Part shown: positions 1 through 64,000 of the stretch, in pieces
Numbering within the stretch: the first letter of the stretch is position 1
Layout: every line of letters starts with the position of its first letter
Source of the DNA: a virus
Lineage: Duplodnaviria; Heunggongvirae; Uroviricota; Caudoviricetes
Reading direction: 5' to 3' (one strand)
DNA length: 64,000 nt
IMG/VR virus record: IMGVR_UViG_3300023213_000338
The notes under the pieces: model-generated
The model's database searches: none
What the model was told of the DNA's origin: nothing
Seen by the model: only the letters and a program-made list of their open reading frames with translations
Translations under genes and position numbers: made by a program

Positions 1-2
1 AC

Positions 3-182
3 AATTAAGCAAAGAGTTAGAACTTTATACTCCGTTCTTTAAAAAAGATGCTATTATTGCTTTTGATGATATTTATGAAAACAATGGCATAAAAAGCGTA
101 TGGGAAGAAGTTATTCAGAAGTATGAGCATATGGATTTGACAGAAGAATGCCATTCTTCAGGGTGGGGAATTATTAAAGTAT
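3..182 (+). CDS. 3' end of a gene that begins upstream of the window (partial); product unknown
   Basis: Frame 3 is open from the window edge to a TGA at 180-182, read ...FDDIYENNGIKSVWEEVIQKYEHMDLTEECHSSGWGIIKV. The stop overlaps the next ATG as ATGA, indicating translational coupling. Confidence 0.4.
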
Positions 183-1008
183 GAAAAAAATATTATTTAT
201 CTACGATCACTCAAAGCCTGAACGATTAATATATGATGGCTTATGGTGTGCCTTAGAGTCATTTAATGTTAGAGGATCGGATTTCCCTGTGTATAAATGT
301 AATTTAGCATTTAATGAGGAGTTACCATTAAAAGATTTTGATTTTGTTTTAGGCTGGGGTGGTTTTGATAGTAAAGTAGACAAATTTATACAACAATTTC
401 CCAAAAAAGGTCTTTGTCTTTCAGCCCCTCTTCTTGTAAACGAAACAGCTAAAAATTATGATGTTATTTTTTATGAGACCGAAGAGGTTAAGAAATGGCT
501 TATGGTTTCAGGACTAACGAAATTAGTTCATGCTTTTGGAATAAATACGGAAATATTTGAACCCATTAAATGGGTTAAGGTTGGAGAAGAAGATTCTATC
601 GAGTTATTAAAAGTTTGGGATGTTATTTCCGTAGGTTCATTTATAGAAGCTCATAGGCAAGATAAACTATATGATATCCTTGGGAATAATATAGCCGTAG
701 GAGAAATTACGCCTGAAAATATCCAAAAATCTTTTAATTATATTGCTAATTTACTTCTTAAGGGTTGGACGGTCGCGAATTGGATTCAACAGGAAAAATT
801 AGCTCAGTTGTATAATATGAGCAAGAAATTTGTTGCTACGGCAAGTTTCGGACAGGAAAGAGCGGTACTTGAAGCAAGAGCTTGCGGAATTCCTATCGAA
901 GTTCCAAGTGATAATCCTAAGCTTAAGGAACTTCTAACTTCTCCAATTTGGGATATTCCATATTATGCTTCTCAATTGAAGAAAGGAATTGAAGAATGCT
1001 TAAAATAA
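181..1008 (+). CDS. hypothetical protein, first complete gene of a glycosyltransferase-like cluster
   Basis: 275-aa ORF with an ATG start overlapping the upstream stop. Its end overlaps the next gene by 13 nt. No motif I can name with confidence. Confidence 0.6.
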   Translation: MKKILFIYDHSKPERLIYDGLWCALESFNVRGSDFPVYKCNLAFNEELPLKDFDFVLGWGGFDSKVDKFIQQFPKKGLCLSAPLLVNETAKNYDVIFYETEEVKKWLMVSGLTKLVHAFGINTEIFEPIKWVKVGEEDSIELLKVWDVISVGSFIEAHRQDKLYDILGNNIAVGEITPENIQKSFNYIANLLLKGWTVANWIQQEKLAQLYNMSKKFVATASFGQERAVLEARACGIPIEVPSDNPKLKELLTSPIWDIPYYASQLKKGIEECLK

Positions 1009-1706
1009 GCGTAATTTCTGCCAGTAATCGAGAGGATGGGTTAGATATCGTTGCTAAAAGCCTTGCTAAGCAAACATTTAGAGACTTTGAATGGATTGTT
1101 TGTGCTCCAGTAAACAAAAAGTATTTAGGGATAACTCACGGATATATTCCAGAGCCAAAAAAAGGAAAAGAAGATTTTTATAATCTTAATAAAGCTTGGA
1201 ATGCGTTAATTAACAAGTCTCAGGGAGAACTTATCGTTTCTATTGTGGATTATACGGAGTTTCTTCCAAATATTTTGGAAATATTATGGACTCATTATAT
1301 TACGAATCCTACTACTTGCATAAGTGGAGTTGGATATCAGTTCGATGGAGATAAGCTTGTTTGGCAAGACCTAAGAATTCAGCATAAAACTTTATATCCA
1401 ATTGCTCCTGTGGATATGGAACTTCGACTTGCCTCAATTCCCAAACGAGCAATTCAAGCAGTTGGCGGATTCGATGAGGAGTATGACAAGGTTGTTGCAA
1501 ATTCCGAGAAAGAGATCGCTTTTCGCATATTCTCTTTAGGATATTTGTTTTTAATCGATGAAAGGGTAACATATAAGTTTGCTAAGCATGAACCTCATGG
1601 TAAAAAGTGGGATGAGTTATATAAAAAAAGTTGTGCTTTATTAAATCATGATCTTAATGAAATTAAAGCAGGTCATAAGTTAAAGTTGGATTTTGTAGAT
1701 CAATAA
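996..1706 (+). CDS. glycosyltransferase family 2-like protein (GT-A fold)
   Basis: The N-terminus ISVISASNREDGLDIVAKSLAKQTFRDFEWIV resembles the GT2 signature (ISVI..YN...L...L.QT..DFE.IVVDD). The gene is tightly coupled to its neighbours. Confidence 0.5.
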   Translation: MLKISVISASNREDGLDIVAKSLAKQTFRDFEWIVCAPVNKKYLGITHGYIPEPKKGKEDFYNLNKAWNALINKSQGELIVSIVDYTEFLPNILEILWTHYITNPTTCISGVGYQFDGDKLVWQDLRIQHKTLYPIAPVDMELRLASIPKRAIQAVGGFDEEYDKVVANSEKEIAFRIFSLGYLFLIDERVTYKFAKHEPHGKKWDELYKKSCALLNHDLNEIKAGHKLKLDFVDQ

Positions 1707-1707
1707 T

Positions 1708-2397
1708 ATGTTATTTGGGAAAACAAATATTGGAACGTGTTCCTATTTAGGGGGCATTATGTCGATCCCTGAGCCTTTTATGCATGCTTGGCAACAGATG
1801 ATCGAATATAATAATGATTATTTGGTTGAGCAGAATCAAAAGATTTATTACACACGAGCTACAGTTTCCTACCATTCGTTTGCTAGAGATACCTTAACAG
1901 AGAGTATGCAAGGAGATTGGATTTTGATGCTCGATACGGATATAATTTTCGAACCAGACTTGGCAGCACGGATGCTTCATAAGATGAATAAACACAATAT
2001 TGATGTTTTAACCTGTATGTACCCTTATAAAAGCTATCCCCATCCTCCTGTAATGTATGGTTATGATCCAAAGAGAAAGACAAAATTTATTCTTGGTGCT
2101 TGGGATAAAAATGCAGAGATTATGCAAATATACGCTGCTGGTGCTGGATGTCTAATGATAAGAAAAAAAGTTATTGACAAAATCAAATCCAAAGGGGAAA
2201 GCCCATTTGCGATAATTGAACCTATGTCTGAAGATCATTCTTTCTTTGAAAGGTTAAGAAAATTTAAAATTAAGGCTTATTGTGCTACAGATATTAAGAT
2301 AGAACATCTTACTTATAGATATTTAAGCGTAGAAAAAGATTATCCAAAAGAAGACATGAAGATCGGAGAAAAGATTACGGTTAGAGGGTTCAAGTAA
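1708..2397 (+). CDS. glycosyltransferase-like protein (GT-A, DxD motif)
   Basis: WILMLDTDIIFEPD carries a DxD motif in a Rossmann-like context. It starts 2 nt after the previous stop. Confidence 0.45.
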   Translation: MLFGKTNIGTCSYLGGIMSIPEPFMHAWQQMIEYNNDYLVEQNQKIYYTRATVSYHSFARDTLTESMQGDWILMLDTDIIFEPDLAARMLHKMNKHNIDVLTCMYPYKSYPHPPVMYGYDPKRKTKFILGAWDKNAEIMQIYAAGAGCLMIRKKVIDKIKSKGESPFAIIEPMSEDHSFFERLRKFKIKAYCATDIKIEHLTYRYLSVEKDYPKEDMKIGEKITVRGFK

Positions 2398-2400
2398 GGC

Positions 2401-2429
2401 TTGACAAATAATTTGTAGTGTGTTTTAAT
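2401..2429 (+). promoter_or_regulatory. sigma70-type promoter TTGACA-N17-TTTAAT
   Basis: TTGACA at 2401-2406, a 17-nt spacer, then TTTAAT at 2424-2429, immediately after the upstream stop. The same architecture recurs at 8060, 12955, 15061 and 26656. Confidence 0.5.
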
Positions 2430-2466
2430 CAAGAAAACTAAGCATTAGCGAGCACCGTTATGCGAA

Positions 2467-2495
2467 GATCAATTAGAAATAATTGGTCTTTTTTT
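2467..2495 (+). terminator. leader hairpin with U7 tract between promoter and start codon (attenuator or terminator-like)
   Basis: The stem gatcaatta/taattggtc (9 bp, one GU) has a gaaa loop and is followed by TTTTTTT. It is preceded by the conserved leader box aagCATtAGCGAGcACCGTTAT at 2440-2462. Confidence 0.45.
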
Positions 2496-2506
2496 GTGCT
2501 TAAATT

Positions 2507-2935
2507 ATGGCAAAGATTAGAGATGTAAAAACAGGAAGGTTTTTAGCTACTCCTCCGCTTTTGTGCATGGATTGTCAAAACCCTAGAAGTAGGGCTTTAA
2601 GCAGTAAAAGGTGTCGCTCCTGTTCCTCGAAGTTAACGGCTAAAAATTTGGGTAAGTATGCAACTAAAGGATTTTTAATAGGAGAGAAAAATTATAAGTG
2701 GAAAGGCGATAAAGTTGGCTATTACTCTCTTCATAATTGGCTAAAAAGAGAATTGGGTAAACCTATGTTTTGTGCTAAAAATATGTCTCATGTTGCTCCT
2801 CTTTATCATTGGGCTAATATTAGCGGTGAATATCTTAGAGATTTAAGTGATTGGCATTCACTTTGTCCTAGTTGCAATAAAACAGATGGGGTTAAAAAAG
2901 CAGACAGATTTACTTTAGAAAGGATGGTAATTTAA
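2507..2935 (+). CDS. zinc-finger/HNH-like endonuclease (possible free-standing homing endonuclease)
   Basis: 142 aa with a CMDCQNP...CRSC zinc ribbon at the N-terminus and LHNW...H...WHSLCPSCNK at the C-terminus, an HNH-like histidine/asparagine/Cys arrangement. Confidence 0.4.
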   Translation: MAKIRDVKTGRFLATPPLLCMDCQNPRSRALSSKRCRSCSSKLTAKNLGKYATKGFLIGEKNYKWKGDKVGYYSLHNWLKRELGKPMFCAKNMSHVAPLYHWANISGEYLRDLSDWHSLCPSCNKTDGVKKADRFTLERMVI

Positions 2936-2936
2936 T

Positions 2937-3320
2937 TTGGCAACGACATCAACACCAGTATTAGCTTGGACAGCATCTTTAATCGGCTCCTCAACAGGAG
3001 CTAATCAATCTGCTTCTCTTACAACCACTGTTAATATTACCCAAGGATGGGAGATTCAAATTCCAGTTAAAGTCCAATTCTCGAATGTTAGTGCCGATGC
3101 GGTTATTAACGCTTATCCATCAAACGATGGAGGGAATGCTTTTGACGGAAATCCAGCCTTCTCTATTTCAGTGGCTCGTGTTTCAGGAGGAGGAGCTACT
3201 CAAACTTCTATTCGTCTTCCAGTAGGTCAGTACGCTTTACAGCTACTTAATTCAGGCCCAAGTAGTGCAACTTTCCAAGTGCTGACCCAGATGGTAATTA
3301 CTGCTATTGTAAACCAGTAA
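2937..3320 (+). CDS. small virion/tail-associated protein (hypothetical)
   Basis: 127-aa ORF with a TTG start, S/T/A-rich and beta-rich in composition. It lies directly upstream of the fibre genes. Confidence 0.45.
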   Translation: MATTSTPVLAWTASLIGSSTGANQSASLTTTVNITQGWEIQIPVKVQFSNVSADAVINAYPSNDGGNAFDGNPAFSISVARVSGGGATQTSIRLPVGQYALQLLNSGPSSATFQVLTQMVITAIVNQ

Positions 3321-3410
3321 ATCTCAGTAAATCTTATGAAATACTTAAACTATATTTTAAAAACGCTTCCAAGCCTTCTTAGTACATAGTCTTGGGAGTA
3401 ATCCAAGACT

Positions 3411-5060
3411 ATGGGTAAATTTTTAGATTTTCCACAACAAGTTACTAAAATTATTACTTCTCAAACATGGGTAGTTCCAATTGGAATAACACAAGTTACT
3501 TTTGAGGCTTGGGGGGGTGGAGGAGGAGGCGGAGGCTCTGATGGAGTAGATGGGGGTTCGGGAGGAGGTGGAGGTGCTTATTCTAGAAAATTTAATGTAA
3601 ATGTTATGCCTGGTCAAAGGTTTACGATTACTATTGGATCAGGCGGATCAGGCGGAGCGGGTGGAAGCGGAAATGATGGAACAGCAGGTCAGGATACAAC
3701 TATTACTCAAAGTTCAACAAAAACTATAGTTTTAGCAAAAGCAGGAGCATTAGGTGGAGGAGGAGGGCCTATTAATCCTGGTGGAGCAGGTGGAAGTGCA
3801 AGTAGTTGTATAGGAGATATTGCTTTTAGCGGAGGTACAGGAGCTTCAAATCCTAGCGAAGGAGGAGGAGGAGGAGGAAGTGGAGGAAACAATGGTCAAG
3901 GAGGAGATACTACTACCAGCACGGGAGGGTCAGGTGGAGCAAATAATGGAAGTAACGGTGCTAATGGAGGAAATCCTGGAGGAACAGGAATTCTACCAGG
4001 ATCAGGGGGTGGGGGAGGTAATGTATCAGGTAGTGCAACGGGAGGGAATGGTGCTTCTGGACAAGTAAATATTATTTATAGATATTCTTTTCTTCACACA
4101 ATAGGACGTTTAATTGGATCTCTAGGAGTAGTAATAGCTCAAAAAGTAGGAGAGACAGAGCGTCCTACCTCACAGATTATTATCGATAAAGTCTTTCAAG
4201 GACAAAAAGCAGCAGTAGCTTTATCCACAGTCACTTTAAATATGGATGTCAATATTCCTTCTCAAGATGCCGATCTTATTGTTACTGGAGGTTCAGTTAT
4301 AGCAACAGGAGCAGCTTGGTCTTCAGTTACTCTTAACGGTACTCCTCTTACCAAACTTGTCCAAACAGGAGTTACGGGTCAATCTGCTGAAATTTGGTGG
4401 ACTCCCAGACCAGGAGTTGGAACAAAAACTCTTAAAATAGTCTCTGGAACTGGGGGGGAAATAAATGTCAATGCCATGATAGTTCTGGGGCTGGATAATA
4501 GGGATATTAATATCATAACAGCTTCAGCAACAGATGCAGCAACAACTTCAACGATTTCAAATACCGTAACTCCAGATGCAGCAAATTGTCTTATTGTTGA
4601 CTGTTTAACATCCCTAGATGCAACAGCTACTCCTGTTCCAGATCAGCTTCAAACTCAAGTTTTTAATGCCAACCAACTTGTCGGTAGCGAATATGTGATG
4701 TCTACTTATAAAATAGGACAGGTTGGTTCTCAAAAAATGAGTTGGAATTTATCAGCCTCAGTTAACGCTTCGTTGGTTACGGCAGTTTTTAGACCAGCAC
4801 AAGCTGCTTCTATTTGGTTTCCTAATATTGATTTAAGAACTATAGATGATACAGTTACGACAGCAGGATTGGATGCTGAAGTTAATCCTGCTTTTGGTAA
4901 TTATGGGTACAAAGCTCCAACTTTTTGGAAGAATTCTTTTTTTCAGACTGTAGGTAGGATAAAAAGTGGCACTCCTTCTTTTATATGGCAACAGCTTATT
5001 GGCTCTGGGCAAGAAATTCCTAGAGAAAATCTCGATAAAACGGAGGTGATAAATTATTAA
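3411..5060 (+). CDS. glycine-rich tail fibre-like protein
   Basis: 549 aa with long Gly runs (GGGGGGGSDGVDGGSGGGGGA, GGGGGGSGGNNGQGGD) in the N-terminal half and a beta-rich C-terminal half. It is followed by a LamG protein. Confidence 0.6.
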   Translation: MGKFLDFPQQVTKIITSQTWVVPIGITQVTFEAWGGGGGGGGSDGVDGGSGGGGGAYSRKFNVNVMPGQRFTITIGSGGSGGAGGSGNDGTAGQDTTITQSSTKTIVLAKAGALGGGGGPINPGGAGGSASSCIGDIAFSGGTGASNPSEGGGGGGSGGNNGQGGDTTTSTGGSGGANNGSNGANGGNPGGTGILPGSGGGGGNVSGSATGGNGASGQVNIIYRYSFLHTIGRLIGSLGVVIAQKVGETERPTSQIIIDKVFQGQKAAVALSTVTLNMDVNIPSQDADLIVTGGSVIATGAAWSSVTLNGTPLTKLVQTGVTGQSAEIWWTPRPGVGTKTLKIVSGTGGEINVNAMIVLGLDNRDINIITASATDAATTSTISNTVTPDAANCLIVDCLTSLDATATPVPDQLQTQVFNANQLVGSEYVMSTYKIGQVGSQKMSWNLSASVNASLVTAVFRPAQAASIWFPNIDLRTIDDTVTTAGLDAEVNPAFGNYGYKAPTFWKNSFFQTVGRIKSGTPSFIWQQLIGSGQEIPRENLDKTEVINY

Positions 5061-5062
5061 AT

Positions 5063-5968
5063 ATGGCTTTAACAGATGGTTTAGTAGCTTATTATTCGTT
5101 TGATGAGAATACAGGAACATTAGTAAACGACCGTTCTAATAATGGTAATTCAGGAATGTGGACAGGAAGCTTAGGCTCTCAATGGTTAACAAAAGGTAAA
5201 ATAAATAGTGCAGGAGTTTTTAATGGAAATGATAGTTATATTAATGTGCCAGATTCTGCAAGCGTTGAATTTACCGGTGATTTTTCAATTTCTGTATGGC
5301 TTAATCCTTCATCTACCCAAAGTGCTTTTTTTGAGGTGATCCGTAAAGAAAGTTTAGCTCAGAATAATGGATATGGAATTGAGCAAAAGGGAGTAGCCAA
5401 TAGTTTAGTTCTTCAAGCTGGATGGAAAAATTCTACAGGAAATGGCGGATGGGGAACTGACCTTCTTACACTTACCGCAAGCGTATGGAATCATGTTGTT
5501 ATAACAAAATCAGGTACAACTTTAAAAGCCTATCTTAATGGCACATTGCAAACAACGGTCACAGGAACAAATGGCGCAACGATTGATACATCCACCGCAG
5601 CATTACAAATGGGAAATTGGACTCAGCAATCAAACAGAGAATATAAGGGCGTAATGGATGAGGTGGGATTTTGGAATAGAAGTCTAGTTTCTTTTGAAGT
5701 AGCGAAATTATATAATAACGGCTCTGGTTTGCCATATCCTTTTGTCTACAATCAATTTGCAGTTGGAATATATGGATATAATCCCAATTTTCAAGGACAA
5801 AATTCTTATTCTCAAGGTTTAGGTTGGCAATCATCTTTTTTACAAACTATTGGTAGATTAAGAGTAACTACTTCAGGAGTAGTTACTCCTGTATCCAACA
5901 ATGTCATATATGCGGTATCAGCACCTAATACAATTGTTGGGATAAAAGATTCTATAGTCTCTTACTAA
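5063..5968 (+). CDS. LamG/concanavalin-like lectin-fold protein (putative receptor-binding protein)
   Basis: FDENTGTLVNDRSNNGNSG...NGNDSYINVPDSASVEFTGDFSISVWLNPS has the typical LamG_3 beta-sandwich signature. It starts 3 nt after the fibre gene. Confidence 0.6.
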   Translation: MALTDGLVAYYSFDENTGTLVNDRSNNGNSGMWTGSLGSQWLTKGKINSAGVFNGNDSYINVPDSASVEFTGDFSISVWLNPSSTQSAFFEVIRKESLAQNNGYGIEQKGVANSLVLQAGWKNSTGNGGWGTDLLTLTASVWNHVVITKSGTTLKAYLNGTLQTTVTGTNGATIDTSTAALQMGNWTQQSNREYKGVMDEVGFWNRSLVSFEVAKLYNNGSGLPYPFVYNQFAVGIYGYNPNFQGQNSYSQGLGWQSSFLQTIGRLRVTTSGVVTPVSNNVIYAVSAPNTIVGIKDSIVSY

Positions 5969-5969
5969 T

Positions 5970-8063
5970 ATGGCAAAGAGGATACAGTATCAAGGACTTT
6001 CAGTTGTTCCTCCAACTTCTGGAACTCATAGTTGGTTGGAAGTTGTATCTGTTGATAGGTTTCAACCAATCGTTCCTACTCCACCTCAAAGCAATTGGCA
6101 AAAAGCTCTTCTCTATTCTGTAGCAGCAATTGCTCCTTTTTTGTTTTTTGTTGCTCCTCCAACAGGTCAATCATCTTTTCCAGAAAGCGTAACGGCTGAT
6201 CGTTGGCATCCAGCTATCGAGCAACCGATAGCGAAAATTCGTCCAATCGATCAAAGGCAATATACTTATCCAAACTTTTTTTTTACAGAAAACTCTTTTG
6301 CCGAGACTGTATCTGTAGATAGGTGGCAGGGAAGTAAGCCAGACATAATTTGGGATCTTGAACGAACACAGTATACCTATCCTAGTTTTTTTCACGATCC
6401 TATTCCAATTACCATTATTTCTCCTATTCTTGCTTCGGATGTAGCAATTACTTACCCGAGAACAACTCAATATCAAAGCCACTTTAAGCCTGTTCTTCCT
6501 CCAAGCGAAGTTATTACTTTAGATAAATGGATTGGTCAAAAACCAGATTTTGGAGGAAGACTACAAAATTTCACTTATACCTATCCATATTTCTCAATTG
6601 ACACAAAACAGCTTGCTCAACCAGAAAGAACCACTCCAGATAAATGGCTGGGATATCATCCAAATATTATTTTTGATCTAAAACGCCAACAATTCACTTA
6701 CCCATCTGAGTTTAGAACAGATATCCTTACTCCAGTGTCTGAACCGATTAATTCAGATTCCTACCATCCAGACATAATATTTGACCTGAAGCGTCAACAA
6801 TATACTTATCCGACCCTCTTCTTTACAGAAAACTCTTTTGCCGAGACTGTATCTGTAGATAGGTGGCAGGGAAGTAAGCCAGACATAATTTGGGATTTGA
6901 AAAAGACTCAATTTGATTATCCAAATAGTTTTTTCACAGAATTATCTGCAAAAACAATTACTGTTGACCAATGGCTTACTCCCACAGAGCAACCTGTAAA
7001 AACCACTCCAATAACCGTACATTTACAACAATCGCTTATTTTTACTTCTATTCCGATAACAATTATTACGCCTATAGGAAACGAGAATAATGTTAATATT
7101 GTTTATCCAAGAGTAACTCAATATCAAGGAAGCTTTAATCCTGTTCTTCCTCCAGCCGAAGTTATTACTGTTGACAAATGGAGTGGACACAAGCCCGACA
7201 TAATTTGGGATCTAAAAAGGCTACAATTTACTTATCCCAATTTCTTTTTTACAGAAATATTTTTTCCAGAAACTGTCCTTATAGACAAAACTCCTCCTCA
7301 ATATCCAGATTTTATTTTTGATCTAAAACGCCAACAATTCACTTACCCATCTGAGTTTAGAACAGATATCCTTACTCCAGTGTCTGAACCGATTAATTCA
7401 GATTCCTACCATCCAGACATAATATTTGACCTGAAGCGTCAACAATATACTTATCCATCTGAATTTAGAATAGATTTATTTCCTCCTTCAGCAGAAGTTA
7501 TCAATGCCTTTAGCTATCACCCAGATATAATTTTCGATTTAAGAAGACAACAATATACATATCCCTTCTTTGTTATCGATCCAACTCTTACATTAGAAAG
7601 AGTTTCTATTGATAAATGGCAACCACAAATTCCAGATTTAATCTTTGATCTAAAAAGACAGCAATTTATCTATCCACATTTCTTTTTCACAGAACGCTCT
7701 TTTTTGGAAACTATATTTATAGATAAATGGTATGGAAGTAAACCAGACATAATTTGGGATTTGAAAAGATTGCAATATTTGTATCCAAGTTGGATGCCAA
7801 TTGATCCTCTTCAACTTACGAAAAAAGAAAATATTACGGTTGATAAATGGTTTAAGGAGACAGAAAAACCAGTTTGGGATATTCAAAGACTACAATACAT
7901 GTATCCTTCATGGTCTCCAATTGATCCATTAGCAATGCTTCAAAAAGGACAAAAAGCAACTCCAAAGCTTATCTTGGTAGACGGGGAATTGGCACTTCTT
8001 CTTCTTGACCCCTCAACAGGTTTTAAATATTATACCCTTTTAACAGGCCTTGATATTAGTTGA
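5970..8063 (+). CDS. tail-associated protein built of ~12 degenerate tandem repeats (D+W.G.KPDIIWDLKR.QYTYP..FF)
   Basis: 697 aa with a repeating ~40-aa unit. Two exact DNA duplications lie inside the gene (6289-6363 = 6829-6903; ~6655-6800 = ~7305-7450). Confidence 0.65.
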   Translation: MAKRIQYQGLSVVPPTSGTHSWLEVVSVDRFQPIVPTPPQSNWQKALLYSVAAIAPFLFFVAPPTGQSSFPESVTADRWHPAIEQPIAKIRPIDQRQYTYPNFFFTENSFAETVSVDRWQGSKPDIIWDLERTQYTYPSFFHDPIPITIISPILASDVAITYPRTTQYQSHFKPVLPPSEVITLDKWIGQKPDFGGRLQNFTYTYPYFSIDTKQLAQPERTTPDKWLGYHPNIIFDLKRQQFTYPSEFRTDILTPVSEPINSDSYHPDIIFDLKRQQYTYPTLFFTENSFAETVSVDRWQGSKPDIIWDLKKTQFDYPNSFFTELSAKTITVDQWLTPTEQPVKTTPITVHLQQSLIFTSIPITIITPIGNENNVNIVYPRVTQYQGSFNPVLPPAEVITVDKWSGHKPDIIWDLKRLQFTYPNFFFTEIFFPETVLIDKTPPQYPDFIFDLKRQQFTYPSEFRTDILTPVSEPINSDSYHPDIIFDLKRQQYTYPSEFRIDLFPPSAEVINAFSYHPDIIFDLRRQQYTYPFFVIDPTLTLERVSIDKWQPQIPDLIFDLKRQQFIYPHFFFTERSFLETIFIDKWYGSKPDIIWDLKRLQYLYPSWMPIDPLQLTKKENITVDKWFKETEKPVWDIQRLQYMYPSWSPIDPLAMLQKGQKATPKLILVDGELALLLLDPSTGFKYYTLLTGLDIS

Positions 8064-8088
8064 CATTTAAAATGAGGTATGTTTTAAT
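8060..8088 (+). promoter_or_regulatory. sigma70-type promoter TTGACA-N17-TTTAAT
   Basis: TTGACA at 8060-8065 overlaps the stop of the upstream gene. A 17-nt spacer precedes TTTAAT at 8083-8088. Confidence 0.5.
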
Positions 8089-8129
8089 CAAATCAATTGT
8101 TACCACGAGATAAGCATTGTCCGTGGCGA

Positions 8130-8158
8130 CCCAATTACATTTGTAATTGGGTTTTTTT
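8130..8158 (+). terminator. leader hairpin with U7 tract (intrinsic terminator or attenuator)
   Basis: The 10-bp stem cccaattaca/tgtaattggg has a tt loop and is followed by TTTTTTT. It is preceded by the small hairpin ccacg-N13-cgtgg, which contains ataagcatt. Confidence 0.55.
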
Positions 8159-8183
8159 ATTGCTTGGAAGGAGGTGAATTAAA

Positions 8184-9242
8184 TTGACAAAAATTATAAA
8201 CCTTTGGGGATCAACAGGGGCAAATTATTACACAGACGATACAACAGGAGCAGCATTTACATTTACAGGTTCTGGAGTTACAGAATCTTTGCTTTTGTCT
8301 CAAGTTAGTGTAGGAGCGAATGCTACAGTTGCACCATTGAGAATAATCGCTTCGACGGCATCACAGGTTGTGTTGAGCGTTTCAGGCGTGTTCATCTCAA
8401 CAGCCTCGATTAATGTGGCTGCAAGTGCAACAGCGTTCGTTATTCCCGTATTGACGTTGCGGGCTCTATTAGTAATAATAGATGAGAAAGTTCGAGAATT
8501 CGGTGGAAAACTCTTTGAGTCAATACCGAGCCTTGCAAGAGGTGTAGAGACTATGTACGAACTAACCTTGCAAAAGGTTAAAGATATAGTCCGAACTCCA
8601 ATGCGAATTGGAGAATTAAGTAGAAATAACTTAATCCTAGTTAATAAAATGAATAAAAAGATTTGTACTGTTTGTAATAAAGAATTCTCTAAACCTAGTA
8701 GAAGAGGTTATAAACAATGGGTAAAACAAAAAACTTGTTCTTATAAATGCTATTATGGCCGAACAGTTTCAAAAGAAACAAAATTAAGAATGAGTATTGC
8801 TCATAAGGGAAAACCTAACGCAGGATACTTTACGAAAGAAAGAGTTACTACTTTGGAATGGAGACAAAAGCTTTCTAGGGCTGGAAAAGGTAAAAAAAAG
8901 ACTAAAGAACATATTAGAAAAATCTTACAGAGAAGAACATTTTCTAATTTAGAATTAAAATTTCAATCTTTTATTGACAAATATAATCTCCCTTATAAAT
9001 TTGTTGGTAACGGTAATTTTTTTATCGAAAATATTAATCCAGACTTTGTAAATACAAATGGACAGGAAAAGGCAATTGAGGTTTATTATCAAAAGCATAA
9101 AGAAATGTTTAGAAATAAATCTATTAATGAATGGAGACGAGAACGAAGTAATATTTTTCAAAGATATGGATGGGATATATTATTTATTGAAGCAAAGGAA
9201 TTATCAGAAAAATATATTCTTGAGACCTTCGTTAAAAATTAA
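8184..9242 (+). CDS. homing-endonuclease-like protein (Cys4 zinc finger + NUMOD3-like motif + DUF559/Vsr-like nuclease domain) fused in-frame to an N-terminal hydrophobic A/V/S-rich segment
   Basis: NKKICTVCNKEF...CSYKCYYG is a zinc ribbon and ETKLRMSIAHKGK is NUMOD3-like. The C-terminus FFIENINPDFVNTNGQEKAIEVYYQKHK...YGWDILFIE matches the DUF559/Vsr-like topology and is paralogous to ORF 10181-10954. The TTG start and N-terminal ~115 aa may be a separate or ancestral structural-gene segment. Confidence 0.5.
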   Translation: MTKIINLWGSTGANYYTDDTTGAAFTFTGSGVTESLLLSQVSVGANATVAPLRIIASTASQVVLSVSGVFISTASINVAASATAFVIPVLTLRALLVIIDEKVREFGGKLFESIPSLARGVETMYELTLQKVKDIVRTPMRIGELSRNNLILVNKMNKKICTVCNKEFSKPSRRGYKQWVKQKTCSYKCYYGRTVSKETKLRMSIAHKGKPNAGYFTKERVTTLEWRQKLSRAGKGKKKTKEHIRKILQRRTFSNLELKFQSFIDKYNLPYKFVGNGNFFIENINPDFVNTNGQEKAIEVYYQKHKEMFRNKSINEWRRERSNIFQRYGWDILFIEAKELSEKYILETFVKN

Positions 9243-9441
9243 TTTAACTAGAGTAACAAATTTGATATCATCAATCACAAGGAATTTACGGATTCATTAA
9301 CGTTAGTAAAGGCGTTTCATAGAGATCGGAAATACCAGTTTGTGTTTTTCTTCTGTCTCACCAGTTGGGACAGGGATAAAAACAGAAAAGTAGATATATA
9401 TATGATTCCTTGGAACAAAAATAAAAAGGAGGTAGATTAGA

Positions 9442-10143
9442 GTGGCCGCTTTTACTGTATCCGAATTAATGAGTCAAATTGGGAGTACTGTAAATCAAGA
9501 CCCAACCGCTCCTCTATCTGGATCGACAGATTACAATCTGTGGATTTCTTTTATGGAGCGTGCTCAACGCGAGTGGCAAGAAGCTCATGATTGGGAAGAT
9601 ACAAGGAAAGATTTTTTTCCTAACATCACTCAAGTAACCGCAGCCTCTCTTGTTGTACTCACAATTCCACTCCCAAGCGATTTTTATAGAGTTGCAGGTC
9701 CTCCTGTTAATTGGAGTTTAAATAATATTCAGGGAGTTCCTTGGCCTGAAGTTCTTCCTGATCAACGACAATTATATTCTGTTTACGATAAATATTTCTA
9801 TGTTCTTGGAAATATGCAAAATGGATTTAATATGATATGGAATCCTGGGTCATTATTATCGGGTGCTTCGGTACAGATTCCATACTTTTCCGTAGTTGCT
9901 TCATTAGCCTCTTCTGGGCAAGTACTCGTGATGAGAGATCCTAGCTTCGTAGTTGATAGAACAGTAGCCTATATTTTGGAGTCTAGGTATGATCCACGTT
10001 TCCAAGAGATAGAAGTTAAGGCTAGAGAACGTCTATTAAATATGGTGGCAAACCATGATGCCATAAAATATGCTTCCTATAGTAATAAGAACTATGTCTT
10101 AAATCAAACAAGATTAAGTGGGTTTCGGTGGGGGAGGGATTAG
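9442..10143 (+). CDS. hypothetical virion protein
   Basis: 233 aa with a GTG start preceded by aaaggagg. It lies in the structural module with no recognisable motif. Confidence 0.5.
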   Translation: MAAFTVSELMSQIGSTVNQDPTAPLSGSTDYNLWISFMERAQREWQEAHDWEDTRKDFFPNITQVTAASLVVLTIPLPSDFYRVAGPPVNWSLNNIQGVPWPEVLPDQRQLYSVYDKYFYVLGNMQNGFNMIWNPGSLLSGASVQIPYFSVVASLASSGQVLVMRDPSFVVDRTVAYILESRYDPRFQEIEVKARERLLNMVANHDAIKYASYSNKNYVLNQTRLSGFRWGRD

Positions 10144-10180
10144 TTTATATTGAAAATATTTTGTTTTATAAACAAAAGAT

Positions 10181-10954
10181 ATGCAGATAAAAAAAAATTG
10201 CGTAAGCTGTAATAGCGAATTTATAGTAAAATCATATAGAAAAAATATTGCTTTATACTGTTCAATAAGTTGTAGTAAAAAGGGAAAATCTGCGTGGAAT
10301 AAGGGGTTAAAGGGTTTTAGAAGTGGAATAAGAAAAATAAGAAATAAATCTTTTTGTCTAACATGCAATAAAGAAATTATACCTAATTATCCTTCGCTTA
10401 AAAATAAATTCTGCTCTATTAATTGTCATAATATGTTTATGAAAAAGCCTTTGAATGAAAAGGCTTACAATTGGAAACCGAAAAAAAAAATGATTTGTAG
10501 AGTATGTAGTAAAATTTTTTATATACAATCTTGTCATACGTCCAAAAGAAAATCTTGCTCGATGCAATGTGCTAGTAAATATCGAATTGGTAGTAGACAA
10601 AGTGCAGAAACTATTAAAAAAAGGCTTTCTCGACGAGAGATGTCTAAGTTGGAAATAAAAGTAAATACCATAATTAATAAATATCATCTTCCATATAGGT
10701 TTGTGGGAAATGGAAAATTCTTTCTCGAAAATATTAATCCAGATTTTGTTAATACTAATGGAGAAAAAAAAGCAATAGAAGTTTATTATCAAAAACATAA
10801 AAATCAATTTAGGCTAGGAGGATGTGAAGGGTGGAAAGAAAAAAGAGAGAAAATTTTTGAAAATTATGGGTGGAAAATAATTTTTATAGAAGGCAGTAAA
10901 ATAACAGAAAAAATTATTCTAGACAAATTAATAAGAGGTGAATATGTATGTTAG
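10181..10954 (+). CDS. homing-endonuclease-like protein (three CxxC...CSxxC zinc-finger modules + DUF559/Vsr-like nuclease domain)
   Basis: The module CVSCNSEF...CSISCSKKGK is repeated three times. The C-terminus YRFVGNGKFFLENINPDFVNTNGEKKAIEVYYQKHK...YGWKIIFIE is about 70% identical to the C-terminus of ORF 8184-9242. Confidence 0.55.
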   Translation: MQIKKNCVSCNSEFIVKSYRKNIALYCSISCSKKGKSAWNKGLKGFRSGIRKIRNKSFCLTCNKEIIPNYPSLKNKFCSINCHNMFMKKPLNEKAYNWKPKKKMICRVCSKIFYIQSCHTSKRKSCSMQCASKYRIGSRQSAETIKKRLSRREMSKLEIKVNTIINKYHLPYRFVGNGKFFLENINPDFVNTNGEKKAIEVYYQKHKNQFRLGGCEGWKEKREKIFENYGWKIIFIEGSKITEKIILDKLIRGEYVC

Positions 10955-12900
10955 GTCCACTTAAGCCAGCACCATGGCACACGCCTAAAGAGAATACTAT
11001 AGGTTGGAACACCTGGCGAGGCGGTCTCAATACTTTACTTCGGGAAACGGAGATTCAAGGTTCTGAACTTGTTCAGGCAACGAATCTTCTTCTTGTTGGA
11101 TCGGGCGTTCCAACAAAAAGATGGGGATCTGCAAACTATTTCCTTTCTGGAGCGACTGGCTATGGACGTTTCGTATTCCCAATAAAAGATGCAAATGACA
11201 ATATTCAAGTTCTTGCTTTAACAGATTGGGGATATTTAGTTAAGCAGAACAATGCTTCCTACACTCAAATTACAGGAGGTTCTTTTCCATCTGGCTATAA
11301 TGTGGAAGCAGCTGAATTAAATGCTAATGTTTATATTGTGAACCAGCAACAAGCTTGGTATAGATATAATTTTTCCGCTCTTGTTAATTTTCCAACTCTT
11401 GCCATCCCAACAGGTTTAACCCAAACTATGCTTTCAACTGCAACAGGACTTAATAATATTTCATGGAGAGTAACAGCCTTAGCACAATCAGGAGGAGAAA
11501 CAACTGCTTCTACAAATGTTTTAGCGAGTGGTCTTCCAGCCGACTTAACAAAAACATTAATACGCATAAATTGGACGGCAGTTTCTGCGACTTCTGGTGC
11601 TTTAGCTGGTTATAATATTTATCGTGGACCAGCAGGAGGAGAAGTTTGGGTAGGAGGTGTCAATAATAATACGCAAACATTTGACGATTATGGTTTTCCT
11701 TCCACTCAACTTTTTAGAACAACTCCTCCGACAGATACCAGTGGTGGACCTCAAGCAAAATATATTATTCGTTTTCAGGATAGATTGATTTTGGCAGGTT
11801 TTTCTGGAGATCCAACAAAAGTTCTTATTTCGGCAAGATATCCAAACCACGAGCGATTTGATTGGTTTGTTCAGGGAGGATCAATAAAGATTGAACCAGA
11901 TTCTGGAGAAGATATTACAGGAATAAGCGTTTATTACAGATCAGCTACAAGTACACAAACCATAGTTGTTTTTAAAGAAAAATCCGTTTGGGAGCTATCG
12001 CTTGATACGATTGCTTTTGGCCCATATATTCTTCTTAATCCTACTTATCGTTTATTAACTTTATCTCAAGGATGTGGATCTCACAGATCTATCCAATCGG
12101 TTGAGAACGATTTAATGTTTGTTAACCAAAGAGGAATGTATATTCTTCGCTACGAACCTCAATTATTAAATGTTATTAACGCAAATGAATTATCTGCAAA
12201 AATACGTCCTTTCTTTTTAGGATTAAGCAATACTGATATCACATCAGCAGCTGCAATCTATGCTGATAAAAAATATGTGGTTTCCTTTCCTAGTAGTAAA
12301 CAATCGATTATGTATGACAGAGAGCGTTTATGTTTTATGGGTCCTTGGACAACTCCTTTTGGGATTAACCATTGGGCAAAGTTTGTAGATGCTTCAGGAA
12401 TAGAAAGGTGGTTAACTTCTGATTCTACAGATAATTATGTCTCGGAATTTAGAACAAGCTATGTAGATGATAAAGGGACAGCAATGCGTACAACATTTAG
12501 AAGTAGAAAAGAAGATTTTGGTGTTTGGGAGGTTTTTAAAACGATTAATGAATTATATATGAATTTTAGAAACGTTCAAGGATCGGTAAATGTTAATGTT
12601 TATCTTGAGCAAAGAAGCGGAGCTACGATTCTTACCAAAGCCTTTACAATTACATCTGCGAGTGGAAAAAGTGGTTTCGGGACGGATGAATTTGGATTGG
12701 TTGAATTTGGATTATCTGGAACTAACCCAGCTGTAACTTCAACAGAGCTTCCTAAAAAATCATTTTTATATAAAGTTGCAAGAACGATGCAGATTGAGAT
12801 AATTACTACAGGGAATGTTGATAACTACGAGCTACTTGCGATCCGTGGCGTGGCAATAAATCAGAGTAGAGGAAATTCCCCATCGAGTTGGATAGTCTAA
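10948..12900 (+). CDS. large virion protein with an FN3-like domain (tail/baseplate or head-decoration candidate)
   Basis: 650 aa. LIRINWTAVSATSGALAGYNIYRGPAGGEVWVGGVNNNTQTFDDYGF fits a fibronectin type III signature (W..V.....Y.IYR.....G......TF.D.G). Its start overlaps the previous gene by 7 nt. Confidence 0.5.
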   Translation: MLGPLKPAPWHTPKENTIGWNTWRGGLNTLLRETEIQGSELVQATNLLLVGSGVPTKRWGSANYFLSGATGYGRFVFPIKDANDNIQVLALTDWGYLVKQNNASYTQITGGSFPSGYNVEAAELNANVYIVNQQQAWYRYNFSALVNFPTLAIPTGLTQTMLSTATGLNNISWRVTALAQSGGETTASTNVLASGLPADLTKTLIRINWTAVSATSGALAGYNIYRGPAGGEVWVGGVNNNTQTFDDYGFPSTQLFRTTPPTDTSGGPQAKYIIRFQDRLILAGFSGDPTKVLISARYPNHERFDWFVQGGSIKIEPDSGEDITGISVYYRSATSTQTIVVFKEKSVWELSLDTIAFGPYILLNPTYRLLTLSQGCGSHRSIQSVENDLMFVNQRGMYILRYEPQLLNVINANELSAKIRPFFLGLSNTDITSAAAIYADKKYVVSFPSSKQSIMYDRERLCFMGPWTTPFGINHWAKFVDASGIERWLTSDSTDNYVSEFRTSYVDDKGTAMRTTFRSRKEDFGVWEVFKTINELYMNFRNVQGSVNVNVYLEQRSGATILTKAFTITSASGKSGFGTDEFGLVEFGLSGTNPAVTSTELPKKSFLYKVARTMQIEIITTGNVDNYELLAIRGVAINQSRGNSPSSWIV

Positions 12901-12954
12901 TATAGACAATCTGAAATATAGATTTAGAACATTTTTTATATCCTAGTCCTATTC

Positions 12955-12983
12955 TTGACAAGCTTCTCCCTTTATGTTTTAAT
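12955..12983 (+). promoter_or_regulatory. sigma70-type promoter TTGACA-N17-TTTAAT
   Basis: TTGACA at 12955-12960, a 17-nt spacer, then TTTAAT at 12978-12983. The leader box aaCATAAGCGAGaAACGCTgTg lies at 12995-13016. Confidence 0.5.
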
Positions 12984-13021
12984 CGAAGCAACTTAACATA
13001 AGCGAGAAACGCTGTGTTTTA

Positions 13022-13052
13022 GACCAATTATTAATTTAATTGGTCTTTTTTT
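13022..13052 (+). terminator. leader hairpin with U7 tract
   Basis: The 9-bp stem gaccaatta/taattggtc has a ttaatt loop and is followed by TTTTTTT. The stem sequence is nearly the same as the hairpin at 2467. Confidence 0.55.
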
Positions 13053-13059
13053 ATAGAAT

Positions 13060-13938
13060 ATGGCATCAACATGGTGGAAAGCTAATACATCAAACGCCTA
13101 CAACTCTACATTGAATGGTTCTATCGGATCGGCCGATACCACAATTACCCTCAACTCTGTTGCGGGGCTTCAATCTCCTGGGGTTTTGGTTATTGACCGT
13201 ACCGATGGAAGCGGAAATGCCACCCCCACTCTTCGTGAATATATAAGCTTCACAGGTATCAGCAGTAATCAGCTTACAGGAGTTACAAGAGGAGTTGCAG
13301 GTTCAACAGCTCAAGCACATAATTCTGGGGCTCAAGTTGAAGAAAATATGTCAGTTACTCATTGGAATGACATGATTACTCTTGTTACTAATGAGCACGA
13401 TGTAGCTGGGCATCATGTTATTGCAACGGCTACCATCAATTATACTGAAACCAAACAATTAGTAACAACCTCTCTTGCCTCTATTCAACAACTTGTAATT
13501 GCCCAAATGCTTTCTGCATCAGGAGCATCTATCTATGGAAATATTACTGATTTATCTCAACTCCAAGTTTTATCGAATAAGATGCTTAGTTCTCCTACGC
13601 TTGTTACTCCTACAATGCGTCTTCCTATTGTAATTGATGAATACAATAATGGAACATTTAGTGCAAATGCAACAGTTAGCTGGCTTAATGGAGATAGACA
13701 AAAAGGATTATTAAATACAAATTCAACTTTTTATTTTGCTAGTATGGCATCAGGACAGGTATTGACTTTATGGATGTATCAAGATGGTACTGGAGGACGT
13801 AGCATTACCCTTCCTACCATGAGATGGCCGAGTGCATTGCCTCCTACTTTTGGTTCTTCTGCTTCCCAAGTTAATGCAATTATAGTTAAGTATGATGGAC
13901 AGACTTTTTTTGGTCAATCAGCAGTATCTTTTGGTTAA
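13060..13938 (+). CDS. hypothetical virion protein
   Basis: 292-aa ORF, S/T/N-rich, in the structural module. Confidence 0.5.
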   Translation: MASTWWKANTSNAYNSTLNGSIGSADTTITLNSVAGLQSPGVLVIDRTDGSGNATPTLREYISFTGISSNQLTGVTRGVAGSTAQAHNSGAQVEENMSVTHWNDMITLVTNEHDVAGHHVIATATINYTETKQLVTTSLASIQQLVIAQMLSASGASIYGNITDLSQLQVLSNKMLSSPTLVTPTMRLPIVIDEYNNGTFSANATVSWLNGDRQKGLLNTNSTFYFASMASGQVLTLWMYQDGTGGRSITLPTMRWPSALPPTFGSSASQVNAIIVKYDGQTFFGQSAVSFG

Positions 13939-13944
13939 TTTAAT

Positions 13945-14592
13945 ATGGCACTTGCATACGACAATTCAACAGATATGGGGTCTCCAGTCTCGGCTAGCTC
14001 TTATACTTTTTCCCATACTATAAATGGAGTTTCAAATCTAATTCTATTAGTAGGCGTACAAGTTGAGTCTGGAAGCGATTCGGTTACAGGAATCACATAT
14101 AATGGGGTTTCCATGACAAGAGCAAAGCTACAAGTAAGTGTCAATTCTGATGAAACTCTTTATCTTTATTATCTGATTGCTCCTGCAACTGGAGCTAATA
14201 ATGTAGTTATTTCTCTTAGCTCATCAATACTCGCAAAAGCAGTTGCAGCCTCTTATACAGGAGCGAAACAATCAGGTCAGCCAGACTCCTCAAGTGGGGC
14301 TACTAATGCTTCGGCTAATACTTTAACTCTTACCACAACAGTTGTTGCTGCTAACTGTTGGCTTGTTGGTTATGGGGGGTTTGCAGCAGGAGGTACGATT
14401 AGTGCAGGTGCAGGAACTACTTTAAGAGCAAGCAATGGACCTAAAGGCTGGTTTGATAGTAATGCAAGCGTAGGAGTAGGTTCTCAAAGTCTTATTTATA
14501 ATGAAAGCCAAACTAATGAAATTACAGGAGTTATAGCATCTATTCCTCCAGCATCTCCATCTGGAGGAGGATTATTTTTTGAACAATTTTGA
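13945..14592 (+). CDS. hypothetical virion protein (S/T/A/G-rich)
   Basis: 215-aa ORF, 6 nt after the previous stop, preceded by ttaatATG. Confidence 0.5.
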   Translation: MALAYDNSTDMGSPVSASSYTFSHTINGVSNLILLVGVQVESGSDSVTGITYNGVSMTRAKLQVSVNSDETLYLYYLIAPATGANNVVISLSSSILAKAVAASYTGAKQSGQPDSSSGATNASANTLTLTTTVVAANCWLVGYGGFAAGGTISAGAGTTLRASNGPKGWFDSNASVGVGSQSLIYNESQTNEITGVIASIPPASPSGGGLFFEQF

Positions 14593-14605
14593 GAGGAGGT
14601 GAATT

Positions 14606-15055
14606 ATGAATCCAACAGGACAAGGAGGAAATCCATATCTACAAGTACTTTCTCAAATGCAAGGGAATCAAGGAGGTTTTGCAGGAAGTCCAGTCGGAGC
14701 GACTGGCAATGGGGGTGGAATGCCAACAAGTGCAAGTAAGCCGAACGTCGGAGTTGCTGTTCCAGGAGGAATACCTCCTCCAACAGGTGGACAGCTAGGA
14801 GGAACGCCAGGAATGGCAGGCGGACAAGGGACAACTAAAATTCTTATTTCTGCTTTACAAGCATTGCAGCAATTCACTCAAGTTGCAGGAGATCCGCAAG
14901 AACAAGCGATTGTTAGGAGTATAATTACGCTTTTGTCTGGCTTAATCCAAAGGGATATGTCCAGAGCAGATCAAGGAGGAACACAACAACCAGGAGGAAC
15001 AACAACTCCCCAAGGAGCAGGAACGGGAATGGGAGGAGGCTTGCCTCTTCGATAA
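14606..15055 (+). CDS. Gly/Pro/Gln-rich low-complexity protein
   Basis: 149-aa ORF preceded by gagaggaggtgaattATG. Its composition is compositionally biased. Confidence 0.5.
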   Translation: MNPTGQGGNPYLQVLSQMQGNQGGFAGSPVGATGNGGGMPTSASKPNVGVAVPGGIPPPTGGQLGGTPGMAGGQGTTKILISALQALQQFTQVAGDPQEQAIVRSIITLLSGLIQRDMSRADQGGTQQPGGTTTPQGAGTGMGGGLPLR

Positions 15056-15060
15056 AAGGC

Positions 15061-15090
15061 TTGACAAAGAGAAAGCTCTTGTGATATTAA
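15061..15090 (+). promoter_or_regulatory. sigma70-type promoter TTGACA-N18-TATTAA
   Basis: TTGACA at 15061-15066, an 18-nt spacer, then TATTAA at 15085-15090. Confidence 0.45.
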
Positions 15091-15132
15091 TTAGTCAATT
15101 ATAGTTAAAATAATCCAGCACGGATATTTTAG

Positions 15133-15163
15133 ACGACCAAAGTGTAAACTAGGTCGTTTTTTT
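15133..15163 (+). terminator. leader hairpin with U7 tract upstream of the micro-ORF array
   Basis: The stem acgacc/ggtcgt has a 13-nt loop and is followed by TTTTTTT. Confidence 0.4.
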
Positions 15164-15179
15164 ATGTAGAGAAACATTT

Positions 15180-15302
15180 ATGCCTAGAGTAAAAGTTGGA
15201 AATAAGATTAAAAAATTCCCTTACACTCCAGCAGGGAAGAAAAAGGCGAGATCTTACGCCAAAAAAACTGGAGGGAAGATAACGGATAAAGGATCATATT
15301 AA
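15180..15302 (+). CDS. lysine-rich micropeptide 1 (40 aa: MPRVKVGNKIKKFPYTPAGKKKARSYAKKTGGKITDKGSY)
   Basis: ATG to TAA, first of 8 tandem small basic ORFs that are absent from the >=60-aa ORF track. Confidence 0.4.
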   Translation: MPRVKVGNKIKKFPYTPAGKKKARSYAKKTGGKITDKGSY

Positions 15303-15372
15303 GATGGAACTTATTTGGCCAGAGTCATCAGTAATAGTTTGTGGGGATGATGGAGAGGAGGACGAAATATAA

Positions 15373-15552
15373 ATGAAACCTAAAGGAGCAAAAGGCAGAG
15401 CAATGGTTGCTAAACTCGGTAGGACAAAGAAAACAGGAGGTTTTGCAAAGATTGCAGCAAAAGCAGGTAAAAAATATGGTTCTTCTCAGGCAGGGAAAAA
15501 GGTTGCAGGAGCAATTTTCTGGAAAATGGCAAAGGCAAGAGGAGGAAAATGA
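15373..15552 (+). CDS. lysine-rich micropeptide 2 (59 aa: MKPKGAKGRAMVAKLGRTKKTGGFAKIAAKAGKKYGSSQAGKKVAGAIFWKMAKARGGK)
   Basis: A GGAGAGGAGG RBS precedes the ATG. The stop overlaps the next start as ATGA. Confidence 0.5.
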   Translation: MKPKGAKGRAMVAKLGRTKKTGGFAKIAAKAGKKYGSSQAGKKVAGAIFWKMAKARGGK

Positions 15553-15665
15553 AGAAAGTTTCTAAACTTAAAAAGCGTAAGGCAAATCCTTATAAAAAAA
15601 CAGCAAAAGGATCTCCTTATGGAGCGTCAGCAAATACAGTAAGTGACAAGACACAGTATGGGTAA
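15549..15665 (+). CDS. lysine-rich micropeptide 3 (38 aa: MKKVSKLKKRKANPYKKTAKGSPYGASANTVSDKTQYG)
   Basis: ATG overlaps the previous stop. The ORF overlaps the next start. Confidence 0.45.
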   Translation: MKKVSKLKKRKANPYKKTAKGSPYGASANTVSDKTQYG

Positions 15666-15783
15666 AAGAAAGAAAGCGAAAAAAAAGAGTAGAATGTTTA
15701 AAAGGAAAGGAACTCCGATAACATTCCGAATGCCAGGAAGAGTCGCTACAGAACCAAATACGCCAACTGATATTCAATATTAA
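15658..15783 (+). CDS. lysine-rich micropeptide 4 (41 aa: MGKRKKAKKKSRMFKRKGTPITFRMPGRVATEPNTPTDIQY)
   Basis: ATG at 15658, TAA at 15781-15783. Confidence 0.45.
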   Translation: MGKRKKAKKKSRMFKRKGTPITFRMPGRVATEPNTPTDIQY

Positions 15784-15784
15784 C

Positions 15785-15907
15785 ATGAAGATTAAAGGAA
15801 AAAAGACAAAGAAAGCTAAGAAACAGGTTGTAAATATCGGTAAGTCACGGGGATTAAAGGGCTTACCGACTTGGAATGTTAACTCGGGATATTCCAGTAA
15901 GGTCTAG
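15785..15907 (+). CDS. lysine-rich micropeptide 5 (40 aa: MKIKGKKTKKAKKQVVNIGKSRGLKGLPTWNVNSGYSSKV)
   Basis: ATG 1 nt after the previous stop, ending in TAG. Confidence 0.45.
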   Translation: MKIKGKKTKKAKKQVVNIGKSRGLKGLPTWNVNSGYSSKV

Positions 15908-15909
15908 AT

Positions 15910-16035
15910 ATGGGTAAAAATAAATTAGCAAAAAAGAAAATGAAGCTTCAAGCAAAATTGAAGAAAAAATCAATTAAGCGTTCTCATAAACCTAAAGATG
16001 GAGTGTTTGGAGACGTAACTAATAGGACGTATTAA
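15910..16035 (+). CDS. lysine-rich micropeptide 6 (41 aa: MGKNKLAKKKMKLQAKLKKKSIKRSHKPKDGVFGDVTNRTY)
   Basis: ATG 2 nt after the previous stop, ending in TAA. Confidence 0.45.
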   Translation: MGKNKLAKKKMKLQAKLKKKSIKRSHKPKDGVFGDVTNRTY

Positions 16036-16036
16036 T

Positions 16037-16168
16037 ATGGCAAATAAGAATAGGCAGGGAAAAGAAAAGAAAAAGAAGTCTCAGAAAGCAAAGATGAAAC
16101 AAGTTTATAGGGGTTATGCAGGGAATCGGTTGCCAATAGTGAGAAATGAGGGAGGGAATGCAGTTTAA
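16037..16168 (+). CDS. lysine-rich micropeptide 7 (43 aa: MANKNRQGKEKKKKSQKAKMKQVYRGYAGNRLPIVRNEGGNAV)
   Basis: ATG 1 nt after the previous stop, ending in TAA. Confidence 0.45.
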   Translation: MANKNRQGKEKKKKSQKAKMKQVYRGYAGNRLPIVRNEGGNAV

Positions 16169-16170
16169 CT

Positions 16171-16305
16171 ATGAAATCTAAATCAAAAACAAAAAGCAGA
16201 AAATTGATTAATCCTAAAAAGATTAGTAACAATACCAAGCGAATGGGACAAATGCTACAAAAGGCTAGATCACAAGGAAGCATGTATCACGGAACAGGAG
16301 CATAA
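16171..16305 (+). CDS. lysine-rich micropeptide 8 (44 aa: MKSKSKTKSRKLINPKKISNNTKRMGQMLQKARSQGSMYHGTGA)
   Basis: ATG 2 nt after the previous stop. TAA at 16303-16305, 3 nt before the next gene. Confidence 0.45.
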   Translation: MKSKSKTKSRKLINPKKISNNTKRMGQMLQKARSQGSMYHGTGA

Positions 16306-16308
16306 AAT

Positions 16309-17661
16309 ATGGGACCAACAGGAGGAGGAGCAATTCCTTTACCAGGGTTAAATTTAGGATCAAATCAACCAACAGCAAGCGGATCTTTTGCTGTTCCTAC
16401 CACTCAACCGATTACTGGACAACAATTACTTAACAATGTAGCTAACGGAACTGCAAACGCTTTGCCTCAAGGCTTATGGCAAGGAACTCCTATTCGTAAT
16501 TTTCTTGGAGTAACTCCAGCTTATGCAGCTGGACCAGATGTATTAGGAGCAAATACTACTAATCAACCAAGTGCTATTGGAGCAGCTTTACAACAAGCTG
16601 GAAGACAAACAAATAATACTACTCCTGCTGGGCCTTCTGATTCAGAGCTTCAGCAACTTCAAAAAGTTGCAGCAAGTGGAGGATTAAATCCATCTCAACA
16701 AACTCAATATAATCAACTAATGGCTCAACAGCAACAAAGTCCAAGTGCCTCCGATCTACAAAATCAAGCTAATGCAGTTTATCAACCCCAACTTGATTAT
16801 CTCAATAATCTTGCTAATAATATTTTGCCACAAGGACGAAATCAAACAATTGCAAATCTTACTGGTGCTTATAATTCCCAAATTGGGCTATTGCCTGGAT
16901 TACAACAAAGTCTTATTAATCCAATTCAGCAAAACCAAAATCTTTTTGGTCAACAACAACAAAGTGCACTTTCTCAGGCAGCACAACAATATCAAGCATG
17001 GCAAAATCAAATTGCAGGACTTGGGGGAGGAACTTCAGCGGGTCCAGCAGCTCAAGAGCTTGCATACGAACAATTTTTAAGAGGACAACAAGATATCGCA
17101 AATCAAAATGCAAATGCACAATTAACCTTTGGAGGTCAACAAAATCAAGTTAATCTTTTTGTGCAACAGAAGCATGCGGATTTAGATAATTGGCTAAATG
17201 AAGCAAAAACAACAGTTCAAAATAATTTTCTCAACCAATTAGCTCAAGTTCAACAGCAACAAGGATTAACAGAGCAGGCTAGACAACAAGCTAATTTAGA
17301 TATTCTTGCAAATGTTAGAAATCAAAATGCATCAATTGAACTTGCAGATCGTAAATTTAGACAGGACTTGGAACTTTTTAGCACTCTAGCTAATCCAAAT
17401 TCAGTAGGAGGACAATTTAATCAAACAGGACAAATGGCAGCAGGGAATGCCTTAATTAATAATATGCAAAATCCACTTCCACAATACAACTTAACACCAA
17501 CTCCGCAAACAGCCCCAAACATGCCTAACTTTAGTTTCATAGGAAATTTTGGAGCTAATCCAAGAGAGCAAACACAACCAGCAAGCATCTTTGGTAATCT
17601 TCCTAATGTGACTTCTGGAGCTTTTGGAGTACAAGGTGGAGGACAAGGAGCAAACGCTTAA
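16309..17661 (+). CDS. Gln/Asn-rich virion protein (hypothetical)
   Basis: 450 aa, strongly Q/N/A-rich (QQQQSPSASDLQNQANAVYQPQ...). It is co-directional and tightly spaced with the giant protein gene. Confidence 0.55.
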   Translation: MGPTGGGAIPLPGLNLGSNQPTASGSFAVPTTQPITGQQLLNNVANGTANALPQGLWQGTPIRNFLGVTPAYAAGPDVLGANTTNQPSAIGAALQQAGRQTNNTTPAGPSDSELQQLQKVAASGGLNPSQQTQYNQLMAQQQQSPSASDLQNQANAVYQPQLDYLNNLANNILPQGRNQTIANLTGAYNSQIGLLPGLQQSLINPIQQNQNLFGQQQQSALSQAAQQYQAWQNQIAGLGGGTSAGPAAQELAYEQFLRGQQDIANQNANAQLTFGGQQNQVNLFVQQKHADLDNWLNEAKTTVQNNFLNQLAQVQQQQGLTEQARQQANLDILANVRNQNASIELADRKFRQDLELFSTLANPNSVGGQFNQTGQMAAGNALINNMQNPLPQYNLTPTPQTAPNMPNFSFIGNFGANPREQTQPASIFGNLPNVTSGAFGVQGGGQGANA

Positions 17662-17670
17662 TGCATATGT

Positions 17671-20600
17671 ATGGATCAATTCGGAAACGCTCTAAATCAG
17701 ACAGGTAAATTCTTCACAGGAATTGGTCAAGATATTGGAAATACAATTGAAAACGTAGCCTCTGGTCTTAGAGACAACCTCTCAAACGATTGGCAAGGTT
17801 TGTCTAAAAGTATACAACAGCCTCAAATTCCAAGCATCAATAACCCTGTTGCACAGGATGCAACAAGCTCGCTTTTACCCATGATTTTGCAACAAGGTCA
17901 ATATGCTCTGCAAGGAAAAAATGTCTTTGGTCAACAACAACCATGGAGTTTAAGCAATCCTTTTGCTCCTGCTCCTCGTATTAATGCCGCAAATCAAATT
18001 AATACTGGAAATCCAGTTGCAGATTTTGCACTAAAAACAGCAGTTGGTATTCCGCAAAGTATATTAAATGTCCCCTCAGATATCCAACAAGGAGTTGGAC
18101 AAACAGGACAAGATATTCAATCTGGAAAGATATTACAACCCCAAGTTGCGGTAAGCGATATCGCTTCAATCGGTTTGCCAATCGCAACTCTAGCAACTTT
18201 ACCTATGGGAGGAGAAGTTGCCGAACAAGCAATGCAACAAGGGTTCGGCCAAGCTTTGAAAGAAGGAGCTTTGACTGGAACTAAATTCGGAGCAGGTTTC
18301 GGTTTCGGAGCAGGCTTACAAAGTGGAAGAAACATTACAAATCCACAGCAATATTTGCAGAATTTAGCTACCAATGTTGGTGCTGGATCTTTAGCGGGAT
18401 TAGCAGTCGGAGGGACATTGGGAGGAGCGTCTAATCTTATTGGAAGAGGATTACAAAATATGAAAGATAATGAAGCGGTTACTCTTCCAGATGGGTTAAG
18501 GGTTACTCGAGAGGGGATAAATAAGTTTATGGACTTAAAGCCTCAAATCGATGCTAATTACGAACAATATGCAAATGATCCAAATATTTGGCAGAAGCTT
18601 TTGCCTCAAGATAATTTTAACGACTGGTATAAATCACAGGAAATGAACCATACCCCAGGAGGACCAGAAGCTCTTAAAGATGCTAATGGTTATTTCACTT
18701 TCGTTAATCCATTTGATATGCCACCAAAAGTAGCAGAGTCAGGGGATGTTATGAAAGGAGTTGCTTTCGATCAATTCGTTTCCAATAATGGAGTTTCTGA
18801 TTTACCTGTTGTAAAACAAACCTATGACGAAAATGGAAATCCAAATCCTTTAGATATTACAGATGGACATCATAGATTTCCAATTTCAAGGTCTCTTGGC
18901 CATCAATTAGTTCCAGTTGTAATGCTTGATGATAAAGCTCCTTTACTTTCTGATTCTTTCAATCAAATTAAATCAGGAACACCAATGAGAATAGGAATTA
19001 CATCAGCTCAACAAGCAAATCCGCAAGTTGCACAATTTTTGGATCAAGGAGCAAAACAGATGGAAGCTGGAGATATTAATGGAGCGATTAAAACCTTACA
19101 AAATGTTACGGACACAACCAAAGGACAATTAACCGATCTGCTTAATGATGGGGCAACCCAAGTTAGCAGACTTGAAACCAATACTCATGGATTATATTTC
19201 GGAACGCCAGAGCCTTCTTATTGGTTAGATCTTAATTCTAATAACTCAAATGAAACTCTTGCTTCTTTAGCAAAGTTCGCAAAAGACAATCAGCAAGACT
19301 CATTTATTACGGGGACAAAGAGTCAGGCAGGGCAAAATCTTGGTTTATCAATGAACTTTGGAAGACCTCTCAGTAACGAAGAGGTAGTTGCTGTTCAAAG
19401 AATTGCAAACGCAGAAGGATTGGGATTAACGATTAATCAGCGTACAGGAGAAACATATTCATATAATATTTCCCAATTTGATGGATTAAATCCAGAAGAA
19501 TTTAAAACCAAAGCGGAACAAGCGATTACTGCTTTGCAAGCTGGAGGATTCAAATTTAGTAAGTCGCTTGACAAATATAATTTAGGTGTTTACACTAAAG
19601 ATAATTATGACGGACTCATCAGTAAAAGCAACAGATTTGGACAGGTTGGTGCAGGACTTCAACCAGAAGGCACAACAGGAGGGAACATATCAGCCGAGCA
19701 ACCAAAAGGGAACGCAGGTAGCGTTCTTCCGCAAAACGCCCAATTATCCCCTCAAGAAACCTCAATCGTAAAAGGTCGAGATAAATCAATAGACATTAAG
19801 GATGCAACAGCTAAAGTTACAGAGGCTTCAAAAGATGTTCCTGTTTTACAAGATGTTGTAGATAATGCAACAAATGCCGTTAATGGAGTTTCTCAAGTTG
19901 CTTTAAAAGATCCACAATCTTTGGCTCAAAAGGTTGCAGATGATAAAGGAAGAACTTTGGAAAATAATCCAGATACTATTAGAAGCACAATTCTTGCAAT
20001 GGATAAAGATAAAGCTCAACAAGCTTTAGACATTCTTAAACAAGATCCGACAGTTCAGGTTGTAAAAGAGAAAAACAAAGTTAATCCAAAGACAGGATAT
20101 GATGCACAGCATTTACAAGTGAAACTTCCTAGTGGACAAACCGCAGAAATTCAAGCTCACACTCCTGAGTCACTTCAAACTCGTGAGATTGGACATGATC
20201 AATACAAAGGCGAGGGAACAAAAGGTGGAATTCCGCCTCCTCCAGAAAATATTCCAACAACAAACATTTTTGGATCGCCTCAGAATTATGCCGTTCTAAC
20301 AGGATTGGACAAAAACCGTCAAGAAGCTGGATTACCTATTCCTCAACAACAATGGAAGAATCCCATTGCAGGGAAAGGGGATATGGGAGATATCCCTCCT
20401 TTTGATAAGTATGGCAATCAAGGAAAAGGAGCATTCCAGCCAGGAGGAGCAATCCCAGAAACACAAACACCAAAACCCATAGGAGGAATCAAAGCTCTGG
20501 CTAAAAGTTTGTTTGTTGGGGAAAGAAAAGTTCTTGCTGATTCTCCTAGCACAAATGCGAATCTTTTTATTAAACGCTTGGAAGATGCAGCTAATAATCA

Positions 20601-23400
20601 TGAAGACATGGCTTCTTCAGCGATAACTGCTTTAGCAAATGCAAGGAAAGCTTTAAAACCAAATCAATACGCATTCGTAGTAGACTTAGCAGAAGGAAAA
20701 GTACCCATGATTGGAGATAAAGTTGATATGGGCTTAGGAGAGGCGCAGGCACAAGAAATTCCTCCAGAGATTAAGAATTGGTTACAGGCGTGGGATACGG
20801 TTCGTAAAGATATTGCTACAAAAGCAAAAGCTATCGATCTTCAGACTCTTGATCCCGAAGGAGGGATGACAGTTCCTTGGGAGGGAAGAGATAATTATTT
20901 CCCTCATTATGTAACCAAAGAGCAAATGGATCAAATTCGAGCCAATCCAGATGCGACTCTTGATGGCATTATTAGAAGCGGAAAAGCAAGTAATGCTTTT
21001 GAGGCGAGGCTGTATTTAGATAAGCAGTTAGATGCTTTGAGAGCAAGAAGGTTTGGGAATTTGGAAATGCATAGAGGAGATATTGATATTCCTTATTTAA
21101 AAGATCCTCGTATTGCCGAAGATTATGTTAATGGTGCATATAAAAGAATAGCTTATGCCAACCAATTTGGAGCTTTTAATCAAGATGGTCAACGCTTGGT
21201 TGACAACATGATTGGGGAAGGTCGTCCATATGAGTCAAATGTTGCATCTGATCTTTTAAAGCAGGTTACGGGTTATCGTCCACAAAGCCCAGAGGAACAA
21301 GGAGTTGGAATGATTGGGAGAGCTGTTCGTGCAATCGAAACCCCTATGAAGTTAGGCTTAATTTCTCTTCACCACGGAGGACAGGTCGCTTCAATTGCTG
21401 CAAGGTCAGGCCTTGGGAACATGCTCAGAACTGCTCCTCAAGCAGTTTCTTCTTTACTATTTGACAACCAATCTCCTTTTGCTAGAAATGCGGTCTTGGA
21501 GCTTCATGACCTTGATAATAAATATGATCTTTATGGAGGATCTTCTAGACTTGATCAAAAGTTTCTCGGAGTGGTTGGTTTCGACAGAGTAATTAAAACG
21601 CTTCGTGCATGGGGAGCAGACGCTGCCCAAATGCAAGCTAAACAATTCGAAACAAAACTAGACGATTCGACAACAGCAAGATTTCTTAAAGGGGCAGGAC
21701 TTGATTATGATGCAATAAGACAAAGAGGATATCTTACTCAACCAGAAGTTAATCAATATGCAAGATCAGCCTTAAAAGATACAGCCCTTCTTTTTCAGCC
21801 AGGAGATTTACCAAAGCTTTGGAATACGCCAGTTGGAAGACTCATGACTATGTTTAAAACCTTTGGCTATAATCAGGCTACAAAGTTTGTTCCATACATA
21901 TTTAGAGAAGCAAGAGCAGGAAATGTAGCTCCTGCAATCGCATTCTTGACATTGGGAACAGGAATTGGTACAGGTGAACAGGTATTTCAAAATTTAATTC
22001 AAAATAAACCTGCTCCTACGATTGGGAAAACAATTGTTCAAGGTGCACTTAGAGGAGCTAATCCTGGAATTATAGGAAGTACAATTGCAAATACAATTAT
22101 GTACCCACAATATACAGCGTCTAATTTGGTTGGTTTAGTTGGTGGACCCGTAGCCTCTGATGTCATGAATGTAGGAGGATTAGTAAATAATGCTTTAAAT
22201 CCTCCTCAAGGACAAAATCAGGTTCAAATTAAAAACAATCAAATAACTGCAAATAGAGATTTAATTAGAAATGTTCCTTTGGTTGGCTCAACTTTAGCAA
22301 ACACTCTTTTCCCATATAAAAGTTATGTTGGTAATCGTCCATCAGATGTTCTTTCGGGAATGCTTACTGGACAACCAATAACTCATGGAACTGGAGATTT
22401 TGCTTATCAAACAACACCAACAGTTGCTGATTTACTAAGACCAAATCCTACAGTTATCGCTCAAACAAAACAAGCAACAACTATTGCTAAAAATGAAAAT
22501 TCAATTAAAGCTGGATTAGATGCTAATAGACAAACCCAACTTGATACTATCAATAACCTACTTCAGCTTCCTTACAATGGGGGAAATCAGCTTGATAAAA
22601 TTCATGCTTATGGGTTGTTAGCTAATGATGGGCAATTAGCCCTAGCTAAATCACAAATGGAGGCATCTAATGCAAAGACTACAAAAGATCCAGTTAATCC
22701 TTTATGGCAAATGGGACTTGTTAATCCACAAGCACAAAATATTGTTTTGCAATATAAGGCTTTATTGCCAGCAGACCAAAAAGCTTTTAAATCAGATCCT
22801 ACAAATCTAGCTATCTTAAACTCATATAATGCAGCGGAAACAGATTATTACAACAGTCTTCCTCCAACCAAACAAACCCAACAATTTGGTATTGTAGCTC
22901 CGTCTCCTTCAAAAGATGTACAAAACTTACTAAATCAGGCTAAGTCAACAAAAAACTATTCTTTATACAATGATTCAAAAGTGCAAGCATATTTTGCTCA
23001 ACTTGATTATTATGACAATTATATTAATGGATTGGCGGGATTACCCCCTGGAGCTGGAGGGACAACCAAAGGAGGGGGTGGAGGATATGGCTCTTCCAAT
23101 GGTTATATAGGCAATTTACCTAGTAACTATTTGGAACGCGCTCAACTTAGATCCTTTATATCTCAGGCTATGATGCTTGAAAACCAACCTGTCCCAATGA
23201 GATTTAAGGGAGTAGGAGGGTTTCAGCAACAACTCAGACAAAATCCTATTAATATAAATGCATTAACAGGAAATGTAGCATTAGCTCCAAGAGAAAGAGT
23301 TTCACCTGTTTTGGGACAACCAAAAGTTGGAGGAGTACAGCTTAGGCCATATCAGCAACCTACGAGTATGCATGGGCTTGGTATGGCAGCAGTAAGATAA
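17671..23400 (+). CDS. giant virion protein (1909 aa), Q-rich, with an internal ParB/Srx-like DGHHR motif; candidate internal/ejection or tape-measure-like protein
   Basis: Uninterrupted 5.7-kb ORF. DITDGHHRFPISR at about aa 395-407 resembles the ParB/sulfiredoxin-fold signature. The N-terminus is Q/G-rich and the C-terminus has a Gly-rich GGTTKGGGGGYGSSNGY patch. Confidence 0.6.
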   Translation: MDQFGNALNQTGKFFTGIGQDIGNTIENVASGLRDNLSNDWQGLSKSIQQPQIPSINNPVAQDATSSLLPMILQQGQYALQGKNVFGQQQPWSLSNPFAPAPRINAANQINTGNPVADFALKTAVGIPQSILNVPSDIQQGVGQTGQDIQSGKILQPQVAVSDIASIGLPIATLATLPMGGEVAEQAMQQGFGQALKEGALTGTKFGAGFGFGAGLQSGRNITNPQQYLQNLATNVGAGSLAGLAVGGTLGGASNLIGRGLQNMKDNEAVTLPDGLRVTREGINKFMDLKPQIDANYEQYANDPNIWQKLLPQDNFNDWYKSQEMNHTPGGPEALKDANGYFTFVNPFDMPPKVAESGDVMKGVAFDQFVSNNGVSDLPVVKQTYDENGNPNPLDITDGHHRFPISRSLGHQLVPVVMLDDKAPLLSDSFNQIKSGTPMRIGITSAQQANPQVAQFLDQGAKQMEAGDINGAIKTLQNVTDTTKGQLTDLLNDGATQVSRLETNTHGLYFGTPEPSYWLDLNSNNSNETLASLAKFAKDNQQDSFITGTKSQAGQNLGLSMNFGRPLSNEEVVAVQRIANAEGLGLTINQRTGETYSYNISQFDGLNPEEFKTKAEQAITALQAGGFKFSKSLDKYNLGVYTKDNYDGLISKSNRFGQVGAGLQPEGTTGGNISAEQPKGNAGSVLPQNAQLSPQETSIVKGRDKSIDIKDATAKVTEASKDVPVLQDVVDNATNAVNGVSQVALKDPQSLAQKVADDKGRTLENNPDTIRSTILAMDKDKAQQALDILKQDPTVQVVKEKNKVNPKTGYDAQHLQVKLPSGQTAEIQAHTPESLQTREIGHDQYKGEGTKGGIPPPPENIPTTNIFGSPQNYAVLTGLDKNRQEAGLPIPQQQWKNPIAGKGDMGDIPPFDKYGNQGKGAFQPGGAIPETQTPKPIGGIKALAKSLFVGERKVLADSPSTNANLFIKRLEDAANNHEDMASSAITALANARKALKPNQYAFVVDLAEGKVPMIGDKVDMGLGEAQAQEIPPEIKNWLQAWDTVRKDIATKAKAIDLQTLDPEGGMTVPWEGRDNYFPHYVTKEQMDQIRANPDATLDGIIRSGKASNAFEARLYLDKQLDALRARRFGNLEMHRGDIDIPYLKDPRIAEDYVNGAYKRIAYANQFGAFNQDGQRLVDNMIGEGRPYESNVASDLLKQVTGYRPQSPEEQGVGMIGRAVRAIETPMKLGLISLHHGGQVASIAARSGLGNMLRTAPQAVSSLLFDNQSPFARNAVLELHDLDNKYDLYGGSSRLDQKFLGVVGFDRVIKTLRAWGADAAQMQAKQFETKLDDSTTARFLKGAGLDYDAIRQRGYLTQPEVNQYARSALKDTALLFQPGDLPKLWNTPVGRLMTMFKTFGYNQATKFVPYIFREARAGNVAPAIAFLTLGTGIGTGEQVFQNLIQNKPAPTIGKTIVQGALRGANPGIIGSTIANTIMYPQYTASNLVGLVGGPVASDVMNVGGLVNNALNPPQGQNQVQIKNNQITANRDLIRNVPLVGSTLANTLFPYKSYVGNRPSDVLSGMLTGQPITHGTGDFAYQTTPTVADLLRPNPTVIAQTKQATTIAKNENSIKAGLDANRQTQLDTINNLLQLPYNGGNQLDKIHAYGLLANDGQLALAKSQMEASNAKTTKDPVNPLWQMGLVNPQAQNIVLQYKALLPADQKAFKSDPTNLAILNSYNAAETDYYNSLPPTKQTQQFGIVAPSPSKDVQNLLNQAKSTKNYSLYNDSKVQAYFAQLDYYDNYINGLAGLPPGAGGTTKGGGGGYGSSNGYIGNLPSNYLERAQLRSFISQAMMLENQPVPMRFKGVGGFQQQLRQNPININALTGNVALAPRERVSPVLGQPKVGGVQLRPYQQPTSMHGLGMAAVR

Positions 23401-23401
23401 T

Positions 23402-24307
23402 ATGGGAGCATTACAACAAGCACTAGGAGCACTAGGACACTTTGGTCAACAGGCATTTCAAAATGCGTGGGGAGGTGTACAGAATTGGCTTGGAGGCGGT
23501 AGAAGACCAGGATATTCATTTTCTCCTATCCCAAAAGCAGAAAGTCCAGGAGGATATAATAGTCCTTTACAACCAGGCTTGAATTATTATTATCAAAGAG
23601 AGTATGCAAATGAGAGATTGGCTGATCAACAACTTGCTCAAAATCAACATATGCAACCATCTCCCACAAGAAACATAACTCCTATTCCCACAAGAATTCC
23701 TGTTAATAATGTTATTTCTCAACCGATGCAACAATCAAGAATTGTAGCTAGAACAACTCCTACTCCTAATCCTAGCCACACAGTTAACTATCAACAAAAC
23801 ATTACCATTCCCTATAGCCAGACAGGACAACCATATCGTTTACAACCTCAACTTGCTCAAACTTTAATGAATGCATTTGGAAATATTAATCAAGCTACAA
23901 ATGCAGCTCAAGTTCTTAACCATCCTTTACAACAAACCTATACTCAGGCAGAGATCAGGCAAATGGGACATCCTTCGTATAATTATGGAGAAAATGCAGG
24001 TTTTGGTTTAACCAATAATGATGCTCCTAATCCAAATGGATCAATAGACAGGGGTTTATTTAGGATAAATAGCAATACATTTAATGGCATTATGAATGAT
24101 CCTAAATATGGCTTCTGGAAACAAGCTGCAAATAAATTTGGGATTAGAAAATGGGATGACATGAATGATCCGCAAAAGAATGCTTATATGGCAAGAATTA
24201 TCTATGAGATGGGTGGATGGGGTAGATGGTTTGCTGCCCCACCTCAATTAAGAGGACAAGGAGCACCAGACTTACAACAATTAGCTCAGTTAATTGCAAG
24301 GAGGTAA
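23402..24307 (+). CDS. virion-associated lysozyme-like peptidoglycan hydrolase (C-terminal GH22/GH23-like domain)
   Basis: C-terminal GENAGFGL...NGSIDRGLFRINSNTFNG matches the lysozyme/transglycosylase G(L/I)FQINS signature. It starts 1 nt after the giant-protein stop. Confidence 0.5.
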   Translation: MGALQQALGALGHFGQQAFQNAWGGVQNWLGGGRRPGYSFSPIPKAESPGGYNSPLQPGLNYYYQREYANERLADQQLAQNQHMQPSPTRNITPIPTRIPVNNVISQPMQQSRIVARTTPTPNPSHTVNYQQNITIPYSQTGQPYRLQPQLAQTLMNAFGNINQATNAAQVLNHPLQQTYTQAEIRQMGHPSYNYGENAGFGLTNNDAPNPNGSIDRGLFRINSNTFNGIMNDPKYGFWKQAANKFGIRKWDDMNDPQKNAYMARIIYEMGGWGRWFAAPPQLRGQGAPDLQQLAQLIARR

Positions 24308-24833
24308 AAATAATATGGCAATACTAATGGGATCACCAATGCCAGGAAGAGGAGTTCCAACGAGAACTCCAATAACAAATATACCAAGTTTAGATACAAG
24401 TGCTTTTAGACAGCAACTTTTAAATGAGTATCAATCCTTTAGGCAGGGTAATGGAATGGTTGCTAATGGAGCAACACCTTTTGCTAGTCAATTTCTACAA
24501 GGATTACCCGCCCAATTAGGTGGGCAGACTCCTCAACCGATCGTAGCTCAACCAAGTGGATTGCAATTAGCTTTACAACAAATTGCTCAATTATATGCGA
24601 AGAATCGAATGAACCAACCTAATTTTTCTCCATTTATTGCAACAGGAATAGGTAAGGCTATGCAAAGAGTTCCAAATTTTAATCCTAAGTTTCAACAACC
24701 AGTTAATTCTTTAGGGACACTTAATGCCCAAAATAAAAACGTTTCGCCAGAAACAGTTCAACAAGGTAGACAATCAGCTAGAAATGGAGATTTTGCCAGT
24801 CCTTTAAGCACGGGCTATTCTGGAGTTTTCTAA
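24294..24833 (+). CDS. hypothetical protein (Q/N-rich)
   Basis: 179-aa ORF overlapping the previous gene end by 14 nt. Confidence 0.45.
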   Translation: MQGGKNNMAILMGSPMPGRGVPTRTPITNIPSLDTSAFRQQLLNEYQSFRQGNGMVANGATPFASQFLQGLPAQLGGQTPQPIVAQPSGLQLALQQIAQLYAKNRMNQPNFSPFIATGIGKAMQRVPNFNPKFQQPVNSLGTLNAQNKNVSPETVQQGRQSARNGDFASPLSTGYSGVF

Positions 24834-24910
24834 AAACTTGACTTTTTAAGAGAAAGTAGATAGTGTAAAAGACATATATACTTTCAACATAACGAGTACC
24901 GTTTATTGAA

Positions 24911-24943
24911 AGCCACCTGTAAAGAATAAGGGTGGCTTTTTAG
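24911..24943 (+). terminator. hairpin with U tract, preceded by a conserved leader box
   Basis: The 8-bp stem aagccacc/ggtggctt has a 13-nt loop and is followed by tttt. The leader box caaCATAAcGAGtACCGTTtAT lies at 24885-24908. A weak TTGACT...TAGTGT promoter-like element sits at 24839-24867. Confidence 0.4.
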
Positions 24944-24975
24944 TTTAAAGAAGGTAAAAGGGGTAGCATATAGCG

Positions 24976-25284
24976 ATGAATGGATTTTGGCAATTTTTTA
25001 AAACAGCTATTCAACACCAAGCGGTTCAATTTTTCATTGTCATTGGAACAGTGGCGATTGCTCTTGCTAATATTTGGATTGGTCTTAGGACTGCTCCTTT
25101 GGCAGATCATATTTCAACCATAGCAACTCAAGTAGATGCAGATAATCGACGCATAACAAACCTTGAAGACCTTACTCCACAATTTATTAAACTTCAACAA
25201 CAACTTCAAGATATAAGTCCTAGACTTGACAGGATTGAAAATAAGGTAGATTCAATAGACAACTTTTTAAGAGGATATAAGTAA
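24976..25284 (+). CDS. XhlA-like membrane protein (single TM + coiled coil), lysis-associated
   Basis: 102 aa. A transmembrane helix FFIVIGTVAIALANIWIGL is followed by a coiled-coil tail. It sits immediately upstream of the M23 peptidase gene. Confidence 0.4.
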   Translation: MNGFWQFFKTAIQHQAVQFFIVIGTVAIALANIWIGLRTAPLADHISTIATQVDADNRRITNLEDLTPQFIKLQQQLQDISPRLDRIENKVDSIDNFLRGYK

Positions 25285-25287
25285 TAT

Positions 25288-26154
25288 ATGACATATATTT
25301 TAGGAGATGTATACATTGGTAATTATCCTGAAACACAAGGATTTGGAGATAATCCCCAAAATTATGCTCAATTTGGTTTAAAAGGCCACGACGGTATTGA
25401 TATTGGAGCTCCAACAAATACACAAGTTATTGCTAGTAATGATGGGTGGATTAAAGAAGTCGGATCTGACCCAACAGGCTATGGTAATTATGTTAAGGTT
25501 ATCCATAATGGATATTTAACACTCTCAGCTCATTTGGATCATGCTACAGTGAGTGTGGGAGATAAAGTGATTCGTGGACAACTTATTGGATATTCAGATA
25601 ATACAGGTAATTCAACAGGTGCTCATATTCATTTTGGAGTAGCTCCTTGTGATAGCAATGGAGCAAAAACGGAAATAAATAATGGCTATGCTGGATATAT
25701 TGATCCTAATGGAAATAGATGTAGTTGGGATATTAAGAATCCTACTCAACCAGTTTCTGTTCCAAGTCAACCCACTACTGATTTACAGAGTCAATTAGAT
25801 CAATGCAGGACAGATCGAGATAAAAATTGGAGATTATATCAAGCAGATGAAGCAACTATTGCAAACCTTAATCAACAAATTAATGATAGAAATAATGATA
25901 TAACTCAATTAAATGCTCAAATTAAAACATTACAAACCCAACTTGAAGCCTCTAATCAACAAGTTATAACTCTCCAACCAATAGCGTCAAAAGTTCCAGA
26001 CTTGACTGCCAACCTAGCACAATGTGAGCAAGATCGCCAAAGTATCCTAGATGCACAATCAAAACAAAATGTTCTTATTGGGAACTTGAAGTCTCAACTA
26101 GCAAACGTCAAGCCTAAAACATTTTGGGCGAAATTACAATTTTTATTTTCGTAG
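25288..26154 (+). CDS. peptidase M23 (LytM-type) endolysin with C-terminal coiled coil
   Basis: Contains GLKGHDGIDIGAP (HxxxD), HLDH, and NTGNSTGAHIHFGV (HxH), the canonical M23 zinc ligands. Confidence 0.75.
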   Translation: MTYILGDVYIGNYPETQGFGDNPQNYAQFGLKGHDGIDIGAPTNTQVIASNDGWIKEVGSDPTGYGNYVKVIHNGYLTLSAHLDHATVSVGDKVIRGQLIGYSDNTGNSTGAHIHFGVAPCDSNGAKTEINNGYAGYIDPNGNRCSWDIKNPTQPVSVPSQPTTDLQSQLDQCRTDRDKNWRLYQADEATIANLNQQINDRNNDITQLNAQIKTLQTQLEASNQQVITLQPIASKVPDLTANLAQCEQDRQSILDAQSKQNVLIGNLKSQLANVKPKTFWAKLQFLFS

Positions 26155-26167
26155 AAGGAGGTGAATT

Positions 26168-26428
26168 ATGTTTACACAAGCAGCATTTGAACGAGGACTT
26201 AGGAATTTTGGAGCTACTATCATAAGTTTACTAGCTATTGCTTTAATTCAAGCACTTACAGGTTTACAAGCTGTACCAATCAATTTTTCTGACATTCAAC
26301 AAACAACAAAAGCACTTGTAGTCGCTTTTGTTATCGGATTTATTACATATTTAGGGAAAGCTATTCGCGATAAATATGGGAGTCCGACAAATAGTACAGC
26401 AGGAGTTATCAACAAACTTCCTATTTAA
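26168..26428 (+). CDS. holin-like protein (two TM helices)
   Basis: 86 aa with two hydrophobic helices (GATIISLLAIALIQALTGL and ALVVAFVIGFITYLG). A GGAGG RBS precedes it, directly downstream of the peptidase. Confidence 0.5.
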   Translation: MFTQAAFERGLRNFGATIISLLAIALIQALTGLQAVPINFSDIQQTTKALVVAFVIGFITYLGKAIRDKYGSPTNSTAGVINKLPI

Positions 26429-26443
26429 AGGAAAGGTTAGCCT

Positions 26444-26647
26444 ATGCCAACTTCAGAAGATAAAGGCGTGCCGTTAGCAGAGATGTTTACTCGAGCGGAG
26501 AGAAATCGTCTTGGATTCTTTCGTTGGTTTTTCAGACAAAGACCAGAAATTCGTTTTCCTACACAATCTCTTCCCCCTCCGAATCCTCCAAATGTTACAG
26601 GCGTAGGTGAATTCTTTGCTCGTCGAGCTCAAAGAGGGAAGAAATAA
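26444..26647 (+). CDS. hypothetical small protein
   Basis: 67-aa ORF; arginine/phenylalanine-rich. Confidence 0.35.
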   Translation: MPTSEDKGVPLAEMFTRAERNRLGFFRWFFRQRPEIRFPTQSLPPPNPPNVTGVGEFFARRAQRGKK

Positions 26648-26655
26648 TCGCTTGT

Positions 26656-26685
26656 TGACAATTAATTTTTATCGCAGTATTATTC
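26656..26685 (+). promoter_or_regulatory. sigma70-type promoter TTGACA-N17-TATTAT
   Basis: TTGACA at 26656-26661, then attaatttttatcgcag, then TATTAT. It lies upstream of ORF 26701. Confidence 0.4.
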
Positions 26686-26700
26686 AAATATATATAATAT

Positions 26701-27327
26701 ATGCCATCGGATCTTGTAACTTCTAATTCCCAAATATTTCTCCAACCAGATATTATAAATAAATTAAACTCTTGGGAAGATTTTGTAGGATTTTATACCC
26801 AACTTGAAGAAGTTTCCTCTCTTTCCTCTTGGCTTAAGGCAGATCTTATCAAAAGGCTTGTTGAAAAATTCCCCGACAAAAATTCTTTACTGGAGTTTAG
26901 TAAGTCTGTTAATCAAAAATATAGTACGATCGTTAATTATCTCCGAATAGCAAAAGCATTCCCAATGGAGAAAAGGATTCCAGAAGCTTCTTTTACCCTT
27001 CATTTTCAGGCCAGTTTTATAGACTCATTTGATAACGAAAAACAAGAGTTTATAACAGACGACAGGTTTAAGTGGCTTGGGATTGCAATTGATCAACATT
27101 GGTCAACAAGAGCTTTACAGAGTGAAATCAGAAGAGATAAAAAAACAAAAGCTTTAAACTCAGAGGTTATTCCTTGCGATTTATGTGGAAGTTCGGAAGA
27201 AGAAACATTTGAATATATATTCTATTCTCCAATCCTTCATCAAGTAGCTACGCATAAGGATCTTCATGTTACCTGCTTCCAGTCTATAATAGATAAGATT
27301 GGACAGGAAGCTCCAAATGGTATTTGA
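26701..27327 (+). CDS. hypothetical protein
   Basis: 208-aa ORF. Confidence 0.5.
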   Translation: MPSDLVTSNSQIFLQPDIINKLNSWEDFVGFYTQLEEVSSLSSWLKADLIKRLVEKFPDKNSLLEFSKSVNQKYSTIVNYLRIAKAFPMEKRIPEASFTLHFQASFIDSFDNEKQEFITDDRFKWLGIAIDQHWSTRALQSEIRRDKKTKALNSEVIPCDLCGSSEEETFEYIFYSPILHQVATHKDLHVTCFQSIIDKIGQEAPNGI

Positions 27328-27493
27328 GCAAACTTTAAAAAAGGGCGTTTCTGATTGTTGGACAAGGAAAGCCCATGATTGGAAAAGAATAGACGAGTAT
27401 ACGTTAAAGTGCCAAACTTGTGGGGAAGAAGCTGATAATGAACGTTATATTAGAATGAAAGAAGCTACAAAACAGAAAGGTTTTTTCAGATAA
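27299..27493 (+). CDS. hypothetical small protein with CxxC
   Basis: 64-aa ORF overlapping the previous gene. It carries CQTCGEEAD. Confidence 0.3.
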   Translation: MDRKLQMVFEQTLKKGVSDCWTRKAHDWKRIDEYTLKCQTCGEEADNERYIRMKEATKQKGFFR

Positions 27494-27667
27494 AAAAAGA
27501 AAGCCAAGGGGGAAATAAAAAAGAACTAACCTGATGAAGGATTAGAAGTTTTTTAACCCTTAACTTTCTTTACTTTATATTTTACCACTTTTTTACTCTT
27601 TTGTCTATACTTTCTTCTTCTGCGAGACGTTTCTGGACTAAAGGATTGTGTTCAAGTCGTTTCTTTT

Positions 27668-27967
27668 TCATTTATATTTGATATTTCCCTTATAATTAAA
27701 ATCTACTAATTCAAGTTGAGTATCAGAATAATTTATTTTGTATAGCCCTCTTACAGGTGGAACTTTATACTCATGAATATCTTTTAGTTGACCTTTCAAT
27801 TTTTTAACATGGGGATTTGCTGTAGTAGGTTCTTCTGTAACTGATTGTTCAAATTTATCAAATTTCTTCTTAAGAATTGCATCTGACTTATGATCCTTAA
27901 GCCATTCATCTTTGTGTTCTTTATTTATTACCCAAACTGGTTTAGTTGAAGAAGTTGCACTACCCAC
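27668..27967 (-). CDS. RelE/ParE-family toxin-like protein
   Basis: 99 aa. The C-terminal half KLKGQLKDIHEYKVPPVRGLYKINYSDTQLELVDFNYKG resembles RelE/ParE (..L.G....E.R.G.YRIIY.....V.VL.I.HR). It lies 3 nt downstream of a small partner ORF. Confidence 0.4.
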   Translation of the reverse strand: MGSATSSTKPVWVINKEHKDEWLKDHKSDAILKKKFDKFEQSVTEEPTTANPHVKKLKGQLKDIHEYKVPPVRGLYKINYSDTQLELVDFNYKGNIKYK

Positions 27968-27970
27968 AGG

Positions 27971-28225
27971 TTAATTTGATTTGGCAGTCCGACTTCTTAT
28001 CTCTTTTATCCTCTCCATTAGACGGTTATCGTTGAAAACTTCAATTGTATCTTCCCACGTATCTAATTCATTCTCTACCTTTTTTATCCCTCCAATAAAG
28101 AAAGCGAGTAATAAATCTTTTACAAGCTCAAATTTTTCCAGAAACTTTGTCTCTTGCCACAATTTTACTATTCTTTGCTTCTTTGATACCTTCTTGGTAT
28201 TTATCATACTGTTCTTTGAGAGCAT
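27971..28225 (-). CDS. putative antitoxin partner
   Basis: 84-aa ORF immediately upstream of, and co-oriented with, the toxin-like gene. Confidence 0.35.
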   Translation of the reverse strand: MLSKNSMINTKKVSKKQRIVKLWQETKFLEKFELVKDLLLAFFIGGIKKVENELDTWEDTIEVFNDNRLMERIKEIRSRTAKSN

Positions 28226-28282
28226 TTATTAGTGCTGGGATTAAGTCATTTGGCACTACTACCTCACATTGTAGTGGGATAT

Positions 28283-28666
28283 TTATTTCCTTCTTACCGT
28301 ATTTGTTCTTTTAGAACTTTTCCCAACTTGGTTCGTCTGTCGATTGTTTCTTTTTTTGTTTTTTTGACCCTTGGCCATGTTACGATTGACTGCATAAGAC
28401 CAAAATTCTACATTTGCCAACCATCCAGCAGGCGTTTCTTGTACTTTAATGGTTTTTCTATCTTTTTTAATATTGTACCCTGTCTTTATCTGTACAAATT
28501 TTACTTCATAATGCTCTCCGTGTCCACAGCTAGCTGGACGCACCGCTAAAACGTCAGCAACACCATGACTACCAGAGGCTCTAGTGCAGTAAAACCCCTC
28601 TTTTTCTAGCTGACGTTTCGCTTCGTATTCCCTTTGCCTACTTCTAACGTAGCCTGTATTGGGCAT
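28283..28666 (-). CDS. Hjc-like Holliday junction resolvase (PD-(D/E)xK)
   Basis: REYEAKRQLEKEGFYCTRASGSHGVADVLAVRPA...HYEVKFVQIK matches the archaeal Hjc pattern (ERELV..L...G..V.RA.GS....DI.A......IEVK). Confidence 0.5.
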   Translation of the reverse strand: MPNTGYVRSRQREYEAKRQLEKEGFYCTRASGSHGVADVLAVRPASCGHGEHYEVKFVQIKTGYNIKKDRKTIKVQETPAGWLANVEFWSYAVNRNMAKGQKNKKRNNRQTNQVGKSSKRTNTVRRK

Positions 28667-28707
28667 AGATATATTTTATATATCATGGAGAACACAGATT
28701 TGCAAGC

Positions 28708-29238
28708 TTAACGAGTTAATCTTTTCTCAACTTCTTTTACAGCTTCTTGGTCAATAACTTTTACCAACTCACTAAGTTGTTTATACTTTCTTTCCCAATA
28801 TTTAAGTTCTTGTAAGGCTGTTTCAAGAACTTGTCTCTTTAGTTCCTCATCGGAAAAAACTTTCTCTGCTGAAAAGTATGCTTTTATAGGTTCATTGTTA
28901 ATGATAACATTTGCACTAAAATAGGCATCTGTTTTTTTACCAACAAAGGTTACAGAAATCGTATTTATTACCGATCGAGCTTGAAACAAACGATGTTTAT
29001 TTGCTGCTACGGTATCATTCCAATCAAATAGAGGATGCAAGATGCTATCTTCAGCTCTTGCAGCTTGAACAACCATTAAGGGGGTTAAAATCCCATTGTT
29101 TTCTTGTTCTATCCTCTTTAATTCTTTTTTGATATCAGATTTTTTTACATATTGGCCATCTTCTCTAGTAAATCGATTTGCCAAAAATTCTTCTGAATAT
29201 TTTTGTTCTTTATTTTTTACTCTTTTTTGTTTTCTCAT
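28708..29238 (-). CDS. hypothetical protein
   Basis: 176-aa ORF. Confidence 0.5.
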   Translation of the reverse strand: MRKQKRVKNKEQKYSEEFLANRFTREDGQYVKKSDIKKELKRIEQENNGILTPLMVVQAARAEDSILHPLFDWNDTVAANKHRLFQARSVINTISVTFVGKKTDAYFSANVIINNEPIKAYFSAEKVFSDEELKRQVLETALQELKYWERKYKQLSELVKVIDQEAVKEVEKRLTR

Positions 29239-29279
29239 ATTATTTCACCTCCTTTTAACCTATTATCTCATCCATACCT

Positions 29280-29650
29280 ATTCCCTCCAGATCCTTCGCT
29301 ACGAATCCACTCCTATACTGCCTATCCTGATCCCTCCATACCTCAACTGAACGCTCTATAACGTAACAAACCCTACCTGTACTGCCAATCCCTACTGGAA
29401 CTCGCCACACCCCATCTGTCCCAACGCCCCACACCAGAACTTAACTGCCAATTCCTACCTAAACCGTTAATGCCAGAATACTCCCTCTCTACCCCTCCCT
29501 TATCCATGCAACCTGTTCAATCCTCACAGTTCCATACTACAACGGAACGTATCCATTTCCCACCAACCCTTACTGCCTTACCTATCCATTCCCTACGTTC
29601 CTGTCCATACCTGTCCCCTACAGCCAAAGTTTATAGATCAGGGGATGTTT
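29280..29650. repeat. G-depleted, C-rich noncoding island with four copies of an 'actgccNatNcctac' iteron-like motif
   Basis: About 370 bp with roughly 8% G on the + strand. The repeated copies are tatactgcctatcctg, ctgtactgccaatccctac, ttaactgccaattcctac and cttactgccttacctatcc. No ORF is present. Confidence 0.5.
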
Positions 29651-29675
29651 TTAAACACCCCCCAATCTATTTTTT

Positions 29676-30416
29676 TTAACGCGTAACTGTTTTTGCATTC
29701 GTTGCAATTTCAAACGTTCCATAGTCACCATTCTTCTCTGGTCTCCATTCTCCAAGTCCGCAAGAAAATCCTGCGGTTTGAAGCAAATTGAGTACCTGAC
29801 TGGCACTTAGAACATCTGCATTGAAGCGTACCAAAAACTCCATTGTCCAATCTTTAACTTGTCCTCTAAAACGTACGTCTGCTCCTCCTCCCATAACGCG
29901 TACCATATCTTCCCTAATTTCTACGATTCCAGGAAAGGCTGGATCAGTTCCGATAATAATATCGGATTTTGATTCTCCGTTATACATTTTAAGTTTTTTG
30001 GAAAGTTTGATTGGTTTTCTTTTATAAAGAAGCTTAATTAAGCCTTCTTCATCTCCTAACGTGAATACAGCACCTCTAATCAGAGTCATTGTAACCCCTT
30101 CAAGGTTTCTAACCGCACCAACCATCGCCTGTTTAATGTTTCCCGATGGAAATGCCAATTCTTCGTCTTTATCGTAATAAAAACTTGCTCGGAATTCTCC
30201 TTCTGGATCTCGAGGCGTTCTTTTATTAGCTTCAGGATCTTTCATCTGTTTTTTAAGAATCATTTCCTTAGCTTTTTGTGTCCACTTGTGGTAAATAATT
30301 GGACTTGTTCCAATAATCTCAACTTTCATAGTTTTGATATTTGGAGCTGGAATCTCAACTTTTACCTCCTTTTCTATTGGAGCTTTTTTCTTTGTAATAG
30401 CCATATTTTTATTCAC
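29676..30416 (-). CDS. hypothetical protein
   Basis: 246-aa ORF preceded by a GGAGG RBS. Confidence 0.55.
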   Translation of the reverse strand: MNKNMAITKKKAPIEKEVKVEIPAPNIKTMKVEIIGTSPIIYHKWTQKAKEMILKKQMKDPEANKRTPRDPEGEFRASFYYDKDEELAFPSGNIKQAMVGAVRNLEGVTMTLIRGAVFTLGDEEGLIKLLYKRKPIKLSKKLKMYNGESKSDIIIGTDPAFPGIVEIREDMVRVMGGGADVRFRGQVKDWTMEFLVRFNADVLSASQVLNLLQTAGFSCGLGEWRPEKNGDYGTFEIATNAKTVTR

Positions 30417-30460
30417 CTCCCTTCATCATCTTCTGTTTTCTCAATTTTTAAATAAAAATA

Positions 30461-30763
30461 TTAATTAATTTGTGATTTTTTTAAATCAGACCAACGATAT
30501 TCCCTTTTGATTAACTTTTTAATCTCTTCAGCTTCTTTTCTGGAATATTTTCTCCATCCTCCTTTTGGACTTCTCTCCCCCATCGGAAAATTTAATTCAT
30601 ACGATTTGCGATAGAATGTTGGTCTACTAATTGTATTGCCAGTTTCTAAAAGCAATTCTTCAATTATTTGTCCTGGCCCGATAAATGGCAACTTTCTTTT
30701 CATATCATCTCTCACCTCCATAACTTTGTTTTGGGGCAAATTTACTCTCATTCGGAGCGTCAA
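30461..30763 (-). CDS. small DNA-binding-like protein (putative HTH)
   Basis: 100-aa ORF, basic, with a helix-turn-helix-like segment GNTISRPTFYRKSYELNFP. Confidence 0.35.
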   Translation of the reverse strand: MTLRMRVNLPQNKVMEVRDDMKRKLPFIGPGQIIEELLLETGNTISRPTFYRKSYELNFPMGERSPKGGWRKYSRKEAEEIKKLIKREYRWSDLKKSQIN

Positions 30764-31091
30764 GTTTTGTTGTCTTATTGGTAGTCTTATCGAATTTTTC
30801 CCACTGTTTCCAATAATAAGCTTCTGATCCAGAAGTTGTAGCTCCTAATTGGGAATAGGCACTACAATCCTTACAACGGATCTTAATATATAAAAAGTTC
30901 TTTTCTTTCGTTCGGTAAGAGGTTAATAGAAGACTCTTACTTGCACAGAAACCACAAGCCTCTGGAAGATTACCTTTTTTTGAGGAATCGGTAAACCTAC
31001 TTGCTTTTTCTAATGCATCTCTTTCATCCGATCCCTCAACTTCAAATTGAAGCATGCTATCTCCTACTCGTCTTGAAACAATAATTTTCAT
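30705..31091 (-). CDS. zinc-ribbon protein
   Basis: 128 aa with CGFCASK...CKDCSAY cysteine pairs. Confidence 0.4.
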   Translation of the reverse strand: MKIIVSRRVGDSMLQFEVEGSDERDALEKASRFTDSSKKGNLPEACGFCASKSLLLTSYRTKEKNFLYIKIRCKDCSAYSQLGATTSGSEAYYWKQWEKFDKTTNKTTKLDAPNESKFAPKQSYGGER

Positions 31092-31095
31092 ATTT

Positions 31096-31302
31096 CTATC
31101 TATTAATTAAATAATGAATCTTTTCATCGTCGCACGGACAACGTTGAAGCCAAGTGCGACAATAACAACACCTAACGCACCCTTTACAACAACCTCTAGG
31201 CAAACAAAAACAACATCTACTGCCCTTTTTACCTAAGCACTTAATTTTAACTTTTGTTATTGGCTTGGGTCTTTTTTTGATAATTTTTTTCATAGAAAAC
31301 AA
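31096..31302 (-). CDS. cysteine-rich microprotein (about 15 Cys in 68 aa)
   Basis: CLGKKGSRCCFCLPRGCCKGCVRCCYCRTWLQRCPCDDEK. Confidence 0.4.
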   Translation of the reverse strand: MFSMKKIIKKRPKPITKVKIKCLGKKGSRCCFCLPRGCCKGCVRCCYCRTWLQRCPCDDEKIHYLINR

Positions 31303-31522
31303 TATTCTAATTTTATCTCATCAAAATTTACGCTTGCATATTGATACCACGTTTCATCTATTTCAAAATTATGTTGGATATGTCTAAAAGCAAACCAATC
31401 CATTAGCTTTGTTTTTTTTCTATGGCATTTCATGCATAAAGTTTGCCCATTAGAGATTTCATATCTTAATTAAGGATTTTCTCCAAAATTCCTTACTACA
31501 GCTTTTATTATTACAAATATAT

Positions 31523-32242
31523 TTATTTACCATATTTTTTTAAAACTTTATATGCTTCAAAAAATGTTAAAAAATCATTAAAGTCTGCTTTTGCTTCTAC
31601 GACAGAATAACCTCCATCATCCCTAAAATGAACTAAATAAGCGGTATCAAACTTAGGCATTTCTACTATAGTTCTATTGGGTAAAACAATGTGAGTACAA
31701 TTCAAATAAGCAATTTGTTGTAGATGATGATCGAAATATAAGTCTTTACCTGTTTTCCAGTCATAAATACTATCGGATGCAAAATCACAAGTACCAGCAT
31801 ATCCATATTTAAGATTAAAAACTGTAAATTCTACTAATGGAAATTCGTTTATGATTTTAGGTTTTATTTTTTCTTTATTAAGAAAATTACGAGCTGATTC
31901 TAAAAATGGAGCATCTATGTCTAATAAGCTAACAGGAGCAGAGCCAGTTTTTAAATAAGATTCAATTAAAGAGTGGATTCTTTTACCCTTATCAGTTGCT
32001 ATATCTCTTTTTCTATAAGGAGCACGTAATGCTTCTTCCATATTAATTCCATCTTCTATCCTTTCAAAAATAGCTTTTGCCGTTTCTCTTTGAGCCCAAT
32101 AAATTAATTCTTTTTTTGGAATTGCTGTCCCTAAAATACTGGTTACAGAAGGAAGAATTAATTTTTCTCCCTCCATCTCAATGTAGTAGTTTGTGTCTCT
32201 TTTTACTGGAATTGATTTAGCTCTAGCTATAGGAGTAGGCAT
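31523..32242 (-). CDS. PD-(D/E)xK nuclease (RecB/Cas4-like exonuclease fold)
   Basis: N-terminal LPSVTSILG is followed by GTCDFASDSIYDWKTGKD (D...D/ExK) and QIAYL, which resembles the RecB-family QxxxY motif. Confidence 0.45.
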   Translation of the reverse strand: MPTPIARAKSIPVKRDTNYYIEMEGEKLILPSVTSILGTAIPKKELIYWAQRETAKAIFERIEDGINMEEALRAPYRKRDIATDKGKRIHSLIESYLKTGSAPVSLLDIDAPFLESARNFLNKEKIKPKIINEFPLVEFTVFNLKYGYAGTCDFASDSIYDWKTGKDLYFDHHLQQIAYLNCTHIVLPNRTIVEMPKFDTAYLVHFRDDGGYSVVEAKADFNDFLTFFEAYKVLKKYGK

Positions 32243-32253
32243 AATTTATCTAT

Positions 32254-32282
32254 ATTATATCATATATATCAATATCTTTCAA
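32254..32282 (-). promoter_or_regulatory. minus-strand sigma70-type promoter (TTGAAA-N17-TATAAT)
   Basis: Reverse complement reads TTGAAAgatattgatatatatgaTATAAT. It lies upstream of gene 31523-32242. Confidence 0.45.
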
Positions 32283-32967
32283 CACTAGCCTTGATCTGAG
32301 CTTTAATAAGTTGGTTAATAACATTTTTACACTCTTTAACAACCTCTTCTTTTGTCCACCGATGGGGTTCTTCTCCAAATATATTAGATATACGTCGCAT
32401 GCTTAAGAATAAATCAGATTCTATTTTATAAAGATCGGGATCAGTAAGTTTTAATTCTTCCAAAGCTTCTAGGTCGCATATCTGATCTGTTCCATGTCCA
32501 TAGTCCCATCCAATCCATGAGCCTTCTGCAAATCCTTGACGATCAGCAACTCTTATAACATCTTTTTTACCAACAATCTTTGAGAAAGTTAATTCTCCGT
32601 GAACCTGAATTGGTATTTCCTCATAGCCATTATGTATATACCATCGGTTGGATTTGGGTTTTGGCTTAGTAAAAAGTTCACCTTTTTTTTCAGCCTCCTT
32701 TTTCTCTTGTTTCCATACAGATAAACCTAAATCATGCCATCTGAGTTTTTTCATAAATATTTGGTAAGGATGATTGTCTGGAAGCCTAACATAGCCACAA
32801 TAAAAAGCTACTCCACTTTTTCTTTTCCTACCCCGTTGTTCTTCTACTATTTGATGGTAATAGGCAATATAAGGAATTCCTTTATAAACTCCATGAACGG
32901 TTTTAGTTGTCTTTTTCCTCAACTTTGGATGAGGTATCCTCTTTTGGTTTATCATCAAAATATGCAC
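32269..32967 (-). CDS. hypothetical protein
   Basis: 232-aa ORF. Confidence 0.5.
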   Translation of the reverse strand: MHILMINQKRIPHPKLRKKTTKTVHGVYKGIPYIAYYHQIVEEQRGRKRKSGVAFYCGYVRLPDNHPYQIFMKKLRWHDLGLSVWKQEKKEAEKKGELFTKPKPKSNRWYIHNGYEEIPIQVHGELTFSKIVGKKDVIRVADRQGFAEGSWIGWDYGHGTDQICDLEALEELKLTDPDLYKIESDLFLSMRRISNIFGEEPHRWTKEEVVKECKNVINQLIKAQIKASVERY

Positions 32968-33619
32968 TTGCGTACCCTACGAAAAAAAGCTCTAAAATAT
33001 TATTATTCAAAGTTGTATCTTTGGATAAGGCTGAACCTTTTTGCTTTCGTCCTGCATATATAAAATAAGGGTTAAGACCTAGAATTATTTTTTTGTTTGG
33101 AGTTCGCGTAACCTTAAATATCGCCTGATTGAATCTTTTATCTATTGTAGTTCCACAGATTGCCATAATTTCTTCTTTGTTTTTAAGATCATGTACAGCC
33201 ATGTTGGGATTATTAAGAAATTCTTTTTCTTCTTGAGTCCCCTTCTGAACAGAAGCCATCCATGCTTCAGCTGCCATAAAACACATTGTAGGAAGAAAAT
33301 CTTTCTTTTCTGTAGCCATTTTTTTACCAATTGTAAAAATAATTTTATTTTTTGCTATTGCAAAGTTTTTCTCTCCCCTAGAAGCTTCTGCTAAATCAAT
33401 AGCGTATCCAACATCTTTCTTATTTTCTATACCACATATCAGAAGCATAGGATTGAATCCATTCACTTCATTTTCATTAAAATAAGCTTGAAGAGCTTTT
33501 GCTTGAACATCAAGTTCTTTATCAAATTTTTTACTTGAAAGAATTCCTTCGGCTGCACTTTTAATCTCTTTTTTTATTGTTAGTTGATTAAGTTTAACTT
33601 TGTAGGGCTTAATTTTCAT
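32903..33619 (-). CDS. hypothetical protein
   Basis: 238-aa ORF overlapping the previous gene by 65 nt. The true start may be internal. Confidence 0.45.
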   Translation of the reverse strand: MKIKPYKVKLNQLTIKKEIKSAAEGILSSKKFDKELDVQAKALQAYFNENEVNGFNPMLLICGIENKKDVGYAIDLAEASRGEKNFAIAKNKIIFTIGKKMATEKKDFLPTMCFMAAEAWMASVQKGTQEEKEFLNNPNMAVHDLKNKEEIMAICGTTIDKRFNQAIFKVTRTPNKKIILGLNPYFIYAGRKQKGSALSKDTTLNNNILELFFVGYASAYFDDKPKEDTSSKVEEKDN

Positions 33620-33630
33620 TTGTTATCTAT

Positions 33631-33659
33631 ATTATACAATATTTATCAGTGAAAGTCAA
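33631..33659 (-). promoter_or_regulatory. minus-strand sigma70-type promoter (TTGACT-N17-TATAAT)
   Basis: Reverse complement reads cacTTGACTttcactgataaatattgTATAATa. Confidence 0.55.
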
Positions 33660-33696
33660 GTGTTTATGTGCGTTGCAGACGCACCCCTGAGACAGA

Positions 33697-34506
33697 TTAT
33701 TTTGTTAAATTCAAGAACGGTATCGGAGTTCCTGCTCCCAAATAAGTTGGTAGCTCTCCATTCCATTTTTCTATAGAGAGTTTTTGTAAAATCTCTGAAG
33801 TAAGCGTCTGTTGCAAAAGCTTTTGGGCATCTGCTTGACCCTGAGCTGTAGCAACTGTTGCTTGAGCGTTTGCTTGGGCTGTTTTAACTTCATTTTCAGC
33901 TGCAATAGCATGCTGGTTTGCAACTTGAGCGTCCTCAATCGCTTGATTAAATTTATCTGAGAAATTAATATTTGTTATTGACAGATTGTCTATCACAACA
34001 TAATATTGTTTCATTTTTGTTTGTAAAACATTTAAAGCCGTAGTTGCAACATTATCTCTGTTTTTTTGAACATCTAAAGCTACATATTTTGAGACGGCAG
34101 CTTTAATAGAGTCTTTTGTATTATTATCTAAAACATTTGTTGCAATTGCATCTATATCTCCTACCCGTTGATAGATTTTATTAACTTCTCCTGCGTTTAG
34201 ATGCCAATTAACAGAAACTTTAATATCAACCTGTTGGGAATCTGAAGTTCCTGCACTATCTGCTCCTGTTTCAGCGTAGGTGCTGATTTGAGTTCTGACT
34301 GGCATGATAACAACATTTTCTATAAGAGGAACTCTAAAATGAACTCCTTCTCCCAAGATTCTGTTTTCAACTCCTGTAGTATTATTAAATACAACTCCTC
34401 TTTCACCTGCTCCTACAACTACAATTGGGAAAAAGGCTATAATAATTATTATTGCTATAAAAAGAGCAATTCCTACGATAATTAATCGCTGTTTGTTTTG
34501 ATTCAT
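33697..34506 (-). CDS. SPFH/band-7 (stomatin/prohibitin/HflK-C-like) membrane protein
   Basis: An N-terminal TM helix precedes VVVGAGERGVVFNNTTGV...HFRVPLIENVVIMPVRTQ (the SPFH core). The C-terminus is an Ala/Gln-rich coiled coil. Confidence 0.7.
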   Translation of the reverse strand: MNQNKQRLIIVGIALFIAIIIIIAFFPIVVVGAGERGVVFNNTTGVENRILGEGVHFRVPLIENVVIMPVRTQISTYAETGADSAGTSDSQQVDIKVSVNWHLNAGEVNKIYQRVGDIDAIATNVLDNNTKDSIKAAVSKYVALDVQKNRDNVATTALNVLQTKMKQYYVVIDNLSITNINFSDKFNQAIEDAQVANQHAIAAENEVKTAQANAQATVATAQGQADAQKLLQQTLTSEILQKLSIEKWNGELPTYLGAGTPIPFLNLTK

Positions 34507-34646
34507 TTATTTTCTCACCTCCCTCTTTTTTTTCTATGTTTAGGTTTTTTAATTTGAAAATCGTTGAGTGCGATAATTATAATTACAACACAGGCTACCA
34601 ACACAAGAAATAAGAAAAAATCTAGAGTGTAAAATCTTATCATTTT

Positions 34647-34958
34647 TTATTTTAATTTTATAAATTCATCCATTGCAGCTTTTTGCAAAGATTCATCTAC
34701 GAGAAACTCCATGCTATAAACAACAACATTTTCTGGGTGGATTAGATTAAATAATCGCTTAGTGGAAATAAAACATTTCTTTTTATAGCTATATTTAATA
34801 GGAATAATTTTAATTTCATCTTTTATTACGCTTGAAACCATAGCAAAGGTCATATTTGCAGAATTGCCTTCTCTGATAGCTCTCAAAAGAAAATCTCCTT
34901 TTTTAATTTTGTTTCCTACACAATCATTTGCCATGTTCTTTAAATTCTCCTTCATCAT
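34647..34958 (-). CDS. hypothetical protein
   Basis: 103-aa ORF. Confidence 0.4.
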   Translation of the reverse strand: MMKENLKNMANDCVGNKIKKGDFLLRAIREGNSANMTFAMVSSVIKDEIKIIPIKYSYKKKCFISTKRLFNLIHPENVVVYSMEFLVDESLQKAAMDEFIKLK

Positions 34959-35115
34959 ATTGAGAAACAGCTCTTATAAGTTGTTTCTGCATATTTTTAT
35001 GATTTCTATAAGATAAAGTTCTATGAATAATTGTAATATTATAAGGATATTTTGTTGCAAACCATGCATCCCTAACGAATAAAGGAAGACTCAGTAAGAA
35101 GCGAACTATCCTCAT
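34924..35115 (-). CDS. hypothetical small protein
   Basis: 63-aa ORF. Confidence 0.3.
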   Translation of the reverse strand: MRIVRFLLSLPLFVRDAWFATKYPYNITIIHRTLSYRNHKNMQKQLIRAVSQYDEGEFKEHGK

Positions 35116-35192
35116 ATTCTGTTTCCTAGAACTTCTTTAAGCTCGTAAAGCCTGTCCAACCTTACGAGCTTGACAAATTTCTAAAAAAAAGT

Positions 35193-35840
35193 TCATATGA
35201 TTTTGTCAACCAAATTCAATTCCAAAGCCTCTTTTGCGGTTAACCAACAATCCTTTTTTTTAATAAGAGATAGAATTTTAGCTTTACTCATTCCAGACCG
35301 TAGAGCCAAAATGCTAACCAATTGTTCATTAAGCTTTTTAAGTTCTATGGTCTTATCTTCCGCATCCGAGGCAGTATCGATTCCAAAGTTAAAATTTGAA
35401 ACCTCGTGGATAAGAATTTTCGCATTTTGAGCTATATGTCTTTCATCTCCAGCTTGAAGAATAATCGCTCCCATTGAAGCTGCATAACCCTTAGTCTCAA
35501 TGGTAATATAGCCTCCCTGTTTTTTATATTCTGACAATGCATCATAAACAGCAAGGCCATCAAAAACATTTCCTCCTGGAGAGGTTAAAATAAGCCTAAG
35601 TTTTTTAATTTCTCTATTTAGAAGCTCATATATCTGAAGAAAAACTTCTTCTCCTGAACCTTGTCCTATTTCATCGTCAAGATAAATAATTCCCCTAGAC
35701 AGAAGTTGCATTCTCAGAAATCCAAAATAATCTAGTTGAAGATTGGGAATAGTTTGAATAGAACGAATTGAGGGACGATTCCTTTTAAGTATTTTACTAT
35801 GAATGATTTTGTCTGCATCTGAGTGTATTCCTTTTCTCAT
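35193..35840 (-). CDS. ClpP-family (S14) serine peptidase
   Basis: LILTSPGGNVFDGLAVYDAL, GYAASMGAIIL (catalytic Ser) and AKILIHEVS (catalytic His) align with ClpP. Confidence 0.75.
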   Translation of the reverse strand: MRKGIHSDADKIIHSKILKRNRPSIRSIQTIPNLQLDYFGFLRMQLLSRGIIYLDDEIGQGSGEEVFLQIYELLNREIKKLRLILTSPGGNVFDGLAVYDALSEYKKQGGYITIETKGYAASMGAIILQAGDERHIAQNAKILIHEVSNFNFGIDTASDAEDKTIELKKLNEQLVSILALRSGMSKAKILSLIKKKDCWLTAKEALELNLVDKII

Positions 35841-35844
35841 TAAC

Positions 35845-36441
35845 TTAATTAAACCTCTTTCTTAAAAATTCTGCAACTGTATTATTTTTCAACTTATCAT
35901 TTTCTACTTTCAAAGCTTCATTTTCCACTTTAAGTCTATTAATAACTTCTTGTAATTCTAAATTTTTTTCGTTCACTTTTTTTACAGCACTATCAAGAAG
36001 CTGTTGCGAACCTTTTCCAATAAGCTTACCTAAAGAATACATAAATTCTTTCTGAAATTCTACAAATGGATCTTCTTCTTTTTCAGTAGAAGCAATAGGA
36101 GTTTCTGGTTCATGTACAATAGCTTCTCCAGAGGATGCTTGGGATTCACGAGGATGCTCTACGGAAGGTAAAGACTCTTTAGTTGGATCAATTCCTTTTG
36201 CTATATATTCTTTAACAATTGGAATAGCTTTTGAATAAACGTTTCTTTGTCGCTTTTTACTGCGATTTTCAAGCGGAATATCCCAATAATACCTATTAAT
36301 ACTCCAAATGCAATAATATACAGCACGCTTCTCTAAAGATAGTTTTTGTGCAATCTGATTTCCTGATAATGATGAGGTTTTATGAAGATATAGAATTTTA
36401 ATAATTTCTTCGAGGGTAAAAAGATTATGGGTAATTTTCAT
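35845..36441 (-). CDS. hypothetical protein with C-terminal coiled coil (start trimmed to the internal Met downstream of the promoter)
   Basis: The ORF extends to 36519, but a consensus promoter at 36461-36489 lies inside that extension. MKITHNL at 36441 is the likely start. Confidence 0.45.
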   Translation of the reverse strand: MKITHNLFTLEEIIKILYLHKTSSLSGNQIAQKLSLEKRAVYYCIWSINRYYWDIPLENRSKKRQRNVYSKAIPIVKEYIAKGIDPTKESLPSVEHPRESQASSGEAIVHEPETPIASTEKEEDPFVEFQKEFMYSLGKLIGKGSQQLLDSAVKKVNEKNLELQEVINRLKVENEALKVENDKLKNNTVAEFLRKRFN

Positions 36442-36460
36442 TTCTGTTTTCTTGAGTTTA

Positions 36461-36489
36461 ATTATACAATATTTATTGATAATTGTCAA
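36461..36489 (-). promoter_or_regulatory. minus-strand sigma70-type promoter (TTGACA-N17-TATAAT)
   Basis: Reverse complement reads cTTGACAattatcaataaatattgTATAATt. Confidence 0.5.
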
Positions 36490-36503
36490 GATAGAAATTA
36501 GAT

Positions 36504-37286
36504 TTATTGGGGGGAACAAATAGAATTTGGATCATTTTTTAGTTGTAAATAACAAGCATACCAATTGTTAAGAAATATGTTTTGTCCTTGTTTTAGTGTT
36601 AATTCTTTTGAACAGATAAATCTATTTACCGCATTTTCTACAAAATCTTTTTCATTAGGAGAACCTCCTGGTTCTGCCCACAAGTTTCTTACATCAGTAG
36701 GATTTCCTCCTGTCTCAAGTGGAACTACGTGATCAAACTCTAGGTCTCTTGGATTTTTATCAATATATCCATAATCTGCGATAGATTTAATTTTTAAAGG
36801 TTCTGTATAGCCTACAGGGGGTCTAATTTGTCTTGTATAGCCATGGATGCAAATCGTTGTGCTAATTGTATCTTGAGTAACGTCTAGATTCAAAGCTCCT
36901 GGAGTGCATTTAGGATCTGGAATCCAAGATTCTGGATCATTAGGGTTTAGTTGGGTTGCATGACAAATGCCGTTGGAGATTATTTGCGCACTTGGAGCTC
37001 CTGATGTTGGAGAAATAGAAATCGTTGGAAGAGGAGCTATGGCGTGAGAACTTGGTCTTGTAGCAACATATCCTGTCCCTCCGAATAAAGCCAAAACAAT
37101 AATTAAAATTCCTGCCTTTACCGAGGTTCGTAGCGATCTTTTTGGAGGAGCTGTTTTTCTGCTAAAAGTTCTTTTTTGTTTTGGCATTGGATTTCCAAGA
37201 GGAGTTGTTTCTGAAGGAGGATTTACAACAACAGGAGTAGTTGCTTCGGGTACTGGAGTCGGATTTGTATTAAGCTCATCAGTCAT
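36504..37286 (-). CDS. membrane-anchored HNH nuclease-like protein (Pro-rich N-terminus, TM helix, C-terminal HNH)
   Basis: A TM helix ILIIVLALFGGTGYV precedes DLEFDHVVPLETGGNPTDVRNLW (HNH D-H...N motif). Confidence 0.45.
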   Translation of the reverse strand: MTDELNTNPTPVPEATTPVVVNPPSETTPLGNPMPKQKRTFSRKTAPPKRSLRTSVKAGILIIVLALFGGTGYVATRPSSHAIAPLPTISISPTSGAPSAQIISNGICHATQLNPNDPESWIPDPKCTPGALNLDVTQDTISTTICIHGYTRQIRPPVGYTEPLKIKSIADYGYIDKNPRDLEFDHVVPLETGGNPTDVRNLWAEPGGSPNEKDFVENAVNRFICSKELTLKQGQNIFLNNWYACYLQLKNDPNSICSPQ

Positions 37287-37475
37287 AGCGAGTAAGAATC
37301 AACATGTTATAGATCAGCTCAAACAATCAACTCGAAAAGAACAGATCCTTGCATATTGATTCTGATCCGCTAGGAAAACCTAACGAAAAACTGAAAAACA
37401 GTGTCGAGTTTCATTATTCACTAACAAGACAGAGTATATATTTTATACATCATTATCACTGTTTTGTCAAGAGTG

Positions 37476-37706
37476 CTAGTAAGAATTATTTATCAAGTGG
37501 TAAGTCCACGCATTTTGGGGCGTACCATAGCCATGATTTTTTATATAATTTATTGTCCAATCTATTTGACAAGAAACATTACTTAATGATCCACATATAT
37601 TTATTAACTTTTGGCATGGGTATGCTTGTGGCAATCCGCATGCTCCAGAAAACCTATTTCTAGCATATGGATTAAATCCACTTTCCTCTTCAATTAGAGT
37701 ATACAT
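37476..37706 (-). CDS. hypothetical small protein
   Basis: 76-aa ORF. Confidence 0.3.
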   Translation of the reverse strand: MYTLIEEESGFNPYARNRFSGACGLPQAYPCQKLINICGSLSNVSCQIDWTINYIKNHGYGTPQNAWTYHLINNSY

Positions 37707-37834
37707 TGCAGGCCATTGACTTATTCCCCATTCAGAAACCGTAGCTTCTGCAAGTTTTGCCGTTACATCGTTTTTAACGACTTGTCTTACCGTAGGAGAA
37801 GTTTTGCCATATTTTTCTCTCGCATAAGCAAGTT

Positions 37835-38170
37835 CTACTTTAAAGACGATTCAACAGACTTTTGGATATTCGTAATTGCTTGAATTTCAGGCGGTTGAGC
37901 CTGATTAATAAATTGGGCATCAAGCTTTGATTTTTGGTCTTCATATCTTAATCTTACAGCTTGAACAACTTTGGGGTTCTGGATGGCAAAAAGAACCTCT
38001 TTTCTGTCATTCCAAAGCTGGTTGCCAAAAGCATATATTTTCCAACCAATTAAAAGACCAATCGCTACCCAAAGAACAAAAAAGATTGATTTTTTAATCC
38101 ATTCATTAGAATATTCTTTTTGTTCTTGTGGGAAGACATGGCTTTTGGGGAGATTCGTAAACATATTCAT
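37835..38170 (-). CDS. small membrane protein
   Basis: 111 aa with one TM helix IFFVLWVAIGLLIGWKIYAF. Confidence 0.45.
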   Translation of the reverse strand: MNMFTNLPKSHVFPQEQKEYSNEWIKKSIFFVLWVAIGLLIGWKIYAFGNQLWNDRKEVLFAIQNPKVVQAVRLRYEDQKSKLDAQFINQAQPPEIQAITNIQKSVESSLK

Positions 38171-38197
38171 GTTTTTTCACCTCCTTCATGATTAATA

Positions 38198-38226
38198 TAT
38201 TATACAATACTAAACAATATTTGTCA
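38198..38226 (-). promoter_or_regulatory. minus-strand sigma70-type promoter (TTGACA-N17-TATAAT)
   Basis: Reverse complement reads aacTTGACAaatattgtttagtattgTATAATa. Confidence 0.55.
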
Positions 38227-38279
38227 AGTTGAGGCTAAAAATTTATGCAAGCATTATGGAAATTTAGTACATGTGATAT

Positions 38280-38530
38280 ATATCATGTGGCTTCCGTAGG
38301 ATAGGGCATCAGTTCTGTTTTCTCATTTCCTCCCTAAAAATCCTACTGAAGCCAATTTCATAAAAAGCGTCCCTAAAAAGAGAGGCTTCATGTTCCGCCA
38401 AACTTAACCATTCCATTCCCCAACTAGAAATACCTCGCTACAACAAATTTTTCCACACCCCTGCTGCCACTCCATTCTGCTCTGAAACCAACCTCAACAC
38501 TCAACCCCAACCCATACTGCCAAAACAAGC
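38280..38530. repeat. second G-depleted, C-rich noncoding island immediately downstream of parB; candidate parS/centromere-like region
   Basis: About 250 bp, C-rich on the + strand. It shares actgcc-containing motifs (ctgctgccactcc, catactgccaaaac) with the island at 29280-29650. Confidence 0.4.
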
Positions 38531-38532
38531 GA

Positions 38533-39405
38533 TTATTTATCCAAAAGATATCCTTGGATTTCCGTCAGGAGCCACTGAAGCTGAGCTTCTACAATCTTCC
38601 GCTCTTGGAGGTTAATATTTGTGAGCGGATGATCTTCTAGGGCTAAGGCAAGCTTAGCAATCTGATTTAGTATCCGATTCGTAGATTTTGATTCCTTACT
38701 TCTTTTTCTTTCAATTTCCAACGTTGCTAAATCAGGCAACTTTCTTGCAATTTGTGCTTCCGTCTCAATTTCATCTCTTGACTGATAATCTCCGACAAGG
38801 ATTTTATCTTTAATTTTATCTCTCATTTCTTCAGGAGCTGAATTAGCTTCACGGATATAGGTTCTTGGAATTTGACCCACATGAATAGCATCTTGGATCA
38901 GCTCTGGTTCGTCTAAGAGCTTAAGTAACTCAAAGACAGTTTCTTTATCGGCGGATATTTCTTCTGCAATTTCCAAGAATGGTCCCTTGATTCCCCTGCC
39001 AGTTCCTTTTCCTCCAAAACTGTAAGCCGTATTATAGTTTTTCCCCGTTTTAAGCTCATAAAGCCTAACCCATCCCCGAGCGGTATCGATCGGGTTCATG
39101 GATGCTCCATTTCTTGCGGCTGATTGGTGAAGATTTTCACTCATTTGTCTCTTTAGCCTATCATAAGGAGTAAGTTGTTTATGGTTCACAATGGCCTTAA
39201 TCTTATCCCAACCTAAAGATTTTATTGCTCTATAACGCCTTTCCCCAACGACAATTATTCCGCTTTCATCAATTTCAATGGGATGGATTTGTCCTACGTT
39301 TTTAATGTTTTCGGCTAAAGATTCTACGTCTGAAAAGCTCTTTCTCGGTTGGTGAGGATCTGGAGTTACGGAGTTAATATCAACATATAAAGAATTATTT
39401 TCCAT
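38533..39405 (-). CDS. parB: ParB-like protein (ParB/Srx N-terminal domain)
   Basis: IHPIEIDESGIIVVGERRYRAIKSLGWDKIKAIV contains the ParB GERRxRA box. No parA gene is adjacent. Confidence 0.7.
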   Translation of the reverse strand: MENNSLYVDINSVTPDPHQPRKSFSDVESLAENIKNVGQIHPIEIDESGIIVVGERRYRAIKSLGWDKIKAIVNHKQLTPYDRLKRQMSENLHQSAARNGASMNPIDTARGWVRLYELKTGKNYNTAYSFGGKGTGRGIKGPFLEIAEEISADKETVFELLKLLDEPELIQDAIHVGQIPRTYIREANSAPEEMRDKIKDKILVGDYQSRDEIETEAQIARKLPDLATLEIERKRSKESKSTNRILNQIAKLALALEDHPLTNINLQERKIVEAQLQWLLTEIQGYLLDK

Positions 39406-39865
39406 TTTTCAGGTGAGGCAGTAAAACTTTTTCTTCTTCGATCGAACCCCTTAAGAATCCGTTGCTAACAGCTTCTTTCATATATTTCTGGGTTCTGTCT
39501 AATATTCCTTTTGTGAATGTATATCTCGTTGTCCCAATATATCTATATTCAGCCTCATTTTGTGCAAGTCCATATTGTCCGAGATTGTTTACGCAACCAA
39601 ACATTACTCCATGCTTGCGGTACATGGAATCTTTAAGCGTATGTATCCATCCCCTAACTTTTCTTTCTGCTACCAAGGCATTAACTACAGTTTTAAGATT
39701 GAAAAAGCGTACTAAAAGCTGTTGAATGGAATATTTTTCTCCGTCCAAAAATTCCTGTTCCAAGATGGAAATAATAGCTTTTGTTTGTTTTCTGGAAGTT
39801 GGATTCATAGAGGCTGAAATCTGAATTTCTTTTGGCTTTATATTGTCTTTGACTCGTTTTCTCAT
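39395..39865 (-). CDS. hypothetical protein (start trimmed to the Met downstream of the promoter)
   Basis: The ORF runs to 39880, but the consensus promoter at 39880-39908 overlaps it. MRKRVKDN at 39865 is the likely start. The stop overlaps the parB start. Confidence 0.45.
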   Translation of the reverse strand: MRKRVKDNIKPKEIQISASMNPTSRKQTKAIISILEQEFLDGEKYSIQQLLVRFFNLKTVVNALVAERKVRGWIHTLKDSMYRKHGVMFGCVNNLGQYGLAQNEAEYRYIGTTRYTFTKGILDRTQKYMKEAVSNGFLRGSIEEEKVLLPHLKNGK

Positions 39866-39879
39866 GTGAATATGTATCA

Positions 39880-39908
39880 AGTATATACTATTTTTCTCAA
39901 TTTGTCAA
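39880..39908 (-). promoter_or_regulatory. minus-strand sigma70-type promoter (TTGACA-N17-TATACT)
   Basis: Reverse complement reads cTTGACAaattgagaaaaatagtaTATACTt. Confidence 0.45.
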
Positions 39909-39994
39909 GAGGATTGACAGAAAATCTAAAAGAGAGTATGGTAAAAATGTTTTGGTAAAGTTCCAAAACCAACGTTTAAATTAGAGATAAAACT

Positions 39995-40112
39995 AATTTA
40001 AGAATCCCTACGCCAAGCGGGGTACTTGTAGCTTAACAGAATATCTGTTTAGTTCGGCCAAGTATGCTTGGCAAAGCTACAGGGCTTGGTCGAACCGAAC
40101 AGATATTTTTTT
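39995..40112 (+). other. highly structured intergenic element (8-bp closing stem, two internal hairpins, U7 tract)
   Basis: cttgtagc...gctacagg closes on aacagAATATctgtt and ccaagTATGcttgg hairpins. ccgaaccgaacagatat can alternatively pair with atatctgtttagttcgg. A TTTTTTT tract follows. It sits in the divergent region between the minus-strand block and gene 40124. Confidence 0.4.
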
Positions 40113-40123
40113 ATGATTAATTT

Positions 40124-40942
40124 ATGACAACCCTACCTGATTTTTTAATTATTCCAACTATTCTTCTAACAGACGAGAACATCCAACCCCTTGACAGAGA
40201 GGTTTTTGGTATTATTTATTGGACAACTAAATTAAAAAATGAAAAATGTACGATGACCAATCGTACAATAGCAGATCTTTTAAGAGCTAAGCCATCGAGC
40301 GTCTCTCATGCAGTTAATCGATTGGTGTTGGGGAAATATGTTTCTTCGGTAATTAATCCTAAAACCCACCAAAGGAAAGAACTCCGTCCACTTATATCCT
40401 TTAGTGCTATTTCAGAAAATAATGAAAACTATAACCCTAGCTCAAAAAAGCAAGGGTTTGAAGATGAGGTGCTAACCCTAGCTCAAAAAAGCTATCCCCT
40501 AGCTCAAAAAAGCGAGGGGGTTAGCTCTGTAGAGCATGATACTACTAATAAGAATATAAATAAGAATAATAAAGAAGATAAATATATAAATATATTTGCA
40601 AATAAAAAAGAGAACGCTGGGGCAGAAAAAACTACAGGTTCTTCCTTATTTGATCAGCAAATAGACAAGCAAATAATCGCCTATTGCCAACGCGAGCAAA
40701 AATTAGACAAGGGGTTTGTTAATTATGCGTCCCAACTTGTTGCACTCAAAAAAATCCGTAGTGCAAGATATACAACCGACGACATATATTTTGTCATCAA
40801 CGAAATGGTAGCTGATCCATATTGGAGTACTCGTCCATTTGATCTATTTAAGGTTTCTAACCAAATGCACTATTTTCTGAACCGAACCGTATATTTTGAC
40901 CAAAAGAAAGGAGGCGGATCACGGAATGGGAGACTTTTTTAG
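40124..40942 (+). CDS. wHTH DNA-binding protein with internal LAQKS repeats (possible replication-initiation or regulatory protein)
   Basis: N-terminal MTNRTIADLLRAKPSSVSHAVNRLV is helix-turn-helix-like. The internal repeat is LAQKSYPLAQKSEG, from a DNA repeat at 40470-40510. Confidence 0.4.
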   Translation: MTTLPDFLIIPTILLTDENIQPLDREVFGIIYWTTKLKNEKCTMTNRTIADLLRAKPSSVSHAVNRLVLGKYVSSVINPKTHQRKELRPLISFSAISENNENYNPSSKKQGFEDEVLTLAQKSYPLAQKSEGVSSVEHDTTNKNINKNNKEDKYINIFANKKENAGAEKTTGSSLFDQQIDKQIIAYCQREQKLDKGFVNYASQLVALKKIRSARYTTDDIYFVINEMVADPYWSTRPFDLFKVSNQMHYFLNRTVYFDQKKGGGSRNGRLF

Positions 40943-41549
40943 CATAAGGGATATATTAAAAAAAATGATTGAAGAAAAAGATTATGAGGGGGTTACTAAA
41001 AAGGTGGAGGAATGGTTTAAATCTAGGGGTTTAGTTGAATTACCCGAGGGTTCTTATTGGAAGTGGATGTATAAAGATTGGTTTGAGAAAGCTATTAAAG
41101 AAAAATACTTAACAAAGAATAAAGACGGCCAATATGTGCCTCTAATTTATGAGACCACTATAGAAAAACCCATTGGTAAAAGAGGAAAGGATATTGTTTA
41201 CGAAAAAAATACCAAATTAGATTCTGCTCGTTTTTTTAAGTTTGCACAAGAATATGGCGCATATGAATACATGAGGGAACGTGAGCAAGAAGCTGAAGAT
41301 CAGTTTATTCAATGGGAAGAGAAAAAGAAGGTTTTGGAAAACCAAATTGCCCATTTAAGGGTGCAATATTCACAGGCTGAAGACCAAGCGGTAAAAGAAA
41401 AAATCGTTGTAGAAGGGACAAAATTAAAGAATGAGCTTCTTTCTTTGGAGGGAGAAAAACCAAGAATTACAGAAGAAGAATTGACCCATGTGGCTGTTCG
41501 GACAGGAGAAGGGGTTTACGACGACGTAGATTTTGAAAATCCATCTTGA
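40896..41549 (+). CDS. hypothetical protein with coiled coil
   Basis: 217-aa ORF overlapping the previous gene. Confidence 0.45.
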   Translation: MTKRKEADHGMGDFFSIRDILKKMIEEKDYEGVTKKVEEWFKSRGLVELPEGSYWKWMYKDWFEKAIKEKYLTKNKDGQYVPLIYETTIEKPIGKRGKDIVYEKNTKLDSARFFKFAQEYGAYEYMREREQEAEDQFIQWEEKKKVLENQIAHLRVQYSQAEDQAVKEKIVVEGTKLKNELLSLEGEKPRITEEELTHVAVRTGEGVYDDVDFENPS

Positions 41550-42016
41550 AAAATCGTTCAATATTTGTTATAATATTAACACTAGGCATAGGGGCGAAAG
41601 CCTTTCTTCGATCCTAAGCATGCGTCGGATTGGGAACTAGCCTAGAACAGGGGCATGAATTGATTCGAGGAGAAGCGTACTTTAAAATTGCAAGCCGACT
41701 CTTCGTCATTGTCGTAAAACAGACGAAATAAAATAAATGCTGAAAAGAAAACAGCACTACTTGCTGAAAAGCGAGCTATTGAAGAAGAGCTTGCCTCAAG
41801 CATGTATCAACCTCTTTTCGCTTAAAACTAAGCGATTAGTGGAAGACGTTTCAAAATAATTTGCTTGTCGATTGTTTGAGGCGTAAAAACAGACAGGCCT
41901 GGCAGGAGGAAAGACTCCGTAAATAAGATAATTTTTAACATACCAAAAAAAGCTTGTAAACAATTTTTGAGAAACTTTTTCGACGGGAAGTCACTCTTCC
42001 CCATGTCCACTAAGAC

Positions 42017-42087
42017 TGCCGAGTCGACTAACGGTAAGTCAATTGCCCTTGGAGCAGTTTATCTACGTTCGAGTCGTAGCGCGGCAA
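42017..42087 (+). tRNA. tRNA-Gln (anticodon UUG), CCA not encoded
   Basis: Manual cloverleaf: acceptor tgccgag/cgcggca (one A-G mismatch), U8, D arm gact-aacggta-agtc, anticodon arm attgc-ccTTGga-gcagt, variable loop ttat, T arm ctacg-TTCGAGT-cgtag, discriminator A. Position 33 is C rather than U. Confidence 0.5.
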
Positions 42088-42095
42088 CTTAAAAT

Positions 42096-42242
42096 ATGCC
42101 ATATAAATCTAAAGCCCAACAGAAATTTTTCCACGCAAATAGGGCGAAGTTAGAATCCCAAGGAGTAAACGTTTCGGAATGGGATCAAGCTTCTAAAGGG
42201 AAAAAACTTCCACGTAGAGTTAAGAAAAAGGGTAAAAAATAA
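42096..42242 (+). CDS. small basic protein (48 aa: MPYKSKAQQKFFHANRAKLESQGVNVSEWDQASKGKKLPRRVKKKGKK)
   Basis: ATG-to-TAA ORF that exactly fills the gap between the two tRNAs. It is lysine-rich like the micro-ORF array. Confidence 0.35.
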   Translation: MPYKSKAQQKFFHANRAKLESQGVNVSEWDQASKGKKLPRRVKKKGKK

Positions 42243-42316
42243 GCGACTGTAGTTAATTGGCTTAACGTTTCCCTTCCAAGGAAAGGAAGAGAGTCCGATT
42301 CTCTCTAGTCGCTCCA
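42243..42316 (+). tRNA. tRNA-Gly (anticodon UCC) with encoded CCA
   Basis: Manual cloverleaf: acceptor gcgactg/tagtcgc (one GU), D arm gtta-attggct-taac, anticodon arm tttcc-cTTCCaa-ggaaa (perfect stem, U33, A37), variable loop ggaa, T arm gagag-tccgatt-ctctc, discriminator T, CCA. Confidence 0.55.
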
Positions 42317-42416
42317 ATACGGTTGAAGGAGACTGTCGACAAATAAGGCAGTTGGATTCTTTTAAGTGACTTTTTAAGAATCTTATTGTTTGCTCCAGTC
42401 AACCGTATTTTAAAAG

Positions 42417-42749
42417 ATGCGTATTGGAATAGATTATTGGCAAACCCTCTCTCAAGCTCCAGATAAATACAGGCAGATAGCTCAAGCCTTTGAAGATTCA
42501 GGAATTGGAGTTTATATCGTTTCTGCCGTTGGAGAAAGCGACGTAGAGCGAATAATTGCAGAAATCCAATCTTTAAATATTCCCCACACTGTGATTTCGA
42601 TTATCATTTGTTCAGGGGAAGAAGTTCCCCAAGAAAAGCTTGGATATGCGATAGAGAATAAATTGGATTTTTTTATCGATGACAGAATGGATGTTTGTGA
42701 GCTCTTAAGGAAAAATGGGATAATTACGCTTAATGCTATAAATTTATAA
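42417..42749 (+). CDS. hypothetical protein
   Basis: 110-aa ORF following an 11-bp long-range stem (aatacggttga...tcaaccgtatt at 42313-42408) that encloses a hairpin. Confidence 0.45.
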   Translation: MRIGIDYWQTLSQAPDKYRQIAQAFEDSGIGVYIVSAVGESDVERIIAEIQSLNIPHTVISIIICSGEEVPQEKLGYAIENKLDFFIDDRMDVCELLRKNGIITLNAINL

Positions 42750-42753
42750 AACC

Positions 42754-42966
42754 ATGCGTTTGGAAGAAATGGGATTTGATAGATTAAGGGAAGGCGAGAA
42801 GAAAATCTTTTGGTCTAAAGAGATTATGGAGATGTTTGGACTCAGACCTAAAGAAGTTTATTGGTTAGGACAGATGCTCGGAGTTCGCAAGGATACGAGT
42901 CGTATGTATAACTTTACGAAAGAAGATGTTGATAAGATTGCTCGGTTGATTAAACAAGGGAATTGA
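42754..42966 (+). CDS. hypothetical small protein
   Basis: 70-aa ORF. Confidence 0.35.
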   Translation: MRLEEMGFDRLREGEKKIFWSKEIMEMFGLRPKEVYWLGQMLGVRKDTSRMYNFTKEDVDKIARLIKQGN

Positions 42967-42991
42967 TATTATCTCCTCCCTTGTGACAGAT

Positions 42992-43486
42992 CTACTGTTT
43001 AGAGATCAGTTGTTCGTAGGCTAGCTTGGCCTTTTCTTTGTAGGAAAATTCATTTTGTTTGCGTTTTTCCAACTCCGCCTGTGTGAGGAAACGGAAATAC
43101 AAACTCCAAGCTTTACGCCAAAAGATCATATCATGATGGTGTCCGCTTCTAACCAGCCAATGTGCCAGTTCGTGAAGCAAGAGTCCTTTTTCTACGGCTC
43201 CCTCTTCTATTCTCATGATAATATTGGGTTTTCTGCCGTAGGCTCGTGACCAAAATATTGATCGGTTTCTAAGAGAACTCTTCCAGTTGCTTGCTCTATA
43301 AGTTGTCCCCGAGGCTTTATATCGAACGCCTCTCCATTTGATCTTAGGAGCTTTGCTTCTTTTTTCAGAAGCAAGAACCTCAGCGATCAGTTTAGTTGCC
43401 CATTCTGGTTGATTCATGTCGTCTCCGATACTGTTTGCCCCTCCACCAAGATCTTCTTTTCCTATAGCAATATGCTTCGCAAACAT
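42992..43486 (-). CDS. HExxH zinc metallopeptidase-like protein (SprT/YgjP-like)
   Basis: LLLHELAHWLVRSGHHHD carries the HExxH motif with a downstream His cluster. Confidence 0.35.
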   Translation of the reverse strand: MFAKHIAIGKEDLGGGANSIGDDMNQPEWATKLIAEVLASEKRSKAPKIKWRGVRYKASGTTYRASNWKSSLRNRSIFWSRAYGRKPNIIMRIEEGAVEKGLLLHELAHWLVRSGHHHDMIFWRKAWSLYFRFLTQAELEKRKQNEFSYKEKAKLAYEQLISKQ

Positions 43487-43883
43487 AAAAGCTTCTATAT
43501 TGCTTGCATTTGCGGTATTGCCAACAGGATTGACAAACGTGCATCATATTTTTCACCTCCTCTCTTTTTAAAGTGCGAGCTGATTTGCTCTACATTAATT
43601 ATATCATCCCAAAAATCGAGTTTTAATTGTCCCTGCGTGTTAAACTCAGGTTTTGAGGTCACACTTTTCGACTTGACAGAGGCTACATAAAATGTCTATG
43701 GGAGGCTGTGGTAAAAAATAGGAGGTTGTCAGGATAATCTAAATTGATGATAAGTTGCTCCAAAATTCAAAAGGGGATTTAGTGTATCAAAACAAATCCT
43801 TAAAAATAACATCTTAATTATTTTCTACGATATATCTGTAAGCCCCTAAAATGCCCCAGGACGAGTTTTTAAAGACTTAATGG

Positions 43884-44300
43884 CTATGTCCTTTCACTTA
43901 TGGCTAACTTAGGAAACTTTTTCCTGAATTTATTCCAAAAGCGTCTATCAAATGGAAGTTCCTCGTTGGTATACATGGCTCGGATCGTGCTTTGGAGAAA
44001 TAGTGGCATAACGGCTATATAGCGTCTTTCATGCTCTTTTCCTCCTTGAGTTTGTCCAAACTTTTTGTCTTGGAGATTTGATTTATCTAATTTCACGTTA
44101 TATAAAATATCTTGAACTTCTTCTGGATATCTTCTTGCCCACTCCTGAGCCAAGAGTTCAATTGTGCCTCCTTCTTCCCATGGGTCTTTTTCCTTTCTCG
44201 CCCACATAACTTTAGTTGCAAAACTTGAATCTTCCATGTTAACAACCATAGGGACATTTCCAACTTTACTTTCTATAACTTTGAGTTGCTGAGGCTTCAT
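43884..44300 (-). CDS. hypothetical protein
   Basis: 138-aa ORF. Confidence 0.45.
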   Translation of the reverse strand: MKPQQLKVIESKVGNVPMVVNMEDSSFATKVMWARKEKDPWEEGGTIELLAQEWARRYPEEVQDILYNVKLDKSNLQDKKFGQTQGGKEHERRYIAVMPLFLQSTIRAMYTNEELPFDRRFWNKFRKKFPKLAISERT

Positions 44301-44321
44301 GTTCTGTATTTTATTTTAATT

Positions 44322-44534
44322 TTATTTATTAAGATTAGATATTCTCCATTTGGGTAATGGTTTCTTTAATTTTCCATCTTCACAAGCCCAACATAAAAAA
44401 TTACCCTTATCTTCTATTTGGTATAATCCGCAAAAAGGACAAGTAAAATATCTAACTTTCCCTATCAGTTTGCCACCTAGATTTATTATAGCTTCATTTT
44501 TGAACTTATATTTTTCTTTTTTCTTTTTTATCAT
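44322..44534 (-). CDS. zinc-ribbon microprotein
   Basis: CPFCGLYQ...CWACEDG. Confidence 0.4.
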   Translation of the reverse strand: MIKKKKEKYKFKNEAIINLGGKLIGKVRYFTCPFCGLYQIEDKGNFLCWACEDGKLKKPLPKWRISNLNK

Positions 44535-44833
44535 TATTCAAGATTCAAGTTATTTAAATATTCTTTTAGCTTGTCTTTGGTTACAATTTTTCCCTTAGTC
44601 CATTTTCTAATGTCGTGAATAAGTTCTTGTTTTTGAGAAGATAGAAGATTGGAAATAAATATCCTAACTGTGGAGGGAGTAACTAGCCAACGAGAAGAAC
44701 CACCTACTTCATTGTTGTCATAAAATTTTTTAAATGTTTCTTCCCAACCTATGGGCTTTTGTTCGCAATGACTACAGGTCTTATCAGAATTTTCTTCGCA
44801 AGTTGTTTTATAGTGACATTTACATTTATTCAT
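44534..44833 (-). CDS. zinc-finger small protein
   Basis: CKCHYKTTC...CSHCEQK. Confidence 0.4.
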   Translation of the reverse strand: MNKCKCHYKTTCEENSDKTCSHCEQKPIGWEETFKKFYDNNEVGGSSRWLVTPSTVRIFISNLLSSQKQELIHDIRKWTKGKIVTKDKLKEYLNNLNLE

Positions 44834-44999
44834 TTATTTTCTCCCTCTAATATAAATTTATCTCTATCTTTCCAGCTTCTTATAATTGTTTTGCCTGTTG
44901 ATTTTTCTTGATATTCTATTTTTAACTCATGTAAGTCGTCATGGATTTTACAAATTTCATGAAATAACTCATCCCAATGTTTGTCTATAAGTTGCTCGA

Positions 45000-45194
45000 T
45001 CATTTTTTATATCCTTCTATTCTCTTAAATTTTTTAAGAAAAGATAAAATCCTTATAGGATCACTCCAAGTATCTTTACAAGAAAGACAATGTAAACAAG
45101 GATAAGGATTTTTTCTATGCTTTCTTATTTTTAGTTTTAAATGTAAACATTTCATACTAGTCATACTAGCAACTGGGGGTAAGTTCGGATACAT
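45000..45194 (-). CDS. zinc-finger microprotein
   Basis: CLH...CLHCLSCKD. Confidence 0.3.
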   Translation of the reverse strand: MYPNLPPVASMTSMKCLHLKLKIRKHRKNPYPCLHCLSCKDTWSDPIRILSFLKKFKRIEGYKK

Positions 45195-45199
45195 ACGGT

Positions 45200-45480
45200 C
45201 TACTTCTCCTACGCATGAATTATCCTTGGATTACATAGAAGCCTTTGAAATCCTACTTTTATCCCATACCCCCATGTGCTAGTAAGTCTACTTTAGCTAT
45301 CCTAAGAAGTGTGAACTTCACACGTATCGCCAAGTAGACTTGCTAGTAGGCTATTGATTAGCCAATTCCTTAACTCAGGAAGCTCGATTGTTTTATACTT
45401 GCTCGATTAGCCTTAAAGTTGGTTCCAGCATACAAGTAATTGGCTTTTGTTGTATGTTCTGGCATACTAGCCTTAAAGTT
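45200..45480. repeat. noncoding region with nested palindromes and direct repeats
   Basis: A central palindrome gtgtgaacttcacac is flanked by the inverted repeat gctagtaagtctactt / aagtagacttgctagtagg. Direct repeats of ctagccttaaagtt (2 copies) and ttgctcgattagcc are also present. Confidence 0.45.
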
Positions 45481-45482
45481 AA

Positions 45483-45686
45483 TCATAAATCAGTTTCAGA
45501 AACTTCCTTATCCCACTTATCTTCTAAATCCTTAGTAATTTGACTATTAACAATCTCAGAATAACGTGTCTCTCTAATTGCAAACCCACAACCACATTCA
45601 ATATAACCTGCTCTTAGAAAACTGGAGTAACTAAACTTCTTATTACACTGTGGACAAATATTTTGTTTTAAATTAGACCATTTCAT
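45483..45686 (-). CDS. zinc-ribbon microprotein
   Basis: CPQCNKKF...CGCGF. Confidence 0.4.
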   Translation of the reverse strand: MKWSNLKQNICPQCNKKFSYSSFLRAGYIECGCGFAIRETRYSEIVNSQITKDLEDKWDKEVSETDL

Positions 45687-45979
45687 AAATTAAACTTTTT
45701 TCTTAATTCTCTAATACAAGTATTGTAACCTTCTTTAAAGCTAACTTTGATAGCACCATCCATTTTAAATACATCATCCATAATCGGCTCAAGTTCACTT
45801 ACACTTTTTCTTTCTAAAAGTTTTCCTATAAGGGATTTGATTTGAGAAAGCTTAAATCCTACAGGTTTTGGCAAATAAACTATATTGTTTTTCCCATCAT
45901 TGCAACCTGTTTCATAAAGGCTTTTTAATATTTCCTCTAAATTTTTATCAAACGTTACATCCTTCATAATTTGTTTCAT
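45683..45979 (-). CDS. hypothetical small protein
   Basis: 98-aa ORF overlapping its neighbour by 4 nt. Confidence 0.4.
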   Translation of the reverse strand: MKQIMKDVTFDKNLEEILKSLYETGCNDGKNNIVYLPKPVGFKLSQIKSLIGKLLERKSVSELEPIMDDVFKMDGAIKVSFKEGYNTCIRELRKKFNL

Positions 45980-46146
45980 TTTATAGTCTTATTTGTTACA
46001 TCTTTCCTTTTAATTATTTTTTTAGGATGTTCCTCGTCTTCATTATGCCAATTTAAACATTGAGAACAAAACCACTTTTTAATAGTTTTACCTGATCTAG
46101 TATCTTCAAAGGATATTTTATGTTCTTTAGCTTTCATTCTTTCCTT

Positions 46147-46413
46147 TCAAGATACCTTTATTTTTTTATCTTTGTTTTTATTGAAAGAGTCTTTTATATC
46201 AGTTAGCCATTTATCTTTTTCAAGAGAATCTAAAAATTGAGAACCATTTTGGTTGTACCACAACTTTTGATTAAAAAATGCGTCTACGATTGCTACTAAT
46301 ACTGATTGGTAAATTAAATCATCTTTCATTTCTTTCGTCCTCTCTGCCTCTTTTATAGACATAAGAGAGGAAATCAATAATTGAATCAAAATCTTCTGCT
46401 CTAATAGGAGCAC
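46147..46413 (-). CDS. hypothetical small protein
   Basis: 88-aa ORF. Confidence 0.3.
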   Translation of the reverse strand: MLLLEQKILIQLLISSLMSIKEAERTKEMKDDLIYQSVLVAIVDAFFNQKLWYNQNGSQFLDSLEKDKWLTDIKDSFNKNKDKKIKVS

Positions 46414-46534
46414 TAAATCTTGCTCGAGCTAAACAATTTTTGTGAATATTACATTTTTCTCTTTGTAAATCAAAAACTTTCTCAAAATTCTCTTTAAACT
46501 TCTTTTCTATAGCTTTAGGTAAAGTGTTTTTCAT
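46319..46534 (-). CDS. hypothetical small protein
   Basis: 71-aa ORF whose stop overlaps the next gene. Confidence 0.3.
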   Translation of the reverse strand: MKNTLPKAIEKKFKENFEKVFDLQREKCNIHKNCLARARFSAPIRAEDFDSIIDFLSYVYKRGREDERNER

Positions 46535-47133
46535 TTATTTGGAAATATACTTTTTCCGTTCCAAGGACAATCTTTTAAACATTCTTTTTTGTGTAGCTTT
46601 TTCCAACCATCCTCTGTTGTAGGAATATCACCTAAGACTGGTTTTAAAAGTTTTAAACGAATTCCTACTTCTTCCTTTGGTTTATTTTTCTTTATATAAT
46701 TTATTCTTGCCCTGATTGGTTCAGTAAGCCATTCATATAAAATTGTCTCGTGAATATGCCACCAATAATCAGTTTGATCTGAGTCAATATTTTTTGCACT
46801 TGCAAGATCTATTTGACGAAAAACCATTCCTTGAACATTTGTTCCTGAAAAATCTGTTCTCTCAAGATGTGTTCCCCAAAAAATAACATCTCTAAGATCT
46901 GCTCCTGAAAAATCTACTCCTTCCATGTTTGCTCCTCGAAAATTTGCTCCTCTAAGATTTGCTTTTTGAAGATTTGCTCCCATAAGATCTGTTGCTACAA
47001 GATTTGCTCTCCAAAGTTTTACTCCTCTTTTAACTGCTTCTTCAAGAGTATCTTTGATAGTATTGTTTTCTTTTTCATATTCAAACAATATTTCTCTCGT
47101 TATCCATTCTTTGATTTGTATTTTACTTTTCAT
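46531..47133 (-). CDS. pentapeptide-repeat protein (Qnr/MfpA-like DNA-mimic fold)
   Basis: ANLVATDLMGANLQKANLRGANFRGANMEGVDFSGADLRDVIFWGTHLERTDFSGTNVQGMVF forms tandem A(D/N)LxX pentapeptides. Confidence 0.65.
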   Translation of the reverse strand: MKSKIQIKEWITREILFEYEKENNTIKDTLEEAVKRGVKLWRANLVATDLMGANLQKANLRGANFRGANMEGVDFSGADLRDVIFWGTHLERTDFSGTNVQGMVFRQIDLASAKNIDSDQTDYWWHIHETILYEWLTEPIRARINYIKKNKPKEEVGIRLKLLKPVLGDIPTTEDGWKKLHKKECLKDCPWNGKSIFPNK

Positions 47134-47458
47134 TTAATCTTTCATCCTTTTCAGGATCATTTGCCAATAATTCTCCACTACCTTCTTTTACGTCAATAAG
47201 TTCCAATAAATGAATCACTATTCCTGATTCTGCAATTATACGCGAACCATAAGATTTAACTATTTTCCAAGGTATCTCTTGTCCTGTAAATGCGAGGACA
47301 AATACCCTTTTTTCTATTTCTTTTTTCGTGTCTACCAAAGCCCAAATAAAAACTTGTTTGTTTTTAACTCCATAATCTACGATTGTTGCTCCTAATGGTA
47401 GTCTAATTATTTCTGGAACGTTTGTATAATTAAGTTTGTATTTATAAATCGTTTTCAT
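47123..47458 (-). CDS. hypothetical protein
   Basis: 111-aa ORF. Confidence 0.4.
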   Translation of the reverse strand: MKTIYKYKLNYTNVPEIIRLPLGATIVDYGVKNKQVFIWALVDTKKEIEKRVFVLAFTGQEIPWKIVKSYGSRIIAESGIVIHLLELIDVKEGSGELLANDPEKDERLNEK

Positions 47459-47522
47459 AAGTTTTCAATTAAATATTAAATCCATTCCTATAATTTTATC
47501 AGTAATCAATCCATGTTTTTCT

Positions 47523-47720
47523 TTACCATTTCTCAAGTTTTCCTTTTTCTTTTTTAACAAATCTTTCTAAGTAAATCTTTGATTTTAAGAAATAATCAGC
47601 TAATCTTTCACAGATTTTTATTAAAATAATAAGCCACCATGCTCCAATGCCGTATTCTGTTCTATAACCTTTTATTTTCTTTTTACCAATAACCGTTGTG
47701 TAATAAAGTATTGTTTTCAT
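47523..47720 (-). CDS. small membrane protein
   Basis: 65 aa with a hydrophobic segment GIGAWWLIILI. Confidence 0.3.
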   Translation of the reverse strand: MKTILYYTTVIGKKKIKGYRTEYGIGAWWLIILIKICERLADYFLKSKIYLERFVKKEKGKLEKW

Positions 47721-48056
47721 AAAATTAATAAAAAAATCCCATATTATTCAATCCACCAGTCTAAAAAATCTATTACTGAGTCTCCTTTTCCTATGAGTGT
47801 AAATAATCCTCCAATAATAAAGAGATGGGGTAGAAAAATAGGCAATGTTAAAATCTTAAATAATATTTTCATAAATGACTTTCTCCTTTACAAAACACAT
47901 TTTCTGATTCTCCTTTTGCTAATTCTTTATTACACCATCTGCCAAATTTTTTATCTTCAGTTTTGCACCAAATCTCAGAAATCCCATCATAGTGTTTTAG
48001 ATGATCCCAAGAATACTCTATTAAAATTATTTCATGGATTTTATTGTTTGGGCAAT

Positions 48057-48311
48057 TCATATCTTTTTGTTTTTTATACTTTCTTTTTTAGATTCAGATT
48101 TAAATTTTTTTATTACACATTGAATATCGATAAATACAGAATCATCAGGAAATTCATCTACATAATATACTTTTTCTCCACAAACCACGCAATGGTGAGT
48201 AAATTTTGATATTGAACTTTTTTCTTTTAAGCCAACAACATAATCAATTTTTGAATAATCCAATTTTTTAGGATCTATAAATTCGATTTTAAGTTTTTTC
48301 TTATTTTTCAT
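48057..48311 (-). CDS. zinc-ribbon small protein
   Basis: CVVCGEK...CVIKK. Confidence 0.35.
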   Translation of the reverse strand: MKNKKKLKIEFIDPKKLDYSKIDYVVGLKEKSSISKFTHHCVVCGEKVYYVDEFPDDSVFIDIQCVIKKFKSESKKESIKNKKI

Positions 48312-48531
48312 TGAATATAGTTCTTAATTCTTCTGCTGATGGAGTAAAATTCCACAACCCCCTTTGTGTACCTACGTCTCTAAGTATAAACCATTTGTGG
48401 TAAAGTTTTTCATAAAGAAAACGGTTTTTTTCTATTTCTCTTGCAGAAAGAGATTGTATTTTTTTTACATACGAATCATGGACAGCTTTTAGTTGCTTAT
48501 TGTCCATTTGACTGATTTTTACCATATTCAA
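48301..48531 (-). CDS. hypothetical small protein
   Basis: 76-aa ORF. Confidence 0.35.
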   Translation of the reverse strand: MNMVKISQMDNKQLKAVHDSYVKKIQSLSAREIEKNRFLYEKLYHKWFILRDVGTQRGLWNFTPSAEELRTIFNEK

Positions 48532-48701
48532 TAATCTTCTTTGTGTCGTTCGTATCGTTCGTCTAGAGCAGAAAGTATGGCTTTTCCTATTTGTAGGGCA
48601 ATATTATTATTTTCTAAAGTTATACTTACTCCCATCTCATAGCCTTTTCTCCAAGCCTTATCCATTGGAGATGGTTCTTTTTCTTTCTTTTTAATCATAT
48701 T

Positions 48702-49001
48702 TTATTTAAACAATTGTCCATATCGTTTTTCAATCTTATCTTTAATCATATCAACCGCACGCTCAACATATAATTGATTTTTTGGGTCTTGAGAGGATTT
48801 ATTAAAGAAAAGCTGAGGAAACATATTCCAACTGGTACAGATTGTGTCTTCAATTGCAAGTTTCAAAACCTTCTTTCGCATAAATCCCATTATTCCAGCA
48901 GGATCGTTTATATGGTCTTTAACAAAGTCTAATATATCCTTGTCAGGAGAGGCAGATGCTACGGCAAGAAGTTTTTTTTGTTTCTCTTCTGTTTCATTCA
49001 T
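48702..49001 (-). CDS. hypothetical protein
   Basis: 99-aa ORF with its own promoter directly upstream. Confidence 0.4.
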   Translation of the reverse strand: MNETEEKQKKLLAVASASPDKDILDFVKDHINDPAGIMGFMRKKVLKLAIEDTICTSWNMFPQLFFNKSSQDPKNQLYVERAVDMIKDKIEKRYGQLFK

Positions 49002-49011
49002 ATTTATCTAT

Positions 49012-49040
49012 ATTATACAACAATTAATATTTTTTGTCAA
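49012..49040 (-). promoter_or_regulatory. minus-strand sigma70-type promoter (TTGACA-N17-TATAAT)
   Basis: Reverse complement reads aTTGACAaaaaatattaattgttgTATAATa. Confidence 0.5.
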
Positions 49041-49143
49041 TATAAAATTTGCTTTTTTTAAACAAAAGTATTATTCTTTTTATACCTATTATCTGTTTTA
49101 ATAGGAGACGAGGCGGAATTTGAATGCCACCTCGTATCCTAGA

Positions 49144-50625
49144 TTATCTGTGAATTAACGATCGCATCATTTCGATCATTTTTAAAGGTAACTGTTCAAT
49201 TTTAGGAACTGCGATATATGTGGGATAAAATTGCTTCAAATAATCGCTTGTTAGCCCTACTCCAATTGCAATAAGAGTCGCGTTTTTTTCTTTTTCAATT
49301 TTGTGGATTAGGGTTCGCATTGTGCTTGAATTAACTCCTATTCCGCCATCAGTCATCATAAGAACAATGTTATCATCGTATTTATTAATATTTTTATAAG
49401 TTACATCTAAGGCAAGAAACTCATTGTTTCCCCCCCCACGCATTTTACGATAAACAGAAAGATCGGAAATTACTTGTGTCGTATGGTTGAATCTGATATA
49501 TTTTATTTCAAACTTTAATCTTTTCATAGCTTCGTTAATTAAAAAAGATGCAATATATGTTTGAGCATGAAAATATCCTTCCATGCTTCCGCTTTCATCC
49601 AGAACAAAAGTTATTGAGTAATGAGGCGTATCTGGATTTGTGCGTTTGCTAAAAAGCCTAGTTTCATCAGAAACTGTAACTTTGTATGCGTTTTTAGATA
49701 GTAACCTTCCCTTTTTATGTGCTCCTGTGTAACGAACTGAAGCTTTTTCTTTAAGAATATCTGCTAGGCGTTGTGTTAGGGTATGAATATATCCTCCCAA
49801 AAGAGACCTTAATTCTTCATCTGAGGGAATGTCTGTTAAATATTCTTCCATTTTTCCCTCAAACGACCTATCGGGTTTTCCCTCCCTGAGTTCTTCTTCA
49901 ATGGATTTATTACCATCCGCTTTGCCCTCTCTTTGTTCTTTCTCTAATTGTTTATCGGCTTCGTCTAGGAAGGGTTTTGCGTGTCTATAGATATATTGGT
50001 CAACCAATTGTTTAAGAACTTCTGTTGAAGAGGCATTGAGTATCTTCCCAACACAGGCTTGAATATCTGAATCTGCGGAACTTAAAGCTTTTTTAACTTC
50101 TGTAGAGTTATAGTCTCGTAGATCTCTGGCTAGATAATAAAGATTATTTCTACTCCACTCAACTATTTTCCCAGAATAAAATCTTTGTAAATTTGTGCTA
50201 TCCAGAAATTCCATTAATTTAGTTCGTTCTAACATTTTAAGTTTAGCCAAAGAGATTCTTCCTATTAAGCCCCAAGTAGAACAATGAGCCAGAGCTTGTA
50301 TTGCAAAACCTCTATATTGTTGCATAAGCAAATATTCAATTCTCATATCTTCAAATTGGTTATAAACATATTGCATCGAGGGATGTTTTATTAAGTTTGG
50401 GGTATCTTTTTGAATTTTATCTGTGAATAAAATATGTCCAACTTCATGGATAATGATTCCTTTTGCTACCAATGCGGGCGCAAAGACGAGATCGGTGGGA
50501 TTATATGTAACTTCCCTTTTGGCGACGTTCGTAACCCACTTTTTCCCTTCTTTGAATGTAATTTTATTCTCGTTGGATAAAGCTGTAATAAGAGCTTCAA
50601 GATAAGATCGAGTTGTCCTAAACAT
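49144..50625 (-). CDS. von Willebrand factor A (vWA) domain protein with N-terminal HExxH metallopeptidase-like motif; last gene of the Ubl/AAA operon
   Basis: TFVLDESGSMEG is the MIDAS DxSxS motif. IIHEVGHILF is an N-terminal HExxH. It is co-oriented with the MoxR gene with a 15-nt gap. Confidence 0.65.
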   Translation of the reverse strand: MFRTTRSYLEALITALSNENKITFKEGKKWVTNVAKREVTYNPTDLVFAPALVAKGIIIHEVGHILFTDKIQKDTPNLIKHPSMQYVYNQFEDMRIEYLLMQQYRGFAIQALAHCSTWGLIGRISLAKLKMLERTKLMEFLDSTNLQRFYSGKIVEWSRNNLYYLARDLRDYNSTEVKKALSSADSDIQACVGKILNASSTEVLKQLVDQYIYRHAKPFLDEADKQLEKEQREGKADGNKSIEEELREGKPDRSFEGKMEEYLTDIPSDEELRSLLGGYIHTLTQRLADILKEKASVRYTGAHKKGRLLSKNAYKVTVSDETRLFSKRTNPDTPHYSITFVLDESGSMEGYFHAQTYIASFLINEAMKRLKFEIKYIRFNHTTQVISDLSVYRKMRGGGNNEFLALDVTYKNINKYDDNIVLMMTDGGIGVNSSTMRTLIHKIEKEKNATLIAIGVGLTSDYLKQFYPTYIAVPKIEQLPLKMIEMMRSLIHR

Positions 50626-50640
50626 CTGTCAGTTCCTCCA

Positions 50641-51939
50641 TTAAAGTGATTTTTTTTGTGTTGGATTAGAAGTTTTTTTATTAGAGGTAGTAATTTTTTT
50701 GGATGCTTTTTGGATGATTTTTTCGATTTGTTGATATTCTTTGATTTGGTCTTGGAGTTCTTCATTTTTTTTTCTTTCGGCTTCGATTTCTGTTTTCTGA
50801 CCTTCAATTACCTTCTTTATCTCGTCTGCCGTTAAATTAAGCTTCTCCAAAGTTTTTTCTAATTCGTCTATAGCTTTTAATTGCGTAGCCAATTCTCTTT
50901 CTTTATCTAAAATCAATCCTTCTGCTTTTTCTGCACGATGTTTCAATGTCTCAAATTCTTTTTTGGTAGTAATTATAGGAGTTGTTCCTTTATCTTCAGC
51001 TTCAGCTTGTTTATTAATGGCTAAGAAAAAATCTAATAAGGCTTTTTGTTCGTCTTTGTTATTGGTTTTTTTAACAACAGTTGTACTCCAAGCATTTTGT
51101 GGCTTCATGCCAGAGGAGATAAGTTTAGCCGTATTAAGGAGGCTACGAGTGGAGACATATAGGAATATCTTTTGTTCCAAATAGTCTTTTCTAGCCATCG
51201 TAGCTGTTATTACCAATATATTTGCCATCTCCTCAGAGATTTTTGTACGGCTAACCAACAATTCCTTTTCTTTGTCTGGAGCTAACGTATCAACTGATAT
51301 TATGATTGGGAAACGATCCAAAAAAGCCTTATTCATTGATTTTGTGCCTTCATAATCGGGGTTACAAGTTGCAAAAACTCTAAAATTTGGATGAGGATAA
51401 ATAACTTCTCCGTTAGGAAGCGTTATTCTCCTATCTTCGTCTAAAAGTCCATGAAGAATAAACAAGCAATCTGGGGTGGTTGCATTAATCTCATCTATAA
51501 CCAAAATTGCTCCGCGTTGCATGGCATTGGTAATAACTCCGTGTTCGTAATATGTCTCATTGCCTTTATCGGTCGCTCGGACGGACTTGCTCCCTATGAG
51601 CTCATCTGGGGTCGAAAACCCATGCATGTTTACACGCACATAGGGTTGTTGTCTGAGATATGCCAATCGTCTAACGGCTGAAGTTTTGGCTACCCCCGTC
51701 TCTCCAATTAATAAAACAGGTAGATTCTCCTTTATCCCCAAAGCAATTGCATCTTTGTCGTTTATTGGTAGAATAACCTCAAGTGCTTCTTTTGGAACTA
51801 ACGGATCGTTTTGCTCGTTGATTTTTTCCAACTCAATAGAACCAAATAGGAAAGAGTTTTCTTTTACTACCGCCAACGCTTTTGGAGCTTCTGGTTCTGG
51901 AGTAATAGAATCTGTTTTTTTAATTTTAGTTTTTTTCAT
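50641..51939 (-). CDS. MoxR-family AAA+ ATPase with C-terminal coiled coil
   Basis: LLIGETGVAKT is Walker A, AILVIDEIN is Walker B, FATCNP is sensor 1, and FLDRF carries the arginine finger. This is the MoxR/RavA arrangement paired with a vWA protein. Confidence 0.8.
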   Translation of the reverse strand: MKKTKIKKTDSITPEPEAPKALAVVKENSFLFGSIELEKINEQNDPLVPKEALEVILPINDKDAIALGIKENLPVLLIGETGVAKTSAVRRLAYLRQQPYVRVNMHGFSTPDELIGSKSVRATDKGNETYYEHGVITNAMQRGAILVIDEINATTPDCLFILHGLLDEDRRITLPNGEVIYPHPNFRVFATCNPDYEGTKSMNKAFLDRFPIIISVDTLAPDKEKELLVSRTKISEEMANILVITATMARKDYLEQKIFLYVSTRSLLNTAKLISSGMKPQNAWSTTVVKKTNNKDEQKALLDFFLAINKQAEAEDKGTTPIITTKKEFETLKHRAEKAEGLILDKERELATQLKAIDELEKTLEKLNLTADEIKKVIEGQKTEIEAERKKNEELQDQIKEYQQIEKIIQKASKKITTSNKKTSNPTQKKSL

Positions 51940-53060
51940 TTTTTATCTCCAATAACTTTATCGATGTTGATTTCCCTATCTTCATCTAAGAGTGAGTAGT
52001 CTTGCTTCATTGAAGTCCCATTACTAACAGAAGAACTTGGTTTATCAGATAAAGCAGAGAAGCTTTCTTTTTCTTGTTTCTCTTTTTTAATTGCATCGAC
52101 AAAATATTTCATTGAGATTGTTTTAGCCTTATCATAAGCACATTTTCTTGCAGCCATTAAGATTGTATTTTTAATATTGCCACCACTCAAAGGAATTTTA
52201 GCAAGTATTTCAAAGTCAACGTCTTTTCCAATAGGAGCTTTCTTAGGTATTAGACGTTCCCAGATTAGCTTTCTTTCAGACTCATTTGGAAAAGGAAATT
52301 CGATTTTGGTTGTGATACGACGTTCTAAAGCAGGATCAAGTTTGCCTAAGCGATTAGTGGTAAGAATAACGATTCCTTCATAGCGTTCAATTTCGGAAAG
52401 CAAGATATTAACTTGAGAAGATACGATTGGTCCAACAGCATCTCGATTGTACAAAAGCGAATCACACTCGTCAATCAAGATTACATCTTTCTTGTTTTCA
52501 GGTGAGCTTTCGGCACTTATAAAAGCCTTAGTAATATTCTTTTCAGTTTCTCCCCAAAGGTAGGAACTCATTGTATTCATGTCCAGTTTCTTAAGACCTA
52601 GCCCTAATTCATTAGCAATCGCTTCAGCCATAAGACTTTTCCCCGTTCCCGAAGACCCATAGAAAAGAAGCGTCATTCCCATTCCCTTTTCCAAAACTTC
52701 ATTGAAGCCCCATTCCTCAAAGATCAGTTGCTTGTTTTGTTCCTGAGCAATTGTAGCTTGAATCTCCTTTTTCTTTTCTGGGCTAAGTACTACGCTTTCA
52801 ATGTTAAGGTTCTTGATAGGATTTTCTTTAATAAAAACAATTGACTTATCTTTTTCAATTCTCATTTTATATCCCATTGGAGAAACAATTTCTTCAACCG
52901 CTTCTTTTGCCAATTCAACATTGAAGTATGGATAAAGATCAGTTAGCTTAAATTCTTTCGGGTGGGTATGAATAATTTCTTGAATTGCACTTTTTAAAGT
53001 AGTCTGATTAAGATGGGTAAAAACTGGAAGTGGCTTAGGTTGATTAATATTATTTGGCAT
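51936..53060 (-). CDS. classical-clade AAA ATPase (Cdc48/FtsH/proteasomal-ATPase-like unfoldase module)
   Basis: LLFYGSSGTGKSLMA is Walker A, VILIDECDSL is Walker B, and VILTTNRLGKLDPALERR is the second region of homology. Confidence 0.8.
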   Translation of the reverse strand: MPNNINQPKPLPVFTHLNQTTLKSAIQEIIHTHPKEFKLTDLYPYFNVELAKEAVEEIVSPMGYKMRIEKDKSIVFIKENPIKNLNIESVVLSPEKKKEIQATIAQEQNKQLIFEEWGFNEVLEKGMGMTLLFYGSSGTGKSLMAEAIANELGLGLKKLDMNTMSSYLWGETEKNITKAFISAESSPENKKDVILIDECDSLLYNRDAVGPIVSSQVNILLSEIERYEGIVILTTNRLGKLDPALERRITTKIEFPFPNESERKLIWERLIPKKAPIGKDVDFEILAKIPLSGGNIKNTILMAARKCAYDKAKTISMKYFVDAIKKEKQEKESFSALSDKPSSSVSNGTSMKQDYSLLDEDREINIDKVIGDKK

Positions 53061-53061
53061 G

Positions 53062-53388
53062 TTAGTTAACTATCCTTTCTTTTTTCTTTTCCTGTTTTTC
53101 TTTTAACGCCTGCTCGATATCAAATTCAGGCTCTTTCGGTTCTGGAGTTGGATTGGTTTTTGGTTTTACTCCCATTGCCTTATATATTTCATTCATAATA
53201 TCTTTAATATCGATTCCCATTTTGGCCAATTCATCGCCAGCTGCAATATATAGAGCTTGAGATAGGATTTGCTGAAACTCTTTACTTTCTCTTAAACCCT
53301 CGACTAATAAATCTATAATTTCAATTTCTTTACCTTGTAATTCAAACCTAACTCCTTTTGCCTCATGCTCCAAATATAGTTTTGCCAT
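53062..53388 (-). CDS. small acidic/helical protein of unknown function within the Ubl operon
   Basis: 108-aa ORF lying 1 nt from the AAA gene start. Confidence 0.45.
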   Translation of the reverse strand: MAKLYLEHEAKGVRFELQGKEIEIIDLLVEGLRESKEFQQILSQALYIAAGDELAKMGIDIKDIMNEIYKAMGVKPKTNPTPEPKEPEFDIEQALKEKQEKKKERIVN

Positions 53389-53400
53389 AGTGTGTGGGTT

Positions 53401-54000
53401 TTATCCCTCTTCTCCTATAAAAAGGTCTTTTAAACCCTTCTTAATCGCCCTACCAACGTCTTTTATGTCCTCGCTGGTAAATAATTCGTCGCCTCGGACT
53501 TTTTCTTTGATTTCTTTTATAATCTCTTCTTTCATTTCTTTGTCTCCAAGATCAACTTCGAATTCAACTTGATCAAACTCATATCGGAAAGGAGCGAATA
53601 AATCTACCCTACATAAATTATCACCCTTATGGTTTGTAACAAGAGAGATTATATAATTATGCGAATCCATTTCTGAATCCCATTCTTCAATTGTTGCAGT
53701 ATCTATGCCAGAAAAGAAAGCTCCCATTCTGTTATGTGAATGCCACCAAAGCTTCCAATCACTCATTTTTTCTCCCTTGGACAATAAATCGCTAAAGAAT
53801 TTTCCAAGATCAGTTCTGTTTAAAACAGTGTTTGCTCCGCTAACTTTTTGTTTAAAGATTCGTATATCCTCAACATAAAAGATTGTTTCCCCATTGATAT
53901 ATTCCGATCTGACTTTGCCAAGCCCAGAGATTTCAAGTTCCGTGTTCTCAACGTAGTGTCTGAGTTTCTGGTACAGTTTGATTGGGATAATAACTTTCAT
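53401..54000 (-). CDS. JAB/MPN (JAMM) metallopeptidase, predicted Ubl-processing/deconjugating enzyme
   Basis: WWHSHNRMGAFFSGID is an exact H-x-H-x7-S-x2-D JAMM motif. An upstream conserved Glu is present in TELEISGLG. Confidence 0.8.
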   Translation of the reverse strand: MKVIIPIKLYQKLRHYVENTELEISGLGKVRSEYINGETIFYVEDIRIFKQKVSGANTVLNRTDLGKFFSDLLSKGEKMSDWKLWWHSHNRMGAFFSGIDTATIEEWDSEMDSHNYIISLVTNHKGDNLCRVDLFAPFRYEFDQVEFEVDLGDKEMKEEIIKEIKEKVRGDELFTSEDIKDVGRAIKKGLKDLFIGEEG

Positions 54001-54003
54001 AAT

Positions 54004-54804
54004 TTAAGATTGCCTAGCTTCTAACGATCGGATAGCGTCTTCTAAGGCTTGTAATCTTTGATGAATTGCATTTGTAAAATTAATATCTCTAGTATAAGGA
54101 TAAGGAACATTAAGTTCAGCAAGAAGCATATTTCTTTTCGCTCTCATCGTGTCTAATCCATTTAATTGATTTTGATAGGTTGCTTGTGTGTATTGAGCTT
54201 CCTGTATCCCAGAAGGAGCTGTTTGTGTTCTTGGTTGTGGTTGATAAGATGCTTGTCTTATTCCCCGATCGTACTGATCAAAATCAAATCCTCTTGGGCA
54301 TGGAGTTGCTCCTTTTAACCATTCATCCCAATTTGTATAACCAGCATCCTCGCTTTTTACGCTTGCAATATAATATAAACAAGTGTCAACGAGTTTTTGA
54401 AGATTTTGAGCTACCCATAATTTCTCAATCTCTAACTTTATTCCATATTTTCCACTCCCCCAACAAGGTTTTGTGTCACTAATTGTCGGATTATCTAAAT
54501 TATAGTAGCGTTGTGAAATATTTAAAATTCTTATCATTTCAGTTGAGTTTTTAAAATTTATTCTTATTTGGTATTGACCAGCAACTTTGTTTCTTCTATT
54601 TACTTTAATATATATCGGTTGGGTTGTAATCGTGATTCTATTCTGACTGTCTACAGAAACATTTTTTATCATGTATTGTTTTTTAATCTTTATTAGTAAG
54701 TCCCTGTCTTTCCAAGGAATGATTTTCTGTTTGAGGTTATTAATCCCTCGCTCAATGGTTGCGAGGGGATTAAGTAACATTAATTTTCTTAAAGAAAGTG
54801 CCAT
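54004..54804 (-). CDS. candidate E2-like (UBC-fold) conjugating protein; unknown fold otherwise
   Basis: 266-aa ORF located between the Ubl and JAB genes. YYNLDNPTISDTKPCWGSG places a Cys about 9 residues after an NP, reminiscent of HPN...C. A helix (WVAQNLQKLVDTCLYYIAS) follows. This is a contextual inference only. Confidence 0.35.
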   Translation of the reverse strand: MALSLRKLMLLNPLATIERGINNLKQKIIPWKDRDLLIKIKKQYMIKNVSVDSQNRITITTQPIYIKVNRRNKVAGQYQIRINFKNSTEMIRILNISQRYYNLDNPTISDTKPCWGSGKYGIKLEIEKLWVAQNLQKLVDTCLYYIASVKSEDAGYTNWDEWLKGATPCPRGFDFDQYDRGIRQASYQPQPRTQTAPSGIQEAQYTQATYQNQLNGLDTMRAKRNMLLAELNVPYPYTRDINFTNAIHQRLQALEDAIRSLEARQS

Positions 54805-55044
54805 TTATTTTTCCCCTCCTTCGATTTGTCTTGTCAGGATAACCTGATCCCCATCTTTAAGTTTATGTTCCAAAACATTACCTGTTAATTCAGACCCATT
54901 AAGCTGAACGGTCTCATTTGATTTTCTACTTATTCCCATTGCTATTAATGCTTCACCCACTGTTTGTGCTCCAGTAAGAGGAATTTGTTTTGCATCGCCT
55001 CCCATTTTTCCAACTGTGACAAATATATTTTTCTTTCTAGCCAT
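54805..55044 (-). CDS. ThiS/MoaD-like ubiquitin-like beta-grasp protein with C-terminal GG followed by an EK tail
   Basis: 79 aa ending ...LKDGDQVILTRQIEGGEK. It aligns with ThiS ...VQDGDQILLFQVIAGG. The two extra residues after GG imply peptidase processing. Confidence 0.65.
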   Translation of the reverse strand: MARKKNIFVTVGKMGGDAKQIPLTGAQTVGEALIAMGISRKSNETVQLNGSELTGNVLEHKLKDGDQVILTRQIEGGEK

Positions 55045-55058
55045 ATATCCTCCTTTCT

Positions 55059-55748
55059 TTAGATTAATGAATAACTTGGAATATCAAGCGTAATCTCGCT
55101 TCTTATTTTCTCTTTTGTGGCAAAACGTTTGATAATGTTTGTTACAAGACCAGCACAAATTAGAGTGTTATAGGCAATTGCCCGAGCCGTGCATTTTTCA
55201 CCACTTGGCTTAATTTTAGAAAACAGTTTATTATGATAATTTTCCATTTGTTCAAAATCTTGTGTATTGATAGTATAGATTCTAATAAGCTCAGCTCCCA
55301 TACGAGCATCAATATAAAGCTTTAATGTTTTTAACGTTTCTTTGCTTCTAACAATCTGTCCCCAGATTTCCTTGCGTTGCAAGATTGAATCTACGGCAGA
55401 GATAATTACGGTTGGAGCTTTATATTCTTTAGATAAGATGTATTCTTGAAAAGAGGTTATAACTCCAGTAATTGAAGCTCCAGAGAGGGAATGAATGATG
55501 TGTTTTAAAGAATTGACTTTTAAATCCTCTATCTGGGGGGAATACAATTGAGAGGGGGCATTGTGTTTTTCTGTTTTATCATAGTCTATAGCTGTTAAAT
55601 TGGAGCATCCCATTTTTGAAAGAGATAAAGCTGTCCAAGAACCTATTCCGCCTACGCCTATTAATGTTATTGGAAAGTTTAATTGTGAAGGTTTGACAAT
55701 ATCCAATTGCCTAAGAAAAACTTGTCGGTCATCAATGTTCTGTCTCAT
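55059..55748 (-). CDS. minimal E1-like adenylyltransferase (ThiF/MoeB/UBA fold)
   Basis: LDIVKPSQLNFPITLIGVGGIGSWTALSLSKMGCSNLTAIDYDKTEKHNAPSQL has the Rossmann GxGxxG and the D.D.VE.SN..RQ signature. ISAVDS is the Mg/ATP Asp. It is 229 aa with no rhodanese domain. Confidence 0.65.
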   Translation of the reverse strand: MRQNIDDRQVFLRQLDIVKPSQLNFPITLIGVGGIGSWTALSLSKMGCSNLTAIDYDKTEKHNAPSQLYSPQIEDLKVNSLKHIIHSLSGASITGVITSFQEYILSKEYKAPTVIISAVDSILQRKEIWGQIVRSKETLKTLKLYIDARMGAELIRIYTINTQDFEQMENYHNKLFSKIKPSGEKCTARAIAYNTLICAGLVTNIIKRFATKEKIRSEITLDIPSYSLI

Positions 55749-55759
55749 TTCTTGTTATT

Positions 55760-55788
55760 ATTATACAATATTGTAGAGGAAAAATCAA
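55760..55788 (-). promoter_or_regulatory. minus-strand sigma70-type promoter (TTGATT-N17-TATAAT) driving the E1-Ubl-JAB-AAA operon
   Basis: Reverse complement reads cTTGATTtttcctctacaatattgTATAATa, 12 nt upstream of the E1 start codon. Confidence 0.55.
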
Positions 55789-56003
55789 GAGGTATTTTAA
55801 AAAGAAAATATAAATAATCGCTTATTTATTCCCAAATACGCTCGTCAGCTTTCTTTGGAGTATTGTAGTTTTTATAATTTACCCATGTTCCAGCCTTTTT
55901 AACATAAGTTCGGCCTGTGAATACACCTTGGTTTTTACTCATGGGTCGTGAAACTCTTTCATGAGAGATATCTCCTTTGTTGTGTCTAGCTCCTTTTGAC
56001 ATA

Positions 56004-56321
56004 TTAAATATTTAATTCTTTTTTGATTATATCAAATTTATTTTGTGTGGAGTTAATAATCTCTTGTTGTTTCTCAGTTAAAGAAAAAGCTTTCGTTATA
56101 ATCTTTGCACCTTTACTAAAATACCATCCATGTTGGTGTTGTAACCCACACGCCTTACACATTTGATCTCCGCTCATGTTGCTTCCCTTTTGGCTATCAT
56201 TTGTATATACGCCATAGTTTTTCTGCTCATTCCAACAAATAACTATTCCAATCGGTTCTATCATAACTCCTCCCTGTAAGTTTCCTTGAATTTCATCTCC
56301 AATCTCAAAACTCTCTTTCAT
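56004..56321 (-). CDS. hypothetical protein
   Basis: 105-aa ORF. Confidence 0.4.
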   Translation of the reverse strand: MKESFEIGDEIQGNLQGGVMIEPIGIVICWNEQKNYGVYTNDSQKGSNMSGDQMCKACGLQHQHGWYFSKGAKIITKAFSLTEKQQEIINSTQNKFDIIKKELNI

Positions 56322-56411
56322 AAAACCTACCTTTCAATTTGATGCTTCAAGTTCGCAAAAGTCTGTGTGAGCGAATCAATTATTTGTTTAGTTTTTTTAG
56401 GAATTATTCCA

Positions 56412-56726
56412 TCAATCAATAGGTAGAAGCGTACAATGTGACCAAGCATACATAAAATCTTTTCTTCCTGCTAGATTTATAAAATAGTCTTCTGAAAGAT
56501 AATAGAGAGGATTTGCTATGCGTTCTTCAGAGTTTAAGATGAGTATTTTATGAATTGTTAAAGGCTCTTTTCTTTTAATAAAAGGTAAGTCTCGAGGAAT
56601 TAATTTATTACATCCTTTCTTTTGACAGCGACCCCCGAAACCAAATTCTGTGTCTTGACTAATTATGTGCATAGGGTTCACAAAAACCTTAGTGCTAACC
56701 TTAAAAGGGATAACTATATCATTCAT
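56412..56726 (-). CDS. hypothetical protein
   Basis: 104-aa ORF. Confidence 0.4.
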   Translation of the reverse strand: MNDIVIPFKVSTKVFVNPMHIISQDTEFGFGGRCQKKGCNKLIPRDLPFIKRKEPLTIHKILILNSEERIANPLYYLSEDYFINLAGRKDFMYAWSHCTLLPID

Positions 56727-57039
56727 TTGGAGTAATCTTATTAATCATTTTCACTAACATGAATAAGAGTTCAACAAACAACCAAATTAAAAGATTAATA
56801 AAAATTGCCATAGCTATCGGAAAGCCCAAAGCCCATTTCTTAGGATTAAGAACAAAATCTATAAAGTTTCCAAAGGCTAAAATCCAACACACTGCAAATA
56901 TTAGTCCTTTAAATAGAGTAAGCATAGAATCAAAGTATTTTAATTGACGAGATAATTTTGTTGTGACAAAAGAAGTTGATAAGCCAACAGTAAATGCTAT
57001 TCCAAGGCGAAAGATAAGCTCTAAAATGTTTTTTAACAT
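56719..57039 (-). CDS. small membrane protein (3 TM)
   Basis: 106 aa with hydrophobic helices. Confidence 0.45.
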   Translation of the reverse strand: MLKNILELIFRLGIAFTVGLSTSFVTTKLSRQLKYFDSMLTLFKGLIFAVCWILAFGNFIDFVLNPKKWALGFPIAMAIFINLLIWLFVELLFMLVKMINKITPNE

Positions 57040-57450
57040 ATTTCATATTAATCTATTGGCTCAAGTTCTTGGTGGAGGTTGAAGAGTTGCACTCCGATAG
57101 AATACATGGTACACATTCTATCCTACTGTAGCCTCCTTGTTGCCAGAGGGAGGTGATGATCCTCAAGTTGGCGTACGCTGTAACTTACTTCCTCTAGCAT
57201 GTATCTTTCAGACAGGGCGTAAAAGCTGTGACTGAATGCTTGTTTTTCTTTCACGCCCTTATCTGAAACTGTTTTTCAATTCTTTCTCTCTTACCCTAAT
57301 TGTTTTGGTGTAATTGAGATTGAAACTATTAAATGTGTTTGCTCTGCCTCAAACAAGACAGGTTTTAATAGCAAATAGCAATAAAATAGTTTCGCGGATA
57401 ATAGGAAAACTCCAAATTCTGTTTCTCATAGTTCTTATTTATTTCTCTAC
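57040..57450 (-). ncRNA. candidate structured leader or ncRNA (GC-richer ~400-nt transcribed noncoding region)
   Basis: It lies between the promoter at 57455-57483 and the first ORF. It has locally higher GC and several stable hairpins (cctcc..ggagg, gggcgtaaaag..ctttcacgccc) but no ORF. Confidence 0.35.
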
Positions 57451-57454
57451 ACGT

Positions 57455-57483
57455 ATTATACAATAATGATCAATTATTGTCAA
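57455..57483 (-). promoter_or_regulatory. minus-strand sigma70-type promoter (TTGACA-N17-TATAAT)
   Basis: Reverse complement reads aTTGACAataattgatcattattgTATAATa. Confidence 0.5.
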
Positions 57484-57661
57484 TATATACCAACTGTATC
57501 AAATCGGCTTTTATTTAATGATCTGGATTGTATTGTGAAAATATATAACAAAGCCTATGCAAAGGGTTTTGTGAATGTTCTAGATCGTATTGTAGCAATA
57601 TACAACTGCCCAGAAAATGGCCTACAAATAATGATCTGGATCGTATTGTGAGAAGACGTGG

Positions 57662-57847
57662 CTATGAGATAACTTGCTCCATAAGATGTTTAAGATATTT
57701 TAGATACATACTTTTAATACCCTTGGCGCATGGACTGTTAGAGGCTTCAAGTGCTTTAATCAGATCAATAGCGTTGCAATAGATAATTCGTTTGACTGTT
57801 ATAAAGTTAATGCCAACTTCAACTTTTTTTGTTTCATTCATAATCAA
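57662..57847 (-). CDS. hypothetical small protein
   Basis: 61-aa ORF. Confidence 0.3.
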   Translation of the reverse strand: MIMNETKKVEVGINFITVKRIIYCNAIDLIKALEASNSPCAKGIKSMYLKYLKHLMEQVIS

Positions 57848-57890
57848 GCTTGCTAAACTTTTGCCTGCTTAGCAAGCTTTCATCATGAGG

Positions 57891-58160
57891 CTATCTTGTA
57901 CAATAACCGCTTTCTATTAAAGAGGTTGCCGTTCGACCGTACCAGCCTTGTAAATGCCAAACCTTGCCCGTATCTATAAGGTATTGGAATGCGTCAATTC
58001 TTTCTTCATCAGTCGCATTTTCTCCTTCGCAAAACCCTTCCGCATATGCACACGCTAGATATGGAGTCCACGCCTTAAGATATGTTTTTTTACTCATATT
58101 TCTCCTCCTTTCTTTAAGATTTAAGCTTGCATGAGTCCTGTAATCACTTACAGAACTCAA
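57891..58160 (-). CDS. hypothetical protein
   Basis: 89-aa ORF preceded by an aggagg RBS. Confidence 0.4.
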   Translation of the reverse strand: MSSVSDYRTHASLNLKERRRNMSKKTYLKAWTPYLACAYAEGFCEGENATDEERIDAFQYLIDTGKVWHLQGWYGRTATSLIESGYCTR

Positions 58161-58166
58161 ACAAGG

Positions 58167-58712
58167 TTAAGAATATATAACTATTCCCTCTTTGAACTCT
58201 TGATTTAATCTCTTACCCAAAACCTCATTATAGATGTACCAGTTCCAGTTTTTTTGATATACGCCCATGCCGTTAGGCAGATATTTATTAATCCATTTTT
58301 TAGTCGTAACAGTGGCGTAGCCTCCATTAAACAATTGATATTCATGGTTTTTGATTTTAACAATATCAGTGTCATAGAGTCTAACAACCTTGTACCCGTT
58401 TTCAAACCGCTCAAAAACGTTTTGACTTATTCTTTTAACTAAACCACGTTTCACTCTTTTAAATAGGCCAATGTAAATTTGAAATTGACCTATGTTAGTA
58501 AGTTTTGCGGTTAACATTCCATGCGTAGAAAGCAAGGCCTCAAGTTTTGTTAAAAATTGAGCTCTTGTTAACGCTGGCTCGTCCTCCAAGCCAAACCCTG
58601 AACTATCAACGAAAAACTCTTTAATAAGCTCAAACCCTTGCAACTGCATTGTTTCTACACTACACGGGCTAGCTCTAAAAACTTTCTCAATTGTTGATGA
58701 TGTAATTCTCAT
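58167..58712 (-). CDS. hypothetical protein
   Basis: 181-aa ORF preceded by a ggaggtg RBS. Confidence 0.5.
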   Translation of the reverse strand: MRITSSTIEKVFRASPCSVETMQLQGFELIKEFFVDSSGFGLEDEPALTRAQFLTKLEALLSTHGMLTAKLTNIGQFQIYIGLFKRVKRGLVKRISQNVFERFENGYKVVRLYDTDIVKIKNHEYQLFNGGYATVTTKKWINKYLPNGMGVYQKNWNWYIYNEVLGKRLNQEFKEGIVIYS

Positions 58713-58918
58713 ATTTTCACCTCCGATCTTTTTAAATTTAAGTTATTTTGCTTATAAATATTTACATACTTATAAGCAATAAACTTAGGCAACAATTTGG
58801 ATTACGCTGTTGTTAACGAGCTCTGTTGCTTGGTGTTTAACTTTGAAGCTTGCCTTTTTAAGAGCTTCAAGTACGCTCTTAGCTTCAACTTCAATAGGAT
58901 CAAGATTGATTTTAACCT

Positions 58919-59122
58919 TCATGCTAATTGAGCAATAAAGCTTAAAGCTTCTTGAATATCCGTTGTGTAACGCGTATCAACAATGTTTTTGCTATACGTT
59001 TTATTAATTTGATATTCTTTTGCGATTAAATAAACTGTAATATCTGATCTTAGTTTGGAATTGATATATACGCTAAAAGATTTCAGATTTTTTATGTTTA
59101 ATTTTTTTAATCTTATTCTCAT
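58919..59122 (-). CDS. hypothetical small protein
   Basis: 67-aa ORF preceded by an aggagg RBS. Confidence 0.35.
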   Translation of the reverse strand: MRIRLKKLNIKNLKSFSVYINSKLRSDITVYLIAKEYQINKTYSKNIVDTRYTTDIQEALSFIAQLA

Positions 59123-59579
59123 TTTTTCACCTCCTTCCTAACAAGCGATTGTTTTTAAATGCTTCAGGTTCTTAACCCTCTAAACAGTCTATATAAAGCG
59201 GTATTGACTCTTTTAGTTGAACTAAATAGTTCTTAACCTGCTTATTGATCTATTGTTACATTTGCTTGCTATCCCGTCTTTAATTGCGTCTGCAATTAAA
59301 ATGTAATCTTTCTTTGTCATGTTACTCTAAAACGTCATAATCTCTTATCTCATAATCTTTGCCTTCTACAAGAGTAATTTGTTTTTCAGAATTATCTGCC
59401 TGTCTTTCTGTTTGGTAGACAGCGGTGACAACGCCTCCCTTAACTTCGATAATTAACATAATATTATTCACCTCTTTCCTCCGCCTTACTCAAGCGGTGA
59501 GGCTTTATATAGACTATTTAGATTATTAAAGAGCGAATGCTTCAGGTTCTTTATGATAGTTGCCTACTTACTATCGCCT

Positions 59580-60160
59580 AGCTAATTATTAATCTTTTCT
59601 GCCTTTATGGAGTAAAAATGTATAAAGGGTTTTTTAAAAATTAAGCTTTATTCTTTTTTACTTCCAAACCTAGCATAGCAAATATATCATGTTTTGTCAA
59701 TACATATCCATATTGAATAATATAACTTTAATATAACAATCTATAGCAAAATTACTATATTAAAATAGGAATATTAAACTAAAGCTAATTTTATCCATAG
59801 GCTAGTTTTAAATCTTATAAACAATCTATTTATTAAGATTTAATAAGGGGCGGTTATAGGTGTTATCGGCTTACATAAAATAAGGTCAATAAGTAAGCTA
59901 CTGGGTTTACAACATACGTATAGGGTACTTGTTGGCTTCAAGTTCACGTAGGCTTGATTGCTTCGTGTTCGCCAATATGCCCGTGGTGTTGCTACGGGTG
60001 CTTTTTTGGGGTTGGTTTGTTGTTGCTACGAGTTCTTTGCTGGCATGTCTTTATTGTGTGTTGCTACAGATGCCCTGGCGTGCGTAAATAGACTACATCC
60101 CTTTTATATACCTGTGGCGTTTTTATCGTCGTGTACCTGTAGCAACCGTTCATAAACAAT
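59580..60160. other. candidate replication origin: AT-rich unwinding region (59580-59830) plus GTTGCTACR iterons (three direct at 59998, 60032 and 60071; one inverted at 60148)
   Basis: An approximately 80% AT stretch is followed by the repeats tgttgctacgggtg, tgttgctacgagtt, tgttgctacagatg and inverted cctgtagcaacc. The region is noncoding. Confidence 0.4.
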
Positions 60161-60313
60161 CCTATAATCGTTTTTTTATACCCTAAAACGCGGGTTCTAG
60201 CTTTTATTTTCGAGGCTAGTAGCCTCAAGGTATTATAGTATATAGAAGCTTCAAAAATAAACTATAATACGGCTTACAGTTTTGTAGCTAGAGGGATGGG
60301 GGCTTCGGGTTCA

Positions 60314-60745
60314 TTATTGGGAAGGGAAGCGATTATTGAGGCTTTTACCTTGATTACATTCATGACATAATACTTGCAAATTTTCAATGGTATTATTTGA
60401 GGGATTTTCGTCTTTATGATCTATTTCAAGGTTTATATTACTTCCACATAATTGGCAAATTTTATCGCGAATTAAAACTTGATAACGTAATTTTGGGGAT
60501 AGTGTTTTTCTTTTTTTATGTTCTTTTTGTTTTTTAAAATAAAATTCTATGCGTCCTCTTCGCATTGCATTTCTGAAAGCTTCTTTTACGGTTCTAACCA
60601 GTCCGATTTTTTTCATTCGTCTTTGAATTGAGCGCACGGTTTGTTTAAGTACCAATGTATCTTTGATCTCTTGAGCAGATAAACCTTCTCTATATAGGTT
60701 TTCCATTAGTTGTAGTTCTTTTGAAGTGAAAGTGTATTGAGTCAT
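60314..60745 (-). CDS. HNH endonuclease with N-terminal HTH (homing-endonuclease-like)
   Basis: CQLCGSNINLEIDHKDENPSNNTIENLQVLCHECNQGK is a canonical HNH. The N-terminal sigma-70 region 4-like HTH is LSAQEIKDTL. Confidence 0.7.
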   Translation of the reverse strand: MTQYTFTSKELQLMENLYREGLSAQEIKDTLVLKQTVRSIQRRMKKIGLVRTVKEAFRNAMRRGRIEFYFKKQKEHKKRKTLSPKLRYQVLIRDKICQLCGSNINLEIDHKDENPSNNTIENLQVLCHECNQGKSLNNRFPSQ

Positions 60746-60752
60746 TTATTGT

Positions 60753-60781
60753 ATTATACGACTTTTAGCTATAAATGTCAA
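60753..60781 (-). promoter_or_regulatory. minus-strand sigma70-type promoter (TTGACA-N17-TATAAT)
   Basis: Reverse complement reads cTTGACAtttatagctaaaagtcgTATAATa. Confidence 0.5.
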
Positions 60782-61279
60782 GCGTAGTACTATACGACCT
60801 AGTGGGTACATTCTATGTTGTGCGACGCGGGGTATAGCTTCAATTAAATACTATAATACTTAGCTTTTAAGCTGTAGATCGGGGAATAGGCTACATATTC
60901 AATACTATAAGGCACTCGAGTCCCCTATCTGCTATATATAATACTTTTAGGAATTCTTTTTTTTATTTTATTATTTTATTTTTTGACGCTTCAAGTTCTG
61001 GGGCGTGCGGAAAGTCGATGCCCGATTTTTGGAACAAGCCTTAAAGGGATTGACTTGATATACAGTATGACATCGGTCTCCTAGCATCCTGTAGCCTCTA
61101 TTTTCCATAATTCATATATATATTATATATCTCTCTCCCATCTCGAAGCGTCTTTTCTCAATATATATTTTCCATCCTGAAGCTCCTTTTTTATATATAC
61201 TTTGTGTACCTGTAGCCTTTGTTATGGTTGTGTTAGTTGTACCTTGACAACCGATTGTAATTATTGTATCATTTGTACC

Positions 61280-61564
61280 ATGCGTAGAGTTACACTATTT
61301 CTTCAAGAAGAAATTTATCGAGCACTTCGGATAATGGCAGCTACTGAAGGTACAAGCATGACTAATATTGTGGAGGAATTAATTATGGGAAAAAGACAAA
61401 ATATTAGCAATTCTAAAGAACAAAAGAAATTAACAAAAGGATACACAATGGATAAAAGTAAAGAAAAGGTTTTTAAGAAAGATGATCCAATTTTCAAAGA
61501 AGCCAATTCAGAAGAAGCTCCTATTTCTAATGGCAAGAATAAAGATCTAAATATTCCTTTTTAG
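61280..61564 (+). CDS. ribbon-helix-helix (CopG/ParD-like) DNA-binding protein
   Basis: MRRVTLFLQEEIYRALRIMAATEGTSMTNIVEELI is the classic RHH N-terminus. The start is trimmed from the track ORF (61202), whose Cys-rich N-terminus reads through noncoding sequence. Confidence 0.55.
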   Translation: MRRVTLFLQEEIYRALRIMAATEGTSMTNIVEELIMGKRQNISNSKEQKKLTKGYTMDKSKEKVFKKDDPIFKEANSEEAPISNGKNKDLNIPF

Positions 61565-61694
61565 AGATACCTATCCCCCTTTTCTACAAAAACAGGTATC
61601 CCTAAATTTTCACTTCCCATATATTTTCCCAAAAATTTACTTGACTTTTATATATATTTAGTATATACTATATGGGTAGAAAGAAGGTGAATAT

Positions 61695-62015
61695 ATGGCA
61701 TATAGCATGTTAGCTTATACAACTGAAAACTTCAAAAGAGGAAGGGTTAAGAATCTTTCTGTCAAAATTACCAGAGCAGAAAATGGGTATATGTTTGAGC
61801 TAGAAGGGTCAAAGGAGCTTCCGATTACAAAGGATAATCTTTATTCCTCTTGGGAAACTTTTGATGCAACGTTTGTTTATTCTACGTTAGAGGATGGATT
61901 AAAAGAAGTCAAAGGATTTTTTGACGTTCTAGAAAAAATATTGGATAAAAAGGTTAAAGCACAAGTTAAGGCAAATAAAGAATACAATAAGGGTAAGGAA
62001 AAGGGAAAGAAATAA
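61695..62015 (+). CDS. hypothetical protein
   Basis: 106-aa ORF preceded by an aaggtg RBS. Confidence 0.45.
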   Translation: MAYSMLAYTTENFKRGRVKNLSVKITRAENGYMFELEGSKELPITKDNLYSSWETFDATFVYSTLEDGLKEVKGFFDVLEKILDKKVKAQVKANKEYNKGKEKGKK

Positions 62016-62020
62016 TTTTT

Positions 62021-62236
62021 ATGAACTTGTATCACCTGACTTCTATGGATACTCCTATTGCTGGGATTAGTGCAACTCTTCAACCTATTGCTTTGAATTC
62101 TCAGGCAGGAATCCATATGCTTGGGATAGGCGTTATTTTGATATTTGTATTTGTATTTATTATTGTCTGGTTGGCATTGTTAGGATATATTATTTACATA
62201 TTACATAATACATGGTTTAATAAAAGGCTTCACTAA
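62021..62236 (+). CDS. small membrane protein
   Basis: 71 aa with two hydrophobic helices. Confidence 0.4.
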   Translation: MNLYHLTSMDTPIAGISATLQPIALNSQAGIHMLGIGVILIFVFVFIIVWLALLGYIIYILHNTWFNKRLH

Positions 62237-62259
62237 AAATCTACGTTAATTTAATAAGG

Positions 62260-63399
62260 TTGAGAGGAGGTGAGATTATGAAGAAAATAATATTTTTTGT
62301 TTTTTTGCTTTTAGCAATCCCAGCATTTCTTTATGCAATTAGACCACAACCTGTAAGTGCAGGAAATGGATGGAGTGTGTGTATTTCTACTGATTCCCAA
62401 TGTGGAACAGATAATGGAACACAAGAGGAAACCGTAATGACTGATTTTATTGGTATTTGTCCTGAAGGATATGAATATCAGAATAATGGCAATTACAATC
62501 AGGGATGCCATAGAGTGGAAAGCTGTGGCGATAATGATAATGATAATGATGATACAGATTGTCCAGAAGAGCATGTAGCTCCAACTGGAACAGTTTGTCC
62601 TCAAGGGTATACGAAAAGCGAAGATGGAAAAGATACGGTTTGTAGCAAAGAAATTTCTCAATCTTGTCATACAGGAAAAATAGATTTCTCAGCGTGTACT
62701 CCAGCTCAAGAATGTCCTACAGCTTGCGGGCATGAGGCTAGTGATGTTTCTAATGGAGAGGGTGGTTTTACAGACTGCAAGGCCACTCCAGCGTGCGAAG
62801 TTGATCAATGTATTAACTTAAGTGGAATTCAGGAAAAAGTCCCGCCCAATATGCAAACAAATGAAGATCACTTTTGTTCTTGCTTAAAAGGGTTTCATGA
62901 AGTTTTTATAGGTGATCAGAAACAGGATTTTACCTGTCAACCTGATCCAACGGTTACGCCAAATGAACCCACTCCAACGCCTCAACAGACTACAAGTAAT
63001 GGAGGAAGCGGAGGAGGAACGCCAGATGCTCCAAGTTGCACAACGCCAAATACCAATAGTTTGCCAGCAAATGTTTTTGTTGTGAGAAATGGAACTGAGG
63101 TAACCGTTAATGGTTTTATAACTCAGGGAGATAGTGCTAATATCTACTGGAGAGAATCTAGTCAAGCACCATCTTGGCCATACAGTAGTGCGGGTACTGA
63201 CCCTAATGGGGTAAAGCCAAATGGAGATGGTTTTGTTTCATACCACATTGGAAGTTTGAAAAAAGGAGTCGATTATGACTTTGGATTTCAACAAAAATGG
63301 GGTTGTGGATCAGGAGAAATATGGGTAAAAGCTATCATTCATGACAGCGATACCAAAGGAACGATTTGGAGAATAACTTCTTGGGAAGTTTCCAATTAG
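62260..63399 (+). CDS. secreted cysteine-rich protein with Asp-rich linker
   Basis: Signal peptide MKKIIFFVFLLLAIPAFLYA. The mature part has about 26 Cys and a DNDNDNDDTDC stretch. A strong RBS gagaggaggtgag precedes it. Confidence 0.55.
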   Translation: MRGGEIMKKIIFFVFLLLAIPAFLYAIRPQPVSAGNGWSVCISTDSQCGTDNGTQEETVMTDFIGICPEGYEYQNNGNYNQGCHRVESCGDNDNDNDDTDCPEEHVAPTGTVCPQGYTKSEDGKDTVCSKEISQSCHTGKIDFSACTPAQECPTACGHEASDVSNGEGGFTDCKATPACEVDQCINLSGIQEKVPPNMQTNEDHFCSCLKGFHEVFIGDQKQDFTCQPDPTVTPNEPTPTPQQTTSNGGSGGGTPDAPSCTTPNTNSLPANVFVVRNGTEVTVNGFITQGDSANIYWRESSQAPSWPYSSAGTDPNGVKPNGDGFVSYHIGSLKKGVDYDFGFQQKWGCGSGEIWVKAIIHDSDTKGTIWRITSWEVSN

Positions 63400-63500
63400 T
63401 CCTTAGTTTGTCCATGAGGAGAAGATTAGTTAGCGTTTAATTTATATAGGCCTTTTAAATACCAACGTCTCCTCATCAACAAGCTAGAAATATATTAGAG

Positions 63501-64000
63501 ATGCAAATTAAAAAACATTATATGAGAGATTATTCATTAGAAACCGAACAATTAATGGATAGAATGTGTCGTTATATAGAAAGGGAAAATTTTGTTTTAA
63601 ATAAAAAAAAGGCAGAAGAATGTCTTTTGAAAACATACGATCTTTTTAAGCTAAAACGGCCTCAAAAAATTGTCTGGTGTATAGATATTTTCGATAAAAA
63701 ATTTCAAAGGAGTACAAGGAGCGCATGGAGCGCAAGGAACGCAGGGAGCGCATGGAACGCATGGAGCGCAGGGAGCGCATGGAGCGCATGGAGCGCAGGG
63801 AGCGCATGGAGTGCAGGGGGCGCAGGGAGCGCAAGGAACGCAGGGAGCGCATGGAGCGCATGGAGCGCAGGGAGCGCATGGAGTGCAGGGGGCGCAGGGA
63901 GCGCAAGGAACGCAGGGAGCGCATGGAGCGCATGGAGCGCAGGGAGCGCATGGAGTGCAGGGGATACATGTGTAGATTGGACTGCACTAGACGAAGATTT
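63501..64000 (+). CDS. partial ORF (runs off the window) encoding an N-terminal domain followed by (SAW/SAG)n repeats
   Basis: ATG at 63501 with no stop to the window end. From aa ~70 it reads [27 protein letters not shown]..., encoded by the 9-bp tandem repeat. Confidence 0.35.
63724..63965. repeat. 9-bp tandem repeat GGAGCGCAK, ~27 units, with a ~90-bp higher-order duplication
   Basis: Direct reading shows ggagcgcat, ggagcgcag and ggaacgcag units repeated head to tail. GC is much higher than the surroundings. Confidence 0.8.

What the first reader, a model, noticed from the sequence alone, without database searches (positions are those of the whole stretch)
57700..61000. Candidate replication origin (AT-rich DUE plus GTTGCTACR iterons) and a recurring GCTTCAAGT motif family
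The region 59580-59830 is about 80% AT. It is followed by three direct and one inverted GTTGCTAC(A/G) repeats, and tgtacctgtagc occurs at 60128 and 61205. In addition, (A/G)GCTTCA(A/G)GT(T/A)C occurs at 57745, 58864, 59161, 59538, 59935 and 60988, and GCTTCA at 60248 and 60837. All of these lie in noncoding DNA and resemble the T4 MotA-box (TGCTTTA) class of activator sites. Together this looks like a replication and regulatory hub where transcription polarity switches from minus to plus.
Basis: seen in the sequence. Interest (0 to 1): 0.5.

Follow-up and report, generated by a model that had tools for sequence, protein, structure and literature searches.

The report
Phage control region, not replication origin
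The repeats and the AT-rich block are real, but they mark the region where the two gene arms of an uncharacterised ~100 kb phage start in opposite directions, while the best candidate for the replication origin lies 20 kb away inside the phage's own initiator gene.

Summary
The three "separate" motifs are one family. Read in the direction of the neighbouring genes, it is an 11-mer, G-N-A-Y-N-Y-G-W-A-G-C (typically GAACYTGAAGC or GTACCTGTAGC). It has 26 copies against about 2 expected, and 15 of them lie within 56.3-61.2 kb.

The origin reading is not supported:
- The array units are short and irregularly spaced (25/31/34/38/70 bp).
- DnaA boxes do not cluster there.
- The GC-skew minimum only tracks the switch in gene orientation.
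- A much better origin exists at 40435-40615. Three exact 17-nt cores (22-nt units, 41 and 21 bp apart) plus an 85% AT stretch sit inside the wHTH initiator gene. Three distant homologues show the same in-gene arrangement.

The MotA-box reading also fails. No -10 element sits 12±1 bp from any box, the boxes point antisense to the genes, and no MotA or AsiA homologue was found.

Phages related through the neighbouring gene have a 0.35-0.9 kb non-coding gap with host-type promoters at the same position. The region is therefore the divergent early-control region. I read the 11-mers as lineage-specific, orientation-dependent regulatory sites. This is an inference. Interest is modest.

The parts
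59580..59830 (.). AT-rich block (78.5% AT), the AT maximum of the window. It holds promoter-like sites facing both ways.
59672..59700 (-). Candidate early-leftward promoter: TTGACA, 17 nt, TATGCT, with TG (extended -10).
59935..60073 (-). Array of five co-oriented 11-mers: GAACTTGAAGC, GAACACGAAGC, GCACCCGTAGC, GAACTCGTAGC and GCATCTGTAGC. Start-to-start spacing is 25, 31, 34 and 38 bp.
60132..60146 (+). Inverted copy TGTACCTGTAGCAAC. CTGTAGCAAC (60137-60146) forms a perfect 10-bp inverted repeat with GTTGCTACAG (60060-60069).
59978..60006 (+). Intrinsic-terminator-like hairpin followed by T6 (dG -16 kcal/mol, z -3.1). Its stem contains the first GTTGCTACG copy.
56344..56354 (-). Perfect 11-mer GAACTTGAAGC, 22 nt upstream of the start codon of gene 56004-56321.
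57744..57754 (-). Variant copy GCACTTGAAGC.
58864..58874 (-). Variant copy GTACTTGAAGC, inside the small ORF 58785-58922.
59161..59171 (-). Perfect 11-mer GAACCTGAAGC, 38 nt upstream of the start codon of gene 58919-59122.
59539..59549 (-). Perfect 11-mer GAACCTGAAGC in the leader of the first early-leftward gene (59322-59471). It is followed by a boxA-like CGCTCTTTAA (59526-59535).
60302..60312 (-). Variant copy GAACCCGAAGC, directly after the HNH stop codon.
60890..60900 (-). Variant copy GAATATGTAGC.
60988..60998 (-). Perfect 11-mer GAACTTGAAGC. On the + strand a weak terminator-like hairpin follows at about 61001-61030.
61205..61279 (+). TGTACCTGTAGC (61205) plus two more TGTACC (61238, overlapping the -35; 61274, between the -10 and the ATG) around the RHH promoter TTGACA-17-TATCAT (61244-61272). 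The -10 ends 7 nt before the ATG, so the mRNA looks leaderless.
61280..61564 (+). Ribbon-helix-helix protein, first gene of the rightward arm. Weak hits to ParG, DUF6364 and the slr0373 family.
60314..60781 (-). HTH+HNH endonuclease gene (60314-60745) with a perfect TTGACA-17-TATAAT promoter (60753-60781). The -10 ends 7 nt before the ATG.
60247..60270 (+). AGCTTCA-N9-TATAAT segment, paralogous to 60836-60859. This is the only GCTTCA box type with a -10 at a fixed distance (9 bp).
60836..60859 (+). Second AGCTTCA-N9-TATAAT segment.
40435..40615 (+). Rival, better-supported origin. Three iterons CCCTAGCTCAAAAAAGC(R)AGGG at 40435, 40476 and 40497, followed by an 85% AT stretch (40536-40615). Both lie in the linker-coding part of the wHTH initiator gene 40124-40942.

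Best explanation
The region 59.5-61.3 kb is the divergent early-control region of a ~100 kb phage. It is not the initiator-dependent origin.

Shown:
- Two gene arms leave this region in opposite directions.
- The AT-rich block and its flanks carry host-type (sigma-70-like) promoters for the leftward early operon, for an HTH-HNH gene and for a ribbon-helix-helix gene.
Its orientation follows the local direction of transcription.
- It occurs as single copies 22-91 nt upstream of several start codons.
- It also occurs as a tight array of 5 direct copies and 1 inverted copy in a 480-nt non-coding stretch between the HNH gene and the early promoter zone.

Inferred:
- The 11-mers are recognition sites for a phage-encoded, lineage-specific regulator of early gene expression.
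- I commit to a DNA-binding protein. The early-expressed RHH protein at 61280 is the first candidate, and the HTH-HNH protein the second.
- This protein would load on the array and on the leader-proximal copies to time or damp early transcription in both directions.
- The three TGTACC sites over the RHH promoter would act as its autoregulatory operator.

Replication most likely starts at 40.43-40.62 kb, inside the initiator gene.
For: Motif unity, enrichment and clustering.

Orientation: all 8 dispersed hub copies and all 5 array copies are on the - strand, as are the genes there. The + copies sit upstream of + genes at 61206 and 40022. A further + copy at 60133 is the inverted array copy.

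Copies 22, 38, 59, 63, 67 and 91 nt upstream of co-oriented start codons.

Promoters: perfect or near-perfect sigma-70-type sites at 60781..60753, 61244..61272, 59700..59672 and 57483..57455.

TGTACC occurs three times within 75 bp, over the -35 and the start of the RHH gene.

Synteny: in seven loci from related phages, the homologue of gene 58167-58712 sits at or near the head of an operon that diverges from the opposite arm. In L144 and L148 that arm carries terminase and portal genes. The homologue is preceded by 0.35-0.9 kb of non-coding DNA with TTGACA-type promoters.

The motif is absent from those relatives. They also lack RHH and HNH homologues within the fetched loci. This fits a lineage-specific protein-site pair.

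Against an origin here and for an origin at 40.4 kb.
Against: - No binding protein is identified.
- The perfect copies do not overlap the recognisable promoters. Only 61206 lies near one, at about -74 to -64. This is unusual for operators.
- The strong strand bias would be explained more naturally by an RNA-level or transcription-coupled signal.
- RHH proteins usually bind contiguous short repeats, not sites 25-38 bp apart.
- No comparative support for the 11-mer exists, because no close relative was found in any collection.
- AT-rich DNA next to repeats is also what an origin or a packaging site looks like.
Confidence: 0.42

Rival explanations
1. RNA-level or transcription-coupled signal. The 11-mer would be read in the transcript or in the non-template strand. 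It could be a processing site, a translational operator, or an ops/nut-like loading site for an elongation factor. The array, transcribed by read-through from the HNH promoter, would act as a multi-site entry point or decoy.
For: - Co-orientation with transcription: 8 of 8 dispersed hub copies, and 22 of 26 overall.
- Several copies lie in 5' leaders or intercistronic gaps, 22-91 nt before start codons.
- No - strand terminator was seen between the HNH stop codon and the array.
- A boxA-like CGCTCTTTAA and a hairpin follow the 59539 copy.
Against: - The copies are not predicted to be more accessible than their surroundings.
- The 61206 copy lies upstream of a leaderless promoter, so it is probably not in the RHH mRNA.
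- No NusG/RfaH-like or RNA-binding protein was recognised.
- Arrays of this kind are rare for such signals.
Confidence: 0.22
2. Phage-specific single-block promoters. These could be for a phage-encoded or virion-delivered RNA polymerase or sigma-like factor, or a MotA-like activator system, clustered at the start of the early region.
For: - The copies are co-oriented, intergenic and upstream of start codons.
- They are lineage-specific.
- In the + orientation three copies read WWWTGCTTCA, like a MotA box (consensus from PMC2988021).
Against: - No -10 element at a fixed distance in either orientation (and inspection of the flanks).
- The MotA-like orientation is antisense to the genes.
- No RNA polymerase, sigma, MotA or AsiA homologue was found in the window. 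The 1909-aa protein lacks a DxDxD motif and has no meaningful PDB match.
- Five copies 25-38 bp apart are too close for independent promoters.
- The motif is rare in the other intergenic gaps of the same arm.
Confidence: 0.13
3. One reading: a replication origin, with the AT-rich block as the unwinding element and the GTTGCTACR/11-mer array as iterons. It could be a second origin or a transcription-primed origin.
For: - The AT maximum of the window lies next to a repeat array.
- The cumulative GC-skew minimum is at 59-60 kb.
- Precedents: SPP1 has a second origin outside its initiator gene (PMC6316719). From my own knowledge, the lactococcal phage c2 origin lies between divergent early and late promoters.
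Against: - Short cores and irregular, non-helical spacing.
- No DnaA-box cluster.
- The skew is explained by gene orientation. The coding strand is G-rich in every block, and blocks B and D do not differ (p = 0.74).
- The initiator's own iterons lie in its gene and have no copy here at up to 3 mismatches. In SPP1, both origins share the same repeats.
- Many motif copies are scattered next to gene starts, up to 3.6 kb from the array.
Confidence: 0.1
4. Packaging recognition site (cosB/pac-like). The array of direct and inverted short sites next to bendable AT-rich DNA would be bound by a small terminase, possibly helped by the adjacent HNH endonuclease.
For: - The geometry resembles lambda cosB R sites or P1 pac hexamers (my own knowledge).
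- An HNH gene is adjacent.
- In relatives L148 and L149 the small terminase gene sits at this divergence point.
Against: - No terminase gene lies in or next to the region in this window.
- The HNH gene points away from the rightward arm.
- Contig ends of relatives do not coincide with the gap.
- The scattered leader-proximal copies are not explained.
Confidence: 0.06

Closest known systems
Origins inside phage initiator genes (lambda ori in gene O; SPP1 oriL in gene 38, bound by gp38)
   Same: For the locus at 40435-40615: three direct repeats at one- or two-turn spacing plus an adjacent AT-rich unwinding stretch, all inside the gene of an N-terminal wHTH origin-binding protein. In homologues the gene is followed by primase and DnaB-type helicase genes (SPP1 description in PMC6316719).
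   Different: The 59.6-60.2 kb region has none of these features except AT-richness. The protein family itself is only weakly annotated (PHROG DnaD-like, E = 4e-6).
T4 MotA box / middle promoters
   Same: Three copies read (a/t)(a/t)(a/t)TGCTTCA on the + strand. This is similar to the consensus (a/t)(a/t)(a/t)TGCTTtA (PMC2988021).
   Different: No -10 element at 12±1 bp. The orientation is antisense to the genes. No MotA or AsiA homologue was found. The conserved unit extends 3' (GCTTCARGTTC), which a MotA box does not. The copies are clustered locally rather than spread over roughly 60 promoters genome-wide.
Dispersed operator families of plasmid and phage global regulators (KorB OB sites of RK2; omega-protein heptad arrays of pSM19035)
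   Same: One short site is reused many times at variable distances from several promoters. Tandem sub-sites would be bound by a ribbon-helix-helix or ParB-type protein (my own knowledge).
   Different: Omega heptads are contiguous. KorB sites are palindromic and show no orientation bias. Here the site is asymmetric and strand-biased, and the binder is unknown.
ops / nut-type leader elements (RfaH, lambda N)
   Same: A short element, dependent on orientation, in operon leaders. A boxA-like sequence sits next to one copy.
   Different: Those elements occur once per operon. No NusG-like or N-like protein was recognised. No array has been described for them.

Membership tests
Iteron-type replication origin (at 59.6-60.2 kb) | Three or more direct repeats of about 17-22 bp at spacing in phase with the helix | tested here: not met
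   The conserved core is 8-11 bp, and spacing is 25, 31, 34, 38 and 70 bp.
Iteron-type replication origin (at 59.6-60.2 kb) | Adjacent AT-rich unwinding element | tested here: met
   78.5% AT over 251 bp, and 85% in the best 80-nt window. The same stretch also carries promoter-like sites.
Iteron-type replication origin (at 59.6-60.2 kb) | Repeats match the binding sites of the phage initiator, or the initiator gene is adjacent | tested here: not met
   The initiator gene is 20 kb away. Its in-gene iteron CCCTAGCTCAAAAAAGC has no other copy in the window at up to 3 mismatches.
Iteron-type replication origin (at 59.6-60.2 kb) | Replication-driven strand asymmetry switching here, independent of gene orientation | tested here: not met
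   The skew follows the coding strand in all blocks, including the + island at 40-43 kb. Blocks B and D do not differ, p = 0.74.
Iteron-type replication origin (at 59.6-60.2 kb) | Initiation mapped experimentally | not testable with these tools
   This needs marker-frequency sequencing or an origin-cloning assay.
T4-type MotA-dependent middle promoter | MotA box (a/t)3TGCTTtA | tested here: inconclusive
   Three of the seven copies read WWWTGCTTCA (56344, 59161, 59539). The others have G, A or C before GCTTCA.
T4-type MotA-dependent middle promoter | Excellent -10 element (TAnnnT) 12±1 bp downstream of the box | tested here: not met
   None of the seven GCTTCARGT copies has one. Only 60248 and 60837 have a TATAAT, and it is at 9 bp (criterion from PMC2988021).
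T4-type MotA-dependent middle promoter | MotA and AsiA proteins encoded by the phage | tested here: not met
   No hit in about 70 window proteins scanned against Pfam, PHROGs or NCBIfam. About 36 kb of the genome lies outside the window.
T4-type MotA-dependent middle promoter | Box oriented towards the genes it drives | tested here: not met
   The box orientation is +, while the flanking genes from 56 to 59.5 kb are on the - strand.
In-gene origin of a phage replisome organiser (at 40435-40615) | [quoted passage not shown] | tested here: met
   Three exact 17-nt cores with spacing of 41 and 21 bp, then 85% AT.
In-gene origin of a phage replisome organiser (at 40435-40615) | Feature conserved in homologous initiator genes, with lineage-specific repeat sequences | tested here: met
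   L154, L155 and L156 each have three repeats of 18-24 nt at 21-24 bp spacing, at the same linker position.
In-gene origin of a phage replisome organiser (at 40435-40615) | Gene belongs to a replication module | tested here: met
   In L154 and L155 the next genes are a DnaG zinc-ribbon protein and a DnaB_C helicase. PHROG DnaD-like helicase loader and replication initiation hits.

The most novel reading that the evidence does not exclude
The 480-nt non-coding stretch (59830-60313) might be a multi-site regulatory RNA locus.

- One version: transcribed leftward, it carries six copies of the 11-mer and would titrate a sequence-specific RNA-binding regulator, as CsrB does.
- Other version: transcribed rightward, it would give short RNAs ending at the terminators at 60006 and 61030. 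These contain GCUUCAAGUUC, which is exactly complementary to the GAACUUGAAGC sites in the leaders of early mRNAs.

Either version would be a phage-encoded post-transcriptional circuit that times early gene expression.
Probability: 0.08. Interest if true: 0.7.

Novelty: new member of a known kind. Interest (0 to 1): 0.3.

Why it matters
This phage lineage is essentially uncharacterised. It has no nucleotide match among 50,697 deposited phage genomes, and most of its proteins have no family. Knowing where its two gene arms diverge, which promoters look host-type, and where replication probably starts gives a first working map.

The practical lesson is methodological. AT-rich DNA plus short repeats plus a GC-skew minimum at a switch in gene orientation is not evidence for an origin. 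The initiator gene itself should be checked first.

The oriented 11-mer family is a clean, testable target for finding the phage's early regulator. As it stands, it is an ordinary kind of feature.

Tried and rejected
**Known RNA families and folding**
- Rfam, at gathering thresholds on the whole window and at permissive thresholds on 56.9-61.7 kb, found no RNA family in the region. It found only a tmRNA and a tRNA at 41.6-42.3 kb.
- Folding of the non-coding stretches gave only modest z-scores (-2.3, -1.2, -2.9, -0.95).

**Searches for close relatives**
- Megablast of 56-64 kb against deposited phage genomes found no match.
- Searches for relatives through the 181-aa, HNH, AAA and RHH proteins in viral, metagenome and genome collections found only distant relatives, at most 59% amino-acid identity.
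- The source contig itself could not be retrieved.
- A pattern scan for GTTGCTAC-N-GTTGCTAC in viral contigs returned only what I judged to be chance matches.

**Tests of the 11-mer**
- The 11-mer is absent from all related loci.
- I tested whether its TTGAAG core could act as a -35 element. There is no consistent -10 element.
- I tested it as a -10 or transcription-start element. There is no consistent upstream element.
- It does not fit a LexA/Cheo box (GAAC-N4-GTTC).
- There is no extended flank conservation.
- There is no difference in predicted RNA accessibility.

**Other ideas tested**
- I tested whether the 1909-aa protein is a crAss-type virion RNA polymerase. It has no DxDxD motif and no meaningful PDB hit.
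- I tested whether a replication component of the GC skew could separate an origin at 40 kb from one at 60 kb. There is no signal.
- A scan for the conserved GGTACCCTGTTT...GGGGGT element in viral contigs gave four loci that appear unrelated.


Full report
**1. What the window is**

The window is a divergent phage-like genome with about 35% GC.
- It has no megablast match among deposited phages.
- Tail-type and lysis-type genes lie on the + strand from 0.2 to 27.3 kb.
- A long - strand arm runs from 27.7 to 59.5 kb.
- That arm is interrupted by a + island at 40.1-43.0 kb. The island carries a wHTH DnaD-like initiator gene, a tmRNA and two tRNAs.
- A new + arm starts at 61280.
- A protein 100% identical to gene 58167-58712 is recorded on a 99,862-nt JGI contig. 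That contig could not be fetched.

**2.

- 59580-59830 is 78.5% AT and contains the AT maximum of the window.
- GTTGCTACR occurs 8 times against 0.43 expected. Three direct copies and one inverted copy lie at 59988-60146.
- TGTACCTGTAGC is exact at 60132 and 61205.
- GCTTCARGT occurs 11 times against 1.1 expected. Seven + strand copies lie between 56344 and 60988.
- Two of these copies (57744, 58864) lie in small ORFs. The ORF 58785-58922 overlaps the upstream gene as ATGA and is probably real.

**3. The three motifs are one family**

- The reverse complement of GCTTCARGTTC is GAACYTGAAGC.
- GTACCTGTAGC differs from it at two positions.
- The reverse complements of the GTTGCTACR repeats read GCACCCGTAGC, GAACTCGTAGC and GCATCTGTAGC.
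- The degenerate pattern G-N-A-Y-N-Y-G-W-A-G-C has 26 matches against 2.2 in shuffles.
- Fifteen matches lie within 56344-61216. The maximum for any 5-kb span in 5000 random placements was 11.
- The unit looks like two tandem half-sites, GWAC-YT-GWAG-C.
- Orientation follows local transcription. All thirteen copies from 56344 to 60988 that point leftward lie in the leftward arm.
- The rightward-pointing copies lie upstream of rightward genes at 61206 (before the RHH gene) and 40022 (before the initiator gene). A third, at 60133, is the inverted copy of the array.
- Several copies lie 22-91 nt upstream of co-oriented start codons.
- Five copies form an array at 59935-60073, with spacing of 25, 31, 34 and 38 bp. 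The inverted copy is 70 bp further on.
- Outside the hub the motif is much rarer and is not significantly intergenic. It is a local feature, not a genome-wide promoter class.

**4. What the region is**

- Consensus scans give perfect TTGACA-17-TATAAT promoters at 60781..60753 (HNH gene) and 57483..57455. They also give TTGACA-17-TATCAT at 61244..61272 (RHH gene) and TTGACA-17-TATGCT with TG at 59700..59672, inside the AT-rich block.
- For the HNH and RHH genes the -10 element ends exactly 7 nt before the ATG. These mRNAs therefore look leaderless.
- I fetched seven loci through homologues of gene 58167-58712 (52-59% identity).
- In all of them that gene sits at or near the head of an operon that diverges from the other arm. 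In L144 and L148 the other arm carries terminase and portal genes.
- In all of them the gene is preceded by 0.35-0.9 kb without genes but with TTGACA-type promoters.
- The window's 59.5-61.3 kb region is therefore the divergent early-control region of this phage group.
- The 11-mer is absent from these relatives. Within the fetched loci they also lack the RHH and HNH genes.

**5. Why this is not the origin**

- The repeats are short and irregularly spaced.
- DnaA-box-like sequences do not cluster there.
- The cumulative GC-skew minimum at 59-60 kb is explained by gene orientation:
  - The coding strand is G-rich in every block.
  - The skew flips inside the + island at 40-43 kb.
  - The two halves of the - arm do not differ (p = 0.74).
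- The decisive point is that the wHTH initiator gene has its own origin-like structure:
  - Three exact copies of CCCTAGCTCAAAAAAGC (22-nt units) lie at 40435, 40476 and 40497, with spacing of 41 and 21 bp.
  - They are followed by 80 nt of 85% AT. That is as AT-rich as anything at 59.7 kb.
  - These features sit in the low-complexity linker between the conserved N-terminal wHTH domain and the C-terminal domain.
- Three homologues with 27-36% identity each carry three repeats of 18-24 nt at 21-24 bp spacing, at the same position. The repeat sequences are lineage-specific. One of them, CCCCTAGCTCAAATGAGC, resembles the window's repeat.
- In two of these homologues the next genes encode a DnaG zinc-ribbon protein and a DnaB-type helicase.
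- This is the arrangement described for SPP1 oriL in gene 38 (PMC6316719) and, from my own knowledge, for lambda ori in gene O.
- SPP1's second origin shares the same repeats as its first. Here no further copy exists at up to 3 mismatches.

**6. Why these are not MotA boxes**

- T4 middle promoters need the box 12±1 bp from an excellent -10 element, and they need MotA and AsiA (PMC2988021).
- None of the seven copies has TAnnnT 11-13 bp downstream.
- Only the two paralogous segments at 60247 and 60836 have a perfect TATAAT, and it is at 9 bp.
- The box orientation is antisense to the genes.
- No MotA, AsiA or sigma homologue was found.

**7. Mechanism**

- The anatomy is shown; the mechanism is inferred.
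- I commit to recognition sites for a phage-encoded regulator of early expression, acting on DNA.
- The first candidate is the RHH protein, which is made at once from a consensus promoter. Three TGTACC sites cover that promoter's -35 element and start site.
- The strand bias and the leader positions keep an RNA-level or transcription-coupled signal as a close rival. Predicted accessibility does not discriminate between the two.
- Promoter, second-origin and packaging-site readings are less likely, for the reasons listed under the rival explanations.

**8. Verdict**

- The sequence observation is confirmed and simplified to a single motif family.
- The origin and MotA parts do not.
- This is an ordinary kind of phage feature in an unusual lineage. 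Interest is 0.3.

Noticed in passing
window 40435-40615 (gene 40124-40942): Three exact 17-nt cores (22-nt iterons) plus an 85% AT stretch sit inside the wHTH initiator gene. Three distant homologues (L154, L155, L156) have the same arrangement. This is the best origin candidate in the window.
   Followed up: yes
window 7027, 8342, 14904, 26643, 34750, 38527, 49239, 55813, 59143, 60327; L138 565, 6036, 9604: A second over-represented 11-mer, AAGCGATTRTT (extended form AAYAAGCGATTRTTT, with imperfectly palindromic arms). It has 10 copies against 0.10 expected, is dispersed over the whole window, and shows no strand bias. It also occurs 3 times in 15.8 kb of relative L138, once between the -35 and -10 elements of a promoter-like site. 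One copy abuts the 3' end of the ParB/Noc-like gene 38533-39405, so it might be that protein's binding site.
   Followed up: partly
window 60745-60781, 61244-61282, 44300-44325: Three genes (HNH, RHH and 43884-44300) have a -10 hexamer ending exactly 7 nt before the ATG and no Shine-Dalgarno sequence, so their mRNAs look leaderless. Most other genes in the window have strong AAGGAGGTGA-type ribosome-binding sites.
   Followed up: partly
window 57517-57649: Three copies of a 20-mer, AATGWTCTRGATYGTATTGT, at 57/56-nt spacing (3 matches against 0.07 expected). They lie immediately upstream of the perfect promoter 57483..57455, which is followed by a ~400-nt gene-free leader with some predicted structure (z -2.9).
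   Followed up: partly
L138 9150-9320, L140 2835-3000, L144 9245-9400, L147 8520-8790; window 61566-61640 and about 61000-61060 (- strand): A conserved non-coding module in relatives: CCCAAAAAAtt..AAAAGACGGTACCCTGTTTT..GAGGGGGT, then about 70 nt later CCCTTTAnCC..GGGGGTGG..CTTATC. The window has similar pieces, with the RHH gene lying between them. The first piece forms a strong hairpin (dG -21.7 kcal/mol, z -6.3) just after the RHH stop codon. Its function is unknown.
   Followed up: partly
window 40034-40113: A very stable hairpin (dG -38 kcal/mol, z -5.9) followed by T7. It lies between a promoter-like site (39914-39942) and the initiator start codon, and is flanked by convergent CTGTAGC-type motif copies. 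It may be an attenuator of initiator expression.
   Followed up: partly
window 59526-59535 (- strand): A boxA-like CGCTCTTTAA lies 3 nt after the 59539 motif copy. A hairpin (59483-59503) follows, in the leader of the first early-leftward gene. The layout resembles a nut site.
   Followed up: no
window 59172-59199 and 59502-59529: A 28-nt inverted repeat (86% complementary) brackets the two smallest early genes. Each arm lies next to a direct copy of the 11-mer.
   Followed up: no
window 41651-42316: The phage carries a tmRNA (Rfam 80.8 bits), a tRNA-Gln and a tRNA-Gly, directly after the replication genes.
   Followed up: no
window 63700-63990: A long run of 9-nt tandem units (GGAGCGCAT / GGAGCGCAG and similar). 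It would encode a collagen-like G-x-x repeat on the + strand.
   Followed up: no
window 60314-60745: The HNH protein hits the NCBIfam IscB model (E = 2e-6), but only over the HNH motif. At 143 aa, with an N-terminal HTH, it is not an IscB. No HEARO/omega-RNA-like Rfam hit lies next to it.
   Followed up: partly
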